Shown here: positions 1 to 64,000 of the stretch, one piece after another
How the letters are laid out: each line of letters opens with the position of its first letter
Position numbering within the stretch: the stretch's first letter is position 1
Assembly (NCBI GenBank): GCA_900549825.1
Contig: URQB01000003.1
Span: forward strand, 46,117-110,116
From: an uncultured Oscillospiraceae bacterium
GTDB lineage: Bacteria > Bacillota > Clostridia > Oscillospirales > Acutalibacteraceae
Direction of reading: 5' to 3'
DNA: 64,000 bases
Notes under the pieces: generated by a model
Databases searched by the model: none
Told to the model about the DNA's origin: nothing
What the model saw: the letters and a program-made list of their open reading frames with translations, nothing else
Translations under genes and position numbers: made by a program

Positions 1-269
1 GAGACCTTTCCGGAGATGGAAGCGTGAATCGGCGCACTGATGAATTTGTCGCTGTCCCCGATCACCTGCCCCACGGAGACCGGATCGCCCACCTTGACGA
101 CCGGCGTGCAGGGCGCGCCGATATGCTGCTGCATGGGCAGGATGACGCTCTCCGGGGAGGGCATGCGCACCGGCTCCATATCGGCCGTGTTTTTATTGTG
201 CGATACGCTCACGCCGCCGCGCGGCTTGCGCACCGCAGTGAGCACGCCCTTCATTTTTTCTGGTTTCAT
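1..269 (-). CDS. rnfC: Rnf electron-transport complex subunit C, N-terminal part (continues past window start)
   Basis: Reverse translation from the ATG at 269 gives MKPEKMKGVLTAVRKPRGGVSVSHNKNTADMEPVRMPSPESVILPMQQHIGAPCTPVVKVGDPVSVGQVIGDSDKFISAPIHASISGKV. This carries the QHIGAPC..VKVGD.V..GQ.I....SAPIH.S.SGKV pattern of the RnfC N-terminus. The frame stays open to position 1, so it is absent from the ORF track. It lies downstream of apbE. Confidence 0.75.
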   Translation of the reverse strand, partial: MKPEKMKGVLTAVRKPRGGVSVSHNKNTADMEPVRMPSPESVILPMQQHIGAPCTPVVKVGDPVSVGQVIGDSDKFISAPIHASISGKV

Positions 270-299
270 CTGGTCAACCCCTTGTTTTCAAGCTGTGAT

Positions 300-836
300 T
301 TATTTGGAATGGGAAGGAAAAATCCGGTTGAGATAAGGCGAAGCCGCCCCATAGACCGCGCCGGTGACGATCCCCGTCAGCAGGGCGAACAGGAGCAGCA
401 GCGGCGCATAGCCAAAGACGGCTTTGGTGCCGGTCAGCGCCCAGGAGGCGAGCATTTGGCCGAAATTATGCGCGATCGCACATAGAATCCCTGTGCCGGC
501 CGCCCCGAAGGGATTGCGCTTTCCGCGTAGCAGAAGCAGCATCACGGCCATGCTGAGCATGCCGCCCGCAACGCTCATGAAAAAGGCGGTTGCCCCGCGG
601 GTCAGTCCCGCAAAGCCCGCCTTGAGCAGCGTGATGGGGAATGCGCCCGCAAAGCCGAGCTGAGCGGCTGCGGCCATCGTGGCAATATTGGAGAAGCCGG
701 GCTTTGCCCCGGGCGGAAGGCCCGGGAAGCCCGGAATGAGATTTTCAAGAAAAGACAGCGTCAGTGCGGCGGCGCCGAGCATGCCGAGCAGCGCCGTTTT
801 CCGCGTGCGTGGGTTGAGGTTCGGCCTGCCGGTCAT
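300..836 (-). CDS. Gx transporter family membrane protein
   Basis: ORF 300..1184 trimmed to the internal ATG at 836 (MTGRPNLNPRTRKTALLGML...). It is a polytopic Gly/Ala-rich membrane protein. The upstream 116 codons overlap the next gene and are Arg/Gly-rich junk. The position after a NusG-domain-II gene is typical for this family. Confidence 0.7.
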   Translation of the reverse strand: MTGRPNLNPRTRKTALLGMLGAAALTLSFLENLIPGFPGLPPGAKPGFSNIATMAAAAQLGFAGAFPITLLKAGFAGLTRGATAFFMSVAGGMLSMAVMLLLLRGKRNPFGAAGTGILCAIAHNFGQMLASWALTGTKAVFGYAPLLLLFALLTGIVTGAVYGAASPYLNRIFPSHSK

Positions 837-862
837 GGCTTGCTCCCCGCCTTTCGCTCCAT

Positions 863-1246
863 TCAATAGGTTTGTACATCCACTCCGTCCGCCTGACGGG
901 TGCCTTCCATGGCAATCACGGTGCGCGCGGGCAGGCAGGCGGCCGTATCCCCCGGCCTTGAAAGCCAGCCGGATTTGACGCACAGCCCATCCGGACATTC
1001 GGCGGAGAGGTAGCGGATGCGGCCCTTTTCCACCCGGACGGTGGCCGGCAGATTCTCTCCAAGCGTGAGCGTATAGGGCTCGTTCACATCGCTGAGCGAA
1101 ATGCGCCCAACCTCCGCCCCGCCGCTGTAGAGAACGGCTTGTACGGCCTGAGGTTCCCCTGTGGGCAGGAATAATAAAAGGCACACGGCGGCAATCGCGG
1201 CGATCAGCAGCAGATCGGCCCGCCGGAAAAATGTTTGCTTTTTCAT
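863..1246 (-). CDS. NusG domain II-containing protein (DUF1312-like)
   Basis: 127 aa with an N-terminal signal anchor (MKKQTFFRRADLLLIAAIAAVCLLL), then ...RIRYLSAECPDGLCVKSGWLSRPGDTAACLPARTVI with a Cys pattern as in NusG-II proteins. Encoded between apbE and the Gx transporter. Confidence 0.7.
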   Translation of the reverse strand: MKKQTFFRRADLLLIAAIAAVCLLLFLPTGEPQAVQAVLYSGGAEVGRISLSDVNEPYTLTLGENLPATVRVEKGRIRYLSAECPDGLCVKSGWLSRPGDTAACLPARTVIAMEGTRQADGVDVQTY

Positions 1247-1250
1247 AATT

Positions 1251-2306
1251 TTATGTATCCTGTATCAGGTGATATGCATCGTTGGTCAGCTGGAAGGCTT
1301 GCTTCAGCCCGCCGGTAACCAGCACGGTTTTTTCCTTTGTTACAAAGATCGCCTGTGCGCCAAAGGAATCCAGCAGGGGAAGGCTCTTTTCATAACCCAG
1401 GACGAAACAGGCGGTGGAGAGCGCGTCGCTCAAAAGGCCGGAGGGCGCGGTCACCGTCACGCTGATGAGCCCGGCGTCCGCCGGATTGCCTGTTTTCGGG
1501 TCAAGGATGTGATGATAGGTTTTGCCGTTTACCGTCAGCGTGCGCTCATAATCGCCGCTGGTTGAAACAAAGCCCTCTGCAAGCGCAAACGTGCCGAGCT
1601 GCTCCGACGCTTCGCCGCGCGGGTCGCGCACGCCAACCTTCCAATCGCCTCCGCCGGGGCGGCTGCCCCAGAGAAGGAGGCTGCCGCCGACGGAGACCAC
1701 CGCGCCGGACAGACGCGTTCCGTCTAATATCTGTTTGGCCTCGTCGCATGCGATCCCCTTGCCGATCGCACCGAGATCCAGTGCCTGCCCTTTGATAAGC
1801 GACGCCTGCCCATCGTGCAGGGAGAGTTTTTGCCAACCGATGGTTTGCAGGGCGGCTGTGATCTCCGCCTGCGAAGGCACACGGGCTTTTTCACCGCCGA
1901 TATCCCAAAGCCTCGTCAATGCGCCCATGGTGCAATCCAAGGCGCCTCCGCTTTTTTCGCTCACCGCGGCGGCTTGCCGCAAATACGATGCGGTTTGATC
2001 ACTGATGGGAACGCAAGAGCCGGAGGATGCATTGATCCGCGCAATCTCCGAGGAGTCCGCCCGCCAGGAAAGGCGCTCTTTTTCCAGCGTGTCGAACGCG
2101 GAAAAGAGCGCAGAGGAGGTATCCTCCCCGCCGGGACCGTACAGCTGCGCGGTGACGACGGTGCCCATGGAGATCCCGCTGTGTTCAAAAGCGGCCTCCT
2201 TCTGGCTTTTCCACAAATCCAACCCGATCAGAAGAATCAGCAGGATCAGGGCGGCGCCCAGGAGGAGCGCGGTCAGGATGGTTCTTTTTTTGTGGATATG
2301 TTGCAA
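1251..2306 (-). CDS. apbE: FAD:protein FMN transferase (ApbE family), membrane anchored
   Basis: 351 aa. An N-terminal TM segment is followed by ...MGTVVTAQLYG..., ...LDLGAIGKGIACDEA... and ...STSGDYERT...HHILDPKTG..., which are typical ApbE blocks. Confidence 0.85.
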   Translation of the reverse strand: MQHIHKKRTILTALLLGAALILLILLIGLDLWKSQKEAAFEHSGISMGTVVTAQLYGPGGEDTSSALFSAFDTLEKERLSWRADSSEIARINASSGSCVPISDQTASYLRQAAAVSEKSGGALDCTMGALTRLWDIGGEKARVPSQAEITAALQTIGWQKLSLHDGQASLIKGQALDLGAIGKGIACDEAKQILDGTRLSGAVVSVGGSLLLWGSRPGGGDWKVGVRDPRGEASEQLGTFALAEGFVSTSGDYERTLTVNGKTYHHILDPKTGNPADAGLISVTVTAPSGLLSDALSTACFVLGYEKSLPLLDSFGAQAIFVTKEKTVLVTGGLKQAFQLTNDAYHLIQDT

Positions 2307-2439
2307 AAAATCGCCCCTTCCGCCTGATTTTCCAATTCTATTTTAAAGGATATTGCGGGAATATTCAATCGTTTCTCTAATTATAGTAGAATTTTTCTCT
2401 CTCGCACAAGATGATTTCAGGTCGGCTGAGGAATTAAAA

Positions 2440-2890
2440 AACGCCGGAAACCCGCGTAATCACTATGTTTTTGCGCGTTCTCGGCGTTTTGTTTATCTGC
2501 CGGGTCATCCTGTTTTACTGCTCCGTGATATGCGTTCAGGACTTCTTTATTTACGTTCAAGCCGCACGCCCACATAGCGGGCGTAACGGCTTCAAAGTTC
2601 ATGGAGCGTCTTTTTGTACCCGTCATAGGTAGAGGAGCGCAAATTTACGCTCGCGTAATTTTCCACCCAATTATTGAGGTAGCTTGCAACGGTCTGTTTA
2701 CGCTGTACGGCAATAGAAGCGATTTGTCCCGGATTTTTGAAGTTTCATTTTCATTTCTGCTTCATGCTGCAACGCTTCTTTTTTGTCGCAACCCCCTTTT
2801 TAGGGTAAGTCTTTTGCTCCCATCTGGGGCGGGGTACTTTATATTTATCTCGTTTGTGGCTCCTTGTACACCATTGTTTCCATGTGTTTG
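2440..2890 (-). pseudogene. Decayed N-terminal remnant of a tyrosine recombinase/phage integrase
   Basis: The minus strand reads in three different frames: ...NIKYPAPDGSKRLTLK / KKGVATKKKR / ...RKQTVASYLNNWVENYASVNLRSSTYDGYKKTLHEL*. This is the arm-binding plus SAM-like N-domain pattern of integrases, broken by frameshifts and stops. No catalytic domain follows. A tRNA 3' end lies 440 bp away. Confidence 0.45.
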
Positions 2891-3145
2891 AAACGCCATG
2901 AGGCGTTGCGTTTGGGAAGGTTCGCCGAACAGCTTTTCACGTGTCTCAATCTTTCTGCTGCCGACGTGCCGTGCAAAACGACCCCTTTTGCATCCTTTTC
3001 CGGCCGAACGGAAAAGGAAGGGCCTGCGCGCGTTCCAATTTCTTCTTCCCTTGTCAAGGCGATCAAAAACGGCAAGCGTAAGGCAGAAATTGTACGAAAT
3101 TGTTCTTGTGCATTTTGACGAAACGATATCTCTTTTTCGACAGGC
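2880..3145 (+). repeat. 5'-truncated copy (A) of a ~450-bp interspersed non-coding repeat
   Basis: Aligns by eye with 35551-35820 (+) and with the reverse complement of 37436-37715. Shared blocks are ccatgtgtttga..., tttgggaaggttcgccgaac...cacgtgtctcaatctttctgctgccga(c/a)gtgccgtgcaaaacg, the hairpin c(a/t)tccttttccggccgaacggaaaaggaag, and ...ttgacgaaacgatatc(t/c)ctttttcgacaggc. Confidence 0.8.
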
Positions 3146-3260
3146 GGAGCTGCGCTGTTTAGGTCTCAAAAGAAGTAGTAGCAGATTGTAGTAGCATGGC
3201 CTTTGAAGCAGCAGATTTCAGGCGTCTAAAATCCAACGAAGGCAGGGAGGAAGGCACATG

Positions 3261-3320
3261 AAAATAAAAAATGATGCGGCTTTCAGAAGCACCTCGAATA
3301 CTTCAGAAAACCGCATCATT
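3261..3320 (-). terminator. Intrinsic terminator downstream of tRNA-Arg
   Basis: On the minus strand, aatgatgcggttttctgaag pairs with cttctgaaagccgcatcatt across an 11-nt loop and is followed by ttttatttt. Confidence 0.6.
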
Positions 3321-3330
3321 ACAAGGTTTC

Positions 3331-3407
3331 TGGCGCGCTGGAAGGGACTCGAACCCCCGACCTTTTGGTTCGTAGCCAAACACTCTATCCAGCTGAGCTA
3401 CCAGCGC
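3331..3407 (-). tRNA. tRNA-Arg (anticodon ACG)
   Basis: The reverse complement is GCGCTGGTAGCTCAGCTGGATAGAGTGTTTGGCTACGAACCAAAAGGTCGGGGGTTCGAGTCCCTTCCAGCGCGCCA. It has a 7-bp acceptor stem, a D-loop AGCTCAGCTGGATAGAGT, an anticodon loop CTACGAA, a T-loop TTCGAGT and an encoded CCA. Confidence 0.9.
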
Positions 3408-3452
3408 ACATGGAGCTTCTCAGCTCACATACAGCCTCTCGACTGCCAAAGT

Positions 3453-3481
3453 ATCATACCACATCCTTTTCAAAAATGCAA
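3453..3481 (-). promoter_or_regulatory. Sigma-70-type promoter for tRNA-Arg
   Basis: The minus strand reads TTGCAT-17 nt-TATGAT, about 40 nt upstream of the tRNA 5' end. Confidence 0.5.
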
Positions 3482-3541
3482 CTCCTAATTTTAAATTTTT
3501 GCGATATTTCTTTCCAGACCCCCTCATACCGCCAAAATCCG

Positions 3542-3570
3542 TTGACAGCGGTGGCGCGGTATACTATAAT
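3542..3570 (+). promoter_or_regulatory. Consensus sigma-70 promoter for purA (divergent from the tRNA promoter)
   Basis: TTGACA (3542-3547), a 17-nt spacer, then TATAAT (3565-3570). Confidence 0.6.
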
Positions 3571-3680
3571 GAATTGTATTTTTGGTCTGCAGGGCCGCAA
3601 TCCTTCGGAGGAGTGGCTTTGCGCTGAAGAAAGCCGCTTACCCAGCGCTTTCTTCCTATTTTTTTGGAGGTGCGTTTGAA

Positions 3681-4964
3681 TTGGTTAAAGCGATTGTCGG
3701 CGCAAACTGGGGCGACGAGGGCAAGGGGAAAATCACCGATCTGGTTGCCAGCGAATCGGATATCGTCATCCGCTTTCAGGGCGGCGCGAACGCGGGGCAC
3801 ACGATCATCAATGATTACGGCCGTTTTGCGCTGCATCTGCTTCCCTCCGGCGTATGCTACCAGCACACGATGAATATCATTGGCAACGGCGTGGCGCTCG
3901 ATATCCCGAAGCTGATTGCTGAAATCAAGTCCGTTACGGACAAGGGCGTCCCGGCGCCGCATATCATGGTGTCCGACCGGGCGCAGGTGATGATGCCGTA
4001 CCATGTGCTGCTCGACACCTATGAGGAAGAGCGGCTGGCGGACAGGCAATTCGGCTCCACCAAATCCGGCATTGCACCGTTTTATTCCGATAAATATGCA
4101 AAGATTGGCTTCCAGGTCAACGAATTGTTTGACGAGGAGTACTTAAAGGAAAAGCTCGCGCGCGTACTCGAGGTCAAGAACCTCATGCTCGAGCACATCT
4201 ATCACAAGCCGCTGCTGAATTTCGATGAGATTTTCAATACGCTCACGGAGTATCGCGAGATGGTCGCGCCCTATGTGGGCGACGTCAACGTCTATGTCCA
4301 CGAGGCGCTCAAGGCGGGCAAAAATATCCTGCTGGAGGGCCAGCTTGGCTCATTGAAGGACCCGGATTTCGGTATCTACCCGATGGTGACCTCCTCTTCG
4401 ACACTGGCGGGCTACGGCGCGGTCGGCGCGGGGATTCCGCCCTATGAGATCAAAGAGATCGTCGCGGTGACGAAATCATATTCCAGTGCGGTCGGCGCGG
4501 GCGAATTCGTTTCAGAAGTCTTCGGCGAAGAGGCCCAACTGATGCGCGATCACGGCGGCGACAAGGGCGAATACGGCGCAACCACGGGCCGGCCCCGCCG
4601 CATGGGCTGGTTCGACTGCGTGGCCACCCGCTACGGCTGCCGGGTACAGGGCGCAACGCAGGTGGTGCTCACGGCGCTCGATTGCCTGGCCTATCTCGAT
4701 GAGATCAAGGTCTGTACCGGCTATGAGATCGACGGCGTGGTGACGAAGGACTTCCCCGTGACCACAAAGCTGAAAAAAGCAAAGCCCGTGCTGGAGACGT
4801 TACCTGGCTTCAAGCAGGAGATCCGCGGCATCGAGCGGTTTGAAGATCTGCCCAAGGCCGCGCAGGATTATGTGGCGTTCATCGAGAAGGAGATCGGCGT
4901 GCCGGTCACGATGGTTTCCAATGGCCCGAAGCGCAGCGAAATCCTCAAGCGTAAATCAATTTGA
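3681..4964 (+). CDS. purA: Adenylosuccinate synthase
   Basis: ORF 3582..4964 trimmed to the TTG at 3681, preceded by GGAGGT. The product starts (M)VKAIVGANWGDEGKGKITD, the canonical PurA P-loop N-terminus, and is about 427 aa. Confidence 0.9.
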   Translation: MVKAIVGANWGDEGKGKITDLVASESDIVIRFQGGANAGHTIINDYGRFALHLLPSGVCYQHTMNIIGNGVALDIPKLIAEIKSVTDKGVPAPHIMVSDRAQVMMPYHVLLDTYEEERLADRQFGSTKSGIAPFYSDKYAKIGFQVNELFDEEYLKEKLARVLEVKNLMLEHIYHKPLLNFDEIFNTLTEYREMVAPYVGDVNVYVHEALKAGKNILLEGQLGSLKDPDFGIYPMVTSSSTLAGYGAVGAGIPPYEIKEIVAVTKSYSSAVGAGEFVSEVFGEEAQLMRDHGGDKGEYGATTGRPRRMGWFDCVATRYGCRVQGATQVVLTALDCLAYLDEIKVCTGYEIDGVVTKDFPVTTKLKKAKPVLETLPGFKQEIRGIERFEDLPKAAQDYVAFIEKEIGVPVTMVSNGPKRSEILKRKSI

Positions 4965-4994
4965 ATGTATCCTGAAATAAAAGGTGGTCCCCGC

Positions 4995-6530
4995 ATGTAT
5001 GAATCCATTCTGGTGCTCGATTTCGGCGGACAGTACAATCAGCTAATTGCACGCCGCGTCCGCGAGCAGAACGTTTACGCCGAAGTAAAGCCCTATACGA
5101 CCCCGCTTTCCGAAATCCGGGAGCGGCATTATAAGGGCATCATCTTTACCGGCGGGCCGAACAGCGTGTACGACCCGGCCTCTCCGCACTATGAGGAGGG
5201 TATTTTGTCGCTTGGCGTGCCGGTGCTCGGCATCTGCTATGGCGCGCAGCTCATCGCCTGGCTGGAGGGCGGGGAGATTGCCGCCGCGGAGAACGGGAGC
5301 GAATATGGTAAAGTGGAGGTGGAGGCCTGTGCGGATAGCCTCCTCTTCCGCGACGTGCCCGCGCGCAGCCAGTGCTGGATGAGCCATACGGACTATATTA
5401 AGACCCCGCCCGCGGGCTACCGGGTCTCCGCGCATACGGACGCTTGCTCGACGGCGGCGATGGAAAACGTGGAGAAGAAGATTTACGCCGTCCAGTTCCA
5501 CCCGGAGGTGACGCATACGGCCTTCGGCAAGCAGATGCTTCATAATTTCCTTTATGAAATCTGCGGCTGCAAGGGCGATTGGCGGATGAACGATTTTGTC
5601 GAGCGCTCCATCGAAAAATATCGCGAGGAGCTCAAGGGGAAAAGGGTGCTCTGCGCGCTCTCCGGCGGGGTGGATTCCTCTGTGGCCGCTGTGCTGCTGC
5701 ACAAGGCGATTGGGAAGAACCTGACCTGCGTTTTCGTCGATCACGGCTTGCTCCGCAAGGAGGAAGGCGACACGGTCGAGCGGGTGTTTCGCGAGCAGTT
5801 CGATATGAATCTGATCCGTGTCAACGCGGCCGATCGCTTCCTCTCAAAGCTTGCGGGCGTGGAGGAGCCGGAAGCAAAGCGCAAGATCATCGGCGAAGAA
5901 TTCATTCGCGTGTTTGAGGCGGAATCGAAAAAGCTCGGTAAGATGGATTATCTCGTACAGGGCACGATCTATCCGGATGTGATCGAGAGCGGCGTGGGCG
6001 ATGCGGCCGTTATCAAAAGCCACCACAATGTAGGGGGACTCCCGGAGGATGTGGATTTTCAGGGCATCATCGAGCCGCTGCGTGACCTATTTAAGGATGA
6101 GGTCCGTGCGGCGGGGTTGGAGCTTGGCATCCCGGCGAATCTTGTCTGGCGGCAGCCCTTCCCGGGGCCCGGCCTTGCGATCCGCATCATGGGCGAAATC
6201 ACGGAAGGGAAGCTTGCCATCCTGCGCGAGGCGGACGCGATCTTCCGCGAGGAGATCGTCCATGCAGGGCTCGAAAAGCAGGTCAATCAGTATTTTGCCG
6301 TGCTGACGAATGTGCGCAGCGTGGGTGTGATGGGCGACGCGCGGACGTACGACTATACTGTTGCCCTGCGTGCGGTGACGACGACCGACTTCATGACGGC
6401 GGAGTGGGCGCAGCTGCCGCTCGAACTGCTTGCGCGCGCGTCGAGCAGGATCACGAACGAGGTGCCGCATGTGAACCGCGTGGTTTATGATATTACGACG
6501 AAGCCGCCGGCGACGGTGGAGTGGGAATGA
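4995..6530 (+). CDS. guaA: GMP synthase (glutamine-hydrolysing), full length
   Basis: Start [24 protein letters not shown] after AAAGGTGG. GATase motifs GICYGAQ and FHPE are present, as are the PP-loop [17 protein letters not shown] and the C-terminal PPATVEWE. Confidence 0.92.
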
Positions 6531-6537
6531 ACATATC

Positions 6538-6581
6538 ATCCCGAAAATCCGGTATGATGCGGATTTTCGGGATTGTTTTTT
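6538..6581 (+). terminator. Intrinsic terminator of guaA
   Basis: atcccgaaaatccg and cggattttcgggat form a 14-bp stem, followed by tgtttttt. Confidence 0.7.
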
Positions 6582-6689
6582 CAGGATTCCTCCTCTGTGG
6601 TATGCGCATAAAAATTCCCCCGTTTGAAATCTGCGGTTTGATATCTGGAATCTGTTTTTGCGCTTAGACCACGCGGGTTATCTTTTTTC

Positions 6690-7335
6690 GCATTGTGTAT
6701 GTGTTTCGCTGACGCGCTTTCGTTCTCTTTGCTTGTGCAAAGAGAACGAAGCAAGAGAAAGCACAGGGGCATAGCCCCTTGACCCCATGTACGGCACTGC
6801 GGTAGCGGAAAGATGAAGCCACGATCGAACCCGTTCGGCGAAAAGGCTTCAAACTCACCGCCTCACGGCGGTTCAGGCATGAAGCCTTTTCGTTTCCCCG
6901 CTGCGCGAGGAAATCCCCTCACGAGCCACGCCCCCAGTTTGGCGCAATGCTGCCTTGGCCCATCATTACCTTGCTGCGGCGCAATGGATTACAGGTTACG
7001 AAGGGTGCAGAAACCTTGCGTTGCCCGCCGCTGACTGCGCGTTAAACAGCTTTCGGAAGGCCGAGGCAGCATATCGCTTCACCAACTGCGTGGCTCGTGA
7101 GGGGATTTTTTCACCGCGTCTCGTGCGGTGCAAAACGGGCGCACAAATTGTCTGAGCGCCGTGAGGCGGCGAGTTTTTGTGTGTCCCGCCGAACGGGTTG
7201 GATCGTGACGATCAGCTTCCCGCTGCCGAAGTGCCGTGCGAAACGGCCCCTTTTGCTTCCTTTTCCGGCCGAACGGAAAAGGGAGGGCCCGCGCGGCCTG
7301 AGCGCGCTCTTCCTGGTGAGCCACTTTCATTGTGT
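6690..7335. repeat. Two diverged copies of the interspersed repeat in opposite orientation (large imperfect palindrome)
   Basis: The right arm (about 7040-7335, +) carries cggaaggccgaggcagc..tgcgtggctcgtgaggggattt..ccgtgaggcggcgagttt..ccgccgaacgggttggatcgtg..ccgctgccgaagtgccgtgcgaaacggccccttttgcttccttttccggccgaacggaaaagggagg. The left arm (about 6690-7000) holds the same blocks in reverse complement, in the same order. Confidence 0.65.
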
Positions 7336-7477
7336 AAAATAATGTTAATTTTGATATGTTTATTTGAGTTGATATAATTTATTCCATAAAAATTTCAAAT
7401 AGCTTGGCATTGGGCTGCCCTTAGTTGTATACTTAGGGCGGCCCTTAATTGGAGGTGATCTTCTGGGCACAAAAAAG

Positions 7478-7639
7478 ATGGGGCGGCCAACGGATAATCC
7501 CAAACCCTATAAAATTGCTGTTAAACTTGATCAAGAAGCGAAAGATGTCTTAGATGCTTATTGCAAGCAAGAATCCGTTTCGATGATGGAAGCAGCACGG
7601 CGCGGGATCAAACGGTTGAAACCCGACCTCAAAAAATGA
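7478..7639 (+). CDS. Small ribbon-helix-helix-like protein (53 aa), hypothetical
   Basis: MGRPTDNPKPYKIAVKLDQEAKDVLDAYCKQESVSMMEAARRGIKRLKPDLKK has a beta-strand/helix/helix layout like CopG/RHH. GGAGGTGA lies at 7451-7458, and an alternative CTG start at 7463 fits the RBS spacing better. It falls below the ORF-track size cutoff. Confidence 0.5.
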   Translation: MGRPTDNPKPYKIAVKLDQEAKDVLDAYCKQESVSMMEAARRGIKRLKPDLKK

Positions 7640-7814
7640 AAGGAAGCGGCTCCAACTCGCGAAAGTATCAGCCACTTCCAGTACGGCAACCGCCTGAAAA
7701 GACAGTTACAGCGTAAATATTTTACCATAAAATCAGATGTTTGCAAATGATTTTATGGTATGCGCATGCGATTTCTTTCAAGCGTTGTACGATCATTTGA
7801 AAGGAACATGCTTC

Positions 7815-8141
7815 ATGCTTTATAACGACAGCCTGAATCTGATCGAGGAATTGTACTTCGGCAACATCTGCCCCCATGAAGAGAGCTTTGACAAACGCTC
7901 CCGCTACGCCGCTTTCCTCAAAACCATCTCTGTCAATGAGGAAAAGCTCAACGCCTATTTCAAAGCACATACCGGGGCTGAAGAGGAGGAGCATCTTTTT
8001 TCACAGCTCATCAACGCGCAGGGCGAAATCCGGCGCTTCAGCGAGCTTGACCGCTTTGTTGAGGGCTTCCAGCTCGGCGCAAGGCTGATGCTCGATACCT
8101 TCCTGCTCCCGCAGCAGAGCGTCATCCGGGATATTTACTGA
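7815..8141 (+). CDS. Hypothetical small helical protein (108 aa)
   Basis: ORF 7737..8141 trimmed to the ATG at 7815 after AAAGGA: MLYNDSLNLIEELYFGNICPHEESF... I cannot assign a family. A perfect 12-bp inverted repeat (accataaaatca/tgattttatggt, 7724-7759) lies just upstream. Confidence 0.5.
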   Translation: MLYNDSLNLIEELYFGNICPHEESFDKRSRYAAFLKTISVNEEKLNAYFKAHTGAEEEEHLFSQLINAQGEIRRFSELDRFVEGFQLGARLMLDTFLLPQQSVIRDIY

Positions 8142-8331
8142 GAAAATCCCCCTCTGAAACACTGGGATTTGTGGAAAACGAACGCTTTTCAGGAGAAATG
8201 ATCTGTGGTATACTAAATAAGATTTTTAGTCGAAATCGATTGGACATGCCCGGACATGCGACCGATGATCCGGCGGCACCGGAAATTGGCTTTTCCATCC
8301 GGGAGACTTTACAGCGAAAGGAACATCCCAT

Positions 8332-9315
8332 TTGAAAATCAGAATTGGTATTGCAGGATATGGTAATTTAGGCCGCGGCGTGGAGTGCGCCGTACAGAAC
8401 GCGCCCGATCTGGAGCTGGTTGCCCTGCTCACCAGGCGCGACCCCGCTTCCATTCAGACGCATACGGGCGTGCCCGTCTACCGCATGAGCGACGCTGCGA
8501 AGCTGCAGGATCAGATCGACGTGATGATCCTGTGCGGCGGCAGCGCGAACGATCTGCCGGAGCAGACGCCGGAGCTGGCGCGGTATTTCAACGTGGTGGA
8601 CAGCTTTGATACGCACGCAAAGATCCCGGAGCATTTCAGCCGGGTGGACGAGGCCAGCAAAAAGGCCAATAAAATCGGGGTCATCTCCGTGGGCTGGGAT
8701 CCGGGCATGTTCTCCCTTAACCGCGTGATCGCACAGGCGATCCTCCCCAACGGGCAGGATTACACCTTCTGGGGCAAGGGCGTCAGCCAGGGGCATTCCG
8801 ACGCTGTACGCCGCATCGAAGGGGTCAAGGATGCCCGGCAGTACACCATCCCGGTGGAATCCGCGCTCGAGCGGGTGCGCGGCGGCGAAAACCCAGTGCT
8901 GACCACGCGTGAGAAGCATACGCGTGAGTGCTTTGTGGTCGCAGAGGAGGGCGCGGACTGCGCAAAGATCGAAACGGCTATCAAAACCATGCCGAACTAC
9001 TTTGCGGATTACGATACCACTGTCCACTTCATCAGTGAGGAAGAGATGCGGAAAAACCACAGCGGCATCCCGCACGGCGGCAGGGTGTTCCGCTGCGGCG
9101 TGACCGGCTGGGAAAACGAGAATCGCCATATTATTGAATACAGCCTGAAGCTGGATTCCAACCCGGAGTTCACCTCCAGCATCCTCGCCGCTTATGCACG
9201 GGCTGCGTACCGTCTCTATCAGGAGGGCCAGACCGGCTGCAAGACGGTGCTGGATATCGCGCCCGCCTATCTGCATCCGGCGTCCCCGGACGAGCTGCGC
9301 GCGACGCTTCTATAA
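8332..9315 (+). CDS. ddh: meso-diaminopimelate D-dehydrogenase
   Basis: 327 aa with a TTG start. IGIAGYGNLGRGVE, SVGWDPGMFSLNRV, WGKGVSQGHSDAVRRI and HGG match Ddh as known from Corynebacterium along the whole length. Confidence 0.9.
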   Translation: MKIRIGIAGYGNLGRGVECAVQNAPDLELVALLTRRDPASIQTHTGVPVYRMSDAAKLQDQIDVMILCGGSANDLPEQTPELARYFNVVDSFDTHAKIPEHFSRVDEASKKANKIGVISVGWDPGMFSLNRVIAQAILPNGQDYTFWGKGVSQGHSDAVRRIEGVKDARQYTIPVESALERVRGGENPVLTTREKHTRECFVVAEEGADCAKIETAIKTMPNYFADYDTTVHFISEEEMRKNHSGIPHGGRVFRCGVTGWENENRHIIEYSLKLDSNPEFTSSILAAYARAAYRLYQEGQTGCKTVLDIAPAYLHPASPDELRATLL

Positions 9316-9378
9316 GCGGACAAGCCCCCGTTTTTACGCTGTTATTGATTTCGTTTCAAAGAAAGGTTGGTTGCCCGC

Positions 9379-10707
9379 ATGAAGCAGGACATGATCGTCA
9401 TTCTCGACCTCGGCTGTACAGAGAATACTGCCACCGCCCGCGCGATCCGCGCGCTGGGCGTATACAGTGAAATTTATCCCCACGACATCACACCCGCAGA
9501 GCTTGCCGCCCTGCCGAACGTCAGGGGCGTGATCTTAAACGGTGGGCCGAACCGCATTGTGGACGGCGTTTCCATCGACGCTGCGCCGGAAATCTACGAT
9601 TGCGGCCTGCCGGTACTGGCTGTCTGCCATCCCGCCGCTGCCGTACATACGGGCTGCGCCAAGGTTTCCATGCGCAATGAGCCCTGGCCGCAGGACGAGG
9701 ATGCTGCGAAAAAGGATTTGGAAGCTTTCGTCTTCGGCGAGTGCCATACGCAGGCGAACTGGAATATGGAGAACTTCATCGCCGACCAGATCGACCTTGT
9801 ACGCCGGCAGGTAGGGGAGAAAAAGGTGCTGCTCGCGCTCTCCGGCGGCGTGGATTCCTCCGTGGTTGCTGCGCTGCTGTTAAAGGCGATTGGCAATCAG
9901 CTCACCTGCGTGCATGTCAATCACGGCCTGCTGCGCAAGGGCGAGCCGGAGCAGGTGGTCGAGGTGTTTCGCAACCAGATGAACGCGAATCTCGTCTATG
10001 TGGATGCGAGCGAGCGTTTTCTCACCAAGCTTGCAGGCGTTGCCGATCCGGAGCAGAAGCGCAAGCTCATCGGCGCGGAATTCATCCGCGTGTTCGAGGA
10101 GGAGGCCCGCAAGCTCGCGGGCATCGACTTCCTTGCGCAGGGCACGATCTACCCCGATATCGTTGAGAGCGGCACGAAGACCGCCAAGATGGTCAAATCC
10201 CATCACAATGTGGGCGGGTTGCCGGAGGATCTCGCCTTCGAGCTCGTCGAGCCGCTTCGTCAGCTCTTCAAGGATGAGGTGCGCGCCTGCGGCGTAGCGC
10301 TGGGCCTGCCGGACAGTATGGTCTACCGCCAGCCCTTCCCGGGCCCCGGCCTCGGCGTGCGCTGCCTCGGCGCGATCACACGCGACCGGCTGGAGGCCGT
10401 GCGGGAATCGGACGCGATTTTGCGCGAGGAGTTCCACAACGCAGGCCTCGACAAAAAGGTCTGGCAGTATTTCACGGTCGTCCCCGATTTCAAATCCGTC
10501 GGTGTGCGCGACAATGCGCGCAGCTTTGAATACCCGGTCATCCTGCGCGCCATTAACACGGTGGACGCGATGACGGCGGGGATCGAGCGCATCGACTGGG
10601 AAGTGCTCGAGGCCATCACCTGGCGCATTTTGAGCGAGGTAAAGGGCGTCAACCGCGTCCTCTATGATATCTCACCCAAACCGCCGGCGACGATCGAGTG
10701 GGAATAA
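9379..10707 (+). CDS. GMP synthase paralog with truncated/degenerate glutaminase domain
   Basis: The synthetase half is intact ([24 protein letters not shown]-terminal PPATIEWE). The N-terminal ~120 aa align to the GATase domain, but FGGQY is LGCTE, GICYG is AVCHP, and the segment carrying FHPE is missing. Confidence 0.8.
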   Translation: MKQDMIVILDLGCTENTATARAIRALGVYSEIYPHDITPAELAALPNVRGVILNGGPNRIVDGVSIDAAPEIYDCGLPVLAVCHPAAAVHTGCAKVSMRNEPWPQDEDAAKKDLEAFVFGECHTQANWNMENFIADQIDLVRRQVGEKKVLLALSGGVDSSVVAALLLKAIGNQLTCVHVNHGLLRKGEPEQVVEVFRNQMNANLVYVDASERFLTKLAGVADPEQKRKLIGAEFIRVFEEEARKLAGIDFLAQGTIYPDIVESGTKTAKMVKSHHNVGGLPEDLAFELVEPLRQLFKDEVRACGVALGLPDSMVYRQPFPGPGLGVRCLGAITRDRLEAVRESDAILREEFHNAGLDKKVWQYFTVVPDFKSVGVRDNARSFEYPVILRAINTVDAMTAGIERIDWEVLEAITWRILSEVKGVNRVLYDISPKPPATIEWE

Positions 10708-10802
10708 AGCATTACTTACCCCGGAGAACTGCAAAGGTGCGGTCCCCCGGGGCCTTTTCCGTGATTTTTTGAGATTTGGATGGTAAGGGGAAATGGAGAA
10801 AC

Positions 10803-12287
10803 ATGCAGCGGATCGGTTTTGACAATGAGAAATATCTGAAAATGCAGTCGGCGCATATTCAGGAGCGGATCGCGCAGTTTGACAATAAGCTCTATCTCGA
10901 GCTGGGCGGGAAGCTGTTCGATGATTATCACGCCTCGCGCGTTTTGCCGGGCTTTAAGCCGGACAGCAAGATCAACATGCTTCTGAACTTGAAGGAGCAG
11001 GCGGAGATCGTAATCGTCATCAACGCCACCGATATCGAAAAGAGCAAGGTGCGCGGCGACCTCGGCATCACGTATGACGCAGACGTATTGCGCCTGATCG
11101 ACGCCTTCCGCGGCGTGGGGCTCTATGTTGGCAGCGTTGTCATCGCCCAGTATGCGGCGCAGCCGATGGCGGATAAATTCCGCAACCTGCTAGCAAAGCT
11201 CGGCGTGCCGGTCTATCTGCACTATCCAATCGAGGGCTATCCCAATAATATCCCCCTGATCGTCAGCGAAGAGGGCTTTGGGAAGAATGAGTATGTGGAG
11301 ACCAGCCGCCCGCTGGTCATCGTCACGGCACCCGGCCCCGGCAGCGGCAAGATGGCGACCTGTCTGTCGCAGCTCTATCACGAGCATCAGCGGGGCGTAA
11401 ACGCCGGATATGCCAAGTTTGAAACCTTCCCGGTCTGGAATCTTCCGCTGCGCCATCCCGTCAATCTAGCATATGAAGCCGCCACTGCGGATTTGAACGA
11501 CGTCAACATGATCGACCCCTACCACCTGGAGGCCTACGGCGAGACGACCGTCAATTATAACCGGGATATCGAGGTCTTCCCTGTGCTCAATGCGATTTTT
11601 GAGCGCATTGCCGGGGAGAGCCCCTATAAATCGCCCACGGATATGGGCGTCAATATGGCGGGCAACTGCATCATAGACGACGATGTTTGCCGCCATGCCT
11701 CCGAGCAGGAAATCATCCGCCGCTACTATCACGCCCGATGCGACCAAAAGCAGGGCCGTCTTGACGAAGCGGCCGTCTATAAGGTGGAGCTGCTGATGAA
11801 CCAGGCAGGCGTGTCTACCAAAGACCGCGCGGTCGCCGCGGCCGCTCTGGAGCGCGCGGAGGAGACGGGGCTTCCCGCCTCGGCGATCGAGCTGCCAGAT
11901 GGGCGTGTCATTACGGGAAAAACCTCTCCGCTGCTCGGCGCTTCCGCTGCTGTGCTGCTCAACGCATTGAAGGCGCTCGGCGGCATCCAGCACGATATCC
12001 TGCTGATTTCCCCGATCATTATTGAGCCGATTCAGAATTTAAAAACCAAGCATCTGGGAAATCATAACCCCAGGCTGCATTCCGATGAGGTACTCATCGC
12101 CCTGTGCATCAGCGCGGCGACGAACCCCACTGCCGAGCTCGCATTGAAACAGCTTGCAAAGCTCAAGGGCTGCGAAGCACACTCCTCCGTGATCCTCTCC
12201 CAGGTGGACGATTCCGTCTTCCGCAAGCTGGGGATGAACCTGACATGCGAAGCGCGGTACCAAAGCCAGAAGCTCTATCACAAATGA
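10803..12287 (+). CDS. DUF1846 (UPF0371) family protein
   Basis: Start [23 protein letters not shown]...[10 protein letters not shown] after GGAGA. About 494 aa, the characteristic length and N-terminus of the family. Confidence 0.8.
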
Positions 12288-12464
12288 CCCCAATGAACGG
12301 GCCCATCCTTTTCCGCAAGGGCGCGGGAAGGCGGCCTGAGAGGCGGCTTGTCTGGCTGCTCTTCATTGCCATATTGTCAGTCAGACGGCCGGAAAGCGCG
12401 AAGCTTTGCGGCCGTCTCTCTATAAACAGATCACCCCAAAATACAGGAATAGGAGGAAACAGAT

Positions 12465-14066
12465 ATGGATACGAAATTTATTTTCGTCACAGGAGGCGTC
12501 GTCTCCGGCCTGGGCAAAGGGATCACGGCCGCTTCCCTTGGCCGGCTTTTAAAGGCGCGGGGCCTGAAGGTCACCGTGATGAAGCTCGACCCTTACCTCA
12601 ATGTCGACCCCGGCACGATGAATCCGATCCAGCACGGCGAGGTTTTCGTCACGGATGACGGCGCGGAGACCGATCTCGATCTGGGCCATTACGAGCGCTT
12701 TATCGATGAGAGCCTGTCGCAAAACAGCAATCTGACCTCCGGGCGTGTCTATTTCCAAGTCATCACAGATGAGCGCAAGGGCGTCTACGGCGGGCAGACC
12801 ATCCAGGTGATCCCGCATATCACCAATGAGATCAAACGGCGCATCGCGCTGAATACGGAGGCGGATGTCGTATTTGTGGAGATTGGCGGCACGGTGGGTG
12901 ATATCGAGGGCCAGCCCTTTCTGGAGGCGATCCGCCAGTTTGCGCAGGAGCACGGGCGGGAAAACTGCATGTTTATCCATGTGACGCTCATTCCCTACCT
13001 GAATGCGTCGATGGAGCTCAAAACGAAGCCGACACAGCACAGCGTCAAGGAGCTTCTGGGGCTCGGCATCCGGCCGGACGTGATCGTCTGCCGCTGCGAG
13101 CATTCGATCGACGACCATATCCGCGAGAAGATCGCCCTGTTCTGCAATGTGCCGAAGGAGAACGTCATCGAAAACCGCGATATGCCCACGCTGTATGAGA
13201 TCCCGCTTGCGCTGGAAAAAGAGGGCCTGGCGGAGATCGCCATCAAACAACTGCATTTGGAATGCGGTAAGCCGGATCTTATGGACTGGACGGCGATGGT
13301 GGAGCGTAACCGCCATCTGGAAAAGGAGGTAGACATCGCACTGGTCGGCAAGTATGTGGAGTTGCACGATTCCTATCTCTCCGTTGCTGAGGCGCTCAAG
13401 CACGGCGGCATTCAGAACAATGCACACATCCACATCCGTTGGACCGACAGCGAGCAGATCACGCCAGAGAATGTGGAGACGTTTGCTGGGATCGATGGTA
13501 TCTTAGTGCCCGGTGGTTTCGGCACGCGCGGCATCGATGGGAAGATCCTCGCGGTAAAATTCGCGCGGGAGCATAAAATTCCTTACCTCGGTATCTGCCT
13601 CGGCCTGCAGATTGCCATCATTGAATTTGCGCGCAACGTCCTGCACATGGCGGGCGCGAGCAGCACGGAATTCGACCCCGACACGCCCTACCCTGTGATC
13701 GATCTAATGCTCGATCAGAAGGATGTTTCCGATCTGGGCGGCACGATGCGCCTGGGCCAGTATCCATGTATCCTGCAGGAGGATAGCAAGGCCTACGCGG
13801 CCTATGGGCAGCAGCTGATTTATGAGCGCCACCGCCACCGCTATGAGGTCAACAACGACTATCGGGACCGCTTGGAAAAGGGCGGCATGCGCCTGTGCGG
13901 CGTTTCGCCGGATAAGCACATCGTCGAGATGGTTGAGCTGAAATCGCACCCCTGGTTTGTTGCGTCGCAGGCGCATCCGGAATTCAAATCCCGGCCGAAT
14001 AAGCCACATCCATTGTTCGCTAATTTCGTGGGCGCGGCGCTGATGCACCGGGAGGTGGAAAAATAA
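12465..14066 (+). CDS. pyrG: CTP synthase
   Basis: [26 protein letters not shown]... and the GATase block GICLGLQ. 533 aa. Confidence 0.95.
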
Positions 14067-14169
14067 GCAATCCAGTCAATTTTACTTTATTACAATATGA
14101 TGTCATGGGGGAATGCTATAATAGAACAGCCAAGAAGGGTCAGCCGGCCTGCAAAAGGGGGTGGCTTCT

Positions 14170-14394
14170 ATGAAAGCTACGCGAAAACTCATTGCCCCGA
14201 TCATCATTACGATCGTGTGCATTTTAGCCCTGATCGCATATATGGGCGTTGTATTTGCGGCCTCGATCCCCATCTGGCTGAAAATAGCGGGTGCGGTTGC
14301 GCTTCTGGTGCTGATCGGCGTGGCCATTTATGTTTTGTTCGAACGAATTCAGGAAGTTAGGAGCGGTGAAGAGGATGATCTTGGTAAATACTGA
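14170..14394 (+). CDS. Small two-TM membrane protein, hypothetical
   Basis: MKATRKLIAPIIITIVCILALIAYMGVVFAASIPIWLKIAGAVALLVLIGVAIYVLFERIQEVRSGEEDDLGKY, preceded by AAGGGGGTGG. Its 3' end overlaps the next gene by 20 nt. Confidence 0.5.
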   Translation: MKATRKLIAPIIITIVCILALIAYMGVVFAASIPIWLKIAGAVALLVLIGVAIYVLFERIQEVRSGEEDDLGKY

Positions 14395-14686
14395 TTATAT
14401 CAGCGGCAGGGAGCTGGAAATGCTCGGGCTGGTCAAGGGCAGTACGATCCAGACGAGAAATATCGGCCGCGATATCACACAGAGCTTTAAAACCATCGTG
14501 GGCGGAGAGCTGAAGGCTTATAACGAGATGATGAGCGAAGCGCGCGCGTTGGCGACCAAGCGCATGGTCGAGGAAGCCGAGGAGTTGAGCGCCGATGCCA
14601 TTGTCAATATCCGTTATGCGTCTTCTACGATCATGCAGGGCGCGGCGGAAGTGATTGCTTACGGCACGGCGGTACGGTTTCGATAA
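14375..14686 (+). CDS. YbjQ/UPF0145 family protein
   Basis: MILVNTDYISGRELEMLGLVKGSTIQTRNIGRDI...GGELKAYNEMMSEARALATKRMVEEAEELSADAIVNIRY is the typical YbjQ pattern. ORF 14330 trimmed to the ATG at 14375 after AGGAG. Confidence 0.8.
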   Translation: MILVNTDYISGRELEMLGLVKGSTIQTRNIGRDITQSFKTIVGGELKAYNEMMSEARALATKRMVEEAEELSADAIVNIRYASSTIMQGAAEVIAYGTAVRFR

Positions 14687-14924
14687 AAATTGATAATTTG
14701 CATTTCATAAAGGCAGGACGGTCGATCCCGGAGGGAGGCCGTCCTGCTTTTTGTATTGTCCCCATCCGAAAAGTGTGATATATTATGGATATTTCTTGTA
14801 TTAATGGATTTAGATGATCTGTGTGGTTGAGGATTTTACACAATATAAGCGGAAATGAAAAACAGATGGATTATGATGCGGTTTTGCCGATCGCATGGAT
14901 GAAACAATCAAAGGGAGAGATTTT

Positions 14925-16424
14925 ATGGAAAGCACCATGCAAAGCACTCCGGCGCAGCAGAAAAAGTATGTATCCAACAAAGAGTTCATTCTCTTCTTAA
15001 TCAGCGTATTCTTCTACACCAACATGACGGGCATGGTCAACGGCTACCGCCAGGCGTATCTTGTCAACGTTTTGCGGCTGGATAGCGGAAGCGTTTCGAC
15101 CATCAATATGATCTGCGGGATTCTGGGCTTTGCCCTGAGCTTCTTTTATGCCATTGTGATGGATAATCGGAAAAAGAGCAAGCTTGGCAAATTCCGGCCG
15201 CTTGGGTTTGCATCGGCGATCCCTATGGGCATTCTGACGGTTATGATGTTTGTCACGCCGCAGATGCCGCTGCCGTTTATGATCGCCTATCTTTGCATCG
15301 TGCAGCTTCTGCAGGGCGCGGCGGTTTATTTTGGCAACAGCGTGAATATGGTCGGCGTTGTGATGACGCCCAACACGCAGGAGCGAGATCGGATTCTCTC
15401 CTTCCGTGGAATCTCCAGCGCAATCGGAAATTCCGCGCCGCTCGTAATCGTTTTGGTGATCGGTCTGCTGCGCGAACCCGGCATCATCAAGACGGAAGCG
15501 ATGATGTATATTGTTTCCGCCGCGCTGTGCGGCCTGGCCGGCACGCTTTCCATGCTGGCGGGCATGAAGGCGGTGCGCGAGCGCATTGTTTACAGCGAAA
15601 AGCGGGAAAATCCGCTGCTGGGCTTCCGGGATGTACTCGGCAACAATTATGCGCTGCTGGTACTGCTCAGCGAATTCCTGAAAAATTTTCGTCAGATTGC
15701 AAACTATATGGGGATCTTCCTTGCGGTTGCGTTGCTGGGTGATCCAAGTAAATTTGTCCTGTTCGGTCTGCCGACCGGCATCGGCACCTTCGTCGGCATG
15801 CTGATCGTCAACGCCCTGCTCAAGAAATTTACCAGCAAGCAGATTTATATCGCGTCCGGCGTATATTCCGTGCTTGCTAACGGTGGCGCGTTCGTGACGG
15901 GCCTGCTGTTTTTCAACCATCCGGGCCAGACGTTTTTGACGCTCCTGTTCTTTGTTTTCCTCTTCCTCATCGGCCTTCAGTTCGGCGCCTCCAATCTCCT
16001 GCCGAATATGTTCCAGGCCGATATCCTGGAGGATATTGAGTTGAAGACGGGCAAGCGGCTGGACGCGAGCCTTGCGTTTATCATCAGCGCAGGCTCATCG
16101 CTCAGCGGCCTGATTGCTTCGTCCCTGTCTCCTCTGATCCTCTATGGAGAGCATTCCATTATCCACTATATCCCGCCAGTGGATCAGATGATCGACGGCG
16201 CGATGCAGACGGTCTATCAGACGCAGCCATACAGTACAAAGGTGAGCCTGCTGTTTTTCTATACGCTTTTCCATGGCATTATGATGCTGCTGGCCGGGCT
16301 GCCGTTCTTCTTCTATCAGCTCTCCGGAAAAGAACGTGAGCGCGTGCATGAAGAGGTGCTGCGCAGACGGGATGAGCTTGATAAGGAGCGCGGCGGTTCC
16401 GATGAGGCGGAGGAGGCTCGTTGA
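14925..16424 (+). CDS. MFS transporter, glycoside-pentoside-hexuronide (GPH)-like
   Basis: About 499 aa and 12-TM-like, with a hydrophilic C-terminal tail. Start MESTMQS after AGGGAGAG. Confidence 0.75.
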   Translation: MESTMQSTPAQQKKYVSNKEFILFLISVFFYTNMTGMVNGYRQAYLVNVLRLDSGSVSTINMICGILGFALSFFYAIVMDNRKKSKLGKFRPLGFASAIPMGILTVMMFVTPQMPLPFMIAYLCIVQLLQGAAVYFGNSVNMVGVVMTPNTQERDRILSFRGISSAIGNSAPLVIVLVIGLLREPGIIKTEAMMYIVSAALCGLAGTLSMLAGMKAVRERIVYSEKRENPLLGFRDVLGNNYALLVLLSEFLKNFRQIANYMGIFLAVALLGDPSKFVLFGLPTGIGTFVGMLIVNALLKKFTSKQIYIASGVYSVLANGGAFVTGLLFFNHPGQTFLTLLFFVFLFLIGLQFGASNLLPNMFQADILEDIELKTGKRLDASLAFIISAGSSLSGLIASSLSPLILYGEHSIIHYIPPVDQMIDGAMQTVYQTQPYSTKVSLLFFYTLFHGIMMLLAGLPFFFYQLSGKERERVHEEVLRRRDELDKERGGSDEAEEAR

Positions 16425-16760
16425 GCCCTCACAGGGAAGATACTCATTCAATGAAAAAGGCGCATTGCAAACAAGTGTGTTGCAACGCGCCCTTATGATT
16501 TGAAGAGAAAGCGAAGGCTTTCTGTCAGCGATGCGATGGTAACAGAAGACTTCTATACCGTTGCATCCGAGAGGGATAGAAAGGCTTCTCTCTGGGAGTC
16601 AAAAAAGCACAGAGTTACCCGGAGGCTTTGGTGATGTTAAAGGCATAGTGGGGCTGAAGTGATGTCAAATTAGGGCCGTTTTAGAACTGAATAGAAGCAG
16701 CCACGCACTGCTTGAGCGTGCATGGCTGCTTTGTTACGAGGTCATTCACATGGCGTATTC

Positions 16761-17201
16761 TTAAGCGGCCTCAATATAGCCAGAAAAATTCTGATGGGTA
16801 CCGCTGAAAAGAATATAAATTTCCGCCTTGGATGATATTTCGCCAACCGTGTATGTGGAATCATTGGAATGCGGGGCGATATCATTGTCGGAATAGGTCC
16901 ATGTAAAGGACTTCACCCGTACTCTCAAGGTGTAATCGCTATGATTCTCTACATGCACACGATACTTTGTTTTGCCTGTAAAATAATAGTTGGTATACAT
17001 GTTTTGGGAGGCGGAAGTGCCAGCAAAGTCATAACGAGAAGAGATATCCCATAATTGGGTTGGCCTGCTTGTGTCTCGTGTTACAGGTTCCGGGGATACG
17101 CCGATATTCTGACCGTCGCCAATTGCGAACGCGCTAACGCTGAAGGAGCAAAGAAGGATGACCGCCATGAGCAGTGCGGCTATTTTTTTTGTACGAGTCA
17201 T
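16761..17201 (-). CDS. Secreted hypothetical protein
   Basis: 146 aa with signal peptide MTRTKKIAALLMAVILLCSFSVSAFA. Lies in AT-rich DNA. No family recognised. Confidence 0.6.
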   Translation of the reverse strand: MTRTKKIAALLMAVILLCSFSVSAFAIGDGQNIGVSPEPVTRDTSRPTQLWDISSRYDFAGTSASQNMYTNYYFTGKTKYRVHVENHSDYTLRVRVKSFTWTYSDNDIAPHSNDSTYTVGEISSKAEIYILFSGTHQNFSGYIEAA

Positions 17202-17294
17202 TTTTATGATCCTTTCTAAAAATTAATTAAAATATGCTTGCACTTGAAAGTGCTATAACAAGCCCATTGGAATCACCTCCCTCTTCTGATAAAA

Positions 17295-17921
17295 TTATTG
17301 ATTCGTTTCAATCCTGAATTTTTTAGTGAATTGCGGCAGGCACTTTTGAAACAGGAGAAAAACCAGGAAGCCGAATATCGCCCCAAGCGTATTAATCCAC
17401 AGGTCGTCAATGTCGGTCCCCCTGCCGAGGGGAAGCTGATTGAGTTCGACAAAAAGAGAGAACAAGAATGCGATTAGGATAGTCTTTGGAAAAGTCATGC
17501 GTTCCCACAACAACGGAAGGAAAAAGCCGAACGACAGAACCCCGACGATATTTCCCAAGATGTTGGTAATGAGATAATCGATATTTCGATCGATGATGAC
17601 CTCATGATAAAAATCCTGAAATACCCGGAAGGGAATCAGGTTGATATTCTCAGGGACGATACCGACATACCAGTCAATGGAAATAAACGGCGGACGGGAA
17701 TACAGCATGATATGCGGAAAAAAGGTGATGGAGGAAAAGAAAACAATGGACATCAGGAATAACCCGATTCCAACCTCGTGCCATACAGTTGTCTGCATTG
17801 CCATTTTTTTGAGGGAACGGATGCGGAACCAGCGGAAAAGGACAATGATTGGAATGGAAAGCAGGACATATGGAAGCGAAGCCCCAACATATGGAAGATT
17901 GTAGAATAAATATTTTAGCAA
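17295..17921 (-). CDS. VanZ family membrane protein
   Basis: 208 aa with NLIPFRVF..., ...ELNQLPLGRGTDIDDLWINTLGAIFGF, the VanZ-like signature. Confidence 0.8.
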   Translation of the reverse strand: MLKYLFYNLPYVGASLPYVLLSIPIIVLFRWFRIRSLKKMAMQTTVWHEVGIGLFLMSIVFFSSITFFPHIMLYSRPPFISIDWYVGIVPENINLIPFRVFQDFYHEVIIDRNIDYLITNILGNIVGVLSFGFFLPLLWERMTFPKTILIAFLFSLFVELNQLPLGRGTDIDDLWINTLGAIFGFLVFLLFQKCLPQFTKKFRIETNQ

Positions 17922-18128
17922 AGGAAGGATCCTTTCTACTAATAATGGACATTTTATTACATAAAAGTTATAATTATCAATAAATTGATTTATATATGGA
18001 AAATAAAAACATAAAAATTATCTATAACCATGTTACGATTAATTATATAAAAAGTCAAGGTATATCGCAAATATTATTTTCAATATAAAAAGCGCCCCAT
18101 TCCGGGACGCTCCCTATTTATTCTTCTG

Positions 18129-18421
18129 CGATCTGTCAGCTGCTTTCATACCGTGCTAGAAACGCCTTTGTCCTGTCGCTTTTCGGGTGGTTGATTACCT
18201 CGTCCGGCGTATATTCCGTGCTTGCCAACGGTGGCGCGTTCATGACGGGCCTGCTGTTTTTCTATATGCTTTTCCATGGCATTATGATGCTGCTGGCCGG
18301 GCTGCCGTTCTTCTTCTATCAGCTCTCCGGAAAAGAACGTGAGCGCGTGCATGAAGAGGTGCTGCGCAGACGGGATGAGCTTGATAAGGAGCGCGGGAGT
18401 ACAGAAGAAAGCGAACTATAA
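18129..18421. pseudogene. Chimeric scar: ABC-ATPase 3' end (minus sense) fused to two pieces of the MFS gene (plus sense)
   Basis: 18136-18210 read in reverse gives ...[24 protein letters not shown], against ...[24 protein letters not shown] for the gene at 20526. 18201-18262 equals 15853-15914 with 2 mismatches. 18249-18378 equals 16246-16375 plus following bases with 1 mismatch. Confidence 0.75.
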
Positions 18422-18568
18422 TGCTGGGGAAAACACTTTACTCTAGACGGATTTCTTTTCACAAATGAAAGTATCACTTTTAAAAGGGTTATTGAAAATC
18501 ATTTTAATAGCACTTACTATGTAACTGTTGACGCCGACATCAATTAGTTAAAGATTGGAGATAATGAG

Positions 18569-19003
18569 ATGAAAATAGAAGAATTTAAAAATATTACAAT
18601 AGCTTATATGCGTAATACCGGTGAATATGGTCCTAAAAATAAAGAGTTGATGGAGAACTTTAAGGACTTTTTAAGAACCAATCATTTATTGAATGAACAA
18701 ACCACTATTTTAGGAATAGCCTTAGACAATCCAGCATTCACACCAACGAATGAGTTACGATATGATGTAGGACTTATCATAGACGAAAATAAGGAAATTG
18801 CTTTAAATAAGCGAAAAATTGATGATGGAAAATATGCCGTATTTGAAGTTCCTCATACAGAGCAAGGGGTATTATCCTTTTGGAAAAATATTTCACAATT
18901 AACAGCGGACTTATCCATAGATGATAAAAAGCCTATTATGGAACGCTATGCTATGGATAAAATCACGAATTGTTTGTGCGAGTTTTGTATTCCGTTAAAA
19001 TAG
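18569..19003 (+). CDS. GyrI-like small-molecule-binding domain protein
   Basis: 144 aa: ...ITIAYMRNTGEYGPKN...LGIALDNP...RYDVGLII...YAVFEVPHTEQG...PIMERY, the layout of AraC-effector/GyrI-like domains. Confidence 0.7.
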   Translation: MKIEEFKNITIAYMRNTGEYGPKNKELMENFKDFLRTNHLLNEQTTILGIALDNPAFTPTNELRYDVGLIIDENKEIALNKRKIDDGKYAVFEVPHTEQGVLSFWKNISQLTADLSIDDKKPIMERYAMDKITNCLCEFCIPLK

Positions 19004-19081
19004 TATCGGACCTTTCCGGATGATTGATGCTAATTTCTAACTTTAAAAGGATCTCACCTTCATAGATGAGATCCTCCTTTG

Positions 19082-20395
19082 CTATTTTATATTTTTCTGT
19101 GGCACTGCAAAAATAAATACCAGTGAACTGATCAACAGCATACCCGGATAGAATAGTTTTGGAATAATTTCAAAGGCTGACACTTCAAATCCCAACTCAC
19201 GGGCTGCAGAGATTGCCACCAGCATCTGCGCACCATAAGGAATGACTCCCTGGAAAATACAGGAGAATGTATCCAGCAGGGATGCTGCCTTCCGAGAAGT
19301 AACGCCATATTCTTCTGACATCTCTTTTGCAATCGGATTCGCCATAACGATGGCTACTGTGTTGTTCGCTGTGGCAATATCCATGGCGCCAACCAAAAGC
19401 CCCATGCCAAGCTGACCACCTTTTTTTCCCTTGAATACCTTACGGATGACAGACAAGAGTGCCTCAAATCCACCGTATTCACGAATCAGAGCACACATAG
19501 CGGCCACCAGAATGGCTACCATACAAGTTTCAAACATTCCGGCAGCACCGGAGCCCATATTGGCAAGCATATCCGTCGGTGCAGTCTGGCCGGTCACAAG
19601 CATAATGAATGCTCCTGATACAATACCTATCAGCAGAACCACGAATACATTGATCCCGATCATTCCACCCGCCAACACCAGGACATACGGAATAATCTGT
19701 ATCAAGTTATAATCCTGTGCGACTGTTCCGTTTAATTCCGTTCGGAAAGAAAGTACCAGAATCAAAATCAACGTAACAAATGCCGCCGGGAAAGCAATTT
19801 TAAAGTTCTCCCTAAACTTATCCTTCATGGCGCATCCCTGTCCGTTGCAGGCTGCAATCGTCGTGTCTGAGATAAAGGAAAGGTTATCTCCAAACATGGC
19901 ACCTCCCATAACCGAACCAATACAAAGCGGAAGCCCGAATCCAGAAGCCTTTGCCACCGCAACGGCAATTGGCGTAATCAACGTGATCGTTCCTACAGAA
20001 GTTCCCATGGCCGTAGACACAAAACAGGCTACCACAAACAGTACTGCAACGGCAAATCGTGCCGGAATCATAGAAAGCATGAAGTAAGCAACACTCTCTG
20101 CACTGCTTCTTCCCACAACCCCTACAAATGCACCGGCGACCAGGAAGATTAACAACATCGTAATCATATTCTTATCTCCCACGCCCTGGCCCATCATCTC
20201 CAGTTTGTCATCAAACTTCACTTCACGATTCTGCAGACATGCTACTAAAATGGCCACAAGAAATGCAATGACAATCGGAATGTTATAAAATCCCATCGGA
20301 ATCTTCAGCATATACTCAAACAAAATACCAAGGCCCAGATACAATACGAAAAATACGCCAATGGGCAATAATGCAATTGGATTACTCTTTTTCAT
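19082..20395 (-). CDS. Na+/H+ antiporter, NhaC family
   Basis: 437 aa polytopic protein whose N-terminus (MKKSNPIALLPIGVFFVLYLGLG...) and overall pattern look like the NhaC family. Confidence 0.8.
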   Translation of the reverse strand: MKKSNPIALLPIGVFFVLYLGLGILFEYMLKIPMGFYNIPIVIAFLVAILVACLQNREVKFDDKLEMMGQGVGDKNMITMLLIFLVAGAFVGVVGRSSAESVAYFMLSMIPARFAVAVLFVVACFVSTAMGTSVGTITLITPIAVAVAKASGFGLPLCIGSVMGGAMFGDNLSFISDTTIAACNGQGCAMKDKFRENFKIAFPAAFVTLILILVLSFRTELNGTVAQDYNLIQIIPYVLVLAGGMIGINVFVVLLIGIVSGAFIMLVTGQTAPTDMLANMGSGAAGMFETCMVAILVAAMCALIREYGGFEALLSVIRKVFKGKKGGQLGMGLLVGAMDIATANNTVAIVMANPIAKEMSEEYGVTSRKAASLLDTFSCIFQGVIPYGAQMLVAISAARELGFEVSAFEIIPKLFYPGMLLISSLVFIFAVPQKNIK

Positions 20396-20525
20396 AAGAA
20401 ATTCCCCCAGCTTCTTTATGTTATCTCATATCAAAAACGCTCTTTCACTTTATCATGTACGCCAAAGGCGAGTCAAGGAAGAAAAAGTGCCCCGTTGCCG
20501 GAGCACTCCGATTTGTCGATATCTG

Positions 20526-21290
20526 TCAATTTTTTTCATACCTCGCCAGGAACGCCTTCGTCCTGTCGTTCTTCGGGTGGTTGATCACCTCGTCCGGCGT
20601 GCCTTCCTCTGCGATGATGCCGCCGTCCATGAAAACGATATAATCCGCCACATCGCGCGCAAACGCCATCTCATGCGTGACGATCACCATCGTCATATGC
20701 TCCGCCGCAAGGGAGCGGATCACCTTGAGAATTTCGCCTGTCAGCTCCGGGTCGAGGGCGCTAGTCGGCTCGTCGAAGAAGAGCACCTGTGGGTTGAGCG
20801 CCAGGGCGCGCGCGATGGAAACGCGCTGCTGCTGGCCGCCGGAGAGCTGGCAGGGATAGGCGTTTTCCTTATCGGCAAGCCCCATTTTGCCAAGCAGTGC
20901 GCGGGCGGTTGCCTGCGCCTGCTTTTTCTCCACACCGGCGATGACCTGCGCCTCCGTGATGTTTTTCAGCACGGAGAAATGCGGGAAGAGATTGAAATTC
21001 TGAAAGACAAGGCCGAATTTCGCCCGAATTTTCCGGACTGTCGCCTTATCGGCGTAGGCGGTTTTTCCGTGCTCGTCCGTATGAACCAGCACGGCATCCC
21101 CATAGCGAATTTCACCCTCGTCGACCGTCTCCAGCATGGTTGCGCAGCGCAGCAGCGTCGATTTGCCGGAACCGGAGGGCCCAATGATGGCGACGACCTG
21201 CCCCTTTTCCACGTGCAGGGAGATGTCTTTCAGGACCTCCAAGCCGCTGAAGCCTTTGCGCAGATGATGGATGGTGAGCAGCTCTTCCAT
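20526..21290 (-). CDS. Amino-acid ABC transporter ATP-binding protein
   Basis: Walker [10 protein letters not shown], signature [15 protein letters not shown], Walker [12 protein letters not shown]. 254 aa. Confidence 0.9.
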
Positions 21291-21302
21291 GGCAATCCCT
21301 CC

Positions 21303-21998
21303 TTATTTGTAATAATTAAGCGCTTTTTCAATGCGCTCCATAATAAACGCGACCGCGTAGTTTGCAATGTAATAGAACACGCCGGCGACGAAGAAGGGGA
21401 CCACGGAGGACTGCGAGGTTGCAAGCATCTTGGCCGCTGTGAACATCTCCACGACCGAAATGGAGAAGGCGAGGGATGTATCCTTGACAAGTGTAATGAT
21501 TTCGTTGGTGACAGCGGGAAGTATGTTCTTGACGACCTGGGGCAGGATGATGCGCAGGAAGGTCTGGCTCTTCGTAAAGCCCAGCACCTGTGCCGCTTCG
21601 TACTGGCCGACGGGCGTCGCCTCAATGCCGCCGCGGTAAATCTCTGCGAAATAGGCCGCGTAGTTGAGCACGAAGCCGATGATGGTTGCAATAAAGCGGT
21701 AATTGTCGGGCAGCGTCACATTCCATTCAAAGCTGACGATCAGGAAGCCCGGCGCGAAATACACCACCATCAGCTGCAGCATCAGCGGCGTGCCGCGCAT
21801 GACGCTGATGAAGAAGCGGGTCAGCCAGCTCAACGGCTTGATTTTGGACATGCGGCCAAAGGCGACCAGCAGGCCGAGAGGCATGCTCAGCACCAGTGTC
21901 AGGATAAAGATCGCCCCTGTGATCAGAAAGCCTTCGCCAAGCTGAGAAAAGATTGCCTGCATATTGACCTCGGCCGGCAATAGGACCGGAATCGGCAT
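21303..21998 (-). CDS. Amino-acid ABC transporter permease
   Basis: 231 aa His/Glu/Gln/Arg-type permease (...EAAQVLGFTKSQTFLRIILPQ...), preceded by AAGGAAGG. Confidence 0.85.
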   Translation of the reverse strand: MPIPVLLPAEVNMQAIFSQLGEGFLITGAIFILTLVLSMPLGLLVAFGRMSKIKPLSWLTRFFISVMRGTPLMLQLMVVYFAPGFLIVSFEWNVTLPDNYRFIATIIGFVLNYAAYFAEIYRGGIEATPVGQYEAAQVLGFTKSQTFLRIILPQVVKNILPAVTNEIITLVKDTSLAFSISVVEMFTAAKMLATSQSSVVPFFVAGVFYYIANYAVAFIMERIEKALNYYK

Positions 21999-22131
21999 CG
22001 AAAAACATCCTTCCTTGAAAACGGTGAACGCTGCGTTAGCAATGCTACTGGATTAGCATGATAATACAGTGTAGTATAACATAAAAAAAGGGCGGGAATC
22101 AACCGTTCCCGCCGATTTTCATTTTGATCCG

Positions 22132-22956
22132 TTAGGAATTGAAGACGGTAACGTCTTTTCCAAACCACTCGTTGGAAATTTTAGACAGCGTTCCGTCCTT
22201 CGCCATCGCGTCGATCTGAGCCTGAACCTTATCGCGCAGCTCGGTGTTCCCCTTGAGGAATCCGACTGCGTATTCTTCAGATGCCAGGGCTTCATCGAGC
22301 ACCTTGTAATTGCCGCCCTGCTTCGTGATATTGTACTGAGCAACGATCTCATCCATCAAAACAGCATCCACAGAGCCCATCTTCAGTTCGCTGAGCGCAT
22401 CCAGATTGGTGCTGGTCGTCAGCACCTTGCCGAGAGAAGCTTTGAAATCCGCTTTTGCATTCAATGCTTTTTCCGCGCTGGAATCCAGCTGGAGCGCCAG
22501 CTTCTTCCCCTTGAGGTCGTCGAGCTTGCTGATAGAGGAGCCCTTCAATACAACAATGACCTGGTTGTTTTTCATATAGGGTTTGCTCCAGGTATAGTCG
22601 TTTTCACGGCCGGTCATCGTAAAGCCATTCCAGATCAGATCGATGTTGCCGTTTTTCAGCTCCGCGTCTTTGGAGTTCCAGTCGATTGACTGGAGCTTGA
22701 GCTCCATATTCAGGCGCTTGGCGACTTCCTTCGCAAGATCCAGGTCGAAGCCTACGTAATTGCCGTTGTTATCTTTAAAGCCCATCGGGGGAAACTCAGC
22801 GTCGAAGCCGACGGTCAGTGTGCCGTTTTTGGCAGCGTTTGTTCCACTTTCCCCGGCGGCGCCCGGGTTGTCACCGTTTCCGGTGCAGGATGCGAGGCCC
22901 AGTGTCAAAATGACCATAACAGCCGCCAGTGCGAGGGTGATGATTCTCTTCTTCAT
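22132..22956 (-). CDS. Amino-acid ABC transporter substrate-binding lipoprotein
   Basis: ORF trimmed to MKKRIITLALAAVMVILTLGLASC (lipobox LASC) after GGAGGA. It has the family 3 SBP pattern (...GFDAEFPPMGF...DLIWNGFT...). Confidence 0.85.
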   Translation of the reverse strand: MKKRIITLALAAVMVILTLGLASCTGNGDNPGAAGESGTNAAKNGTLTVGFDAEFPPMGFKDNNGNYVGFDLDLAKEVAKRLNMELKLQSIDWNSKDAELKNGNIDLIWNGFTMTGRENDYTWSKPYMKNNQVIVVLKGSSISKLDDLKGKKLALQLDSSAEKALNAKADFKASLGKVLTTSTNLDALSELKMGSVDAVLMDEIVAQYNITKQGGNYKVLDEALASEEYAVGFLKGNTELRDKVQAQIDAMAKDGTLSKISNEWFGKDVTVFNS

Positions 22957-23129
22957 GTTGTTTCCTCCATTTTGTAATGCGTTCTTTTCCCACGGTATGT
23001 ACCGGCCGAAGGGCAATGGGAATTTTTATAGCGGTATTGTAGCATATTACCACGCTAAAGTAAAGGCTTTTTTGGGAGATTTTCAGGCCGCTTTTCAACC
23101 AGCAAAAACCATTTGCATGTGCTCTTGAA

Positions 23130-24332
23130 ATGATGTATACTAAAATATCATTATCCTGTGGTTTCCTGCCCTCGCAGGGCCGCAAAAAGGGAGGAACCCT
23201 TACGCAGGCTTATCTTGACAATAGCGCCACCACCCGCGTTTGCGAGGAGGCGGCGCAGGAGATGCTGTATACCCTCACAGAAGGCTATGGGAATCCGTCC
23301 TCCCTGCATGCAAAGGGCTTTGAGGCGGAAAAACTGCTGCAAAAAGCGCGTGCCCGTGTGGCAAAGCGCATCGGCTGCGAGCCGGAGGAGGTCTTTTTCA
23401 CCTCCGGCGGGACGGAGGCCAATAATCTGGCTCTCTTCGGCGTAGCGCAGTCCCTCTCCCGAAGGGGCCGCCGGATCGTCACCACAGCAATCGAGCACCC
23501 GAGCGTGGAAAAGCCCCTACAGGAGCTCGAAAAGCAGGGCTTTGAGGTGGTTTATCTGCCTGCCGGAGAAGATGGTAAGGTCCGTGAGAAAGACATCTTC
23601 GAGGCCGTCAGCAGCGATACCATTTTGGTCAGCATGATGGCGGTCAATAATGAAGTCGGATCTCTCCAACCGTTGGAGGCGGTGCGCCGGGCGATCAAAC
23701 GCGCGGGCGCGCCTGCGCTCTTCCACTGCGACTGTGTGCAGGGCTTCGGAAAGCTGGATGTAAAGCCTTCCGCGCTCGGAATTGATCTGATGACGGTGAG
23801 CGCGCATAAAATCCACGGGCCGAAGGGCGCCGGGGCGTTGTATGTCCGCCGCGGCGTACAGGTCAGGCCGCGGACCTTTGGCGGCGGGCAGGAGAAGGAT
23901 CTCCGCCCCGGGACGGAGGCCATGCCCGCCTTGGCGGGTTTCGGCGCGGCGGCAGAGGCGCTGCCGGACGTCCGTTCAGGGCTTGCGCATGCGGCGCAGC
24001 TGCGGGATTATTTGCTCGAACAGGTGAGCGGCATGCGCGGCGTAACGCTCAATTCTCCCCCGGACGCGTTGCCCTATATCGTCAATCTCTCCATGCCGGG
24101 CCTGCGCTCCGAGCCAATCCTCAATTTGCTCTCTGAAATGGGTGTGTATGTTTCGAGCGGATCTGCGTGCGCAAGGGGCCACAAAAGCCCTGTGCTCACA
24201 GCACTGGGCCTGCCGGATGTACGCATCGACAGCGCGCTGCGCATCAGCTTTTCCCGTTTTACGACGCCCCAGGAAATCGACGCGTTGGTGGCAGGGCTGC
24301 GGCGCGTGCAGCAGGTGCTCAGAAGCGTTTAA
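23130..24332 (+). CDS. Cysteine desulfurase (NifS/IscS class V aminotransferase)
   Basis: ...YLDNSATT..., ...SAHKIHGPKGAGALY..., ...SSGSACA... The start is uncertain: no canonical start follows the AGGGAGGA at 23189, so the ATG at 23130 is kept. The pairing with thiI resembles nifZ-thiI. Confidence 0.8.
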   Translation: MMYTKISLSCGFLPSQGRKKGGTLTQAYLDNSATTRVCEEAAQEMLYTLTEGYGNPSSLHAKGFEAEKLLQKARARVAKRIGCEPEEVFFTSGGTEANNLALFGVAQSLSRRGRRIVTTAIEHPSVEKPLQELEKQGFEVVYLPAGEDGKVREKDIFEAVSSDTILVSMMAVNNEVGSLQPLEAVRRAIKRAGAPALFHCDCVQGFGKLDVKPSALGIDLMTVSAHKIHGPKGAGALYVRRGVQVRPRTFGGGQEKDLRPGTEAMPALAGFGAAAEALPDVRSGLAHAAQLRDYLLEQVSGMRGVTLNSPPDALPYIVNLSMPGLRSEPILNLLSEMGVYVSSGSACARGHKSPVLTALGLPDVRIDSALRISFSRFTTPQEIDALVAGLRRVQQVLRSV

Positions 24333-24367
24333 ACAATAGAAAGCAAGAAAGCAGCAGGTTTTGTTTC

Positions 24368-25540
24368 ATGAAAGAAATTATTCTCATTAAGGACGGAGAG
24401 CTTGCCCTCAAGGGGCTCAACCGCTCCACGTTTGAAGATATTCTGGTCAAGAATATGCGCCGTCGACTTTCTTCCCTTGGCAAATTCGAGTTTTCAAAGA
24501 GCCAGTCCACCGTGATGATCGAGCCGCTCGAGGAGGGGATCGATCTTGACGAGGCGGTCGGCCGCCTTTCCCGCGTGTTTGGGATTGCGGGCTTCAGCCG
24601 CGCCGCGCAGGCGCCCAAGGACATGGATGAGATCCTGCGTATTGCGGGCGAATACCTTGCCCCGCAGCTGCTGGAGGCAGCCTCTTTCAAGGTGGAGGCA
24701 AAGCGCTCCGATAAGAAATTCCCGCTGAAATCCCCAGAGATCAGCGCGACATTGGGCGGTTATCTCGGCGAAAAATTCCCGCATTTGCGCGTTGACGTAC
24801 ACCATCCGGATGTGACCGTCACAGTGGAGGTGCGCGACCACTGGGCCTATATTCGCGGCAACCAGCAAAAAGGCGCGGGCGGCATGCCCGTCGGCTCAGG
24901 CGGCAGGGTGGCCCTGCTCGTCTCGGGCGGGATCGACAGCCCGGTTGCGGGCTGGATGATGGCCAAGCGCGGATTACAGCTGACGGCCGTGCATTTTGCT
25001 TCTCCCCCTTACACCAGCCAGCGCGCAGAGGAGAAGGTGCATGCGCTGCTGCGGAAGGTGGCGCGCTATGCCGGGCATATCTCCCTGTTCGTTGTGCCGT
25101 TTACGGAGATTCAGGAGCAGATCAAGGATCACTGCCCGGAGGATCTGTTCACGCTCATCATGCGCCGCGCGATGATGCTGCTCGCAGAGCGCATTGCACG
25201 CAAAGAGGAATGCGGCGCGCTGGTCACGGGGGAGAGCATCGGTCAGGTGGCAAGCCAGACGCTGCAGGCCATTGCCTGCACGGACGCGGTGGCCGAAATG
25301 CCGGTATTCCGGCCGCTCATTGCGATGGATAAGGATGAGATCGTCGCGATCTCCCGGAAGATCAATACCTTCGATATCTCGATTCAACCCTATGAGGATT
25401 GCTGCACGGTCTTTACGCCGAAGCACCCGAAGACCTGCCCACAGCTCGACGCTGTGGAGAAGGCGCAGGCGCTGATCCCGCTGGAGGAGCTCATGGAGCG
25501 GGCCCTGGCGGGCGTGAGGATCGTGCCGATCGACGCATAA
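24368..25540 (+). CDS. thiI: tRNA 4-thiouridine(8) synthase
   Basis: ORF 24167 trimmed to MKEIILIKDGELALKGLNR... It has a THUMP-type N-terminus and the PP-loop LLVSGGIDSPVA. Confidence 0.9.
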   Translation: MKEIILIKDGELALKGLNRSTFEDILVKNMRRRLSSLGKFEFSKSQSTVMIEPLEEGIDLDEAVGRLSRVFGIAGFSRAAQAPKDMDEILRIAGEYLAPQLLEAASFKVEAKRSDKKFPLKSPEISATLGGYLGEKFPHLRVDVHHPDVTVTVEVRDHWAYIRGNQQKGAGGMPVGSGGRVALLVSGGIDSPVAGWMMAKRGLQLTAVHFASPPYTSQRAEEKVHALLRKVARYAGHISLFVVPFTEIQEQIKDHCPEDLFTLIMRRAMMLLAERIARKEECGALVTGESIGQVASQTLQAIACTDAVAEMPVFRPLIAMDKDEIVAISRKINTFDISIQPYEDCCTVFTPKHPKTCPQLDAVEKAQALIPLEELMERALAGVRIVPIDA

Positions 25541-25577
25541 GTTTTTGATTGCTACATTTTCAAAAGGAAGTTTTGTT

Positions 25578-26822
25578 ATGAAAGCTGAGATCCTGTCCGT
25601 CGGGACCGAGCTCCTGCTCGGCGACATTGTGAATACGGATGCGCAGTTCCTCGCCGGGGAGCTGGCGCGGCTGGGCTTTACGGTGCTCTATCACAGCACG
25701 GTGGGCGACAATGAAGAGCGGCTTGCTTCTCTCCTGCAGACCGCCCTTTCCCGCAGCGATATCGTCCTGACGACCGGCGGCCTCGGCCCCACGGCGGACG
25801 ATCTGACCAAGGAGGTCTGCGCCAAGGCGCTTGGCCTGCCGCTCGTTGAGGACGAAGAGAGCATGCGGCGCATTGAGGCTTGTTTCCGTAACCGTGGCAG
25901 TGAAATGCCGGAAACAAACCGCAAGCAGGCGTATCTGCCGCAGGGATGCACCATATTCCGCAACAATCACGGCACAGCCCCGGGCTGCGCGATGGAAAAA
26001 GCCGGGAAGATCATTATTAATCTGCCCGGACCGCCGCGCGAGCTGAAATCCATGTTTCTGGAGCAGGTGTTACCCTACCTCTCCCGGTTTGCAGGCGGAG
26101 CGATCGTGTCGCATACGGTGCGCACCTTTGGCATCGGCGAGAGCGCCATGGCCGAGCGGGCGGCGCAGTTCCTGAAGCAGGAGAATCCGACCGTTGCGCC
26201 CTATGCGAAGGACGGCGAAGCGCTTCTGCGGGTGACGGCGAAGGCAGATTCCCCCGAGGAGGCGGACGCGCTGTGTAAACCCACTGTGGACGCGCTCTGT
26301 GCACTTTACGGCGATTTCGTTTACGGCGTGGATGTGGACAGCCTGCAGCAGGTGGTGGTACAGATGCTGCGCGAGCGGGGGATGAAGATCGGGCTTGCGG
26401 AGTCCTGCACGGCGGGACTGATTGCCAAGCGGATCACAGAAATCCCCGGCTCCTCTGAAGTGCTCGAATGCGGGATCGTATCCTATTCCAACCGAATTAA
26501 GGAGAAGATCCTCGGCGTTTCGCCGGAAACCATTGAGAAATACGGTGTCATCAGCGCCGAGACAGCCGCCGAGATGGCTGTGGGCGCATGGCGCGTCAGC
26601 GGCGCGGATATCGGCCTCGGTGTGACGGGGCTGGCGGGCCCGGACGGGGATGAGCGCGGCAATCCCGCAGGGCTTTCCTTTATCGCCCTGACGGATGGAA
26701 AGCATACGCTTGCGCGCACCGTCAATACCGGCCGCGGGGGAGATAACCGGGAATATAATCGATTTGTCACCTCATCGAACGCATTGGATCTGATTCGACT
26801 GTATTTATTGGATGAAAGATAG
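25578..26822 (+). CDS. cinA: Competence/damage-inducible protein CinA (MoCF-type plus nicotinamide-nucleotide amidase domains)
   Basis: MKAEILSVGTELLLGDIVNTDAQFLA...TTGGLGPTADDLTKE...ESCTAGLIA. Confidence 0.85.
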   Translation: MKAEILSVGTELLLGDIVNTDAQFLAGELARLGFTVLYHSTVGDNEERLASLLQTALSRSDIVLTTGGLGPTADDLTKEVCAKALGLPLVEDEESMRRIEACFRNRGSEMPETNRKQAYLPQGCTIFRNNHGTAPGCAMEKAGKIIINLPGPPRELKSMFLEQVLPYLSRFAGGAIVSHTVRTFGIGESAMAERAAQFLKQENPTVAPYAKDGEALLRVTAKADSPEEADALCKPTVDALCALYGDFVYGVDVDSLQQVVVQMLRERGMKIGLAESCTAGLIAKRITEIPGSSEVLECGIVSYSNRIKEKILGVSPETIEKYGVISAETAAEMAVGAWRVSGADIGLGVTGLAGPDGDERGNPAGLSFIALTDGKHTLARTVNTGRGGDNREYNRFVTSSNALDLIRLYLLDER

Positions 26823-26904
26823 CTCATGCTGTGTTACAGTGTGCAAAAGCATGGCTTTGCAACCATCTTTTTCGATCAAAAACTATCGAAAGGCGGAATA
26901 AACA

Positions 26905-27897
26905 ATGGCTCAGAATAAATCCGGCAGGAATTTTTTACATGCGATTTTTCCGTTTCCTGGGGATACTGCGCTGGAGTGGGTGCGTAAGATTGTGGCGATT
27001 TTGTCTGTCTGCGCGCTTCTCGCGAGCAGTGGGATGCTGGTTTTCCGCGCCGTACAGCCGGGAGAGCAGCAGGAGGAAAAGCCCGCGCAGACGCAGGCAG
27101 ATCCCGTCCTCTCCGCGCTGAAAACAAAATATCCCGCAGCCACGTCGCCCGAGGGGATGCAGGAAAAATACAAGCACCTCTATGCGGTCAATAACGACGT
27201 GGTGGGCTGGCTGACCATTCCGAATACGCGCACTGACACGCCGATTCTGCAGGCGACAAAGGCGCAGGGAGGGAATGATTACTACCTGCGCTATAATTAC
27301 TACCACGAGTTCACAAATTTTGGCGATCCCTTTATGGATTACCGCAATAACGATCAGGAGCTCTCCCGCAATACGATCCTCTATGGGCACAATCTGCAGG
27401 GCGATTCGCTCGATAACGGCATGTGCTTCACCGGTGTGATGGGCTACCATACGCTGGAGGGATACAAAAACGCGCCCGTGATTACCTTCAATACGCTTTA
27501 CAGGGATTACAAGTGGAAGGTGATCAGCGCCTTCCTTGCGACAACGAAGGCCAAGGACGACAATGGCTACGTTTTCAACTATATCTACCCGGATATGAAC
27601 GATGAAAAGTTCATGCAGTATATTGAGGAGGTGCGCGAACGCAGCCTGTTTACGACGGATGTCGACGTGCAGAAGGACGATAAGGTGCTTACGCTTTCCA
27701 CCTGTACCTATGAGCTCGGTACGAGCATCGACACCCGTTTTGTCGTGGTCGCACGTATGGTGCGCGACGGGGAGAGCGAGGAGGTCGACGTCTCCAAGGC
27801 CGCGCTCAACCCCAACCCGCATTACCCGCAGGCGTGGTACGACCGTCATGGGAAAACGAATCCGTACCGGGATGCGGAGCGCTGGTATCCGTTTTAA
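26905..27897 (+). CDS. Class B sortase, membrane anchored
   Basis: 330 aa with an N-terminal TM segment, ...VVGWLTIPNTRTDTPILQ..., NTILYGHNLQ (His), TLSTCTYE (Cys) and VVVARMVR (Arg). Confidence 0.8.
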   Translation: MAQNKSGRNFLHAIFPFPGDTALEWVRKIVAILSVCALLASSGMLVFRAVQPGEQQEEKPAQTQADPVLSALKTKYPAATSPEGMQEKYKHLYAVNNDVVGWLTIPNTRTDTPILQATKAQGGNDYYLRYNYYHEFTNFGDPFMDYRNNDQELSRNTILYGHNLQGDSLDNGMCFTGVMGYHTLEGYKNAPVITFNTLYRDYKWKVISAFLATTKAKDDNGYVFNYIYPDMNDEKFMQYIEEVRERSLFTTDVDVQKDDKVLTLSTCTYELGTSIDTRFVVVARMVRDGESEEVDVSKAALNPNPHYPQAWYDRHGKTNPYRDAERWYPF

Positions 27898-28135
27898 AGC
27901 GGAACCGGGATGAATCAATTCCTGGACAGGAGGTCTGCAGATGGAGTGCGGCGGGGATCAGGCAGCGCGTACGGATGGCGTGCTTCTGCAGGCGAACGCG
28001 CTGCTGGACGAGCTGGAAGAGGTACGCAGGAAATACGGCCTGGCAGAGGAGAGGAAGCTTCCGTCAGGCGATTCCCGTCAGAGCGGCGGGCAGGAAAAGA
28101 GAGCCGCCGCTGCCTCAAAGGAGGAAGGAGCTATT

Positions 28136-29644
28136 ATGACTGATCAGGATAAGCAAAAGGAAAGAGTACCGCAGGAGACGCAATCTCCTGCGGAGGATCA
28201 GCCAGTTTATTATGATGCAGATGGAAATCCGGTGACGCCGATCGTCTATTACGACGCACAGGGTCGGCCTGTGATCCCCGTCTTCGCAGCCCAGCCCGTT
28301 CAGACGCCGCCGGAGGAGCAGTATGAAACGCTGCCGGACGGGACGCGCGTGCGCGTCGTCTATCAGGAGCCGGAGAGCAAGCGGACAAGCGATGCCAAGC
28401 CGCCCGCTGCGCCGAAGCCGCAGGCATCTCCAGCCAAAGGGGACAAGCCGGCGCCGGATATGGAGCTGCATGCTTCCATGCGTGTCGTCTATGAAGCGCC
28501 GGACGCGCATCATGAAGCAAAACCGCCGGAGCAGGCGGCCGCCCCGCAAAACGTTCCGGCAGCCACACCTCCCTCCAAGCCACAGGAGGAGACGCCCCCC
28601 GCCCCAAGCGGTCTGGCCGACCTGTTTGCCGATGCGGAGGAGGGGCCTGCCTCCGGAAAAAGGAAGAAAAAGCAAAAAGAAAAGGGCCGGTTTGGCGACG
28701 GCTGGCTTCCCTGGCGGGGCGATACGGCGGCGGAGAAAGTACGCAGGACGGTCTTTTTGCTCGCCCTGGCGACGCTGCTCGTCTGCCTTCCGTTTTTGGG
28801 ATACCGCCTGTACGAGGGCTGGTATAACGACTATTTTACCAAGCAGCTGGCCGGACAGGTTCAGACCGGGCTAGACGAAAGCGCGTGGGAGGATATTCGC
28901 GCAAGGCATCCTGGGGTCAATTTCCCGGAAGGGATGAATCCCGCTTATGCGGACCTGTATGCCGCCAACCAGGAGATGATAGGCTGGCTGAAGATCGAAA
29001 ATACAAAGTACATCAATTTTCCGATCGTCCAGGCAAAGGACAACGAAAAATATCTGGGCCTCGATTTTTATAACCGGAAAACGAGTTATGGAAATCCCTT
29101 TCTGGATTTTCGAAATAATATAAAGGAGCTTGACCGCAATACGATTGTGTTCGGGCACCATATGCGCTCCGGCGATCAGGAATTCTCCGAATTGACGGAT
29201 TATCTGACCATCGATGGTTTTAAGCGGAATCCGGTCATCGATTTCAGCACCCTGTACGCCAATTACAAATGGAAGGTTTATGCGGTTTTTCTGACGAATT
29301 CCCAGGCGGAGCATGATAACGGCTATATCTTCAACTATATCTTCACCAATCTGGAAAGTGACGACAAATTTATGGAGTATATCTCTGAGATCGATCAGAG
29401 AAAGCTCTATTCCACAGGAATCGACATCAAGCCCACAGATAAGATCCTGACGCTTTCTACCTGCAATTACGACTGGGACGCGCAGCGTCTTGTGGTGGTC
29501 GCGCGGCTGGTGCGGGAGGGTGAGAATCCGTCGGTCGATACGAGCCTTGCAAAGAAAAATGGGAATCCGCGTTATCCGCAGATTTATTATGATAAAAAGG
29601 GCATCGCAAATCCATATCGGGATGCTGAAAAGTGGAAGCCCTGA
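28136..29644 (+). CDS. Class B sortase with long Pro/Ala/Lys-rich cytoplasmic N-terminal region
   Basis: ATG at 28136 follows AAGGAGGAAGGAG; the ORF track begins the frame at 27941. TM segment TVFLLALATLLVCLPFLGY, then MIGWLKIENTKYINFPIVQ, NTIVFGHHMR, TLSTCNYD and VVVARLVR. Confidence 0.75.
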   Translation: MTDQDKQKERVPQETQSPAEDQPVYYDADGNPVTPIVYYDAQGRPVIPVFAAQPVQTPPEEQYETLPDGTRVRVVYQEPESKRTSDAKPPAAPKPQASPAKGDKPAPDMELHASMRVVYEAPDAHHEAKPPEQAAAPQNVPAATPPSKPQEETPPAPSGLADLFADAEEGPASGKRKKKQKEKGRFGDGWLPWRGDTAAEKVRRTVFLLALATLLVCLPFLGYRLYEGWYNDYFTKQLAGQVQTGLDESAWEDIRARHPGVNFPEGMNPAYADLYAANQEMIGWLKIENTKYINFPIVQAKDNEKYLGLDFYNRKTSYGNPFLDFRNNIKELDRNTIVFGHHMRSGDQEFSELTDYLTIDGFKRNPVIDFSTLYANYKWKVYAVFLTNSQAEHDNGYIFNYIFTNLESDDKFMEYISEIDQRKLYSTGIDIKPTDKILTLSTCNYDWDAQRLVVVARLVREGENPSVDTSLAKKNGNPRYPQIYYDKKGIANPYRDAEKWKP

Positions 29645-29862
29645 CAGGCATTTGTGGCGGATCTGTGCTGCCTCATGGCAACTGGCAGTTTTTTACCTTA
29701 CGAAAGAGAGGTGGTCGGTTTGAAAGAAACGGATTTGGATTGCTTTCAAACGGGAATTTTGGCCTTTCGCGCTGAAGAGAATCGCGCGGACTCACAGAGC
29801 CTTGCGGGCCTGCGAAAACCGGACGAAGCATCCCGGTGTGTGCGAAAGGATGTGTTATTGGC

Positions 29863-32214
29863 ATGAGCTTGCAGATACTTTCTCTCAATTCCAATCAGGT
29901 ACCCTCCTGTGCCGCCGCTCAGGAGAAAATCCTGGCGCTTCTTTCCGGCGGCGCGGATCTGAATCCCAGGCAGTTTGGCACGGCCAAGGAGCTGTTTTAC
30001 GCCCTTGCGGAGGCGCTGAAGACTGCCCGGACGATTTTGCTTCTTGTGGAGCCGGACCGTTATCTCCGCACCAAGGAGCAGCTGATGCGCGCAATGGGCC
30101 TGTCTGCCGTGCCGAATCCGGAGCTGCTGGAAGCGCTGCGGAAAAGCCCTGTCCAGCTCCCGGAGGAGGAGCTCGCCTGCCATGCGGCGGTTCCCGTGGG
30201 CGCGGCGGCATTCCCAACGCAGGATGGCCTTTTTTCCGGGTTTATGCTGACGGCAGGGCGGCAGACGATTTTATTCCTTCCTTTGGATAACCGCAGGATT
30301 GATGGGATTCTGCAGGCGGAAGCGGGCGCGTTCCTTTCCGGCTTACAGCTGGTCCGGCAAACGCGCGAGGTACAGCCGCAGATCGTTACGGAAGAAAAAC
30401 AGAAGGAGGCAGGCCAGTCTCCGGCAGCAGAGGAGGACGAAGCGGCTGAAGCGGCCTCCGCACAGCCATCCGGCCAATCACATGCGCATAGGGCGCTGGA
30501 AGCTTTGGAAGCCGGTGATCTCCGCGTTGCCTTCGCCGCGACGCCTACGGCAGAATTCCTGCGGGAGGCGGCAGGAGGGAACGATACCGCCGAACGGCGA
30601 TTGGTTTATAGCAACGTTTTCCGCGAGCCCGGAGAGGAGCCGGCTAAGCAGTATGTGGCGGAGCTCGCCCGCCAGGCGATGCAGGAGGAAGGCACGCAGC
30701 TCGGCGCCGCGATCACGAACGTATATACGGTCAAAAAAGAAGGCAGGGTGGAGACCTTCCTGCTGATTGCCGTGGCAGATGAAAACGGCGCGCAGGTGCG
30801 CCGCTTATATGCGCAGCCCGACGAGCATCCCGGCCTTTTAATCGGGGACGGCGTCCAGTCCCTGTATGAACTGATTGAACAGGCGGCCCAAAAGGAGCCG
30901 GAGGAGCCGGAAGCGCGCCCTGCCCACTGGAAGGCGTTTGCAGCGGTATTAAGCGTATTGCTCTCCCTTGCGGTCCTTCTCTGCATCGGCACCGGAATTT
31001 TCCTGCGCTTCAGGGAGGACAATTCCTCCCAGCAGGCTTCTCTTTCCTCCGCCAATACCCCGGCAATCCAGCAGATGCAGCCGTCGGATCCGGTCGATGC
31101 ATCGAACTCCTCCATGGATGGTTCGCAAACATCTGACACAGATTCTCAGCCTGCCCCGGCCTCTTCCGCGCAGACCCCAACCATATCCGCTCTCAGAAAA
31201 CCTGCGGCACCTGCCAGGGATCAGGCGATTCTGGATGAGGTTGCGCAGGCAATGGAGGACGAGCTGAATGCCGGCGGGAAAAAGGAGGAGGAAACCTCAA
31301 AGCGGCCGGAGACCACCGCAAATCCGGAGACCACCGCTGGCAAAGGCGATCCGGATTCTACCAAAACGACGGCGCAAACTGCACTTCCGCCTGATCAGGG
31401 CCCCACTACGCGGCCTTCCGCGCAGAAGGAAAGCGGAAAATTTGTTTTTACGGTTTACGGCTATGGGCACGGTGTTGGAATGAGCCAGTTCGGCGCCAAC
31501 GAGTTCGCCAAAAGCGGATGGAATTATCAGCAGATCCTGCTGCACTATTTCCCCGGCGTCCAGATGCAGAAGATGGACAGCCGCTATCCGAAGACGCTGG
31601 AGGTGAATGGCCAGCAGGTGGATACCAAGGTTGTCCTCGCGCGCATCCTGGAAAAGGAGATGGGCGGATCCTATCATCTGGAGGCCCTCAAAGCGCAGGC
31701 TGTCGCCGCTTATACCTATATTTTGCGCCAGAATCGTGTCACCGGAGTTGCGATCGGCAGCACGTATTCCGCGCGCGCCATGCAGGCGGTGGAAGCTGTG
31801 CTCGGCGAATATATGACCTATCACGGTGAACCGATCCTTGCGACCTTTTTCGCGTATTCCGCGGGAAAAACAACGGATGTGCGCACGGTCTGGGGCGGCA
31901 GCGGTTATCCATACCTCCAGGGAGGCTGCACAAGCCCTGGGGACAAAAACCATAATAACTATCAAACGAAGTATACCATCACGTGCGAGGCGCTCCGCAG
32001 CCGTGTGAAAAGTGCACTGGGAATTGAGTTGGCCGGCGATCCGTCCAAATGGATGAAAATCAAGTCGCACGACGCGGCGGTCAGCAGCTCGGTGGGCTAC
32101 GTCTCCTCCATTCAGGTTGGCTCGAAAACGCTGAGCGGGCAGGATTTCCGGGCAAAGGTGATGGATTACGATATCCGTTCCCATTGCTTTACGGTTACAT
32201 ATGTACCGGATTGA
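29863..32214 (+). CDS. SpoIID/LytB domain-containing membrane protein
   Basis: The C-terminus has FVFTVYGYGHGVGMSQFGANEFAKSGWNYQQILLHYFPG (SpoIID signature). It is preceded by a ~350-aa cytoplasmic region, one TM segment (AFAAVLSVLLSLAVLLCIGTGIF) and a Ser/Pro/Thr-rich linker. Confidence 0.8.
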   Translation: MSLQILSLNSNQVPSCAAAQEKILALLSGGADLNPRQFGTAKELFYALAEALKTARTILLLVEPDRYLRTKEQLMRAMGLSAVPNPELLEALRKSPVQLPEEELACHAAVPVGAAAFPTQDGLFSGFMLTAGRQTILFLPLDNRRIDGILQAEAGAFLSGLQLVRQTREVQPQIVTEEKQKEAGQSPAAEEDEAAEAASAQPSGQSHAHRALEALEAGDLRVAFAATPTAEFLREAAGGNDTAERRLVYSNVFREPGEEPAKQYVAELARQAMQEEGTQLGAAITNVYTVKKEGRVETFLLIAVADENGAQVRRLYAQPDEHPGLLIGDGVQSLYELIEQAAQKEPEEPEARPAHWKAFAAVLSVLLSLAVLLCIGTGIFLRFREDNSSQQASLSSANTPAIQQMQPSDPVDASNSSMDGSQTSDTDSQPAPASSAQTPTISALRKPAAPARDQAILDEVAQAMEDELNAGGKKEEETSKRPETTANPETTAGKGDPDSTKTTAQTALPPDQGPTTRPSAQKESGKFVFTVYGYGHGVGMSQFGANEFAKSGWNYQQILLHYFPGVQMQKMDSRYPKTLEVNGQQVDTKVVLARILEKEMGGSYHLEALKAQAVAAYTYILRQNRVTGVAIGSTYSARAMQAVEAVLGEYMTYHGEPILATFFAYSAGKTTDVRTVWGGSGYPYLQGGCTSPGDKNHNNYQTKYTITCEALRSRVKSALGIELAGDPSKWMKIKSHDAAVSSSVGYVSSIQVGSKTLSGQDFRAKVMDYDIRSHCFTVTYVPD

Positions 32215-32301
32215 TCAAAAAGATGGGCGATTGAACAGCGGCAGTCTCGGACTGGCCGCTGTTTTTATGTTGTAAGGGAATCAAAAAATGTTCAAAGATA
32301 A

Positions 32302-32595
32302 CCGTTTCCATCCGGCCCGACGGCTCCAGGGACGAAACAGGCGGAGAAACCGGCACAGGCAGAGACTGGCGCCACTTCAGAGCAGACAAAGATACCTGAT
32401 CAGGCGGAGACGAAATCTGACTTCGGCGCGGGCAGTCCGGAGATTCCGAATACCGGCAGCGGCGCTTTTGCAGCGATGCTTGCAGTGTTTGTGATCAGTG
32501 CGGCGGGAAACATCCCGGCCGCTGGAAACGCAGCTGCCACGATATTTATTTGGAAAATAGTAGAAATAAATCCAACTGATACAATGAATTTTTAG
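32302..32595 (+). pseudogene. Start-less C-terminal remnant of a sortase-substrate protein
   Basis: The open frame after TAA at 32299 reads PFPSGPTAPGTKQAEKPAQAETGATSEQTKIPDQAETKSDFGAGSPEIPNTGSGAFAAMLAVFVISAAG... The motif IPNTG (32443-32457) plus a hydrophobic segment mirrors the C-terminus of the next gene. No start codon or RBS. Confidence 0.5.
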
Positions 32596-32698
32596 ATGAA
32601 TTTTATAGTTTGTGTAATTCAGGAAAATAAAATGATCAACACTGTGTTTATAATATAGTCATACAGAGCATTTGATTTGGGAAAAGGAGGATTCAATC

Positions 32699-35308
32699 AT
32701 GACGTGGAAAAAATGGATGTCCGGTGTGCTGTGCGTTGTTTTGGCTGTCTCTGTTTTAGCGGCTCCCATGGCGTCGGCCGCAGGTCAGAAGGGGATCACC
32801 ATCACAGAAAGCGGCTACTACATGAAGAAGCTATCCAATCCGACGTTGGGCGAAGGCGAGGCGGACGGCCTGGTTACGCCGGGCGACCGTTTCAACAGCT
32901 ATGGCTGGGCGACCGGAGAGCTGGGAGACTATATTTATGTCGGTTCCAACCGAAACCTGGTAGGCGGTACGGCAACCTCCTATGCGGCCGCCGTCGGCGT
33001 GCCGAAGGAGACGCTCAGCGCCATTTTAAAGGCGTTTACCAATGATGAGATCGCCGTGACACCGGACGATGAGCTGACGAAGGGCGGCGTGATTGTACGG
33101 TACAATAAGACGACGGGTGAGATGGAAACGGTGTTCCTGCCCAATAATAGCATGCCGTCTCCTTTCAATGATATCACCGGTTACCGCATGTGCGTCGCAT
33201 TCAAAGGGAGCTTGTATTTTGGCACCACGGGGTCAGAAAACACCATGCTCATCCGAATCGGCCCGGATTTCCAGCCGGGCGATCTGCCGGAGATCATCGT
33301 ACATATGACGAAGCCCGAGGGAACGGGCATGGGCAATATCCGCGCCTACGATGTGACGGACGACGGCGAGCGGCTGTATATCGGTGGTACGGATGCCACG
33401 CTGCTGACAGAGGAGGATAAGGCGAACAATATCTCCTCTGCCGTGCATATTCAGACCTCCACGGACGGTGAGCACTTTGAGACAATCGCCTGCCCGGGCG
33501 ACTTTTATCCGTATAATACGCTTGAAAATGTTAATGTAGCAGGCGACGTATGGGATTTGGTGGTCTATCAGGGTGAAGTTTACCTGTCCCTGATGACGAA
33601 TCTTGGCGCTGCTGTCTATAAGGGCGTCGAGGTTGGAAAAGGCGCGCCGGGCGCGAATGCCTACGGTTGGAAATGGTCGGAATACATTGGCAATGGTATC
33701 GGCGTACAAGGGGATCCAATCTGCCCTGCTGGATTCGGCAATCCGAAAAATTACGCCGTCTCTCCGGTTGTTTATAAAGGGGATCTTTACTATTTCGTGC
33801 TCTCCAATGCGGTAGACGCGGTGGCTCAGGGCCTGTTTGGAATGCTTGGCTTTTTAAAGACCGGCGATATCAATAAGTACTTCGACTCTCTGAAGATTAT
33901 GGAGAGCAGCATGCAGAACAAGGCGTCTATTTACCGCCTCGATGGTGATCGGAGAGTTGAGATGGTGATGGGGTCGCCGGATGCATACTTCAACAGGGAA
34001 AACGGAAATTATTTATCCGAGACCTATGGCGGCTTCTCTGAGACGGACGGTCTGAGCTGCCTGCAATATATCTGGCGCGCTGCGGAATATAACGGCAAGC
34101 TGATCTTTGGTACCTTCGATGCGTCGACGCTGTACCATGCCTTTACGAAGCTGACCAACGGCGATCTCATCGGCATGCCTGCAGACGAATGCGAGAGCCA
34201 AATTCGCTATGCGGTTGACCTTCTCAATCTGCTCGGTGACAAGCAGCTGATCGATGGGAAGACGGAGGAGCTTTTGGTCGGTATTCTCGGCACGATCAAC
34301 GGGCTGGTGGACAAGCAGGCGACGGAGAAGTCTGTCAAGCAATTGCTTAACGGCGTGCTTCAGTTTAAGAAGGCCTTCGATCAAATCAGTCCGGTTCTCA
34401 ACAAGATCGTCAATGCAGACTGGTTTACCGCAATCGCGGGCTCGGTAAAGGGCCTCCAGGCGCTTCAGGAGCTTTACAGCGCCATCGCAAACGTCAATAC
34501 AGAGGGCTTGGAGCGCTATATCCGCATTTCCAATGCGATCATGGACAATACCGGCGGCTTTGAGCTCTACAGCACAGAGGACGGGGTCCACTATACGCAG
34601 CTCATTGACCACGGCTTCCACGACCGCTTCAATTACGGCTGCCGTTCCTTTATCGTCGGTTCAGACGGCCTGTATATCGGCACGGCGAATCCGTTTTACG
34701 GTGCGCAGCTCTGGAAGATGAATGAGATCACCGCGGATTTGGAGACGCTTTCCGCCGATGGAATCGAATTGAATTTTGATCCGGCCGTTACGGACTATCA
34801 GGCTTCTGTTGCCGCCGATGTGGATGCAATCCATCTGACGGCTGTCGGCGCGGATGCAGGCACTCATGTGCGGATCAACGGGGTTGCAACAGCGGGCGAG
34901 GCCGTACCGGTTGCCCTGCGGGAAGGGCAGAATGTGATCCGAATTGAGACGGCGTCCGTGGACGGGAGCGAAACCGCCGTGTATACGCTGACCGTTACGC
35001 GCGGCACCGTGCCGGCTGGATCGACACAGCCCGATCCCACAGAACCGGATACCCAGGCCCCCACGAAGCCGGAGGTCCCTGGCACAACTATTCCAGACAT
35101 AGAGCAAACGGTGAAGCCAGAGGATATGCAGGCTCCATCCGCATCGGGGGAGACAGAGGCACCTGCACAGACAGAGACGGGACCGGCTTCCAACGCTGAA
35201 CATGTAGAGATTCCGGATACCGGAAGCCATACCTCTGTGTCCATGCTGGCAGTGCTGGCGATGGGTGCGGCTGCGGCAGTGACCCTGAGCCGGAAAAAAC
35301 GTAGATAA
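32699..35308 (+). CDS. Cell-wall-anchored surface protein (cadherin-like beta-sandwich domain, IPDTG sorting signal)
   Basis: AAAGGAGG, then MTWKKWMSGVLCVVLAVSVLAAPMASAA (signal peptide). ...LSADGIELNFDPAVTDYQASVAADVDAIHLTAVGADAGTHVRINGV...YTLTVTR is followed by a Pro/Thr/Glu linker and the C-terminus VEIPDTGSHTSVSMLAVLAMGAAAAVTLSRKKRR. Confidence 0.75.
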   Translation: MTWKKWMSGVLCVVLAVSVLAAPMASAAGQKGITITESGYYMKKLSNPTLGEGEADGLVTPGDRFNSYGWATGELGDYIYVGSNRNLVGGTATSYAAAVGVPKETLSAILKAFTNDEIAVTPDDELTKGGVIVRYNKTTGEMETVFLPNNSMPSPFNDITGYRMCVAFKGSLYFGTTGSENTMLIRIGPDFQPGDLPEIIVHMTKPEGTGMGNIRAYDVTDDGERLYIGGTDATLLTEEDKANNISSAVHIQTSTDGEHFETIACPGDFYPYNTLENVNVAGDVWDLVVYQGEVYLSLMTNLGAAVYKGVEVGKGAPGANAYGWKWSEYIGNGIGVQGDPICPAGFGNPKNYAVSPVVYKGDLYYFVLSNAVDAVAQGLFGMLGFLKTGDINKYFDSLKIMESSMQNKASIYRLDGDRRVEMVMGSPDAYFNRENGNYLSETYGGFSETDGLSCLQYIWRAAEYNGKLIFGTFDASTLYHAFTKLTNGDLIGMPADECESQIRYAVDLLNLLGDKQLIDGKTEELLVGILGTINGLVDKQATEKSVKQLLNGVLQFKKAFDQISPVLNKIVNADWFTAIAGSVKGLQALQELYSAIANVNTEGLERYIRISNAIMDNTGGFELYSTEDGVHYTQLIDHGFHDRFNYGCRSFIVGSDGLYIGTANPFYGAQLWKMNEITADLETLSADGIELNFDPAVTDYQASVAADVDAIHLTAVGADAGTHVRINGVATAGEAVPVALREGQNVIRIETASVDGSETAVYTLTVTRGTVPAGSTQPDPTEPDTQAPTKPEVPGTTIPDIEQTVKPEDMQAPSASGETEAPAQTETGPASNAEHVEIPDTGSHTSVSMLAVLAMGAAAAVTLSRKKRR

Positions 35309-35374
35309 CGGCTTAATGAAACGAAACAATTCATCAAGTAAAAGATGCCCGGCGGTATGTAAATACCGTCGGGC

Positions 35375-35820
35375 GCAGCTTGTCGATAACGTTTAAGAGC
35401 AGAAAAAAGTGCATAAGAAGCATGGTTTCTGATCGCTTTCGTAACCGGCATCTTTATACGCCGCTGGGCGCTGACGGAAGGCCGAGGCAGCACCCGCAGC
35501 AACTCTTCTGCGTGGCTTGTGGGGGAATTTTTGCCCGTAGGGTAAAAACGAACCTTCCCATGTGTTTGAGACGATGTGAATCGTCGAGTTTGGGAAGGTT
35601 CGCCGAACGGGTTTTCACGTGTCTCAATCTTTCTGCTGCCGAAGTGCCGTGCAAAACGGCCCCTTTTGCTTCCTTTTCCGGCCGAACGGAAAAGGAAGGG
35701 CCCGCGCGGCCTGAGCGCGGTTCAATTCTTCTTCCGTTGTCAAGGCAATCAAAAAAGCACGCGTAACGGGGAAATTTTACGAAATGGTGTTGACGAAACG
35801 ATATCCCTTTTTCGACAGGC
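35375..35820 (+). repeat. Full-length copy (C) of the ~450-bp interspersed non-coding repeat
   Basis: It runs from gcagcttgtcgat... to ...gatatccctttttcgacaggc and is near-identical in long blocks to the reverse complement of 37436-37867. Flanking look-alike hairpins lie at 35347-35374 and 35827-35850. Confidence 0.8.
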
Positions 35821-35864
35821 TGGATACCCGACGGTATTTTACCGTCGGGCGTTGTTTTGTGCTT

Positions 35865-36566
35865 TCACCTGTTGTTTTCCTGTTGGAGCTCCTCAAGGTC
35901 CACATAAAACGCTTCGGTTGCAACATCCGGCAATACGTCCTCCTCTTCCTGCGGGAAAGTGGGGATTTCCGCAATCACCTCTACCTTTTGGCCGCGCATC
36001 CATATCGATGGGGTAATACGTACCGTATAACCACAAGCGCTTGGAGTACGCCATTCCGGCATAGGCAGCTCCGGAATACCGAAGGCGGAGAGAACCGTCA
36101 TGATAACGCCGCCGTGCGTGACAATTGCGGCGCTGGTCACATCCGTTTTCATCATACCTTCTACAATTTTTGCAAAGCAGCCGCAAACCCGCGCGGAAAA
36201 TTCCGCATTGGTCTCCCCAAAGGGCGGAGCGGCATCCGGGCCGCCTGCGAGCCAGGAGGCAAAGCCCTCGTCGTCGGCAAGCTGCTCCGGTGTTTTTCCC
36301 TCATATTCGCCGAAATCGTATTCGATGAGCTCGCGCATGACGATGGCTTCACGTTCCGGATAGATCGCGTGTGCGGTCTGTGTGCAGCGCTTGAGCGGGC
36401 TGGTGAAAACAGCCTCTGCATGGGGATAATCCGCCTGCTCCTTAAGCCTGTGGATTTCGGCGACGCCCTCCGGGCTCAGAACCGCATCCGTATGCCCGAT
36501 GTAGCGGCCGGAGGTACTGTCGTCCGTGCGGCCGTTGCGGATGAGATGAATTTGATACGTCTTCAT
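35865..36566 (-). CDS. Histidine phosphatase (phosphoglycerate mutase) family protein, RHG motif reads RNG
   Basis: MKTYQIHLIRNGRTDDSTSGRYIGHTDAVLSPEG...AAIVTHGGVI... 233 aa. Confidence 0.75.
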   Translation of the reverse strand: MKTYQIHLIRNGRTDDSTSGRYIGHTDAVLSPEGVAEIHRLKEQADYPHAEAVFTSPLKRCTQTAHAIYPEREAIVMRELIEYDFGEYEGKTPEQLADDEGFASWLAGGPDAAPPFGETNAEFSARVCGCFAKIVEGMMKTDVTSAAIVTHGGVIMTVLSAFGIPELPMPEWRTPSACGYTVRITPSIWMRGQKVEVIAEIPTFPQEEEDVLPDVATEAFYVDLEELQQENNR

Positions 36567-36683
36567 TTTTCCTCCAAATTATTTTATCATTTTTTGGCAG
36601 TAATCACTATGTACAAATCCAAAACTGTCGTTTATAATTATTTTATAATATACAAGGCGTATTATTTATGGGGGTTCAGGAGG

Positions 36684-37313
36684 ATGAACAAAAGCTTTCC
36701 AACGCGTATGGTTTTGCTGCGTAAGGAGCGGGGGCTGAGCCAGAAAGAAGCAGCCGCCCGCCTCGGTGTATCACAGGCGCTTTTATCTCATTATGAGAAG
36801 GGAATCCGGGAGTGCGGGCTGGATTTCGTTGCGCGCGCTGCGAAGCTTTATCATGTGACCTGCGACTATCTGCTCGGCTGCAGCGAAAGCCGGACGGGAC
36901 TGACTGGATTTTTTACATCGGACGAGCTGGAGCAGGATCGGGAGATGAGCATCAGCACGATTTACCGTGCGGCGGCACGGCTGCTGGAAGCGGTCAATAT
37001 TGAATGGGATACCGTGTTGGGGGATCGGATGCAGTGGCTGTTCACATTATCTGTCTATAATGGGATGGCGGCCTCTTCGCAGGCCGGTTTCCTCCCGAAG
37101 GATGCCGTTCACTTCGATCCACAAGCCGCGGGCCTGCTGACCTGCGGGATGATGGAGGCGATCACGCGTTCGATCGTCAGCTTCGGGGCCGAAGCGGGTG
37201 TGAGCGCGCATGAGGATAAGCTCCCACAGTGTATGCAGACTCTGATCCTGGAATCGGAGAACTATATCAGGCGTAATGTCGACCAGTATCTTTCCGGCGG
37301 GGAGATGCGGTAA
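36684..37313 (+). CDS. XRE-family HTH transcriptional regulator with C-terminal helical domain
   Basis: Only the last 209 codons of ORF 35784..37313 are taken. ATG at 36684 follows CAGGAGG. The product reads MNKSFPTRMVLLRKERGLSQKEAAARLGVSQALLSHYEKGIRECGLDFVARAAKLYHVTCDYLLG. Confidence 0.75.
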   Translation: MNKSFPTRMVLLRKERGLSQKEAAARLGVSQALLSHYEKGIRECGLDFVARAAKLYHVTCDYLLGCSESRTGLTGFFTSDELEQDREMSISTIYRAAARLLEAVNIEWDTVLGDRMQWLFTLSVYNGMAASSQAGFLPKDAVHFDPQAAGLLTCGMMEAITRSIVSFGAEAGVSAHEDKLPQCMQTLILESENYIRRNVDQYLSGGEMR

Positions 37314-37435
37314 TCAATACCAAGCCCCAAATTGATGATTCCATGTTCTCCAAAACGCAGAAATCTCTGATTTCGTGTGTGTTTTGAGAGGTTATTATAC
37401 CACAAAGAGCCTGCATTTTCCATGCAGGCTCTTTT

Positions 37436-37867
37436 CAGCCCGAAAAAGGGATATCGTTTCGTCAAAATGCACAAGAACCATTTCGTAAAATTTTTGCATT
37501 ACGTTTGCCCTTTTGATTGCCTTGACAAGGGAAGAAGAAATTGGAACGCGCTCAGGCCACGCGGGCCCTTCCTTTTCCGTTCGGCCGGAAAAGGAAGCAA
37601 AAGGGGCCGTTTTGCACGGCACTTCGGCAGCAGAAAGATTGAGACACGTGAAAACCCGTTCGGCGAACCTTCCCAAACTCGACGATTCACATCGTCTCAA
37701 ACACATGGAAAGGTTTCCTCACCGAGCCACGCAGATAATTGCTGCGGGCGCTGCCTCGGCCTCCCGACAGCGCCCAGCGGCGCATAAAGATGTCGGTTCC
37801 GAAAACAATCAGAAACCATGCTTTTTTGTGCACTTTTTTCTTCTCTTAGACTTGATCGACAAGCTGC
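37436..37867 (-). repeat. Full-length copy (D) of the interspersed repeat, inverted orientation
   Basis: Its reverse complement starts gcagcttgtcgatcaag... and ends ...gatatccctttttcgggctg. It is bracketed by two copies of aaagagcctgcattttcc(a/g)tgcaggctctttt at 37404-37435 and 37868-37899. Confidence 0.8.
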
Positions 37868-37912
37868 AAAGAGCCTGCATTTTCCGTGCAGGCTCTTTTT
37901 TCGATAAGTTTT

Positions 37913-39337
37913 TTACCCTTCCAGCATCGATTTATAAAGCCGGATATAGGCATTTGCCGAGCGGCCCCAGCTGCAGTCGCATTCGAGCGCACGCTTGACC
38001 AGCATCGCCCAGCCTTCCTGGTTCTGATAGCCTTCCAATGCCCTGCGGATGGTATAGAGCATTTCATGCGCATTGTAGTTTGCAAAGGTAAAGCCGTTGC
38101 CCTCGCCGTTGCCGCTGTCCTGGATGCTGTCGCGCAGGCCTCCGGTTTCCCGCACGATCGGGATGGAGCCGTACCGCAGGGCAACCATCTGGGAGAGCCC
38201 GCAGGGCTCGCTCTTGGAGGGCATCAAAAACAGGTCGCTGCCCGCATAGATTTTGCGGGCAAGATCCGGCACAAAGCCGATGCGGATGGCGAGCTTGCCC
38301 GGATGGCGGGCCGCCGCTTCGCGGAAAAAGTTTTCATATTCCCAATCGCCGGAGCCGAGCACAACGACCTGCATGTCGGTCGTATCCAGCAGCTCGTCGA
38401 GCACAGCTTTTACAAGGTCGAGCCCTTTGTGAGATACCAGGCGCGATACCATCCCCATTAAGGGCACGTCCTCGCGGACGGGGAGCCCCATGTATTCCTG
38501 CAGGCCGCGCTTGTTTTTGACCTTGTCGGCCGGGTCCTCCGCCGCGTAATTGGCGAAGAGCGCCTGATCTGTGGCCGGGTCATAGCTGATTGTATCAATG
38601 CCGTTGAGAATGCCGCTGAGCTTCCAGGAGCGCTGGTTGAGGATCGTGTCGAGGCCGTGGCTGTACCAAGGGTCGAGGATTTCCTGCGCATAGGTAGGGC
38701 TGACGGTGGAAATCCGGTTGGCACATTCGATCGCGCCCTTCATGAAGTTGATATCGCCATCATATTCCAGCAGCGCCTCATCGCGCTGTGCAATGCCGAG
38801 CACATCCTCCAGGATTTCTTTGCCGTACACGCCCTGATACTGGATGTTGTGAATGGTGAAGAGCGTTTTTATGTTTTCATACCCCTCGCGGTGCGCATAC
38901 ATCAGCGAATGATAAACCGGCGTCAGCGCGCACTGCCAGTCGTTGCAGTGAATGATATCGGGGTGGAAATCAATATAGGGCAGCATTTCGAGCACCGCGC
39001 GGGAGAAAAAGGCGAAGCGCTCCGCATCGTCGTAATGGCCGTAGATCGTGTCCCGCTTGAAATAATACTGGTTGTCGAGCAGATAATAGGTAACACCGTT
39101 TGCCTTGGCCTCAAAGATGCCGCAGTATTGCCTGCGCCATGCCACGGGAACGGACAGGCTCGTGATAAAATGCATATTGTCCCGCAGATTCTGCGGAATC
39201 GTAGCATACAAGGGCAATACGACGCGGCAACCGATGAGCCGCTTGCGCAGCGCCTGGGGAAGGCTCCCTGCCACATCGCCCAAACCGCCGCTGGCGATAA
39301 AGGGGAGCGCCTCGCTTGCAACATATAAAACCTTCAA
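37913..39337 (-). CDS. glgA: Glycogen synthase
   Basis: MKVLYVASEALPFIASGGLGDVAGSLP... and ...PSKSEPCGLSQM... 474 aa. Confidence 0.92.
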   Translation of the reverse strand: MKVLYVASEALPFIASGGLGDVAGSLPQALRKRLIGCRVVLPLYATIPQNLRDNMHFITSLSVPVAWRRQYCGIFEAKANGVTYYLLDNQYYFKRDTIYGHYDDAERFAFFSRAVLEMLPYIDFHPDIIHCNDWQCALTPVYHSLMYAHREGYENIKTLFTIHNIQYQGVYGKEILEDVLGIAQRDEALLEYDGDINFMKGAIECANRISTVSPTYAQEILDPWYSHGLDTILNQRSWKLSGILNGIDTISYDPATDQALFANYAAEDPADKVKNKRGLQEYMGLPVREDVPLMGMVSRLVSHKGLDLVKAVLDELLDTTDMQVVVLGSGDWEYENFFREAAARHPGKLAIRIGFVPDLARKIYAGSDLFLMPSKSEPCGLSQMVALRYGSIPIVRETGGLRDSIQDSGNGEGNGFTFANYNAHEMLYTIRRALEGYQNQEGWAMLVKRALECDCSWGRSANAYIRLYKSMLEG

Positions 39338-39394
39338 AATGAATCCTCCTTTTCCGACGCGGAGTTGATCCGAATAAACACAGCGTCCTGGGCC

Positions 39395-40510
39395 TCAAAT
39401 AACAATGCCCTTGCCGATATAGACGGGATAGGTATTGGTGCCTGTCACGGTTTTGTGCGGACGGACGACCACGCTCTTGTCCGCGATGACACAGTCAAGA
39501 TGCACACCCTCGCTGATATAGGAGCCCTGCATGATGATGGAATTGCGCACAACGGCGTCCTTGCCGATCTGCACGCCGCGGAACAGGATGCAGTTTTCTA
39601 CCTCACCGTCGATGCTGCAGCCATCTGCAACCAGCGAATTTTTCACCGTGGAGCCCAGGCCGTAGATCGCCGGCATATCGTCGCGCACCTTGGTATAAAC
39701 CGGGCGCTCGCGCGTGAAAAGCTCCTGGCAGTTGGCCGGATCCAGCAGGCTCATGCTGATATCGTAATAGCTTTGCAGCGAGTCGAACACGCTGGTAAAG
39801 CCCTTTACTTCGTAGCCATAGATATTCAGCCGCTTCAAATTATGCTGGATCACATCCCGCACGAAGCTGTCCTGATTCAGGCTGACGGCATTGTTGATCA
39901 GTCGGATCAGAAGCGCCTTGCTGATCAGGATGATATTCATCGCATAGTTGACCGGCTTGCTCGTTTTGGGATCGAGCGCGATCTTGGAGACCTTTTGACC
40001 CTCGTCGAAGGTGAAGGTCATCAGATCGTCCAAATGAGGCGCGCGCCCGTGATGATAGGCGATCGTGATATCAGCGCCGCTTTCCGTATGGGCGCGGCAC
40101 ATATCATTGAGGTCAAAATTACACACGACATTCGTGTCCATCAGGACGATGTATTCCTCTTTGGACTGCTCCAGAAAGCGCATGATGCCCATGAGCGCCT
40201 GGATCCGATCACGGTACATGCCCGTATGGCTGCTGTTGAAGGGCGGCAGAAGAAACATGCCGCCGCGCTTGCGGGACAGGTCCCACGGCTTTCCAGTGCC
40301 AATGTGGTCCATCAGGGACTGGTAATTGCTTTTTGTGATGATGCCGACCTTATTGATCCCGCAGTTGACCAGATTGGACAGCGCGAAGTCGATGAGCCGG
40401 TAGCGTCCGCCAAAGGGAACGCTGCCCATGGTGCGCGCATTGGTCAGCTCGCTCAAAACAGAGTCATAGGCATTGGAATAGATGATTCCTAAAACGTCGT
40501 TCGCTCTCAT
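39395..40510 (-). CDS. glgD: Glucose-1-phosphate adenylyltransferase, GlgD subunit
   Basis: 371 aa: ...LGIIYSNAYDSVLSELT..RTMGSVPFGGRYRLIDFALSN... It lacks the GGxGxRL motif of GlgC and lies between glgC and glgA. Confidence 0.85.
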   Translation of the reverse strand: MRANDVLGIIYSNAYDSVLSELTNARTMGSVPFGGRYRLIDFALSNLVNCGINKVGIITKSNYQSLMDHIGTGKPWDLSRKRGGMFLLPPFNSSHTGMYRDRIQALMGIMRFLEQSKEEYIVLMDTNVVCNFDLNDMCRAHTESGADITIAYHHGRAPHLDDLMTFTFDEGQKVSKIALDPKTSKPVNYAMNIILISKALLIRLINNAVSLNQDSFVRDVIQHNLKRLNIYGYEVKGFTSVFDSLQSYYDISMSLLDPANCQELFTRERPVYTKVRDDMPAIYGLGSTVKNSLVADGCSIDGEVENCILFRGVQIGKDAVVRNSIIMQGSYISEGVHLDCVIADKSVVVRPHKTVTGTNTYPVYIGKGIVI

Positions 40511-40555
40511 ATTTCAGACCATTCCTTTCGCATTAACCGTTTGAAAAATTTGTTT

Positions 40556-41773
40556 TCAAACTTTCACCTCCGGCAGGTCTTCATCCACCATCGCCTTCGG
40601 CACGACGTGTGCGCCTGCGCCGATGCGGACGTTTGCACCAACCACGGCGACGCCCCAGTCGGATAGGTTCTCCATATCCTCCGGGCGTTTACCGACCACG
40701 GCGTTTTCTTCAATCACGGCCTTTTCCGCGATGATCGCGTATTGAACCACTGCGCCCTTTTTCACAACAGTGCCGGGCATCAGGATCGAATCGCGCACGA
40801 CCGCGCCCTTTTCGATACAGACATTTGCAAACAGGACGGAAAAGTCCACGCTGCCCTCAACCAATCCGCCCTCCGAGATTAGGGAATTCTGGACTGTGGC
40901 GTCCGGGGAGACATAGTGCGGCGGGGCGACCGGATTGCGGGAATAAATTTTCCAGTCCGGGTCGCTCAGGTCGAGGTCCACATTTGGGTTGAGCAGATCG
41001 AGATTGGCCTCCCACAGGCTGTCAATCGTCCCCACATCCTTCCAATAGCCGTCGTAGGGGAAAGCATAGAGCTGTTCGTGCGCCGCATGCATGGCCGGGA
41101 TCAGGTCGTGACCGAAATCGTTGCTGGAGGTTTCATTGGCCTCGTCGTCGAGCAGATACTGGCGCAGCTTGCTCCAGGTGAACATATAAACGCCCATGGA
41201 AGCCTTATTGCTTCTGGGCTTTTTTGGCTTTTCCTCGAATTCCGTGATCGTACCGTCGTCGTCGACCATCATCAGGCCGAAGCGGGGCGCTTCCTCCCAC
41301 GGGACCTCCAGCATGGCGATGGTGCAGGCCGCCTGCTTTTCCTTATGGAAGGCGAGCATTTTGGAATAGTCCATTTTGTAAATGTGATCGCCGGAGAGGA
41401 TGACCACGTATTCCGGGTCGTAACGGTCGATAAAGTTGATGTTCTGATAGATGGCGTTGGCGGTGTTTTTATACCACTGCGTCCCGCGGATCTTCTGATA
41501 CGGGGAGAGAATATGAACCCCCCCGTTGACGCGGTCGAGATCCCACGGCTCTCCGTTGCCGATGTAATCATTGAGCTCCAGTGGCTGGTACTGGGTGAGG
41601 ACGCCGACGGTATCGATACCGGAATTCACGCAGTTGGAGAGCGGGAAATCGATGATGCGGTATTTTCCGCCGTAGGGGACGGCAGGCTTGGCGATATTTT
41701 TGGTCAGGATACCGAGCCGGCTGCCCTGCCCGCCCGCGAGGAGCATGGCGATACATTCCTTTTTTCGGGCCAT
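40556..41773 (-). CDS. glgC: Glucose-1-phosphate adenylyltransferase
   Basis: ...[42 protein letters not shown]... 405 aa. Confidence 0.92.
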
Positions 41774-41924
41774 ATATGTTGCCTCCTTTATTTTCTGAAG
41801 ATAATTGTTTATTACGACGCGTATGCGAGTAACAAAGCAGATCCAACTTTAAACTGATTGATCAAGGGCTGCTGTTGCTGTCCGGCCGCAAGAAATTTGC
41901 GGTTTTTACGGAATTTGAATTTCA

Positions 41925-43910
41925 TCAGGATTGACCGGCATCCTGTGGAACGGTCTGCGCCCTCTTTTTCGCCGGAGCCGTTTTGGGGGAGGAGGCAGCG
42001 GCTTTTTTCTGCCTTTTTTTGCGCTCCTTGGCAAGCTCCAAGTACAGCACGGAGAAGCCGGGCAGGTCAAGCGCCATGCTCTGCTCACAGCCGTGCAGGG
42101 GAAGATCCTCTGTTTTGACGATGCCGCAGGAGCCTTTCCCATCGCCGCCGAAGGCGATGTCGTCGGAATTGAGCAGGACGCGGTAGTCCCCGCGCTTCGG
42201 CGTGCCGATGCGGTAATCAGAGCGCTCCACCTTCGTGAAATTGCAGACGGCGATGATCTCGTTGCCCTGGTCGTCCATCCTGCGAAAGGCGATCACGGAG
42301 TTGGCGCTGTCGTCGCTGGAGATCCAGGAGAAGCCTTCCCAGCTGAAATCGATCTGCCACAGCGGGGAATGCGCAAGATAGAAATGGTTGAGCGCCTTGA
42401 CATAATCCCGCAGCTGCGCATGCTTTTCGTAGTCGAGCAGGAGCCAGTCCAATTCAGCGGCGAAATCCCACTCTTTGAACTGCCCGAATTCCTGCCCCAT
42501 AAACAGCAGTTTTTTGCCCGGATGCGCCATCATATAGCCGTAGAAAACGCGCAGCCCGGCGAATTTCTCCTCATAACTGCCCGGCATCTTGTCGATCATG
42601 GAGCATTTCCCGTGCACCACCTCGTCATGTGAGATCGGCAGGACATAATTTTCTGAAAACGCATAGAAAAAGGAAAAGGTGAGGCAATCATGGTTATATT
42701 TGCGGAAATAGCCGTCCAGCGAGACATAGCGCAGGATATCGTTCATCCAGCCCATATTCCATTTGAAATTGAAGCCGAGTCCGCCCACGTTCGTCGGCTT
42801 GGAGACGAGCGGCCAGGCGGTACTCTCCTCTGCGATCATCAGTGTGGAAGGATGCTCCTGGAAAATGACCTCGTTTAGCTTGCGCAGGAAGGATACGGCC
42901 TCCAGATTCTCCCGGCCGCCGTGGATATTGGGGATCCAGTCGCCGTCGTCCCTGCCGTAGTCGAGATAGAGCATAGAAGCCACCGCATCTACGCGCAGGC
43001 CGTCCACATGGTATTGATCCAGCCAGAACATGGCGCTGGAGATCAGGAAGCTCGCCACCTCGTTGCGCCCGTAGTCGAATACGCGGGTTCCCCACTGGCG
43101 GTGCTCACCCTTGCGCGGGTCCGCATATTCATAGCACGGTGCGCCGTCGAACTCATACAGGCCATTGGCGTCCTTGGGAAAGTGCGCGGGTACCCAGTCG
43201 AGAATCACGCCAATGCCAGCCTGATGGCACCGATCGACGAAATACATAAAATCATGCGGCGTGCCATAGCGGGAGGTAACGGCAAAATAGCCGGTCACCT
43301 GATACCCCCAGGAGCCGTCGAAGGGATGCTCCATTACAGGCATGAGCTCCACATGCGTATACCCCATCTCGGTGAGATAGGGGATGAGCTCTTCCGCGAG
43401 CTTGCGGTAGTCGAAGAAGTTCTCATCGGGATACCGCTTCCACGACCCCGTGTGGATTTCATAGATATTGACGGGGCTGTCATAGATGACGGTCTGGCGC
43501 TTCTTTTCCTCCCAGGCCTGATCGCCCCATTCGTAGCCGCCCAGGTCATAAACCTTGGAAGCAGTGCCGGGGCGCGTCTCCATATGTACGCCGTACGGGT
43601 CGCTTTTCATCAGCTGGCGGCCGTCGTCGGTCAGGATACAGAATTTATAGTTCTCAAATTGCTCCAGCTCCGGCAGTTCCGCTTCCCAAACGCCGCTGTC
43701 GTCGACCGGGAGCATAGGGTTTCGATCTAAATCCCAGCCGTTGAAATCACCCACGACGCTGACGCCCGCGGCATGCGGCGCCCAGGTGCGAAATACCATT
43801 TTCCCGCCGTTTATTCTATGCGCGCCGAAGTATTCATATGCACGGGCGTTGCTGCCCTCGTGAAACAAATACAGCGGCACGTCGGAAGGAGAGCCCTTTC
43901 GTTTCGCCAT
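41925..43910 (-). CDS. glgB: 1,4-alpha-glucan branching enzyme (with Lys/Ala-rich C-terminal tail)
   Basis: GH13 blocks are present: ...[15 protein letters not shown]..., ...[10 protein letters not shown]..., ...[12 protein letters not shown]... 661 aa. The tail reads [25 protein letters not shown]. Confidence 0.92.
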
Positions 43911-44132
43911 GGAGGTCCACCTCGTTTATTTTTTAGTAACTTTATTTTAGCAAACCGAAATTCAATTTTCAAGTGTATTTTGACTATTTTATTCAAATCA
44001 AGTGCAAATTTCACGGCCTGTTTTTAGTGATTTTGTTACAAGAATCGCTGGGGATCTTTCTGTATCGAAAAGAATTACCCGCCTCTTTTCGTCAAAATGC
44101 CGAAAAATGTGACTTGGGAATTGTGGAAAAGA

Positions 44133-45215
44133 TTAGTTCCCCGATCCTGGGGAAGTGACGGAGAAATATGCTCGGTTTTGCCGTACTGCTGCGGACTCCG
44201 GCTTGCATTCTCCCGCCTTTTCGTTGTATGCAATCGCTTTTTCCCGTTCGCCCATCCGGTGGCAGCAGAGACAGAGCTGCAGATATGGAGTGTAACCGTA
44301 GCAATCAGGGTGGATAAACGCGCCGCTCTGTTCGTCACGGGGGCAATTGACCGCCAGCTCATACCAGAAGCGCGCAACACGGTAATTCTGCCGGTCAAAG
44401 AAATGTTTCCCGATATCGCAGCAGATGGGGGCGCGGGGGCGATCCAGTGCAAGGCTCTGCAGCAGGCTTTGCAGGGCCTGCTGCGGCATCCCTTGCCGGT
44501 AGCGGCAATCAGCGCGCAGCTGGCAGGCGTTGATCTGGTTTTCGATCCAGCCGTGGCCGCCGTCCAGAAAGGCGGTGAAGGCTTCATCCGCCTCCTGAAG
44601 CCGCCCGTGGTAATACAGCTCCCGCGCATAATAAAACTGCTCGCGTGGGGAAAAGATATGACCCTTGTGCAGGAGACCTTCAAAAATGCGCAGATTCCGG
44701 TCCGGGTCGCCCGGCCGGAGCTTTCGGTGCGTGACGGCAATTTCGGAATAGACAAGGATGCCGGAGGGTGTGATGGCCTCATGGACCGCGCCCTGCCATA
44801 AAAAGCCGGCATGGTTGCGCACGATCCGCTCCCGGTAATAGGAAAAGGTCGGATTTCCCGCTTCGTCAAAGGCGGTTTGGTAGCGCATCATGACGATATC
44901 CGTTTCAGCGGGGAGCGACTGCTTCAGCTTTTTCAGGTTCTCCCGGTCAGCTCTGAGCAGTAGATCGTCCGCATCGAGCCACATACAGTATTCCATGGAT
45001 GCCTTGGAAAAAGAAAAGTTGCGTGCGGCGGCAAAATCGTCGATCCATGCAAAATCGTAAATTTGATCCGTATACCGCTCGGCGATCTCTTTTGTCCGGT
45101 CCGTGGAACCCGTATCGACGACAATGATCTCATCCGCAATATCCTCTACGCTCTCCAGGCAGCGCGCGAGCGTTTCTTCCTCGTTTTTGACAATCATACA
45201 CAGGCTGATGGTCAT
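44133..45215 (-). CDS. Family 2 glycosyltransferase with C-terminal TPR-like domain
   Basis: MTISLCMIVKNEEETLARCLESVEDIADEIIVVDTGSTDRTKEIA...WLDADD (GT2 DxD), followed by a helical repeat region. Confidence 0.8.
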   Translation of the reverse strand: MTISLCMIVKNEEETLARCLESVEDIADEIIVVDTGSTDRTKEIAERYTDQIYDFAWIDDFAAARNFSFSKASMEYCMWLDADDLLLRADRENLKKLKQSLPAETDIVMMRYQTAFDEAGNPTFSYYRERIVRNHAGFLWQGAVHEAITPSGILVYSEIAVTHRKLRPGDPDRNLRIFEGLLHKGHIFSPREQFYYARELYYHGRLQEADEAFTAFLDGGHGWIENQINACQLRADCRYRQGMPQQALQSLLQSLALDRPRAPICCDIGKHFFDRQNYRVARFWYELAVNCPRDEQSGAFIHPDCYGYTPYLQLCLCCHRMGEREKAIAYNEKAGECKPESAAVRQNRAYFSVTSPGSGN

Positions 45216-45373
45216 AGAGCTTCACCCCTCCGTTATGCCGATTCCAATACAGGTACAGTTCATGTTATGCTGCCGGAGTGGGAGTGGCATACGGTTTTCC
45301 CGGGAAATATAAAAAGCCCCGAAAGGCGGCGCGGCGCGCTGCTCTTTCGGGGCTGCTGTGCGTATCGGGTTCG

Positions 45374-46582
45374 TTACGGCATCAGGCGGCGGATGACCAT
45401 TTCACAGTCCGCCTCGTTCATGATCTTTGGTACCGGATAGAGCGGGTTGCCCTCCTTGAGTGCGCGCTCAACCAGCGTTGGGATATCCTTTTCCTGGATT
45501 TGGCCGATCTGATCGGGGATATTCATATCCTTGTTGAGCTGGCGGATGGCGGCGATAAATGCGTTTGCCTTCTGCGCGTCCGTCATGCCGGGCTGCGAGA
45601 TCCCTGCCACGTCCGCAAGGTCTGCAAGGCGCTGATGCGCGCTTTCGCCGTAGTATTCAAGGACGTACGGCAGGATGATCGCATTGGCAAGGCCGTGCGC
45701 GATGCCGTACATACCGCCGAGATTATGCGCAATGGCGTGGACATAGCCCACGTAGGCGCGCGTGAAGGCAACGCCCGCATAGTAGGAGGCGAGCAGCATT
45801 TCGCCGCGGGCCTCGATATCCTTGCCATTCTGATAGACCTTTTCGATATTTGCAAAGATCATCTTGACGGCGCGCTTCGCCTTATCCTCCGTATCGCGCG
45901 TGTTGCTGTGGCCGATATACGCTTCTACCGCGTGGGTGAGCGCATCCATACCGGTGGTGGAGGTGATGTGCGGCGGCAGGCCGACGGTGAGCTCCGGATC
46001 GAGCACCGCATATTTCGGGCGCAGGACGGGGTCGTTGATGGCATATTTCTCATGCGTTTTCGGATTGGTGACGACTGCCGCGATGGTGGTTTCGGAGCCG
46101 GTGCCCGCCGTGGTGGGGACGGCGAAGAAGGGCGGCAGCTTGCGCAGGACTTTGAGCACGCCGCGCATCTTCGGAATGGGCGTATTCGGGCGCACCACCC
46201 GCGCCGCTGCGACCTTGGCGCAGTCCATGGGAGAACCGCCGCCAAAGGCGATAATAGCCTCACAGTTATTCTCCACATACAGGCTGCGGGCGTCTTCGAT
46301 ATTGTCAAAGGTTGGGTTGGGCTGTGTGCCATCGTAGAGGGTGTACTGGATGCCTTCTTCCGTCAGCTTTTCAAAGAGCGGGTCGAGCAGATGGAGACCC
46401 ATCAAGCCCTTATCCGTAACGATGAGCACCTTTTCCACGCCCTTGGATTTGATCAGCTCCGGCAGGCGCTTGATGGCACCGGGACCCTCCAGACGCTCCG
46501 GCTCTGTCCAGTCGAGAAAGCAGACGAGCACACGAAAAACCGCCTGATAGGTACGATACCATGCTTTTTTCATTGGCCACAT
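45374..46582 (-). CDS. Iron-containing alcohol dehydrogenase
   Basis: 402 aa: ...AFGGGSPMDCAK..., ...GMDALTHAVEAY..., ...HAIAHNLGGMYGIAHG... Confidence 0.85.
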   Translation of the reverse strand: MWPMKKAWYRTYQAVFRVLVCFLDWTEPERLEGPGAIKRLPELIKSKGVEKVLIVTDKGLMGLHLLDPLFEKLTEEGIQYTLYDGTQPNPTFDNIEDARSLYVENNCEAIIAFGGGSPMDCAKVAAARVVRPNTPIPKMRGVLKVLRKLPPFFAVPTTAGTGSETTIAAVVTNPKTHEKYAINDPVLRPKYAVLDPELTVGLPPHITSTTGMDALTHAVEAYIGHSNTRDTEDKAKRAVKMIFANIEKVYQNGKDIEARGEMLLASYYAGVAFTRAYVGYVHAIAHNLGGMYGIAHGLANAIILPYVLEYYGESAHQRLADLADVAGISQPGMTDAQKANAFIAAIRQLNKDMNIPDQIGQIQEKDIPTLVERALKEGNPLYPVPKIMNEADCEMVIRRLMP

Positions 46583-47056
46583 AGAGATTCATTTCCTTCC
46601 TTCTTCAAAAAGCCGCCAGGGAGGGCGGCTTTTCGGTAGTTGATATGCCTATAGTTTACTATTTTTTGCTTTTCATTGCAAGAGGATATGTACAATTCTC
46701 CGAAAGGGCGAAAAACCCGCTGTTTGGGGGCGGAGAGGGGAAAATTTTTGAGGCCGGGCCGCTTAATGGTGGGCATATTTCACTTTTCTGTAATTTTTCC
46801 GATTTGACTTTCTGCGTTTGGTCTTATAATATAATGAAGAAAAAATTATAAAAGGGAGACGGTAGCAAGGGTGGGGAGCCCGATGGACAGGGCGAAGGCC
46901 ATAGAGCAACTGCAAGCCTATGCGGGCGCAGCCATTCCATACCGGTGCAAACGGGATATCCTTAATATAGATATCCACACGCCGGAAATGGCCAGATTGC
47001 AGGGATAGTGAAGAGAAAAGAGCAATCACTAGATCATCAATTCGGGAGGTCGGCTC

Positions 47057-47986
47057 ATGAATCAGTGCGAGGAAATCCTTACACAGGTCAAAAAAGCATT
47101 TGTTGGCAAAAAAGATGTGGCGCGTAAAATCCTTATGACCATGCTTGCGGGCGGGCATGTGCTGCTAGAGGATATCCCAGGCGTTGGCAAAACGACGCTC
47201 GCGGTGGCATTTTCCAATGCGACGGATTTACAGTATAAACGCATCCAGTTCACGCCCGACGTACTGCCGTCGGATATCACCGGCTTTTCGATCTATCACC
47301 GCGAGACGGGCGCGATGGAATATCAGCCCGGCGCTGCAATCTGCAATCTGCTGCTGGCAGATGAAATCAACCGCGCTTCTTCCCGCACGCAGTCTGCGCT
47401 GCTGGAGGCGATGGAGGAAGGGAGCGTTACGGTGGACGGCGTGACGCATCTGATCCCCCAGCCTTTCACCGTGATCGCCACCCAGAATCCCACCGGCTCG
47501 GCCGGGACGCAGCTGCTGCCGGATTCGCAGCTGGACCGCTTTATGATGCGCCTCTCTATCGGCTATCCGGAGCCTGCCGCCGAGCGGGAGATGCTGCGCC
47601 GCAAGCATGGGGAAAACCAGGGACAGCCTGTCCGGAAGGTGGCAGATGCGAAGGCCTTGCTCACAATGCGGGAGGAAGTCTCCCATGTGTTCGTCCACGA
47701 AGAACTCTATGATTATATCGTCCGCCTTGCCCGCGCGACGCGCGAGCATAAATCGATCCGACAGGGCGCGAGCCCCCGCTGCTCCGTGGCGGCGATGGCG
47801 CTTGCACAGGCCTGCGCATGGATGGATGGGCGGGATTATGTGGTGCCGGAGGACGTCAAGGCGATCTATCCGGACTGCACGGCACACCGGCTCCTTTTGA
47901 CCGCGCAGGCGAAGGCACAGGGCGAGCGGCCGCGCGAGCTGCTCGATGAAATCCTGCGCAAAACGCCCACTCCGAAGATCAGGTGA
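47057..47986 (+). CDS. MoxR-family AAA+ ATPase
   Basis: ...GHVLLEDIPGVGKTTLA... (Walker A), ...LLADEINRASSRTQSALLEAMEE... (Walker B / sensor). 309 aa. Confidence 0.9.
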   Translation: MNQCEEILTQVKKAFVGKKDVARKILMTMLAGGHVLLEDIPGVGKTTLAVAFSNATDLQYKRIQFTPDVLPSDITGFSIYHRETGAMEYQPGAAICNLLLADEINRASSRTQSALLEAMEEGSVTVDGVTHLIPQPFTVIATQNPTGSAGTQLLPDSQLDRFMMRLSIGYPEPAAEREMLRRKHGENQGQPVRKVADAKALLTMREEVSHVFVHEELYDYIVRLARATREHKSIRQGASPRCSVAAMALAQACAWMDGRDYVVPEDVKAIYPDCTAHRLLLTAQAKAQGERPRELLDEILRKTPTPKIR

Positions 47987-47990
47987 CGAA

Positions 47991-49007
47991 ATGAACCGTT
48001 ATCGTATTCTTTATTTCTGGCTTTTGGCGATGGCCGTTTCCTACTATGTGATGGATACGCGCTATCTCTCCTGGCTGCTGCTGGTGATGCTGCTCGTGCT
48101 CGTGCCGGTCGAGGTGCTGCTGAGCATTCCCGGCCTTCTGACGCTGCGCATGAAGCTTACCGCGGAGCCGGACATGCTATATCAGGGAGGCGTTTTAACC
48201 GCGCGCGCGGAGCTTTCCTCCCGTTTTCCGGTCCATTGCGTCAAGCTGCGGCTGCACTGCAAAAATCTGCTTACCGGCGAAGAAGCGGATAAAAAAGGCT
48301 GCTTTCCCGCGCGGGGCGGGAAGATGGCCGAGCTGCCCTGCCTGTGGGAGCATTGCGGCACGGTACGCTGCCAAGTGACCAGCGCGCGCATGGTCGACCT
48401 GCTGGGGCTTTTTTCCTTCCGTATCCGGCTGCCTGAGCCGGTGGATGTGCTGATTTCTCCGCAGCCGGTCCCCTTTCAGGGCAAGGCTTCATCCTTTGCG
48501 CCGGGCGGTACGCTGGACTTATCCGCTTCGCCGGCCGGGAAGGGCGGAGAGGAGCGCAGCTCCGTGCGGGAATTCCGCGATGGAGACCAGCTGCGGGATG
48601 TGCACTGGAAGCTCTCCTCCAAGCTGCAGAAGCTCATCGTGCGCGAGGCGGAGCAGGCGCCGCAGCCGAGCGTTGTGCTGGCCTTTTGCCTGAGCGGAGC
48701 GCCGGAGCGCGCGGACAAGACGCTTGCAAGACTCACAGGCCTTTCGGAGGAGCTGTTTGAGAACCGGTGCGTGCACAGCCTGCAATGGTATGACGCGGCG
48801 AAAGCGGATTTGTGCACCCGGCAGGTGGAGGATGCGGCATCCTTCCGTGAGACGCTGCTGGAGGCCTGCTCAGGCCCTTTGACAGAGCGGGAAGCGCATG
48901 TGGAGGATTACCGGGAAGAGTTCCATGCGCCGATGGCGGATCTGCTGTTTCTGATCCATGCGGATGGGATCTCCGTCTTTGGTGACACAGAGGAGGGGAT
49001 GGAATGA
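47991..49007 (+). CDS. DUF58 domain-containing protein
   Basis: ORF trimmed to MNRYRILYFW after AGGTGA. Two N-terminal TM segments, then ...VREFRDGDQLRDVHWKLSSKLQKLIVRE (DUF58 signature). Confidence 0.8.
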   Translation: MNRYRILYFWLLAMAVSYYVMDTRYLSWLLLVMLLVLVPVEVLLSIPGLLTLRMKLTAEPDMLYQGGVLTARAELSSRFPVHCVKLRLHCKNLLTGEEADKKGCFPARGGKMAELPCLWEHCGTVRCQVTSARMVDLLGLFSFRIRLPEPVDVLISPQPVPFQGKASSFAPGGTLDLSASPAGKGGEERSSVREFRDGDQLRDVHWKLSSKLQKLIVREAEQAPQPSVVLAFCLSGAPERADKTLARLTGLSEELFENRCVHSLQWYDAAKADLCTRQVEDAASFRETLLEACSGPLTEREAHVEDYREEFHAPMADLLFLIHADGISVFGDTEEGME

Positions 49008-51199
49008 AACGGCCCGAATGCTCCGGGATGCAACCGGACGCCGCAACGCAGTTGACCGAATCCGTGCTCCGCTTTTGCAACGGCGCGGTTTTGCTGCTGG
49101 CCGGCCTGTATGGGACCCTGCTCTGCTTTTTCCATACGTTCTCCCTGCCCGAGTCCGGGACGGCGCTTCTCTGGGCCCTGCCGACAGCCCTGCTGTTTCT
49201 CGTCATTTATTCTCTGCCGAAGCATAGGGGCATTGCCTATCTGGTTGCTTTTATCCTGTGGGGGATCGCCGCCTTTTTCGTGCTGCGCCAGATCGTGACC
49301 GGCGCGGTGTTCGTAGCGGAACAGTTTTCCACCCAGGCCTCTTCAGTGTTTACACAGCTCGGCCATTTCACACCGCCGCAGTCACAGGAGGAGCTGGCGG
49401 CCTGCCGCATGTTTTTCAGGGTCGTTCAGTTCCCTCTGACGGCGTACCTCGCTTGGGCGGTCATCAAGGCGCATAGTTTCTTTTTTTCCTTCCTTGTAAC
49501 GGCCCCGTTTCTCGCGATTGCCGCCGTGATGGGGCTGTTGCCGCCCGCGCTGCCGCTCGTGCTGCTCGTCGGCTTCTGGGCCGCTATGCTGCTTTCAGGC
49601 CGGGCGGGGCGGATGGGGGAACGGCAGGCAGCAAAGGCCGGGCTCCTGCTTGCGCCGTTCGCATTCCTCTTGACGGCGTTGGTGGTGCTCATCAATCCGG
49701 CGGAGGCATACCAACCCTCCGCCGGGGTCGTACAGGTGCGCAATACGGTCATTCAGGCGATCACTGAACTGTTTGATTCCAGCAGGCAGGATTCCCTGTC
49801 CTTCACAGGCTACGGCGCGCCGATGACCGGCTCCCCCGGCAGCACAGATCTGACGAATGCGGGAGAACTGCGGTTTACAGGCAAAACGGCGCTGCGCGTT
49901 CAAACGAAGCCGCAGGATTTTTATTTGCGCGGGTGGGCGGGGTCCGAATATACGGGTACCTCGTGGCAGTTGATCTCCGAAGATGCATATCGGAACATGC
50001 GCCCTTCCTTTCAGCCGTTGCTGTATACGGATCTTGTGCAGAGGGAGTTGAGCGAACAGAAACAATCGGAGGCGGCCGGCATCACAATTGAAAATATCGC
50101 GGCCAATCCATCCTATACGTATATGCCGTATTATTTTTCGCGGGGCGGTCTGGTCATAGAGAATGATTTTGTTCAGGATTCCTATCTGCTGATGGGCCGC
50201 GAGGATGGCACCTCTGTGAGCAAATATACGCTCTATTCCTATTTTAGCCCTTTGAGTGAAGCGCAGCAGAATCAGGTTTCCAGCTGGGTGAAGCAAATGG
50301 ATCGGGAATATGAAACGCAGATCATGAAGCGATATACACAACTGCCGGACGGTGTCCGGGACAGACTGCTCTCCTATGCGGAGAAGTCCGGGCTAAAGGC
50401 GGCGGATGATCCGGAGGATTGGCTGCGTGTTGCGCAGGCGGTGGCGCAGGTCGTTCAAAATGCCGGCACCTATACGGAAAGGCCGGGCGCGGTGCCGGAC
50501 GGGGAAGATTTTGTGCTGTATTTTCTGGAGGAGAATCCGCGGGGCTACTGCATCCATTTCGCAAGCGCGGCCGCCGCCCTGATGCGCGCGCTGCATGTAC
50601 CGGCGCGGTACGTGGAGGGCTACACGGTCAAAACCAGCAATTTTAAGGCGGATGGCAGCGCTGAAATCCCGGACCGGCAGGCACACGCCTGGGCCGAGGT
50701 ATGGGTGGACGGCCAGGGCTGGACGCCCATTGAGGCGACGCCCGGCGGGGCCGCGACGCTGCGTGAGAATCCGGATGCGGACGATGACCTGCCGGAGGAG
50801 ACCACGCTTCCCTCACAGACGCCGACTGCGAACGGATCGCTGAAACAATCGGGCGCGCAAACGTCCCATTGGCTCATCCCGCTTTTGGCCGGTTTGCTTC
50901 TGGCGGCGCTGGTTGCCGCGCGGCTGGAGCTGACCCGGCGGCGCAAGCTCGCCTTCCGCCAGAAGGACCGGAACCGGGCGGCGCTGGCAGTTTACGCCTA
51001 TTTATGCCGCCTCTCCCGCTTTGGGTATGCGATCAGCGGAGAGGCGCAGCGGATTGCGCGCAAGGCGAAGTTCAGCCGCCATACGCTCACGCGGGAAGAG
51101 CTTGCTGCCCTTCGGAAGGAGGCGGAGCAGGGGGAGAAATCCACCTACGCGGGGCTTCCGCTTTGGAAGAAGCTTTTATTCCGGATTTTAGTTTTCTAA
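49004..51199 (+). CDS. Transglutaminase-like membrane protein
   Basis: Its start overlaps the DUF58 stop (ATGA). It has a multi-TM N-terminal half and the core GYCIHFASAAAALMRALHVPARYVEGY...HAWAEVWVDGQGWTPIEATP (Cys-His-Asp transglutaminase fold). Confidence 0.8.
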   Translation: MKRPECSGMQPDAATQLTESVLRFCNGAVLLLAGLYGTLLCFFHTFSLPESGTALLWALPTALLFLVIYSLPKHRGIAYLVAFILWGIAAFFVLRQIVTGAVFVAEQFSTQASSVFTQLGHFTPPQSQEELAACRMFFRVVQFPLTAYLAWAVIKAHSFFFSFLVTAPFLAIAAVMGLLPPALPLVLLVGFWAAMLLSGRAGRMGERQAAKAGLLLAPFAFLLTALVVLINPAEAYQPSAGVVQVRNTVIQAITELFDSSRQDSLSFTGYGAPMTGSPGSTDLTNAGELRFTGKTALRVQTKPQDFYLRGWAGSEYTGTSWQLISEDAYRNMRPSFQPLLYTDLVQRELSEQKQSEAAGITIENIAANPSYTYMPYYFSRGGLVIENDFVQDSYLLMGREDGTSVSKYTLYSYFSPLSEAQQNQVSSWVKQMDREYETQIMKRYTQLPDGVRDRLLSYAEKSGLKAADDPEDWLRVAQAVAQVVQNAGTYTERPGAVPDGEDFVLYFLEENPRGYCIHFASAAAALMRALHVPARYVEGYTVKTSNFKADGSAEIPDRQAHAWAEVWVDGQGWTPIEATPGGAATLRENPDADDDLPEETTLPSQTPTANGSLKQSGAQTSHWLIPLLAGLLLAALVAARLELTRRRKLAFRQKDRNRAALAVYAYLCRLSRFGYAISGEAQRIARKAKFSRHTLTREELAALRKEAEQGEKSTYAGLPLWKKLLFRILVF

Positions 51200-51382
51200 A
51201 TATAGATATGGAGATACGGAAAAGGCGCGGCTTGAACAGGCTGCGTCTTTTTGCTTTCTTGCATCATATGACGTAAAATCTATGGAAAACAGTGGCAATC
51301 GGATGGGTTTTATGCTATAATAATTCCCTATTCTTCGTTTTAATCGAAAAAGCATGAGGAAAAGCATTGAGGAGGAGACCGG

Positions 51383-52912
51383 ATGTCAAGTAAGGTGTGG
51401 ATTTTTGCGGCCTTCGGCTGCTATCTGCTGGTGATGATGGGAATCGGTGTGTTTTACTATAAGCGCACCAAGAATTCGGAGGATTATTTCCTGGGCGGCC
51501 GCTCGCTCAACGGCTGGGTAGCGGCGCTGAGCGCACAGGCCTCGGATATGAGCGGCTGGCTCCTGATGGGCCTGCCCGGTGCGATTTATGCGTTCGGCAC
51601 AGGGCAAATCTGGATCGCGGTCGGTCTGGCGATCGGTACGATCCTGAACTGGATCCTCGTCGCCTCCCGCCTGCGGCGGTATACAATCAAAGCGGGGAAC
51701 TCCCTGACGCTGCCGGCATTTTTTGAAAACCGGTTTCAGGATCACACCAAGGTGCTCCGTGTGGCATCCTCCCTGTTTATTATGATCTTCTTTCTGGTCT
51801 ATACGGCCTCCGGCTTCTCCGCGGGTGCGAAGCTGTTTTCCTCCGTATTCGGGCTGGATTATACGCTCGCTCTTGTGATTGGTGTGGCTGTCATTTTGAT
51901 CTACACGTTTTTCGGCGGCTTTCTTGCCGTGTGCTGGACGGATTTTGTGCAGGGCTTTATGATGCTCATCTCCCTGATGGTGGTGCCCGTGATCGCACTC
52001 GCTATGCTGGGCGGCCCGGGTGAGGCAAAGGCTGCGCTGGATTCGATCGGCGTCCATTTCCTCAATCCGCTCTATGATAACGGCAAGCCCATGGGCTTTG
52101 TCAGCATCCTTTCCCAGCTCGCTTGGGGCCTTGGCTATTTCGGCATGCCGCATATCCTGATCCGCTTCATGGCGATCAAAAATGAGGACGAGGTGCGTAA
52201 ATCCCGCAAAGTGGCGATCGCCTGGGTGGTCATTTCCCTGTCCGCCGCCTGCTTCCTGGGCGCGATCGGGCGCGCGTTTTTCCTGGATCAACCGATCAGC
52301 AACTCCGAAAATGTGTTCATTGAAATGATCGGCGAAGTCTTCACCAACCATCTGGGGATTCCCTTCGTCGGCGGCCTGCTGCTGTGCGGCATTTTGGCTG
52401 CGATCATGTCCACGGCGGACTCCCAGCTGCTCGTAACCGCCTCCTCAATCTCTGAGGACGTCTATCAGGGCGTCATCCGTAAAAATGCGAGCGATAAGAG
52501 CATGCTGCGCGTCAGCCGCATCACGGTGCTGGTGGTCAGTGCGATTGCCTTTATCATCGCGCTTGATCCCAACAGCAGCGTAATGGGCCTTGTTTCCAAC
52601 GCATGGGCGGGCTTCGGCGCGACCTTCGGCCCGGTTGTGATTCTGGCGCTGTTCTGGAAACGGTCGAATTTTGCGGGCGCTGCCTCCGGCATGATCGCGG
52701 GCGGCATAACCGTGATCGTTTGGGATTATATCAAATTCGGCGGGGAAACGCTGGCAACGCGCACGGGGCTGTATTCTCTGGTGCCCGGCTTTGCGCTCGG
52801 GCTGGTTTTGATGATTGCGGTCAGCCTGCTGACGAAGGCTCCCTCCAAGGAGATGCTGGAGGATTATGATGCGGTCGCCTCCCGGAAGGAAATATCCGAA
52901 ACAGTGAAATAA
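51383..52912 (+). CDS. putP: Sodium:proline symporter
   Basis: 509 aa SSS-family protein: ...EDYFLGGRSLNGWVAALSAQASDMSGWLLMGLPGAIY... Confidence 0.88.
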   Translation: MSSKVWIFAAFGCYLLVMMGIGVFYYKRTKNSEDYFLGGRSLNGWVAALSAQASDMSGWLLMGLPGAIYAFGTGQIWIAVGLAIGTILNWILVASRLRRYTIKAGNSLTLPAFFENRFQDHTKVLRVASSLFIMIFFLVYTASGFSAGAKLFSSVFGLDYTLALVIGVAVILIYTFFGGFLAVCWTDFVQGFMMLISLMVVPVIALAMLGGPGEAKAALDSIGVHFLNPLYDNGKPMGFVSILSQLAWGLGYFGMPHILIRFMAIKNEDEVRKSRKVAIAWVVISLSAACFLGAIGRAFFLDQPISNSENVFIEMIGEVFTNHLGIPFVGGLLLCGILAAIMSTADSQLLVTASSISEDVYQGVIRKNASDKSMLRVSRITVLVVSAIAFIIALDPNSSVMGLVSNAWAGFGATFGPVVILALFWKRSNFAGAASGMIAGGITVIVWDYIKFGGETLATRTGLYSLVPGFALGLVLMIAVSLLTKAPSKEMLEDYDAVASRKEISETVK

Positions 52913-53054
52913 ACGTACGCTTTTGTCTCTTCAGAGGGCTGCCCACGCAGCCCTCTTTTTCGTTACAAGGCATGTTCCGCCCGCCTTTCTCATAAGATGA
53001 AAATACGGATAAAACCGAAGGAGAGCTTCCGAAAAACGGTGATGGGAATGGGCG

Positions 53055-54278
53055 GTGACAGTCACGTTGCAGACGAAGGAAACAAACAGGCTGAATATCA
53101 TATTATCCGTCGTCATCTGCCTCGCGCTCGGTGCGCTAAGTGTTTTTGGCGTAGCGCAGGGCGTGGAAGAGCACGCGAGAAAGGTACAGGCGGCGCAGGG
53201 CGTAGAGACAGCGGCACCCTCCAGCCTTGCACCTGCAGATTCGCTGACCTCCTCCACGCAGACGGATACAACACAGGCCTCCTATATCAAGTGGGTGGAG
53301 TTCAACGCGCCCTACGCCGCTCTGAGCGACACGCTGGCGCTCGATATCAAAACGCATGAAGATGGGAAGGGGCCGCACGTCAGCTGGATCGATTCGCTCG
53401 CCTGGCTTGCCTGTAAGAATGGGGGCAACTGGAAAGGCTATAAATCGACCCAGCTGCAAAAGCTCAAGGATGCGCTGGCGGATGGGAAAACGGTCGACGA
53501 GCTGATGGCGGATAACAAATACTACGATTATTATAAGCGAGCCTATACGGCTGTGCTCGGCGGCATGGTGGGCGAATATGAAAAGGAGGCCCCGGACAAG
53601 GAGCACGAGGGCCAGAAGATCATTGTCAAAAAATACGGGCTGAAGGCCTATTGCCCGATTGCAGAGGGCTTTGGCTACAGCCATTACGATGATTTCGGCG
53701 ATTCGCGCTCCTACGGCTACCGCAGGCGGCATCTTGGCAACGATCTGCTGGGGGCGATCGGCACACCGATCGTTGCGGTGGAGGGTGGCATCGTGGAGGC
53801 GTACGGCTGGAACCAATACGGCGGCTGGCGGCTGGGCATCCGCAGCTTTGACGGCAAGCGATCTTATTATTACGCGCATCTGCGCAAGGGGCACCCCTAT
53901 CAGACGGGCATTCAGCTTGGCTCCAAGGTCAAGGCTGGGCAGGTGATCGGATATCTCGGCTCCACAGGCTATTCGACCAAGGAGGATAAGAACGGCATGA
54001 CGCAGCCACATCTGCACATCGGCCTGCAACTGATTTTTGACGAATCGCAGAAAGAGGGGATCAACCAGATCTGGCTGAACCTTTACCCGCTTATCGAGCT
54101 TTTGAACCGCAACAAGGCGACGGTTGTGCGCGATGAAGAATCGAAGGAATATTTCCGTAAATATGATATTTTTGACCCGGCCTATCCGAAGGAATTGCAG
54201 GAAAAGCCAAAGACGACGGCTCCGCCCGCCACGACGACACAGGCGCAGACGACGCAGCAGGCTTCGGCGACACAATAA
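53055..54278 (+). CDS. M23 family metallopeptidase, membrane anchored
   Basis: GTG start (uncertain) and a TM segment LNIILSVVICLALGALSVFGV. ...HLGNDLLGAIGTPIVAVEGGIV...YYYAHL...GSTGYS...PHLHIGLQ contains the HxxxD and HxH motifs. Confidence 0.8.
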   Translation: MTVTLQTKETNRLNIILSVVICLALGALSVFGVAQGVEEHARKVQAAQGVETAAPSSLAPADSLTSSTQTDTTQASYIKWVEFNAPYAALSDTLALDIKTHEDGKGPHVSWIDSLAWLACKNGGNWKGYKSTQLQKLKDALADGKTVDELMADNKYYDYYKRAYTAVLGGMVGEYEKEAPDKEHEGQKIIVKKYGLKAYCPIAEGFGYSHYDDFGDSRSYGYRRRHLGNDLLGAIGTPIVAVEGGIVEAYGWNQYGGWRLGIRSFDGKRSYYYAHLRKGHPYQTGIQLGSKVKAGQVIGYLGSTGYSTKEDKNGMTQPHLHIGLQLIFDESQKEGINQIWLNLYPLIELLNRNKATVVRDEESKEYFRKYDIFDPAYPKELQEKPKTTAPPATTTQAQTTQQASATQ

Positions 54279-54335
54279 GATTGAATAGTAAAAGGCTTTG
54301 GGCCGCCGCATTTTCAGCGGCGGCCCCTGTTTGTG

Positions 54336-54764
54336 CTACAACAGGTGGACTTTCGTTGCGGTGAGGACGGCCTGATAGCCTGTATGGGCTTCGCCATAGG
54401 CATTCATGAGTGCCTTGAGGCGGTTGCGCCCGGCGGGTGTGATCTGGTAGTAAATGCGCATCTGCCGTTTTTCACAATCAGAGGTGTAGGTTGTGATGTA
54501 GCCCCTGCCCAACATGCGATATAACGTGGGATACATGGCTCCTTCCGGAATGCGAAAACATCCGCCGCTGTATGCCTTAATGGACTGGCTGATCTCATAG
54601 CCGTAAGTATCGCTTTTGCTTAGGCGGGCGAGGATTAAACATTCGGTGAGCGCTTTCATGAAATTGTCTTTTGCCTTTTGGAGTGCTTCCTCTTCGCTGA
54701 TAGGTGGATTTCGCTTTTCCCTGTAGCGGACGATAGCTTGTTGAATTTTTGATTTGTGCATCAT
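54336..54764 (-). CDS. PadR family transcriptional regulator
   Basis: ORF 54336..55067 trimmed to MMHKSKIQQ... after AAAGGAG. ...LILARLSKSDTYGYEISQSIK...IPEGAMYPTLYRMLGRGYI...YYQITPAGRNRL. Confidence 0.8.
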   Translation of the reverse strand: MMHKSKIQQAIVRYREKRNPPISEEEALQKAKDNFMKALTECLILARLSKSDTYGYEISQSIKAYSGGCFRIPEGAMYPTLYRMLGRGYITTYTSDCEKRQMRIYYQITPAGRNRLKALMNAYGEAHTGYQAVLTATKVHLL

Positions 54765-54840
54765 TAACAGCTCCTTTTGATCATTTAGCCGGATGAAACC
54801 GGCAGCGTGCAACATATTATGACGTTCCCCTGACACTCTG

Positions 54841-55329
54841 TCAGGGGATTTTTTCATCCCATCCCTCCTCTGCCAGATTGATGACCGGAACGCCCCTGCG
54901 CCGCGCATACTGCACCGTATATGCCGTGCCGCCTTGATCGCTTGTGCAATAGCAAACGCAAACGTCGCTGTGATCGACCATGTAGCGGTTCCGCTCGAAC
55001 ATACAGCTCCGCGTGTAACGCTCGGAAAGATATACCACCTCATCCGCCCGCCGTTTGATGGATTCATAGAGCAGCCTGTCCGTTTCCCGCCATTGTTCCG
55101 CCTGATCGCGGCAGGGGAGGGCCAGAATCAGCTTCACCTGCGGGTGGAACCGCCGCGCTTTCAAAACGGCCTGCGCTGCGAGCGTATCAAAGCCCAAGGC
55201 TCCGCCGCAATAAAAGGTGGTGATGCCCTGCTTGATCAATTGTTTGATGATTTTTTGCAGCCGCTTTTGCAAGTTTAAAAAATCGTCTTGTGGAATTCTT
55301 CGATGGCCTGTAAAGCTGCAACTATTCAC
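54841..55329 (-). CDS. DUF1273 / YpsA-type SLOG family protein
   Basis: MNSCSFTGHRRIPQ...TFYCGGALGFDTLAAQAVLKAR...LILALPCRDQAEQW...GGTAYTVQYARRRGVPVINL. 162 aa. Confidence 0.75.
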   Translation of the reverse strand: MNSCSFTGHRRIPQDDFLNLQKRLQKIIKQLIKQGITTFYCGGALGFDTLAAQAVLKARRFHPQVKLILALPCRDQAEQWRETDRLLYESIKRRADEVVYLSERYTRSCMFERNRYMVDHSDVCVCYCTSDQGGTAYTVQYARRRGVPVINLAEEGWDEKIP

Positions 55330-55355
55330 AAAAAAGGCCGCCTTTCAGCTCGATA

Positions 55356-55396
55356 TAAGGGAATATCCCTTAAAACTGTCTAAGGGATATTCCCTT
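55356..55396. promoter_or_regulatory. Two adjacent palindromic operator-like sites in the divergent DUF1273/XRE intergenic region
   Basis: TAAGGGAATATCCCTTA (55356-55372) and AAGGGATATTCCCTT (55382-55396) are both perfect palindromes, 30-70 nt upstream of the XRE ATG. Confidence 0.5.
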
Positions 55397-55428
55397 GATA
55401 CATACTTACATCAAGGAGATGATATTTT

Positions 55429-55659
55429 ATGTATCAACGGATACGCGATTTACGCGAAGATCAAGATTTATCTCAAAAAGATATTGCTGCTTATCTACAT
55501 ATTCACCAGACGACGTACTCAGATTATGAGTTGGGGGAATTAAATATTTCAATTCCCATGTTGATTAAACTGGCGGAATTTTACAACACGAGTGTAGACT
55601 ACCTTTTGGATTTAACGGATGAACGCAGGCCATATCCTAGAAAAAAACAAAAACTTTAA
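55429..55659 (+). CDS. XRE-family HTH protein (76 aa)
   Basis: MYQRIRDLREDQDLSQKDIAAYLHIHQTTYSDYELGELNISIPMLIKLAEFYNTSVDYLLDLTD, preceded by AAGGAG. Confidence 0.75.
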   Translation: MYQRIRDLREDQDLSQKDIAAYLHIHQTTYSDYELGELNISIPMLIKLAEFYNTSVDYLLDLTDERRPYPRKKQKL

Positions 55660-55781
55660 AACGATACGGATTATAGACGAAAATGGTATTTTTCATGATT
55701 CGGATAGCAGGATATTACCGAACAATGCGGACTATCGATCAAGTTTTATAATCAAAATATGTATTCTTTAAATTTAATAAA

Positions 55782-55799
55782 TTACTATAACTATAGTAA
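55782..55799. promoter_or_regulatory. Palindromic operator-like site upstream of the XRE gene at 55877
   Basis: TTACTATAACTATAGTAA is a perfect 8+8 palindrome. A TTGTCA-17-TATTAT promoter lies about 20 nt downstream. Confidence 0.4.
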
Positions 55800-55876
55800 C
55801 TATTATTGAGTGAATTGTCAAGCATTTCTAATAAGATTATTATATAAGTATTGTTTAGGGAAGGAGATAAAATCTT

Positions 55877-56170
55877 ATGGATCAGAAGCGTTCCACTCCA
55901 GAAGATTCTCTCGTTGCCTTAAAAGACCACGGCAGAATTGAGGTTCGGCTCAAAGAAATCCTGGATTCCCGCGGCATGAAGCGGAATACGCTGGCCAGAG
56001 CAATTGGCTGCCGGTTTGAAGTGGTCAACCGGTGGTGCCAAAATGAATTGCAGGAAATCGATACGGACACGCTTGCCAAACTTTGCTGCTATTTTCACTG
56101 TTCCGTCGGGGATATCCTGCAATTTTGTGAACCCGAAAGGGAGTTCACCACATCCGATCCTGAAAAATAA
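55877..56170 (+). CDS. XRE-family HTH protein (97 aa)
   Basis: ...VRLKEILDSRGMKRNTLARAIGCRFEVVNRWCQNELQEIDTDTLAKLCCYFHCSVGDILQF, preceded by GGAAGGAG. Confidence 0.65.
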   Translation: MDQKRSTPEDSLVALKDHGRIEVRLKEILDSRGMKRNTLARAIGCRFEVVNRWCQNELQEIDTDTLAKLCCYFHCSVGDILQFCEPEREFTTSDPEK

Positions 56171-56183
56171 ACAGGGGCTATTG

Positions 56184-56643
56184 TCAAAATTCTTGCTTCC
56201 CCCGACCATGCGTCAGGGGATTTTTCATTCGCCCCGGCCAAATGACCGGAACGCCCTTTTGCCGCGCATAATTCACCGTATATGCCGTGCCGCCTTGACC
56301 GCTCGAGCAGGCAGCTTCGCGTGTAACGCTCGGCGAGATATATCACCTCATCCGCCTGCCATTTGATGGATTCATAGAGCAGCCTGTCCGCTTCCCGCCA
56401 ATGCTCCGCCTGATCGGGGCAGGGGAGGGCCAGAATCAGCTTCACCCGAGGATGGAACCGCCGCGCTTTCAAAACGGCCTGCGCCGCGAGCGTGTCAAAG
56501 CCCAGCGCTCCGCCGCAATAAAAGGCGGTTATGTCACGGTGGAGCAGTGCCTTTACAGTTTGGTGAAGGCGCTTTTGCACGGTGGATCGTTCGGCTTCTG
56601 GAATTTTTCGATGGCCGGTGAAACAACAGGATGATCCATACAT
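56184..56643 (-). pseudogene. Second DUF1273/SLOG copy, disrupted by an internal deletion and frameshift
   Basis: It starts MYGSSCCFTGHRKIPE...AFYCGGALGFDTLAAQAVLKARRFHPRVKLILALPC...ERYTRSC. About 50 nt present in the copy at 54950-55000 are then missing. The conserved C-terminus GQGGTAYTVNYARQKGVPVI continues in another frame. Confidence 0.7.
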
Positions 56644-56693
56644 TTTTTCTCCTTTTCGTAATATAAAGAATATTTTTTTAAAAATCTGCCAAC

Positions 56694-56711
56694 TTAACTC
56701 AAATGAGTTAA
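56694..56711. promoter_or_regulatory. Palindromic operator-like site upstream of the XRE gene at 56774
   Basis: TTAACTCAAATGAGTTAA is a perfect inverted repeat. An extra half-site GTTAACTCAT lies at 56741-56750. Confidence 0.45.
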
Positions 56712-56773
56712 CCTTTTGCAAAATAATAAGCTAACCTAAAGTTAACTCATTTTAGTATAGGAGATCATAAAAA

Positions 56774-57016
56774 ATGCGTATTGGTGAAGCTGTTAAAAAA
56801 CGGATCATAGCTCTTTGTGAAGAAAATAAAATTACGGTCAACATGCTGGCGACAATCAGTGGAGTTCCGCAATCGACACTTAATAATATTGTAAGTGAAA
56901 GGAATCGTGGTACTACAGTTTCTACTCTCCAAAAGCTTTGTGATGGATTAAATATTTCTATCATTGACTTTTTTAATGTCGAAATCTTTAAAAATATCGA
57001 TCAAGAGATCAAATAG
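56774..57016 (+). CDS. XRE-family HTH protein (80 aa)
   Basis: MRIGEAVKKRIIALCEENKITVNMLATISGVPQSTLNNIVSERNRGTTVSTLQKLCDGLNISIIDFF, preceded by TAGGAG. Confidence 0.75.
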   Translation: MRIGEAVKKRIIALCEENKITVNMLATISGVPQSTLNNIVSERNRGTTVSTLQKLCDGLNISIIDFFNVEIFKNIDQEIK

Positions 57017-57105
57017 CTGTCTTTTCAATCACATTATAGTCTATTTTACGACCATGGTCAAGTATTTAATCATAAAAGATAATTAGTATGAGGAGGATTA
57101 TCAAT

Positions 57106-57324
57106 ATGATTATTTACGATCGATTTTGGCAAACACTAAAGAAGCGTCATGTTAGCACCTATTCCCTTATAAACGACTATCATATTAGCAGTAGTACACT
57201 AGATCGATTGAGAAAAAACCTTCCACTTACTACCGTAACATTAAATGATCTTTGTCGCATTTTAAATTGTGAATTACAAGATATTGCCGAATACATTCCC
57301 TCAGATACAGATCAAAGGCTATAA
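57106..57324 (+). CDS. Small HTH (XRE-like) protein (72 aa)
   Basis: ORF 57088 trimmed to the ATG at 57106 after GAGGAGGA: MIIYDRFWQTLKKRHVSTYSLINDYHISSSTLDRLRKNLPLTTVTLNDLCRILNCELQDIAEY. Confidence 0.65.
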   Translation: MIIYDRFWQTLKKRHVSTYSLINDYHISSSTLDRLRKNLPLTTVTLNDLCRILNCELQDIAEYIPSDTDQRL

Positions 57325-57540
57325 TATTCGTTATGTATCATTTTAACGCTTTCATTACGATAAAAAATAGGTTCATGCCATGTCATTAAAAATGACCACT
57401 CGTACTCGTTGATAAAAGTATCTTAACAGTTTTTTGCTTGTATTTTAGGGCAAAATTGACCTATTAAAATTTCAAGTCCCCGGTCAAGCATTGAATTCTT
57501 GACCGGGGACAGCTTACCAATTTATATTGTGCTACTTGTA

Positions 57541-57569
57541 TTGACAAACAGCTTTCTTCACGTTAAAAT
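57541..57569 (+). promoter_or_regulatory. Promoter of small RNA 1
   Basis: TTGACA (57541-57546), 17 nt, then TAAAAT (57564-57569). Confidence 0.6.
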
Positions 57570-57575
57570 ATAAAT

Positions 57576-57664
57576 GAACGATGGCACTACCCTTTTCGGC
57601 GGTTAGCGTCCCAATTTGCTCAGACTAGCTGCAACATTGGAACTGGGGCAGCTAGTCTTTTTTT
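57576..57664 (+). ncRNA. Candidate ~89-nt antisense RNA 1 (putative type I antitoxin)
   Basis: Predicted start is about 7 nt after the -10 element. It ends in the stem agactagctgc/gcagctagtct (57622-57632 / 57649-57659) followed by seven T (57658-57664). No ORF. Its 3' part is antisense to the peptide ORF stop region. Confidence 0.5.
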
Positions 57665-57717
57665 ATTGCGAGCACGAGCAACAAAATCAAAGTGAAAATA
57701 ATGATTATGTACTCCAT
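57652..57717 (-). CDS. 21-aa hydrophobic peptide MEYIIIIFTLILLLVLAIKKD (putative type I toxin), copy 1
   Basis: ATG at 57717, with GGAGGTGA 5 nt upstream. The TAG stop at 57652-57654 lies inside the shared terminator hairpin. The second copy encodes an identical peptide and differs only by synonymous changes. Confidence 0.6.
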   Translation of the reverse strand: MEYIIIIFTLILLLVLAIKKD

Positions 57718-57816
57718 GCGCCTCACCTCCCTCCCGCGCAAAACAATGCGCAAGGAGAAAGGACGCTAACTGCCTACCGCTGAGGTAGTGCCACCGGTGG
57801 CATTTGCCACGTGTCA

Positions 57817-57845
57817 ATTATATATTGTGAATCCTTATCAGTCAA
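57817..57845 (-). promoter_or_regulatory. Promoter of peptide mRNA 1
   Basis: The minus strand reads TTGACT (57845-57840), 17 nt, then TATAAT (57822-57817). Confidence 0.6.
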
Positions 57846-57864
57846 TATTTAACAGACAATTCCC

Positions 57865-57912
57865 GCAAAAAAATCGAAGCCTGACGAATTTACGATTTGG
57901 CCTCGATTTTTC
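57865..57912. terminator. Bidirectional hairpin between the two modules
   Basis: aaatcgaagcc/ggcctcgattt (one mismatch) is flanked by an A-run on one side and a T-run on the other. On the minus strand it is followed by tttttttgcggg, so it can terminate peptide mRNA 2. Confidence 0.5.
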
Positions 57913-57924
57913 ATCTGACAGGTA

Positions 57925-57953
57925 TTGACAAACGGTTTGCCACACGCTACAAT
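57925..57953 (+). promoter_or_regulatory. Promoter of small RNA 2
   Basis: TTGACA (57925-57930), 17 nt, then TACAAT (57948-57953). Confidence 0.6.
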
Positions 57954-57959
57954 ATAGAT

Positions 57960-58049
57960 GAACGATGGCACTACCCGTTTCGGCGGTTAGCGTCCTCCAA
58001 CGATTAGACTAGCTGATCCATTGGGAAACGGGGCAGCTAGTCTTTTTTT
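57960..58049 (+). ncRNA. Candidate ~90-nt antisense RNA 2 (putative type I antitoxin)
   Basis: It has the same 5' sequence gaacgatggcactaccc(g/t)tttcggcggttagcgtcc as RNA 1. The stem agactagctg/cagctagtct (58006-58015 / 58034-58043) is followed by seven T. Confidence 0.5.
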
Positions 58050-58102
58050 ATCGCGAGCACGAGCAGCAAAATCAAAGTAAAAATAATGATTATGTACTCC
58101 AT
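58037..58102 (-). CDS. 21-aa hydrophobic peptide MEYIIIIFTLILLLVLAIKKD (putative type I toxin), copy 2
   Basis: Same SD and ATG context as copy 1. Three nucleotide differences from copy 1, all synonymous (TTT/TTC Phe, CTG/TTG Leu, GCG/GCA Ala). Confidence 0.6.
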   Translation of the reverse strand: MEYIIIIFTLILLLVLAIKKD

Positions 58103-58201
58103 TCGCCTCACCTCCCTCCCGCGCGAAACAACACGCAAGAAGCGAGGACGCTAACTGCCTACCGCTGAGGTAGTGCCATCGGTGGCGTTTGCCACGTGTC
58201 A

Positions 58202-58230
58202 ATTATATATTGAGAATCCTTATCAGTCAA
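58202..58230 (-). promoter_or_regulatory. Promoter of peptide mRNA 2
   Basis: The minus strand reads TTGACT (58230-58225), 17 nt, then TATAAT (58207-58202). Confidence 0.6.
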
Positions 58231-58278
58231 TATTTTACAATCTGTTTTTTCATCCATAACAGTCCAAATGAAAATAGG

Positions 58279-58316
58279 CAAAAACGGCCGCTGCGGGAAA
58301 GCAACGGCCGTTTTTA
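58279..58316. terminator. Bidirectional terminator at the end of the hydrogenase cluster
   Basis: aaaaacggccg ... cggccgttttt, located downstream of the minus-strand ferredoxin gene. Confidence 0.55.
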
Positions 58317-58332
58317 TTACTGTCGTGTTTTT

Positions 58333-58602
58333 TTACGCCTTGCCGGCGCCTGCCCGAAGGCTCTGCAAAACCTGCTGCTCAAAAAACGCGTCCGTCTCCG
58401 CCGGCAGGAGGGATTGCACCGGGCCGTCGTCCACACTGACGGATACGCCGTCCTGCCCGCAGTTCCCCATGCAGAATTTGGCGCGCACCTCTACGCGCTC
58501 GCCCAATTCCTGCTTTGCAATCAGAGCTTGCAGGCGGTTAATAATATCATAAGACCCTTTCAGATGGCAGGCGCTGCCGATGCAGACATAGATCGTAGTC
58601 AT
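58333..58602 (-). CDS. Thioredoxin-like [2Fe-2S] ferredoxin domain protein
   Basis: ORF trimmed to MTTIYVCIGSACHLKGSYDII...RAKFCMGNCGQDGVSVSVDD after AAAGGA. Cys pattern C-x3-C ... C-x3-C. Confidence 0.75.
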   Translation of the reverse strand: MTTIYVCIGSACHLKGSYDIINRLQALIAKQELGERVEVRAKFCMGNCGQDGVSVSVDDGPVQSLLPAETDAFFEQQVLQSLRAGAGKA

Positions 58603-58716
58603 CTGTAAACTCATCCTTTCACAGGCCAAAGCCTTTTGGAATCCGCAATTCGGAAAAAACCGTCCTATTTATTCTATTATAGCGTGTCTGATTTTGATGT
58701 CAATTCCCAAACCGGA

Positions 58717-60159
58717 TTATTCAAAATCATAAACACTGATCGCATCTGTCATGGTTTTCTCCTTGGCGAGCTGCCCGTATTTGTCCACGTCGAGCTTATT
58801 CTTCGGCCCGTGCGTCAGGCAGGCAGCGCCGCCGATGCAGCCCGATTCGCATGCCATACCCTCGATAAAGTTTTCCTGCAAAACGCCCTTGGAGGCTTTG
58901 AGCAGGGCGGTGCGGCATTCGCGGATGCCGTCGCAGGAGACAGGCTTGTAGCTGAAGTCCCCCAGCCCATACAGGCCCTGCTCCTTGAGCGCCTGCTCAA
59001 CCGCGCTCGCAAGGCCGCCGCTGCGGGCGAAAATACGGCCGTAATAGGAGGCGTTGTTGAGATGCTCGTCGGGCAGGGAGGCAATGTCAATATCGCGCGC
59101 ATCAAACAGCGCCTGCAGCTCCTCAAAGGTGATCACGCAGTCGATATAGGGGCTGACCGTTTCCCACTTCTGCTCCATCTTTTTGGCGATACAGGGGCCG
59201 ACGAAAACAATCTTGCAGCCCGGATCGAGGCGCTTGATATGCTTTGCGATCTGCGCCATAGGGGAGAGGTTGTGCGAGACGTGCTGCGCAAGGTTTGGGA
59301 AAGCCTTGCGGACATAGGTGACAAAGGCCGGGCAGCAGGAGCTGGTTAAAAAGCCCTTTTCATACAGCTCGTTTGCCTCCTGATAGGCCACCATATCCGC
59401 ACCGAGCGCCGCCTCGACCACGCTGAAAAAGCCGAGATGCTTGAGCCCCGACACCACCTGCTCCACGCGCACCTGCACAAACTGGCTCACAATAGAGGGG
59501 GCGACGACCGCATAGACATTGTATTTTGAATTGTTTTCAGACTCCTTCAGGAGTTTGATGGCTTCGAGAATATAGGATTTATCGGCGATCGCGCCGAACG
59601 GACATTTATACACGCACGCGCCGCAGGAGATGCATTTTTCGTTATCAATCTTTGCCTTTTTATCCTCGCCCATATGGATGGCGTTGATATGGCACGCACT
59701 TTCGCACGGGCGCACGCACTGGATGATCGCGTTATAGGGGCAGGCGTTAAGGCATTTCCCGCATTCCACGCATTTGGACTGGTCGATGACAGAGCGGTGG
59801 TTGACAATGCTGATTGCGCCCTTTGGGCAGACGTCGACACATTGATGGGAGATGCAGCCGCGGCAGGCCTCGGATACGCGCATGCCTTCGACCGGGCACT
59901 CGTCGCAGGCGATGTCAAGCACCTCGACGACGTTGGGGTTCTCCCTGTTGCCGCCCATGGCGAGCTTGATGCGCTCCCCAATGATGGCACGCTCCTTATA
60001 GATGCAGCAGCGCATTGTCGGCTTGGGGCCGGGCATGATTTTTGCGGGGATGTCCAGAAGCGCGCCGCTGTCGAGCCGGTCCTCAAAGGCAAGGCGGGCG
60101 ACCTCGCGCAGGACCTTATATTTGAGCTTCTGTACCGCGGTGTCAAATAGTTTTTTCAT
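58717..60159 (-). CDS. [FeFe] hydrogenase catalytic protein with N-terminal multi-[4Fe-4S] region (group B-like)
   Basis: H-cluster motifs are FLTSSCCPAF, VFVGPCIAKKME and FIEGMACESGCIGGAACL. Ferredoxin-type motifs CVECGKCLNACP and CISCGACVYKCP are present. 480 aa. Confidence 0.8.
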   Translation of the reverse strand: MKKLFDTAVQKLKYKVLREVARLAFEDRLDSGALLDIPAKIMPGPKPTMRCCIYKERAIIGERIKLAMGGNRENPNVVEVLDIACDECPVEGMRVSEACRGCISHQCVDVCPKGAISIVNHRSVIDQSKCVECGKCLNACPYNAIIQCVRPCESACHINAIHMGEDKKAKIDNEKCISCGACVYKCPFGAIADKSYILEAIKLLKESENNSKYNVYAVVAPSIVSQFVQVRVEQVVSGLKHLGFFSVVEAALGADMVAYQEANELYEKGFLTSSCCPAFVTYVRKAFPNLAQHVSHNLSPMAQIAKHIKRLDPGCKIVFVGPCIAKKMEQKWETVSPYIDCVITFEELQALFDARDIDIASLPDEHLNNASYYGRIFARSGGLASAVEQALKEQGLYGLGDFSYKPVSCDGIRECRTALLKASKGVLQENFIEGMACESGCIGGAACLTHGPKNKLDVDKYGQLAKEKTMTDAISVYDFE

Positions 60160-60204
60160 TGCATCTCCAACTCCATTCGGGTAAAACTGGGGAATCGACT
60201 GATC

Positions 60205-61377
60205 TTAATAAAATGTTTTGTCAACCCGCTTGCCAAGCTTGACCATCAGCTCTGCAAGGCGATCGATGAGCTTCAATTTAATGCTCAGGTCGGCAGGCAG
60301 ATTCGGGTTCTGATGGGCGGGATTGATCGCCGTGCCGATAAAGAGCTTCAAATGCGTGCAGTCCTCCAGCAGCAGCCGGGCGAGCATGGCTGCGCCGTTC
60401 TCCTCATCAATGCGGTGAAAATAGTAGGAGTCCGCATCCTTTTCACAGTATTCCTGGAGAATATCCAGCGTGCGGGTGAGGGTAAGCACGCCCTCTGTGA
60501 CGAGATCGATGCCTTCAATAAAGCCGACCGGCGGAATCGAAGGGTCGGAATAGGTAAGCGACGTTCGGATTTTACGGTTCAGAACGCGGGCGATGATGTT
60601 GGCGCTCGTGCCGCCGCAGATCACCTTTTTGCCCTGCGAGCGCATGTAGTCGCGCACCATCCGCTCGTCATCCGCCTTGTCCTTGGGCGGGCCCGCGAGC
60701 ATGTTGACCACCTTGTGCGCCGTAACCTCCGCCACCAGAACGGTGGAATCATCCCCCGGCTTTTTCATATAGAGGTCGTTGACGGTATCGGACAGCGCGG
60801 CGGCCAATCGCGGCGCGGACATGTCAAGAGCCGTGGCGTTTAACAGCCATTTGACCACGTGGTCCCATGTCCAGCCGAAATTGAGCGATTCGCCCACGCC
60901 CGCATAGATCACGCCGTCGCTGACGATGGTGATAATGTCCCCGGGGAGCGCCTGAAAGCGGGTTTCATAGACACCCTTGCCGGAGTATTCGTTATATTCG
61001 CATTTGAATTCCATGCGTTTCCCGCCGCGGATATAGATGCAGAAGGGGTTGTCGAATTCTGCGAGGTAGCCTTCGCCGCTGTCCTTGATCTCCAGAATGC
61101 TGAAGGTCGCGTAGGCCACCTTGCGCACGCTGCACACGGGCAGGGTGTTAACGATCGTGGACACGACATCCGCCACGGACGCACCTTCGCGCACCATGGT
61201 CGCGCAGATCGTGCTCGTGAGGGTGGCGAGGATATTGGCCTTGACGCCGCTGCCGAGACCGTCCGCCAGCACGGCGATGGTAGAGTCCGCCGTGCGCACG
61301 GTGACAACCTTGTCGCCGCAGAGCTCCTCGCCCTTTTTATTGAGGCTTTTCCATGCAACGTCGATATGTACGCTCAT
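60205..61377 (-). CDS. SpoIIE/PP2C-family serine phosphatase with extra C-terminal domain
   Basis: ...GEELCGDKVVTVRTADSTIAVLADGLGSGVKANILATL...GDIITIVSDGVIYAG... 390 aa. Confidence 0.75.
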   Translation of the reverse strand: MSVHIDVAWKSLNKKGEELCGDKVVTVRTADSTIAVLADGLGSGVKANILATLTSTICATMVREGASVADVVSTIVNTLPVCSVRKVAYATFSILEIKDSGEGYLAEFDNPFCIYIRGGKRMEFKCEYNEYSGKGVYETRFQALPGDIITIVSDGVIYAGVGESLNFGWTWDHVVKWLLNATALDMSAPRLAAALSDTVNDLYMKKPGDDSTVLVAEVTAHKVVNMLAGPPKDKADDERMVRDYMRSQGKKVICGGTSANIIARVLNRKIRTSLTYSDPSIPPVGFIEGIDLVTEGVLTLTRTLDILQEYCEKDADSYYFHRIDEENGAAMLARLLLEDCTHLKLFIGTAINPAHQNPNLPADLSIKLKLIDRLAELMVKLGKRVDKTFY

Positions 61378-61396
61378 CCGGCTTCACGCCCTTCCT

Positions 61397-63115
61397 TCAA
61401 GCTTGCGTGTCGTCACGCGCGATCATATCCTTGAGCTTTGTCAAAGTTACCTTGGTCTCCGCCGTCGTCTCGCCCAGAAGGCTTGCGATTTCCTGCGCGA
61501 CGACCATCTGCTTGTCGATCACCTTCTGCGCCATTTCGACCGTATCCATGCGCAGCTTCTGGCTCTTTTCCTTCAAGGCCTCCTCCTCGGTGATATCCTT
61601 GAAGATGCCCATGCAGTAATTGCCCTCTTTGATATAGACGATGCTCTCCAGGAAGGTTTTGCGATAAGCGTCCACTGTAATTTTTTGATCAAAGATCGGC
61701 TGCTTTGTATCAAATACAGCGAGCGTGTCTGCCGGGTCAAGGATCTCATAGAGCCCCTTGGTCAGCGCGGCGGCCCGGCTGATTCCAAAGGCCTTTTCCG
61801 CCGCTGCATTGTATTCGACGATATTCAGATCCTCATCGACGATGATCGTGATATTCGGCGTCTCCGTGAGAACGACGTTGGAAAGCGACTCCGCGCGCTG
61901 ACGCATAAACGGCATGCACATCGTCAGCTCTGCCTTGCCCTGATAGACCGCGATCGCCTTGTCGCGGCAGGTGGCGTAACCGCAGGAGCCGCAGTTGAGT
62001 TCCTGCGCGGGAGAGTCCTTGCCGATCTTCTGCAAAATTGAACGGATGACCTCCTCGCTGGGGATTTCCCGCTTATCTGTCCGATCCACGAAGCCCTTGT
62101 GCATGGGGATGACGTTGGTCAGCGTCGGATATCCGTCGCCCGTCGTATGTACATGCTCCTTGATCCGGATGCGGCCGGTGAAACGGTCGTGTGCGCTGGA
62201 GACGCGCGCCGGGCCGTTGATACAGCCGCTGACGCAGGCGTTGATTTCGATAAAGCTGCCGGTGATCTGCCCCGCGCGGACCGCGTCGAGCACATCCTTG
62301 CAGTTGTCGATGCCGTCGATGCTCATGATATTGTAGTTGGGCAGGTCTCCGCCCTCCCGTTTTTTCAGCGTTTTGATGATGCCGCCGGCGATTGGATAAA
62401 GCCGTAAAATTTCGGAATCCCCGCGCAGAAAATCCACCGGCTCGCAGTCATTGATCGAAATCTGCTCCTGCTCGAGCCAGGTGATCATATCGTGAAAGGT
62501 GAGGACTGCGTCGATCTCGTTTTCATGCCGGATATCGTCCGCTTCCGCCTTCTTAGCAATACAGGGGCCGACGAAAACGACCTTGCTGTCATGCCCATAG
62601 GTCTCTTTCAGCAAACGCCCGTGCGCGATCATGGGGCTGACGACGGGCGCGAGGTAAGGGATGAGCTCCGGATAATATTTCTCCACCAGGTCGTTTACCG
62701 TGGGGCAGCAGGTGGTGATGATATTCTCCATCTCATGCGCCTTGATGAGTGTATGATATTCCGCGGTGACATAGGCGGCGCCGTCCGCCGTCTGCGCCGT
62801 GCCGAAGATGCCGAGCTTTTGGAAGGCGCCCAGCAGTTTCCTTTCATCGTTAAAGTCGAAGGAGGAGTAATAGGAGGGTGCAAGGGAAAAAATCACGCGC
62901 CTGCCGTTTTTCAGGAATCCCTTCACCTTGTCGAGATCGCTTGAAAGGGTTTTCGCATTTTGCGGGCAGGTATTCAGGCATTTGCCGCAGAGGATGCAGT
63001 CCGCCTCGATGATCTGGGCCTGCTCGCTGATCAGCCGGATGGATTTCACCGGGCAGACCTTGATGCACTTATAGCAGTTTTTGCAGTTTGCCTTCCGCAG
63101 TCCGATGATGCTCAT
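61397..63115 (-). CDS. hydS: Sensory-type [FeFe] hydrogenase homolog with C-terminal PAS domain (HydS-like, group C)
   Basis: N-terminal 4Fe-4S motifs CKNCYKCIKVCP and CILCGKCLNTCP. H-cluster-like motifs ITTCCPTV, VFVGPCIAKKAE and FIEINACVSGCINGP. A Cys cluster CGSCGYATC is followed by a PAS-like region (...ITIIVDEDLNIVEYNAAAEKAFG...) and a coiled C-terminus. 572 aa. Confidence 0.8.
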   Translation of the reverse strand: MSIIGLRKANCKNCYKCIKVCPVKSIRLISEQAQIIEADCILCGKCLNTCPQNAKTLSSDLDKVKGFLKNGRRVIFSLAPSYYSSFDFNDERKLLGAFQKLGIFGTAQTADGAAYVTAEYHTLIKAHEMENIITTCCPTVNDLVEKYYPELIPYLAPVVSPMIAHGRLLKETYGHDSKVVFVGPCIAKKAEADDIRHENEIDAVLTFHDMITWLEQEQISINDCEPVDFLRGDSEILRLYPIAGGIIKTLKKREGGDLPNYNIMSIDGIDNCKDVLDAVRAGQITGSFIEINACVSGCINGPARVSSAHDRFTGRIRIKEHVHTTGDGYPTLTNVIPMHKGFVDRTDKREIPSEEVIRSILQKIGKDSPAQELNCGSCGYATCRDKAIAVYQGKAELTMCMPFMRQRAESLSNVVLTETPNITIIVDEDLNIVEYNAAAEKAFGISRAAALTKGLYEILDPADTLAVFDTKQPIFDQKITVDAYRKTFLESIVYIKEGNYCMGIFKDITEEEALKEKSQKLRMDTVEMAQKVIDKQMVVAQEIASLLGETTAETKVTLTKLKDMIARDDTQA

Positions 63116-63141
63116 GTGGCCGCTCCTTTCTCTCAGACAGA

Positions 63142-63387
63142 TTACGCCAGCTTCTCTAAAATTTCATTTTTGAAGAAGGCGGGGACGTCCGTCGGGGTGA
63201 GGGAAAATTTTTGCCCGTCCACACTGACGCAGACGCCGCCCTTCGTACATTCGCCCATACAGAAGGAGCCCCTCAGCTCTACCTTTTCCGAAAGCCCATG
63301 GGCGGAAACGAGCTTTTCGAGGATCTGAATGACATCGCGCGAGCCGTGCAGGTGGCAGGAACTGCCGATGCAGATGGTGATCTCCAA
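63142..63387 (-). CDS. Thioredoxin-like [2Fe-2S] ferredoxin domain protein
   Basis: MEITICIGSSCHLHGSRDVIQ...RGSFCMGECTKGGVCVSVDG. Paralog of 58333..58602. Confidence 0.75.
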   Translation of the reverse strand: MEITICIGSSCHLHGSRDVIQILEKLVSAHGLSEKVELRGSFCMGECTKGGVCVSVDGQKFSLTPTDVPAFFKNEILEKLA

Positions 63388-63566
63388 GGAAAAGCACCCC
63401 CATAAAAAGATTTCAGACTTCAGATGTCAGATTTCAGGTGTTGATTATATCATACCGCATCTTGTTGAAATATGCCATATCTAAAATTTCACATCTGCCG
63501 TCAGAATTCCGTAAGAAGGGCTCCGCCTAAGGGTGGAGCCCTTCTTGTTTTTTAACTTGTATCAGT

Positions 63567-64000
63567 TTATCTTCCGTAATAGGCATCCGTGTAAAGCTGC
63601 TCGATCTCGGAAACCAGCGGGTAGCGCGGGTTGGCCGTGGTGCACTGGTCAGCGTGCGCGTTGTCCGCAAGGCGCGGAAGCTTGTCGAAAAATTCCTTCT
63701 CGTCAACGCCGCATTCCTGAATGGAGCTTGGGACGTTGAGGCTGGTGCGCAGGTCCTTAATTGCCTGCACAAGGTTTGCAACGCTCTCCTCCGTGGTCTT
63801 GCCGGCGATGCCGAGATGCTTTGCAATCTTCGCGAATTTCTTATCCGCGACAAAGGTCTCGTACTTCGGGAAGGTGGCGAACTTTGTGGGCTTCTGGCCA
63901 TTGTAGGCCACAATATAGGGCAGCAGGATAGCGTTCGCGCGGCCGTGCGGGATGTGATACTCGCCGCCGAGCTTATGCGCCATGGAATGGTTCAGGCCCA
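63567..64000 (-). CDS. adhE: Bifunctional acetaldehyde-CoA/alcohol dehydrogenase, C-terminal part (continues past window end)
   Basis: ...NHSMAHKLGGEYHIPHGRANAILLPYIVAYNGQKPTKFATFPKYETFVADKKFAKIAKHLGI...NPRYPLVSEIEQLYTDAYYGR* has the Fe-ADH His motif and the typical AdhE C-terminus. The frame is open to position 64000. Confidence 0.8.
   Translation of the reverse strand, partial: GLNHSMAHKLGGEYHIPHGRANAILLPYIVAYNGQKPTKFATFPKYETFVADKKFAKIAKHLGIAGKTTEESVANLVQAIKDLRTSLNVPSSIQECGVDEKEFFDKLPRLADNAHADQCTTANPRYPLVSEIEQLYTDAYYGR

Follow-up and report, generated by a model that had tools for sequence, protein, structure and literature searches.

Tandem cassettes encoding a 21-residue hydrophobic peptide opposite a predicted convergent antisense RNA: a candidate type I toxin-antitoxin family in gut Oscillospiraceae

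The window analysed here, a stretch of 64,000 nucleotides from an uncultured Oscillospiraceae bacterium, contains two tandem copies of an unannotated cassette with a period of 384–385 bp. Each module comprises near-consensus convergent promoters, a 21-codon ORF encoding MEYIIIIFTLILLLVLAIKKD behind a Shine-Dalgarno (SD) sequence predicted to be sequestered, and a predicted antisense RNA of ~90 nt without an ORF (Table 1). An initial annotation of this DNA had described these elements and all of them were found in both modules where it had placed them. It had also given the modules a length of ~305 bp. Both modules are present but the real unit is a tandem repeat of ~385 bp, which includes a terminator in the spacer. 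The two copies are 93% identical between 57639–57854 and 58024–58239 and 81% identical between 57538–57640 and 57922–58024. A 35-bp inverted repeat internally flanks the unit and the arm motif, GGCGGTTAGCGTCC, occurs within the 64-kb window in these two modules only. The array lies at a conserved chromosomal site adjoining hydrogenase genes.

The + strand promoters (TTGACA-17-TAAAAT and TTGACA-17-TACAAT) and the − strand promoter (TTGACT-17-TATAAT) each match 11 of the 12 consensus positions, as expected from the earlier description, and 16 promoter-like sites were counted in the region compared with 3.9 ± 2.0 in shuffled sequences. An antisense promoter is found at the same offset (+150 to +210) in 90 of 92 family copies with complete flanks. 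The + strand RNA is predicted to be ORF-less and ~90 nt long, with the convergent promoter upstream and a terminator made of an 11-bp stem followed by T7. A 15-codon ATG ORF in this RNA was rejected as it has no SD and its copies in the two modules encode different residues (F to V; PICS to LQRL).

Table 1. Positions of the elements of the two modules in the window and the basis for each.
Feature	Position	Strand	Basis
Module 1 peptide-mRNA promoter, TTGACT-17-TATAAT	57817..57845	-	11/12 consensus; promoter at position conserved in relatives
Module 2 peptide-mRNA promoter, TTGACT-17-TATAAT	58202..58230	-	11/12 consensus
Module 1 sRNA promoter, TTGACA-17-TAAAAT	57541..57569	+	11/12 consensus
Module 2 sRNA promoter, TTGACA-17-TACAAT	57925..57953	+	11/12 consensus
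Module 1 predicted antisense sRNA, ~90 nt, without conserved ORF	57576..57664	+	Promoter; fold with 11-bp terminator stem and U-run
Module 2 predicted antisense sRNA	57960..58049	+	Promoter, sequence
Module 1 ORF, 21 aa and stop	57652..57717	-	Intact in 72/74 flank-ascertained copies; codon-position diversity 0.104/0.040/0.205
Module 2 ORF, same 21-aa peptide	58037..58102	-	Sequence and translation
Module 1 shared hairpin (stems 57622-57632 and 57648-57658, hypervariable loop 57633-57647)	57622..57658	.	Stem diversity 0.02-0.035, loop 0.417
Module 2 shared hairpin; + strand T-run to 58049	58006..58043	.	Inverted repeat I4, fold
Module 1 hypervariable linker	57613..57621	.	Pairwise diversity 0.496 vs 0.24 at third codon positions
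Module 2 hypervariable linker	57997..58005	.	Copy comparison, diversity
Module 1 mRNA 5'-terminal stem-loop, GUGGCAAAUGCCAC	57797..57810	-	Fold; U-A to C-G compensatory change between copies
Module 2 mRNA 5'-terminal stem-loop	58182..58195	-	Sequence, fold
Module 1 5' arm of long-distance helix, CCGGUGGCACUACC...GGCAGUUAGCGUCC	57761..57797	-	MFE pairing with 57579-57612; covariation
Module 2 5' arm of long-distance helix	58146..58182	-	Inverted repeat I3; fold
Module 1 3' arm of long-distance helix (+ strand: sRNA 5' domain)	57579..57612	-	Fold, duplex shuffles, covariation
Module 2 3' arm of long-distance helix (+ strand: sRNA 5' domain)	57963..57996	-	Inverted repeat, fold
Module 1 anti-SD hairpin including SD (CCUUUCUCC ... 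GGGAGGGAGGUGA)	57723..57762	-	Fold; RNAalifold consensus
Module 2 anti-SD hairpin including SD	58108..58147	-	Fold, consensus
Probable module 1 peptide-mRNA terminator, 17-bp-arm hairpin then UUGAAAUUUUAAU	57476..57510	-	Inverted repeat I2; in fold
Inter-module spacer hairpin and U7, probable module 2 peptide-mRNA terminator	57867..57911	-	Fold; kept in relatives' array spacers

The SD, GGAGGTGA, stands 5 nt upstream of the ATG in the window copies, and GGAGG was present 8–10 nt upstream of the ATG in all 92 copies with full flanks. The two ORF copies of the window differ at 3 nt (TTC/TTT, TTG/CTG and GCA/GCG) and, as first noted, all the differences are synonymous. An out-of-frame − strand reading frame of 65/71 aa shows many non-synonymous differences between the same two copies and was set aside. 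Across the family the ORF is 20–22 aa long and the peptide has a hydrophobic core of 16–17 residues with a K-rich end. The initial annotation had named homologous loci with the RNA elements kept and the ORF broken as the pattern that would count against it. The opposite pattern was found, with the ORF intact in 72 of 74 copies collected from the non-coding flanks alone and with no stop or frameshift in the ORF core of any of them. Diversity at codon positions 1, 2 and 3 was 0.104, 0.040 and 0.205 respectively, hence highest at the third position and lowest at the second, peptide replacements exchange one hydrophobic residue for another, and ORF length, start and hydrophobic core are conserved where the UTRs are unalignable. 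The ORF is under coding-type constraint. The AIKK tail is read from the strand opposite the U-tract of the sRNA terminator, thus conservation of the tail is not clean evidence for selection on the peptide.

These data bear on the proposal that the ORF is incidental and that the functional entity is the RNAs or the DNA repeat itself, either as a structured-RNA repeat or as a MITE-like element with terminal inverted repeats of ~35 bp. The internal 35-bp inverted repeat, the multiple copies and the tendency to break assemblies would all suit such an element. However, the variation across codon positions, the absence of core stops and frameshifts, and the conservation of the ORF next to unalignable UTRs all argue against it, and it is the alternative 65/71-aa frame that gathers the non-synonymous changes. 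Furthermore, the copies are arrayed head to tail at one fixed site and are not scattered as separate insertions, and the wobble pairs in the helix described below point to selection on RNA and not on DNA. An incidental ORF is therefore considered very improbable.

The peptide had not been recognised as a member of any named family, and this stood up to searching. No family match was found in Pfam (E up to 1) or NCBIfam (E up to 10), including the BsrG and Fst types, or among the PADLOC defence-system protein models (E up to 10). A scan of 56500–59000 against Rfam at E up to 10 returned only noise and no SR4-type family, the best match across the modules being a plant miRNA model with 27.7 bits against a gathering score of 211. 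An exact look-up of six peptide or ORF variants in a collection of 15 billion proteins found none of them, a literature search on the peptide motif MEYIII found no paper, and no described type I system in Oscillospiraceae was found.

Relatives were reached by using the spurious out-of-frame 65-aa ORF as a protein-search query. A genome scan with the pattern GGAGG-N6-10-MEYIII was too degenerate and gave at least 117 stretches, mostly chance matches (e.g. in Lysinibacillus), from which the real relatives were filtered afterwards. The census comprises at least 119 ORF instances and at least 25 peptide variants from gut Oscillospiraceae genomes, metagenomes and two viral contigs, a sample biased towards particular peptides as the collection scans required MEYIII and some also A-I-K-K, and in which many copies are near-identical strain variants and hence not independent. 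Of the 119 collected instances, 116 are 20–22 aa long and 92 have complete flanks. Divergent subfamilies, among them those of Anaerotruncus massiliensis (L079) and of L016, L017, L113 and L132, keep the same layout despite unalignable UTRs. In A. massiliensis strain AT3 the member L079 is located near 445.8 kb of NZ_LT962687. A Bacillales peptide, MEYIIILALLSILAAIIKGLSR (L036/L047), lacks the architecture and was treated as unrelated. The hosts are Fimivicinus-like, Anaerotruncus and Acutalibacteraceae-like genomes, and the family is common among Oscillospiraceae of the human gut. The arrays, which range from a single copy to at least 4, occupy a chromosomal site that is syntenic and at which most copies of the window type are located; copy number varies among strains. 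Some genomes carry several loci (one MAG has three such contigs, L041, L102 and L124) and the cassettes fragment metagenome assemblies. Two members are on IMG/VR contigs, one of them adjoining a gene whose product has a Gp10 baseplate C-terminal domain. A viral scan requiring MEYIIIIFT gave no match, nor did blastn of the module against phage and plasmid collections; the peptides likewise had no tblastn match there, for which the low-complexity filter is probably responsible.

The genomic context must also be weighed against the possibility that the peptide is a non-toxic small membrane protein, for instance a regulator or an accessory subunit of a membrane complex, whose level is only tuned by the antisense RNA. 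The ORF, SD, antisense promoter and RNA structures would fit any antisense-regulated small protein equally well, and the window array occupies a conserved chromosomal site next to hydrogenase genes. [quoted passage not shown] In addition, neighbouring genes differ among the subfamilies and no conserved partner gene was observed. A non-toxic role appears unlikely to us.

The stop codon TAG lies inside the shared stem (AGACTAGCTGC...GCAGCTAGTCT, 57622–57658), with T7 next to it on the + strand, as the initial annotation had stated. In module 1 this hairpin would terminate the + strand sRNA, the T-run extending to 57664. The loop and the linker are much more variable than the remainder, again in line with the annotation. 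For the − strand mRNA, either GAGCAAAUU or AAUCGUUGG comes after the stem; there is no U-tract, so that the hairpin is not a canonical terminator of this transcript. Given that the toxin strand of the window has no U-tract at the hairpin, the mRNA probably crosses the whole sRNA gene, in which case the sRNA would be antisense to the 3′UTR. Probable terminators for both mRNAs are located further downstream (Table 1); the spacer hairpin is flanked by A/T on both sides and so may act in both directions. In several subfamilies (L016, L079, L017 and L113) U-runs also follow the shared hairpin on the peptide strand, and a clear terminator downstream of the sRNA start was visible in only 10 of 20 peptide types, thus read-through into the 3′ arm is here an assumption.

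Folding of the mRNA added a second point absent from the initial annotation, besides the missing U-tract on the toxin strand, namely that the first ~35 nt of the mRNA are predicted to pair with the 3′UTR. The whole RNA folds with z = −8.6 for module 1 and −8.2 for module 2. At the 5′ end, the terminal stem-loop shows a compensatory change between the copies, GUGGC..GCCAC in one and GCGGU..GCCGC in the other. Sequestration of the SD by a CCUUUCUCC / GGAGGGAGG pairing in the leader, which had been suggested earlier, is predicted by folding and the pairing covaries, with CG<->UA and GC<->AU changes in the RNAalifold consensus of the anti-SD hairpin. The long helix between the 5′ arm and the 3′ arm is predicted in every subfamily: each of 10 units formed it in its MFE structure, with 23–32 bp, as did all 20 peptide-type representatives. 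Arm-duplex z-scores were −6 to −10 and none of 500 shuffles was as good. For 16 representatives, at 60% column identity, 92.8% of the cells in the helix were paired compared with 81.5% in shuffles, and 31 cells had double-sided changes compared with 10.9; neither value was reached by any of 500 shuffles, and slid controls gave at most 52% paired. There were 27 G.U cells and 6 A.C/C.A cells, which favours the peptide strand as the helix-forming strand. This bias on the peptide strand makes sense only if a single transcript carries both arms. A duplex-energy comparison of the sense and antisense strands of the helix, at 30 versus 27, was less informative than this wobble count on the cross-subfamily alignment.

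The predicted probability that the SD is unpaired reached up to 0.68 with the long helix in place, compared with at most 0.2, and usually at most 0.03, with the 3′UTR blocked. Blocking lowered the predicted probability in 14 of 16 units, the SD being largely paired in every predicted state. This modelling suggests that, once the sRNA is bound, the 5′ arm is released and the anti-SD helix becomes longer. An action as in par or SprA1, with the 5′ domain of the sRNA binding to the translation initiation region, was also considered and rejected. In all 16 representatives the best duplex of this domain with the leader or translation initiation region did not outperform shuffles (z = −1.9 to +1.0). 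The initial annotation had compared the locus with several type I TA designs. The conserved 5′–3′ helix makes the design bsrG/SR4-like, whereas the lack of above-chance complementarity at the translation initiation region means that it is not Fst/RNAII-like.

The helix and the termini together must be set against a shorter type I arrangement, in which the mRNA ends at the shared, then bidirectional, hairpin, the overlap is ~40 nt and the sRNA acts by a kissing contact between loops at the stop-codon hairpin. The inverted repeat, which gives the two RNAs identical 5′ ends, would then be a 5′ stabiliser, a protein-binding site or an antiterminator. The U-runs after the hairpin in L016, L079, L017 and L113 and the 10 of 20 types with no detectable downstream terminator are consistent with such an arrangement, as is a further complementarity, between the 5′ arm and the hairpin's 5′ half, seen in 10 of 10 units tested from at least six subfamilies. 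However, the window subfamily has no U-tract after the hairpin on the peptide strand and has a dedicated terminator just past the sRNA promoter, the two arms covary in the manner of a helix, with G.U pairs favoured on the peptide strand, and bsrG provides an experimentally proven equivalent of the longer arrangement. We judge the short overlap to be quite unlikely.

The elements are conserved across subfamilies, their helices covary and the cassettes occur in multiple, tandem copies. From this we consider it likely that the ~385-bp unit is a type I TA-like cassette with the RNA logic of bsrG/SR4, in which we infer the transcript ends, the toxicity of the peptide and the action of the sRNA. Such cassettes probably represent a candidate new family of type I TA of a known kind, as judged from sequence. 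The − strand promoter would give an mRNA of about 235–340 nt consisting, from 5′ to 3′, of the terminal stem-loop, the 5′ arm of ~35 nt, the anti-SD hairpin burying GGAGG, the 21-codon ORF for a single-helix membrane peptide, the stop-codon hairpin and a 3′UTR whose last ~34 nt would pair with the 5′ arm. The long helix would be the equivalent of helix P1 in bsrG mRNA. The convergent + promoter would give the ~90-nt sRNA, which is predicted to start exactly at the end of the long helix and to terminate at the shared hairpin and U7, and would consequently be fully complementary to the mRNA 3′UTR, while its 5′ ~35 nt would be a copy of the mRNA 5′ arm. First contact may be made between the complementary hypervariable hairpin loops. 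The sRNA would then zip along the 3′UTR and displace the 5′ arm, upon which the anti-SD helix would extend over the SD and block translation. The long RNA duplex would probably also expose the mRNA to RNase III and to 5′-end-dependent decay. When the sRNA is not present, the peptide would be made and inserted into the membrane.

In a more elaborate reading the cassette would be a four-segment RNA switch, made up of the 5′ arm of the mRNA, each half of the stop-codon hairpin, and the 3′ arm. Paired initially with the 5′ half of this hairpin, the 5′ arm could act as an antiterminator, so that the toxin strand could read through a hairpin which terminates the antisense strand; the arm could later change its partner for the 3′ arm, locking the mRNA. 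Through the hypervariable loop and linker each member of an array could be an orthogonal toxin/antitoxin pair, and the arrays could be diversified sets serving locus stabilisation, phage defence or abortive infection in gut Oscillospiraceae. As a whole this extended scheme is speculative and we assign it a low probability.

The likely bsrG/SR4-like reading can be compared with the known systems. The resemblance to bsrG/SR4 of the Bacillus subtilis SPbeta prophage lies in the convergent genes and in an antitoxin complementary to the 3′ part of the toxin mRNA. BsrG has 38 aa and the peptide here 20–21 aa. To our knowledge no verified Gram-positive type I toxin is as short as 20–21 aa. In bsrG mRNA, P1 forms between nt 1–35 and nt 232–262, and a short adjacent helix holds the SD. 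SR4 makes its first contact with its terminator loop; its binding melts P1, and the SD helix grows from 4 to 8 bp (PMC3834814). The P1 closing helix, the SD helix, the melting of P1 and the loop contact are all reproduced here in prediction, with a modelled 5′–3′ helix enclosing the SD hairpin and ORF and an sRNA that by its position would cover the 3′ arm. The family-library searches, however, found no sequence similarity in peptide or RNA. Furthermore, the predicted sRNA is ~90 nt rather than 183 nt, has no non-complementary 5′ stem-loop and starts exactly at the end of the long helix, and the cassettes form tandem arrays with a hypervariable loop and linker in gut Oscillospiraceae. The other Gram-positive systems overlapping at their 3′ ends, TxpA/RatA, BsrE/SR5 and YonT/SR6, likewise have a hydrophobic stretch followed by a charged tail, but no homology was detected and their overlap reaches into the ORF, whereas here it includes only the last ~4 codons and the stop.

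Convergent transcription, a shared terminator hairpin and a small hydrophobic peptide are also features of Fst/RNAII (par of pAD1) and SprA1/SprA1as. In these, however, the complementarity through which the RNAs act is located at the translation initiation region and not in the overlap. In par this complementarity derives from direct repeats; the repeats here are inverted so that, unlike in par, the two RNAs share sequence and do not complement each other. Very short hydrophobic toxins and tandem multicopy cassettes are found in Ibs/Sib and Ldr/Rdl of Escherichia coli. Ibs has 18–19 aa, and in these systems variable segments within conserved repeats could discriminate cognate pairs, as in the cassettes here. 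They belong to another phylum, show no homology and differ in the position of the antisense RNA, Sib spanning the ORF and Rdl lying 5′ of it. In hok/Sok and AapA1/IsoA1 the full-length toxin mRNA is also locked by a 5′–3′ long-distance interaction with a buried SD, but there the antitoxin is directed at the 5′ region and the mRNA becomes active upon 3′ processing, whereas here the 3′ arm is the predicted target. The prophage and CRISPR-associated systems of Clostridioides difficile (CD0956.2/RCd10 etc.) share the class Clostridia, the convergent layout, unannotated small ORFs and a multicopy or mobile context. Their toxins have a hydrophobic N-terminal part, a lysine-rich tail, an AGGAGG-type SD and a prophage link, all of which find a likeness here, but are 34–47 aa long (PMC7699646). 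No similarity to them was detected via the family libraries, and copies of the window type are mostly chromosomal.

If confirmed, the cassettes would constitute a new type I TA family in a major group of human-gut anaerobes, the Oscillospiraceae, with a predicted toxin that at 20–21 aa is among the shortest proposed and is invisible to gene callers. The bsrG/SR4 design, i.e. a 5′–3′ locking helix, an antitoxin competing for its 3′ strand and closure of the SD, has to date been demonstrated by experiment in a single system, from Bacillus. According to the predictions it would recur in an unrelated family, where natural covariation across subfamilies supports it. The cassettes fragment assemblies and vary in copy number among strains, thus they may be useful as strain markers, and the hypervariable loop and linker provide a natural set of possibly orthogonal RNA pairs.

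The two modules form a tandem repeat with a 384-385 bp period, positions 57639-57854 and 58024-58239 being 93% identical and 57538-57640 and 57922-58024 being 81% identical. The initial annotation had described two repeated units with convergent promoters and an identical peptide, and each of these elements was recovered. All four promoters were located (see table), GGAGGTGA lies 5 nt 5' of the ATG, direct comparison of the ORF copies showed 3 nt differences, every one synonymous, and the stop codon falls within an 11-bp stem followed by T7 on the + strand. Promoter-like sites numbered 16 in the 1.8-kb region against 3.9 ± 2.0 in shuffled sequences. An overlapping 65/71-aa frame on the - strand was rejected as a conserved frame because many of its residues differ between the two window copies.

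Positions of the features of the cassette and its surroundings, in window coordinates
Feature	Positions	Strand	Description
sRNA promoter, module 1	57541-57569	+	TTGACA-17-TAAAAT, 11/12 consensus positions
sRNA promoter, module 2	57925-57953	+	TTGACA-17-TACAAT, 11/12 consensus positions
Peptide promoter, module 1	57845-57817	-	TTGACT-17-TATAAT, 11/12 consensus positions
Peptide promoter, module 2	58230-58202	-	TTGACT-17-TATAAT, 11/12 consensus positions
Peptide ORF, modules 1 and 2	57652-57717; 58037-58102	-	MEYIIIIFTLILLLVLAIKKD encoded by both
5' arm vs hairpin half, module 1	57761-57797 vs 57648-57658	-	
5' arm vs hairpin half, module 2	58146-58182 vs 58034-58043	-	
sRNA terminator loop	57633-57647; 58016-58033	+	
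Terminator, module 1 peptide strand	57476-57510	-	hairpin
Terminator, module 2 peptide strand	57867-57911	-	hairpin + U7, inter-module spacer
Low-GC island	55500-57500		GC 0.32-0.37 vs ~0.55 around
Cro/C1-type HTH small ORFs	55877-56170; 56774-57016; 57088-57324	+	in low-GC island
YpsA/SLOG-family ORF	56095-56721	-	in low-GC island
Ferredoxin and hydrogenase-type ORFs	58333-60159	-	directly right of array

No Rfam family matched the modules, and a blastn search of phage and plasmid records gave no hit to them. The spurious 65-aa frame served as a handle for protein searches and led to five metagenome proteins, whose contigs are all <1.7 kb and made of tandem module arrays, the largest having four full copies and the start of a fifth, with the 21-aa ORF intact in each copy. 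The output of a genome-collection scan was mostly noise. Real relatives among the matches listed were close ones in Candidatus Fimivicinus sp. (Oscillospiraceae; three contigs of one MAG), the closest named genome among those matches, and in uncultured Ruminococcaceae UMGS705 and Ruminococcaceae UBA1691, and divergent ones in Anaerotruncus massiliensis AT3 (peptide MEYIIIFAMLMLFIIVAIKK), an Acutalibacteraceae MAG (MEYIIIVLVIILYTVIAIKN) and several further MAGs. A further 53 contigs, many of which bear the label human gut metagenome, came from a metagenome scan, and two IMG/VR viral contigs carry MEYIIIILIIVLYSIIAIKKK. On the IMG/VR contig L132 (3387-11435) the cassette has on one side the gene for a large polyvalent protein of 2078 aa (LPD38 domain) and on the other a gene whose product has a Gp10 baseplate C-terminal domain, thus at least one subfamily travels on phage-like elements. 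The census stands at at least 119 ORF instances and at least 25 distinct peptides, 20-22 aa long in 116 of the 119. Where flanks were complete, an SD was present in 92/92 instances and a consensus antisense promoter 150-210 nt 3' of the ATG in 90/92.

The flanks of the array in the window are syntenic with many relatives' contigs at 87-94% identity, with 1 to at least 4 modules between an [FeFe]-hydrogenase side and a PadR/YpsA side. To the right lie an ORF for a thioredoxin-like [2Fe-2S] ferredoxin and one for a 480-aa protein of the [FeFe]-hydrogenase type that contains several 4Fe-4S domains; this flank is shared with many gut contigs. The low-GC island adjoining the modules on the left may be what remains of a mobile or defence island. 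Cassette contigs are often very short and end within a module (L001-L014 and many of L134-L186 in the collection). Short-read metagenome assembly evidently breaks at the tandem arrays, so MAGs probably understate the copy number.

Since the collection scans demanded MEYIII, copies were re-ascertained using nothing but the non-coding leader and 3'UTR. The case against the toxin reading named in the initial annotation, RNA elements kept beside a broken ORF, was not what was found: the ORF is intact in 72 of 74 such copies, and in the two exceptions a 1-nt indel within the terminal A-run lengthens the tail, with the hydrophobic core unchanged. Such an indel was seen in loci L099, L134 and L166, with read-through tails of 30-32 aa; either assembly errors at the homopolymer or decay of the copies could account for them. 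In a set of 22 unique close units the pairwise diversity was 0.104 at the first, 0.040 at the second and 0.205 at the third codon position, and every replacement was hydrophobic for hydrophobic. As a caveat, the AIKK tail is under a double constraint, its final codons (ATA AAA AAR) being complementary to the U-tract of the sRNA terminator. The peptide had no match in Pfam, NCBIfam or PADLOC, was missing from a collection of ~15 billion predicted proteins and was not found in the searchable literature.

The elements of the RNA layout first proposed stand, but two features had been missed. Firstly, on the peptide strand of the window modules what comes after the shared hairpin is GAGCAAAUU or AAUCGUUGG, not a U-tract. 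As terminators lie beyond it, the peptide mRNA probably runs across the entire sRNA gene. The spacer terminator is kept in arrays elsewhere, a simple finder scoring 10 of 20 peptide types positive. Flanked by an A-run and, at its other side, a T-run, the spacer hairpin could end transcription both ways and insulate neighbouring modules.

Secondly, the first ~35 nt of the mRNA after a 5'-terminal stem-loop (the 5' arm) are complementary to ~34 nt ending exactly at the predicted sRNA start (the 3' arm), a match that constitutes inverted repeats I3 and I9 of the window. Folds from mRNA start to terminator close via this long helix (z = -8.6 and -8.2 for modules 1 and 2). It is in the MFE structure of 10/10 units tested, with 23-32 bp, and of 20/20 peptide-type representatives despite arm sequences that differ between subfamilies; arm duplexes gave z = -6 to -10, with 0/500 shuffles as good. 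Covariation was examined over the inner 13 bp in 16 aligned representatives (60% mean column identity). Helix cells were paired in 92.8% of cases against 81.5% in shuffles, and 31 cells showed double-sided changes against 10.9, neither value being reached in 500 shuffles. The double-sided changes fall in 7 of the 13 pairs, and control structures slid by 1-3 columns were 27-52% paired. The helix has 27 G.U cells versus 6 A.C/C.A cells, a bias pointing to the peptide-strand RNA as the one that forms it, although a cruder duplex-energy comparison of the two strands showed no clear preference.

The core of the 5' arm, G(G/A)C(G/A)GUUA, has a second complementary partner, the 5' half of the stop-codon hairpin, in 10/10 units and at least 6 subfamilies (relatives including L079, from A. 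massiliensis, L016, L113 and L132). In nascent RNA the MFE structure pairs the two (11-20 pairs, individual z -1.5 to -3.7), and one A of the 5' arm in the window type is a mismatch to the 3' arm and a match to the hairpin half. These folds would allow, as a minority possibility, that the 5' arm is an antiterminator enabling peptide-strand read-through.

The leader had been proposed to occlude the SD, and an anti-SD hairpin adjoining the long helix is indeed predicted in all subfamilies, burying GGAGG with a different sequence in each. In L132, L137, L148, L150 and L113, whose SD reads GGGGG or GGAGG, this hairpin is capped by a GNRA tetraloop (GAAA, GCAA, GUAA or GAGA), which is further evidence of the SD-sequestering helix as a selected RNA structure. 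Blocking the 3'UTR in the fold model mimics bound sRNA. With the 3'UTR blocked or truncated, the predicted probability of an unpaired SD dropped in 14/16 units, from up to 0.68 to ≤0.2 and usually ≤0.03, because the final base pairs of the long helix are in competition with a longer anti-SD helix.

Of the antisense designs suggested initially, an Fst/RNAII-like one is not supported. A mode like that of Fst/par or SprA1 would require pairing of the sRNA 5' domain with the initiation region, and this pairing gave z no better than -1.9 to +1.0 in 16 representatives. The bsrG/SR4-like design, with a long helix and a modelled SD switch, is supported by prediction. Helix P1 of bsrG mRNA joins nt 1-35 to nt 232-262, first contact is via the SR4 terminator loop, and SR4 binding to the 3' part leaves nt 1-33 single-stranded and lengthens the SD helix from 4 to 8 bp (PMC3834814). 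This experimentally shown arrangement, a 3'-bound sRNA with an extended SD helix, is the one predicted for the window cassette, with no sequence homology between them. By this analogy the regulatory design matches that of bsrG/SR4 and is not a new mechanism: sRNA and mRNA would first make loop-loop contact at the shared hairpin, the sRNA would zipper along the 3'UTR and displace the 5' arm from the 3' arm, and SD closure and duplex-dependent decay would follow.

The linker and hairpin loop, which correspond to the middle of the sRNA and to the loop of its terminator, had been noted to vary far more than the ORF, and their diversity (0.496 and 0.417) is ~2x that at third codon positions (0.24 in this comparison), though part of this excess may be alignment ambiguity at indels. 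The hairpin stems are almost invariant (0.02-0.035). In nearly all copies, here and in relatives, the terminator loop retains UUGG/UUGA (CCAA as read on the peptide strand), a YUNR-like motif of low information content; antisense RNAs use such motifs for rapid first contact. Sib/Ibs provides an analogy for recognition segments of cognate pairs, and loop and linker divergence would likewise provide every member of an array with a recognition sequence of its own.

The type I toxin-antitoxin reading therefore holds as far as sequence analysis reaches, and the observation is real; transcripts, toxicity and neutralisation are predictions. Most likely the modules belong to a new candidate type I toxin-antitoxin family that has gone unannotated and is widespread among the Oscillospiraceae of the human gut, where it is multicopy.
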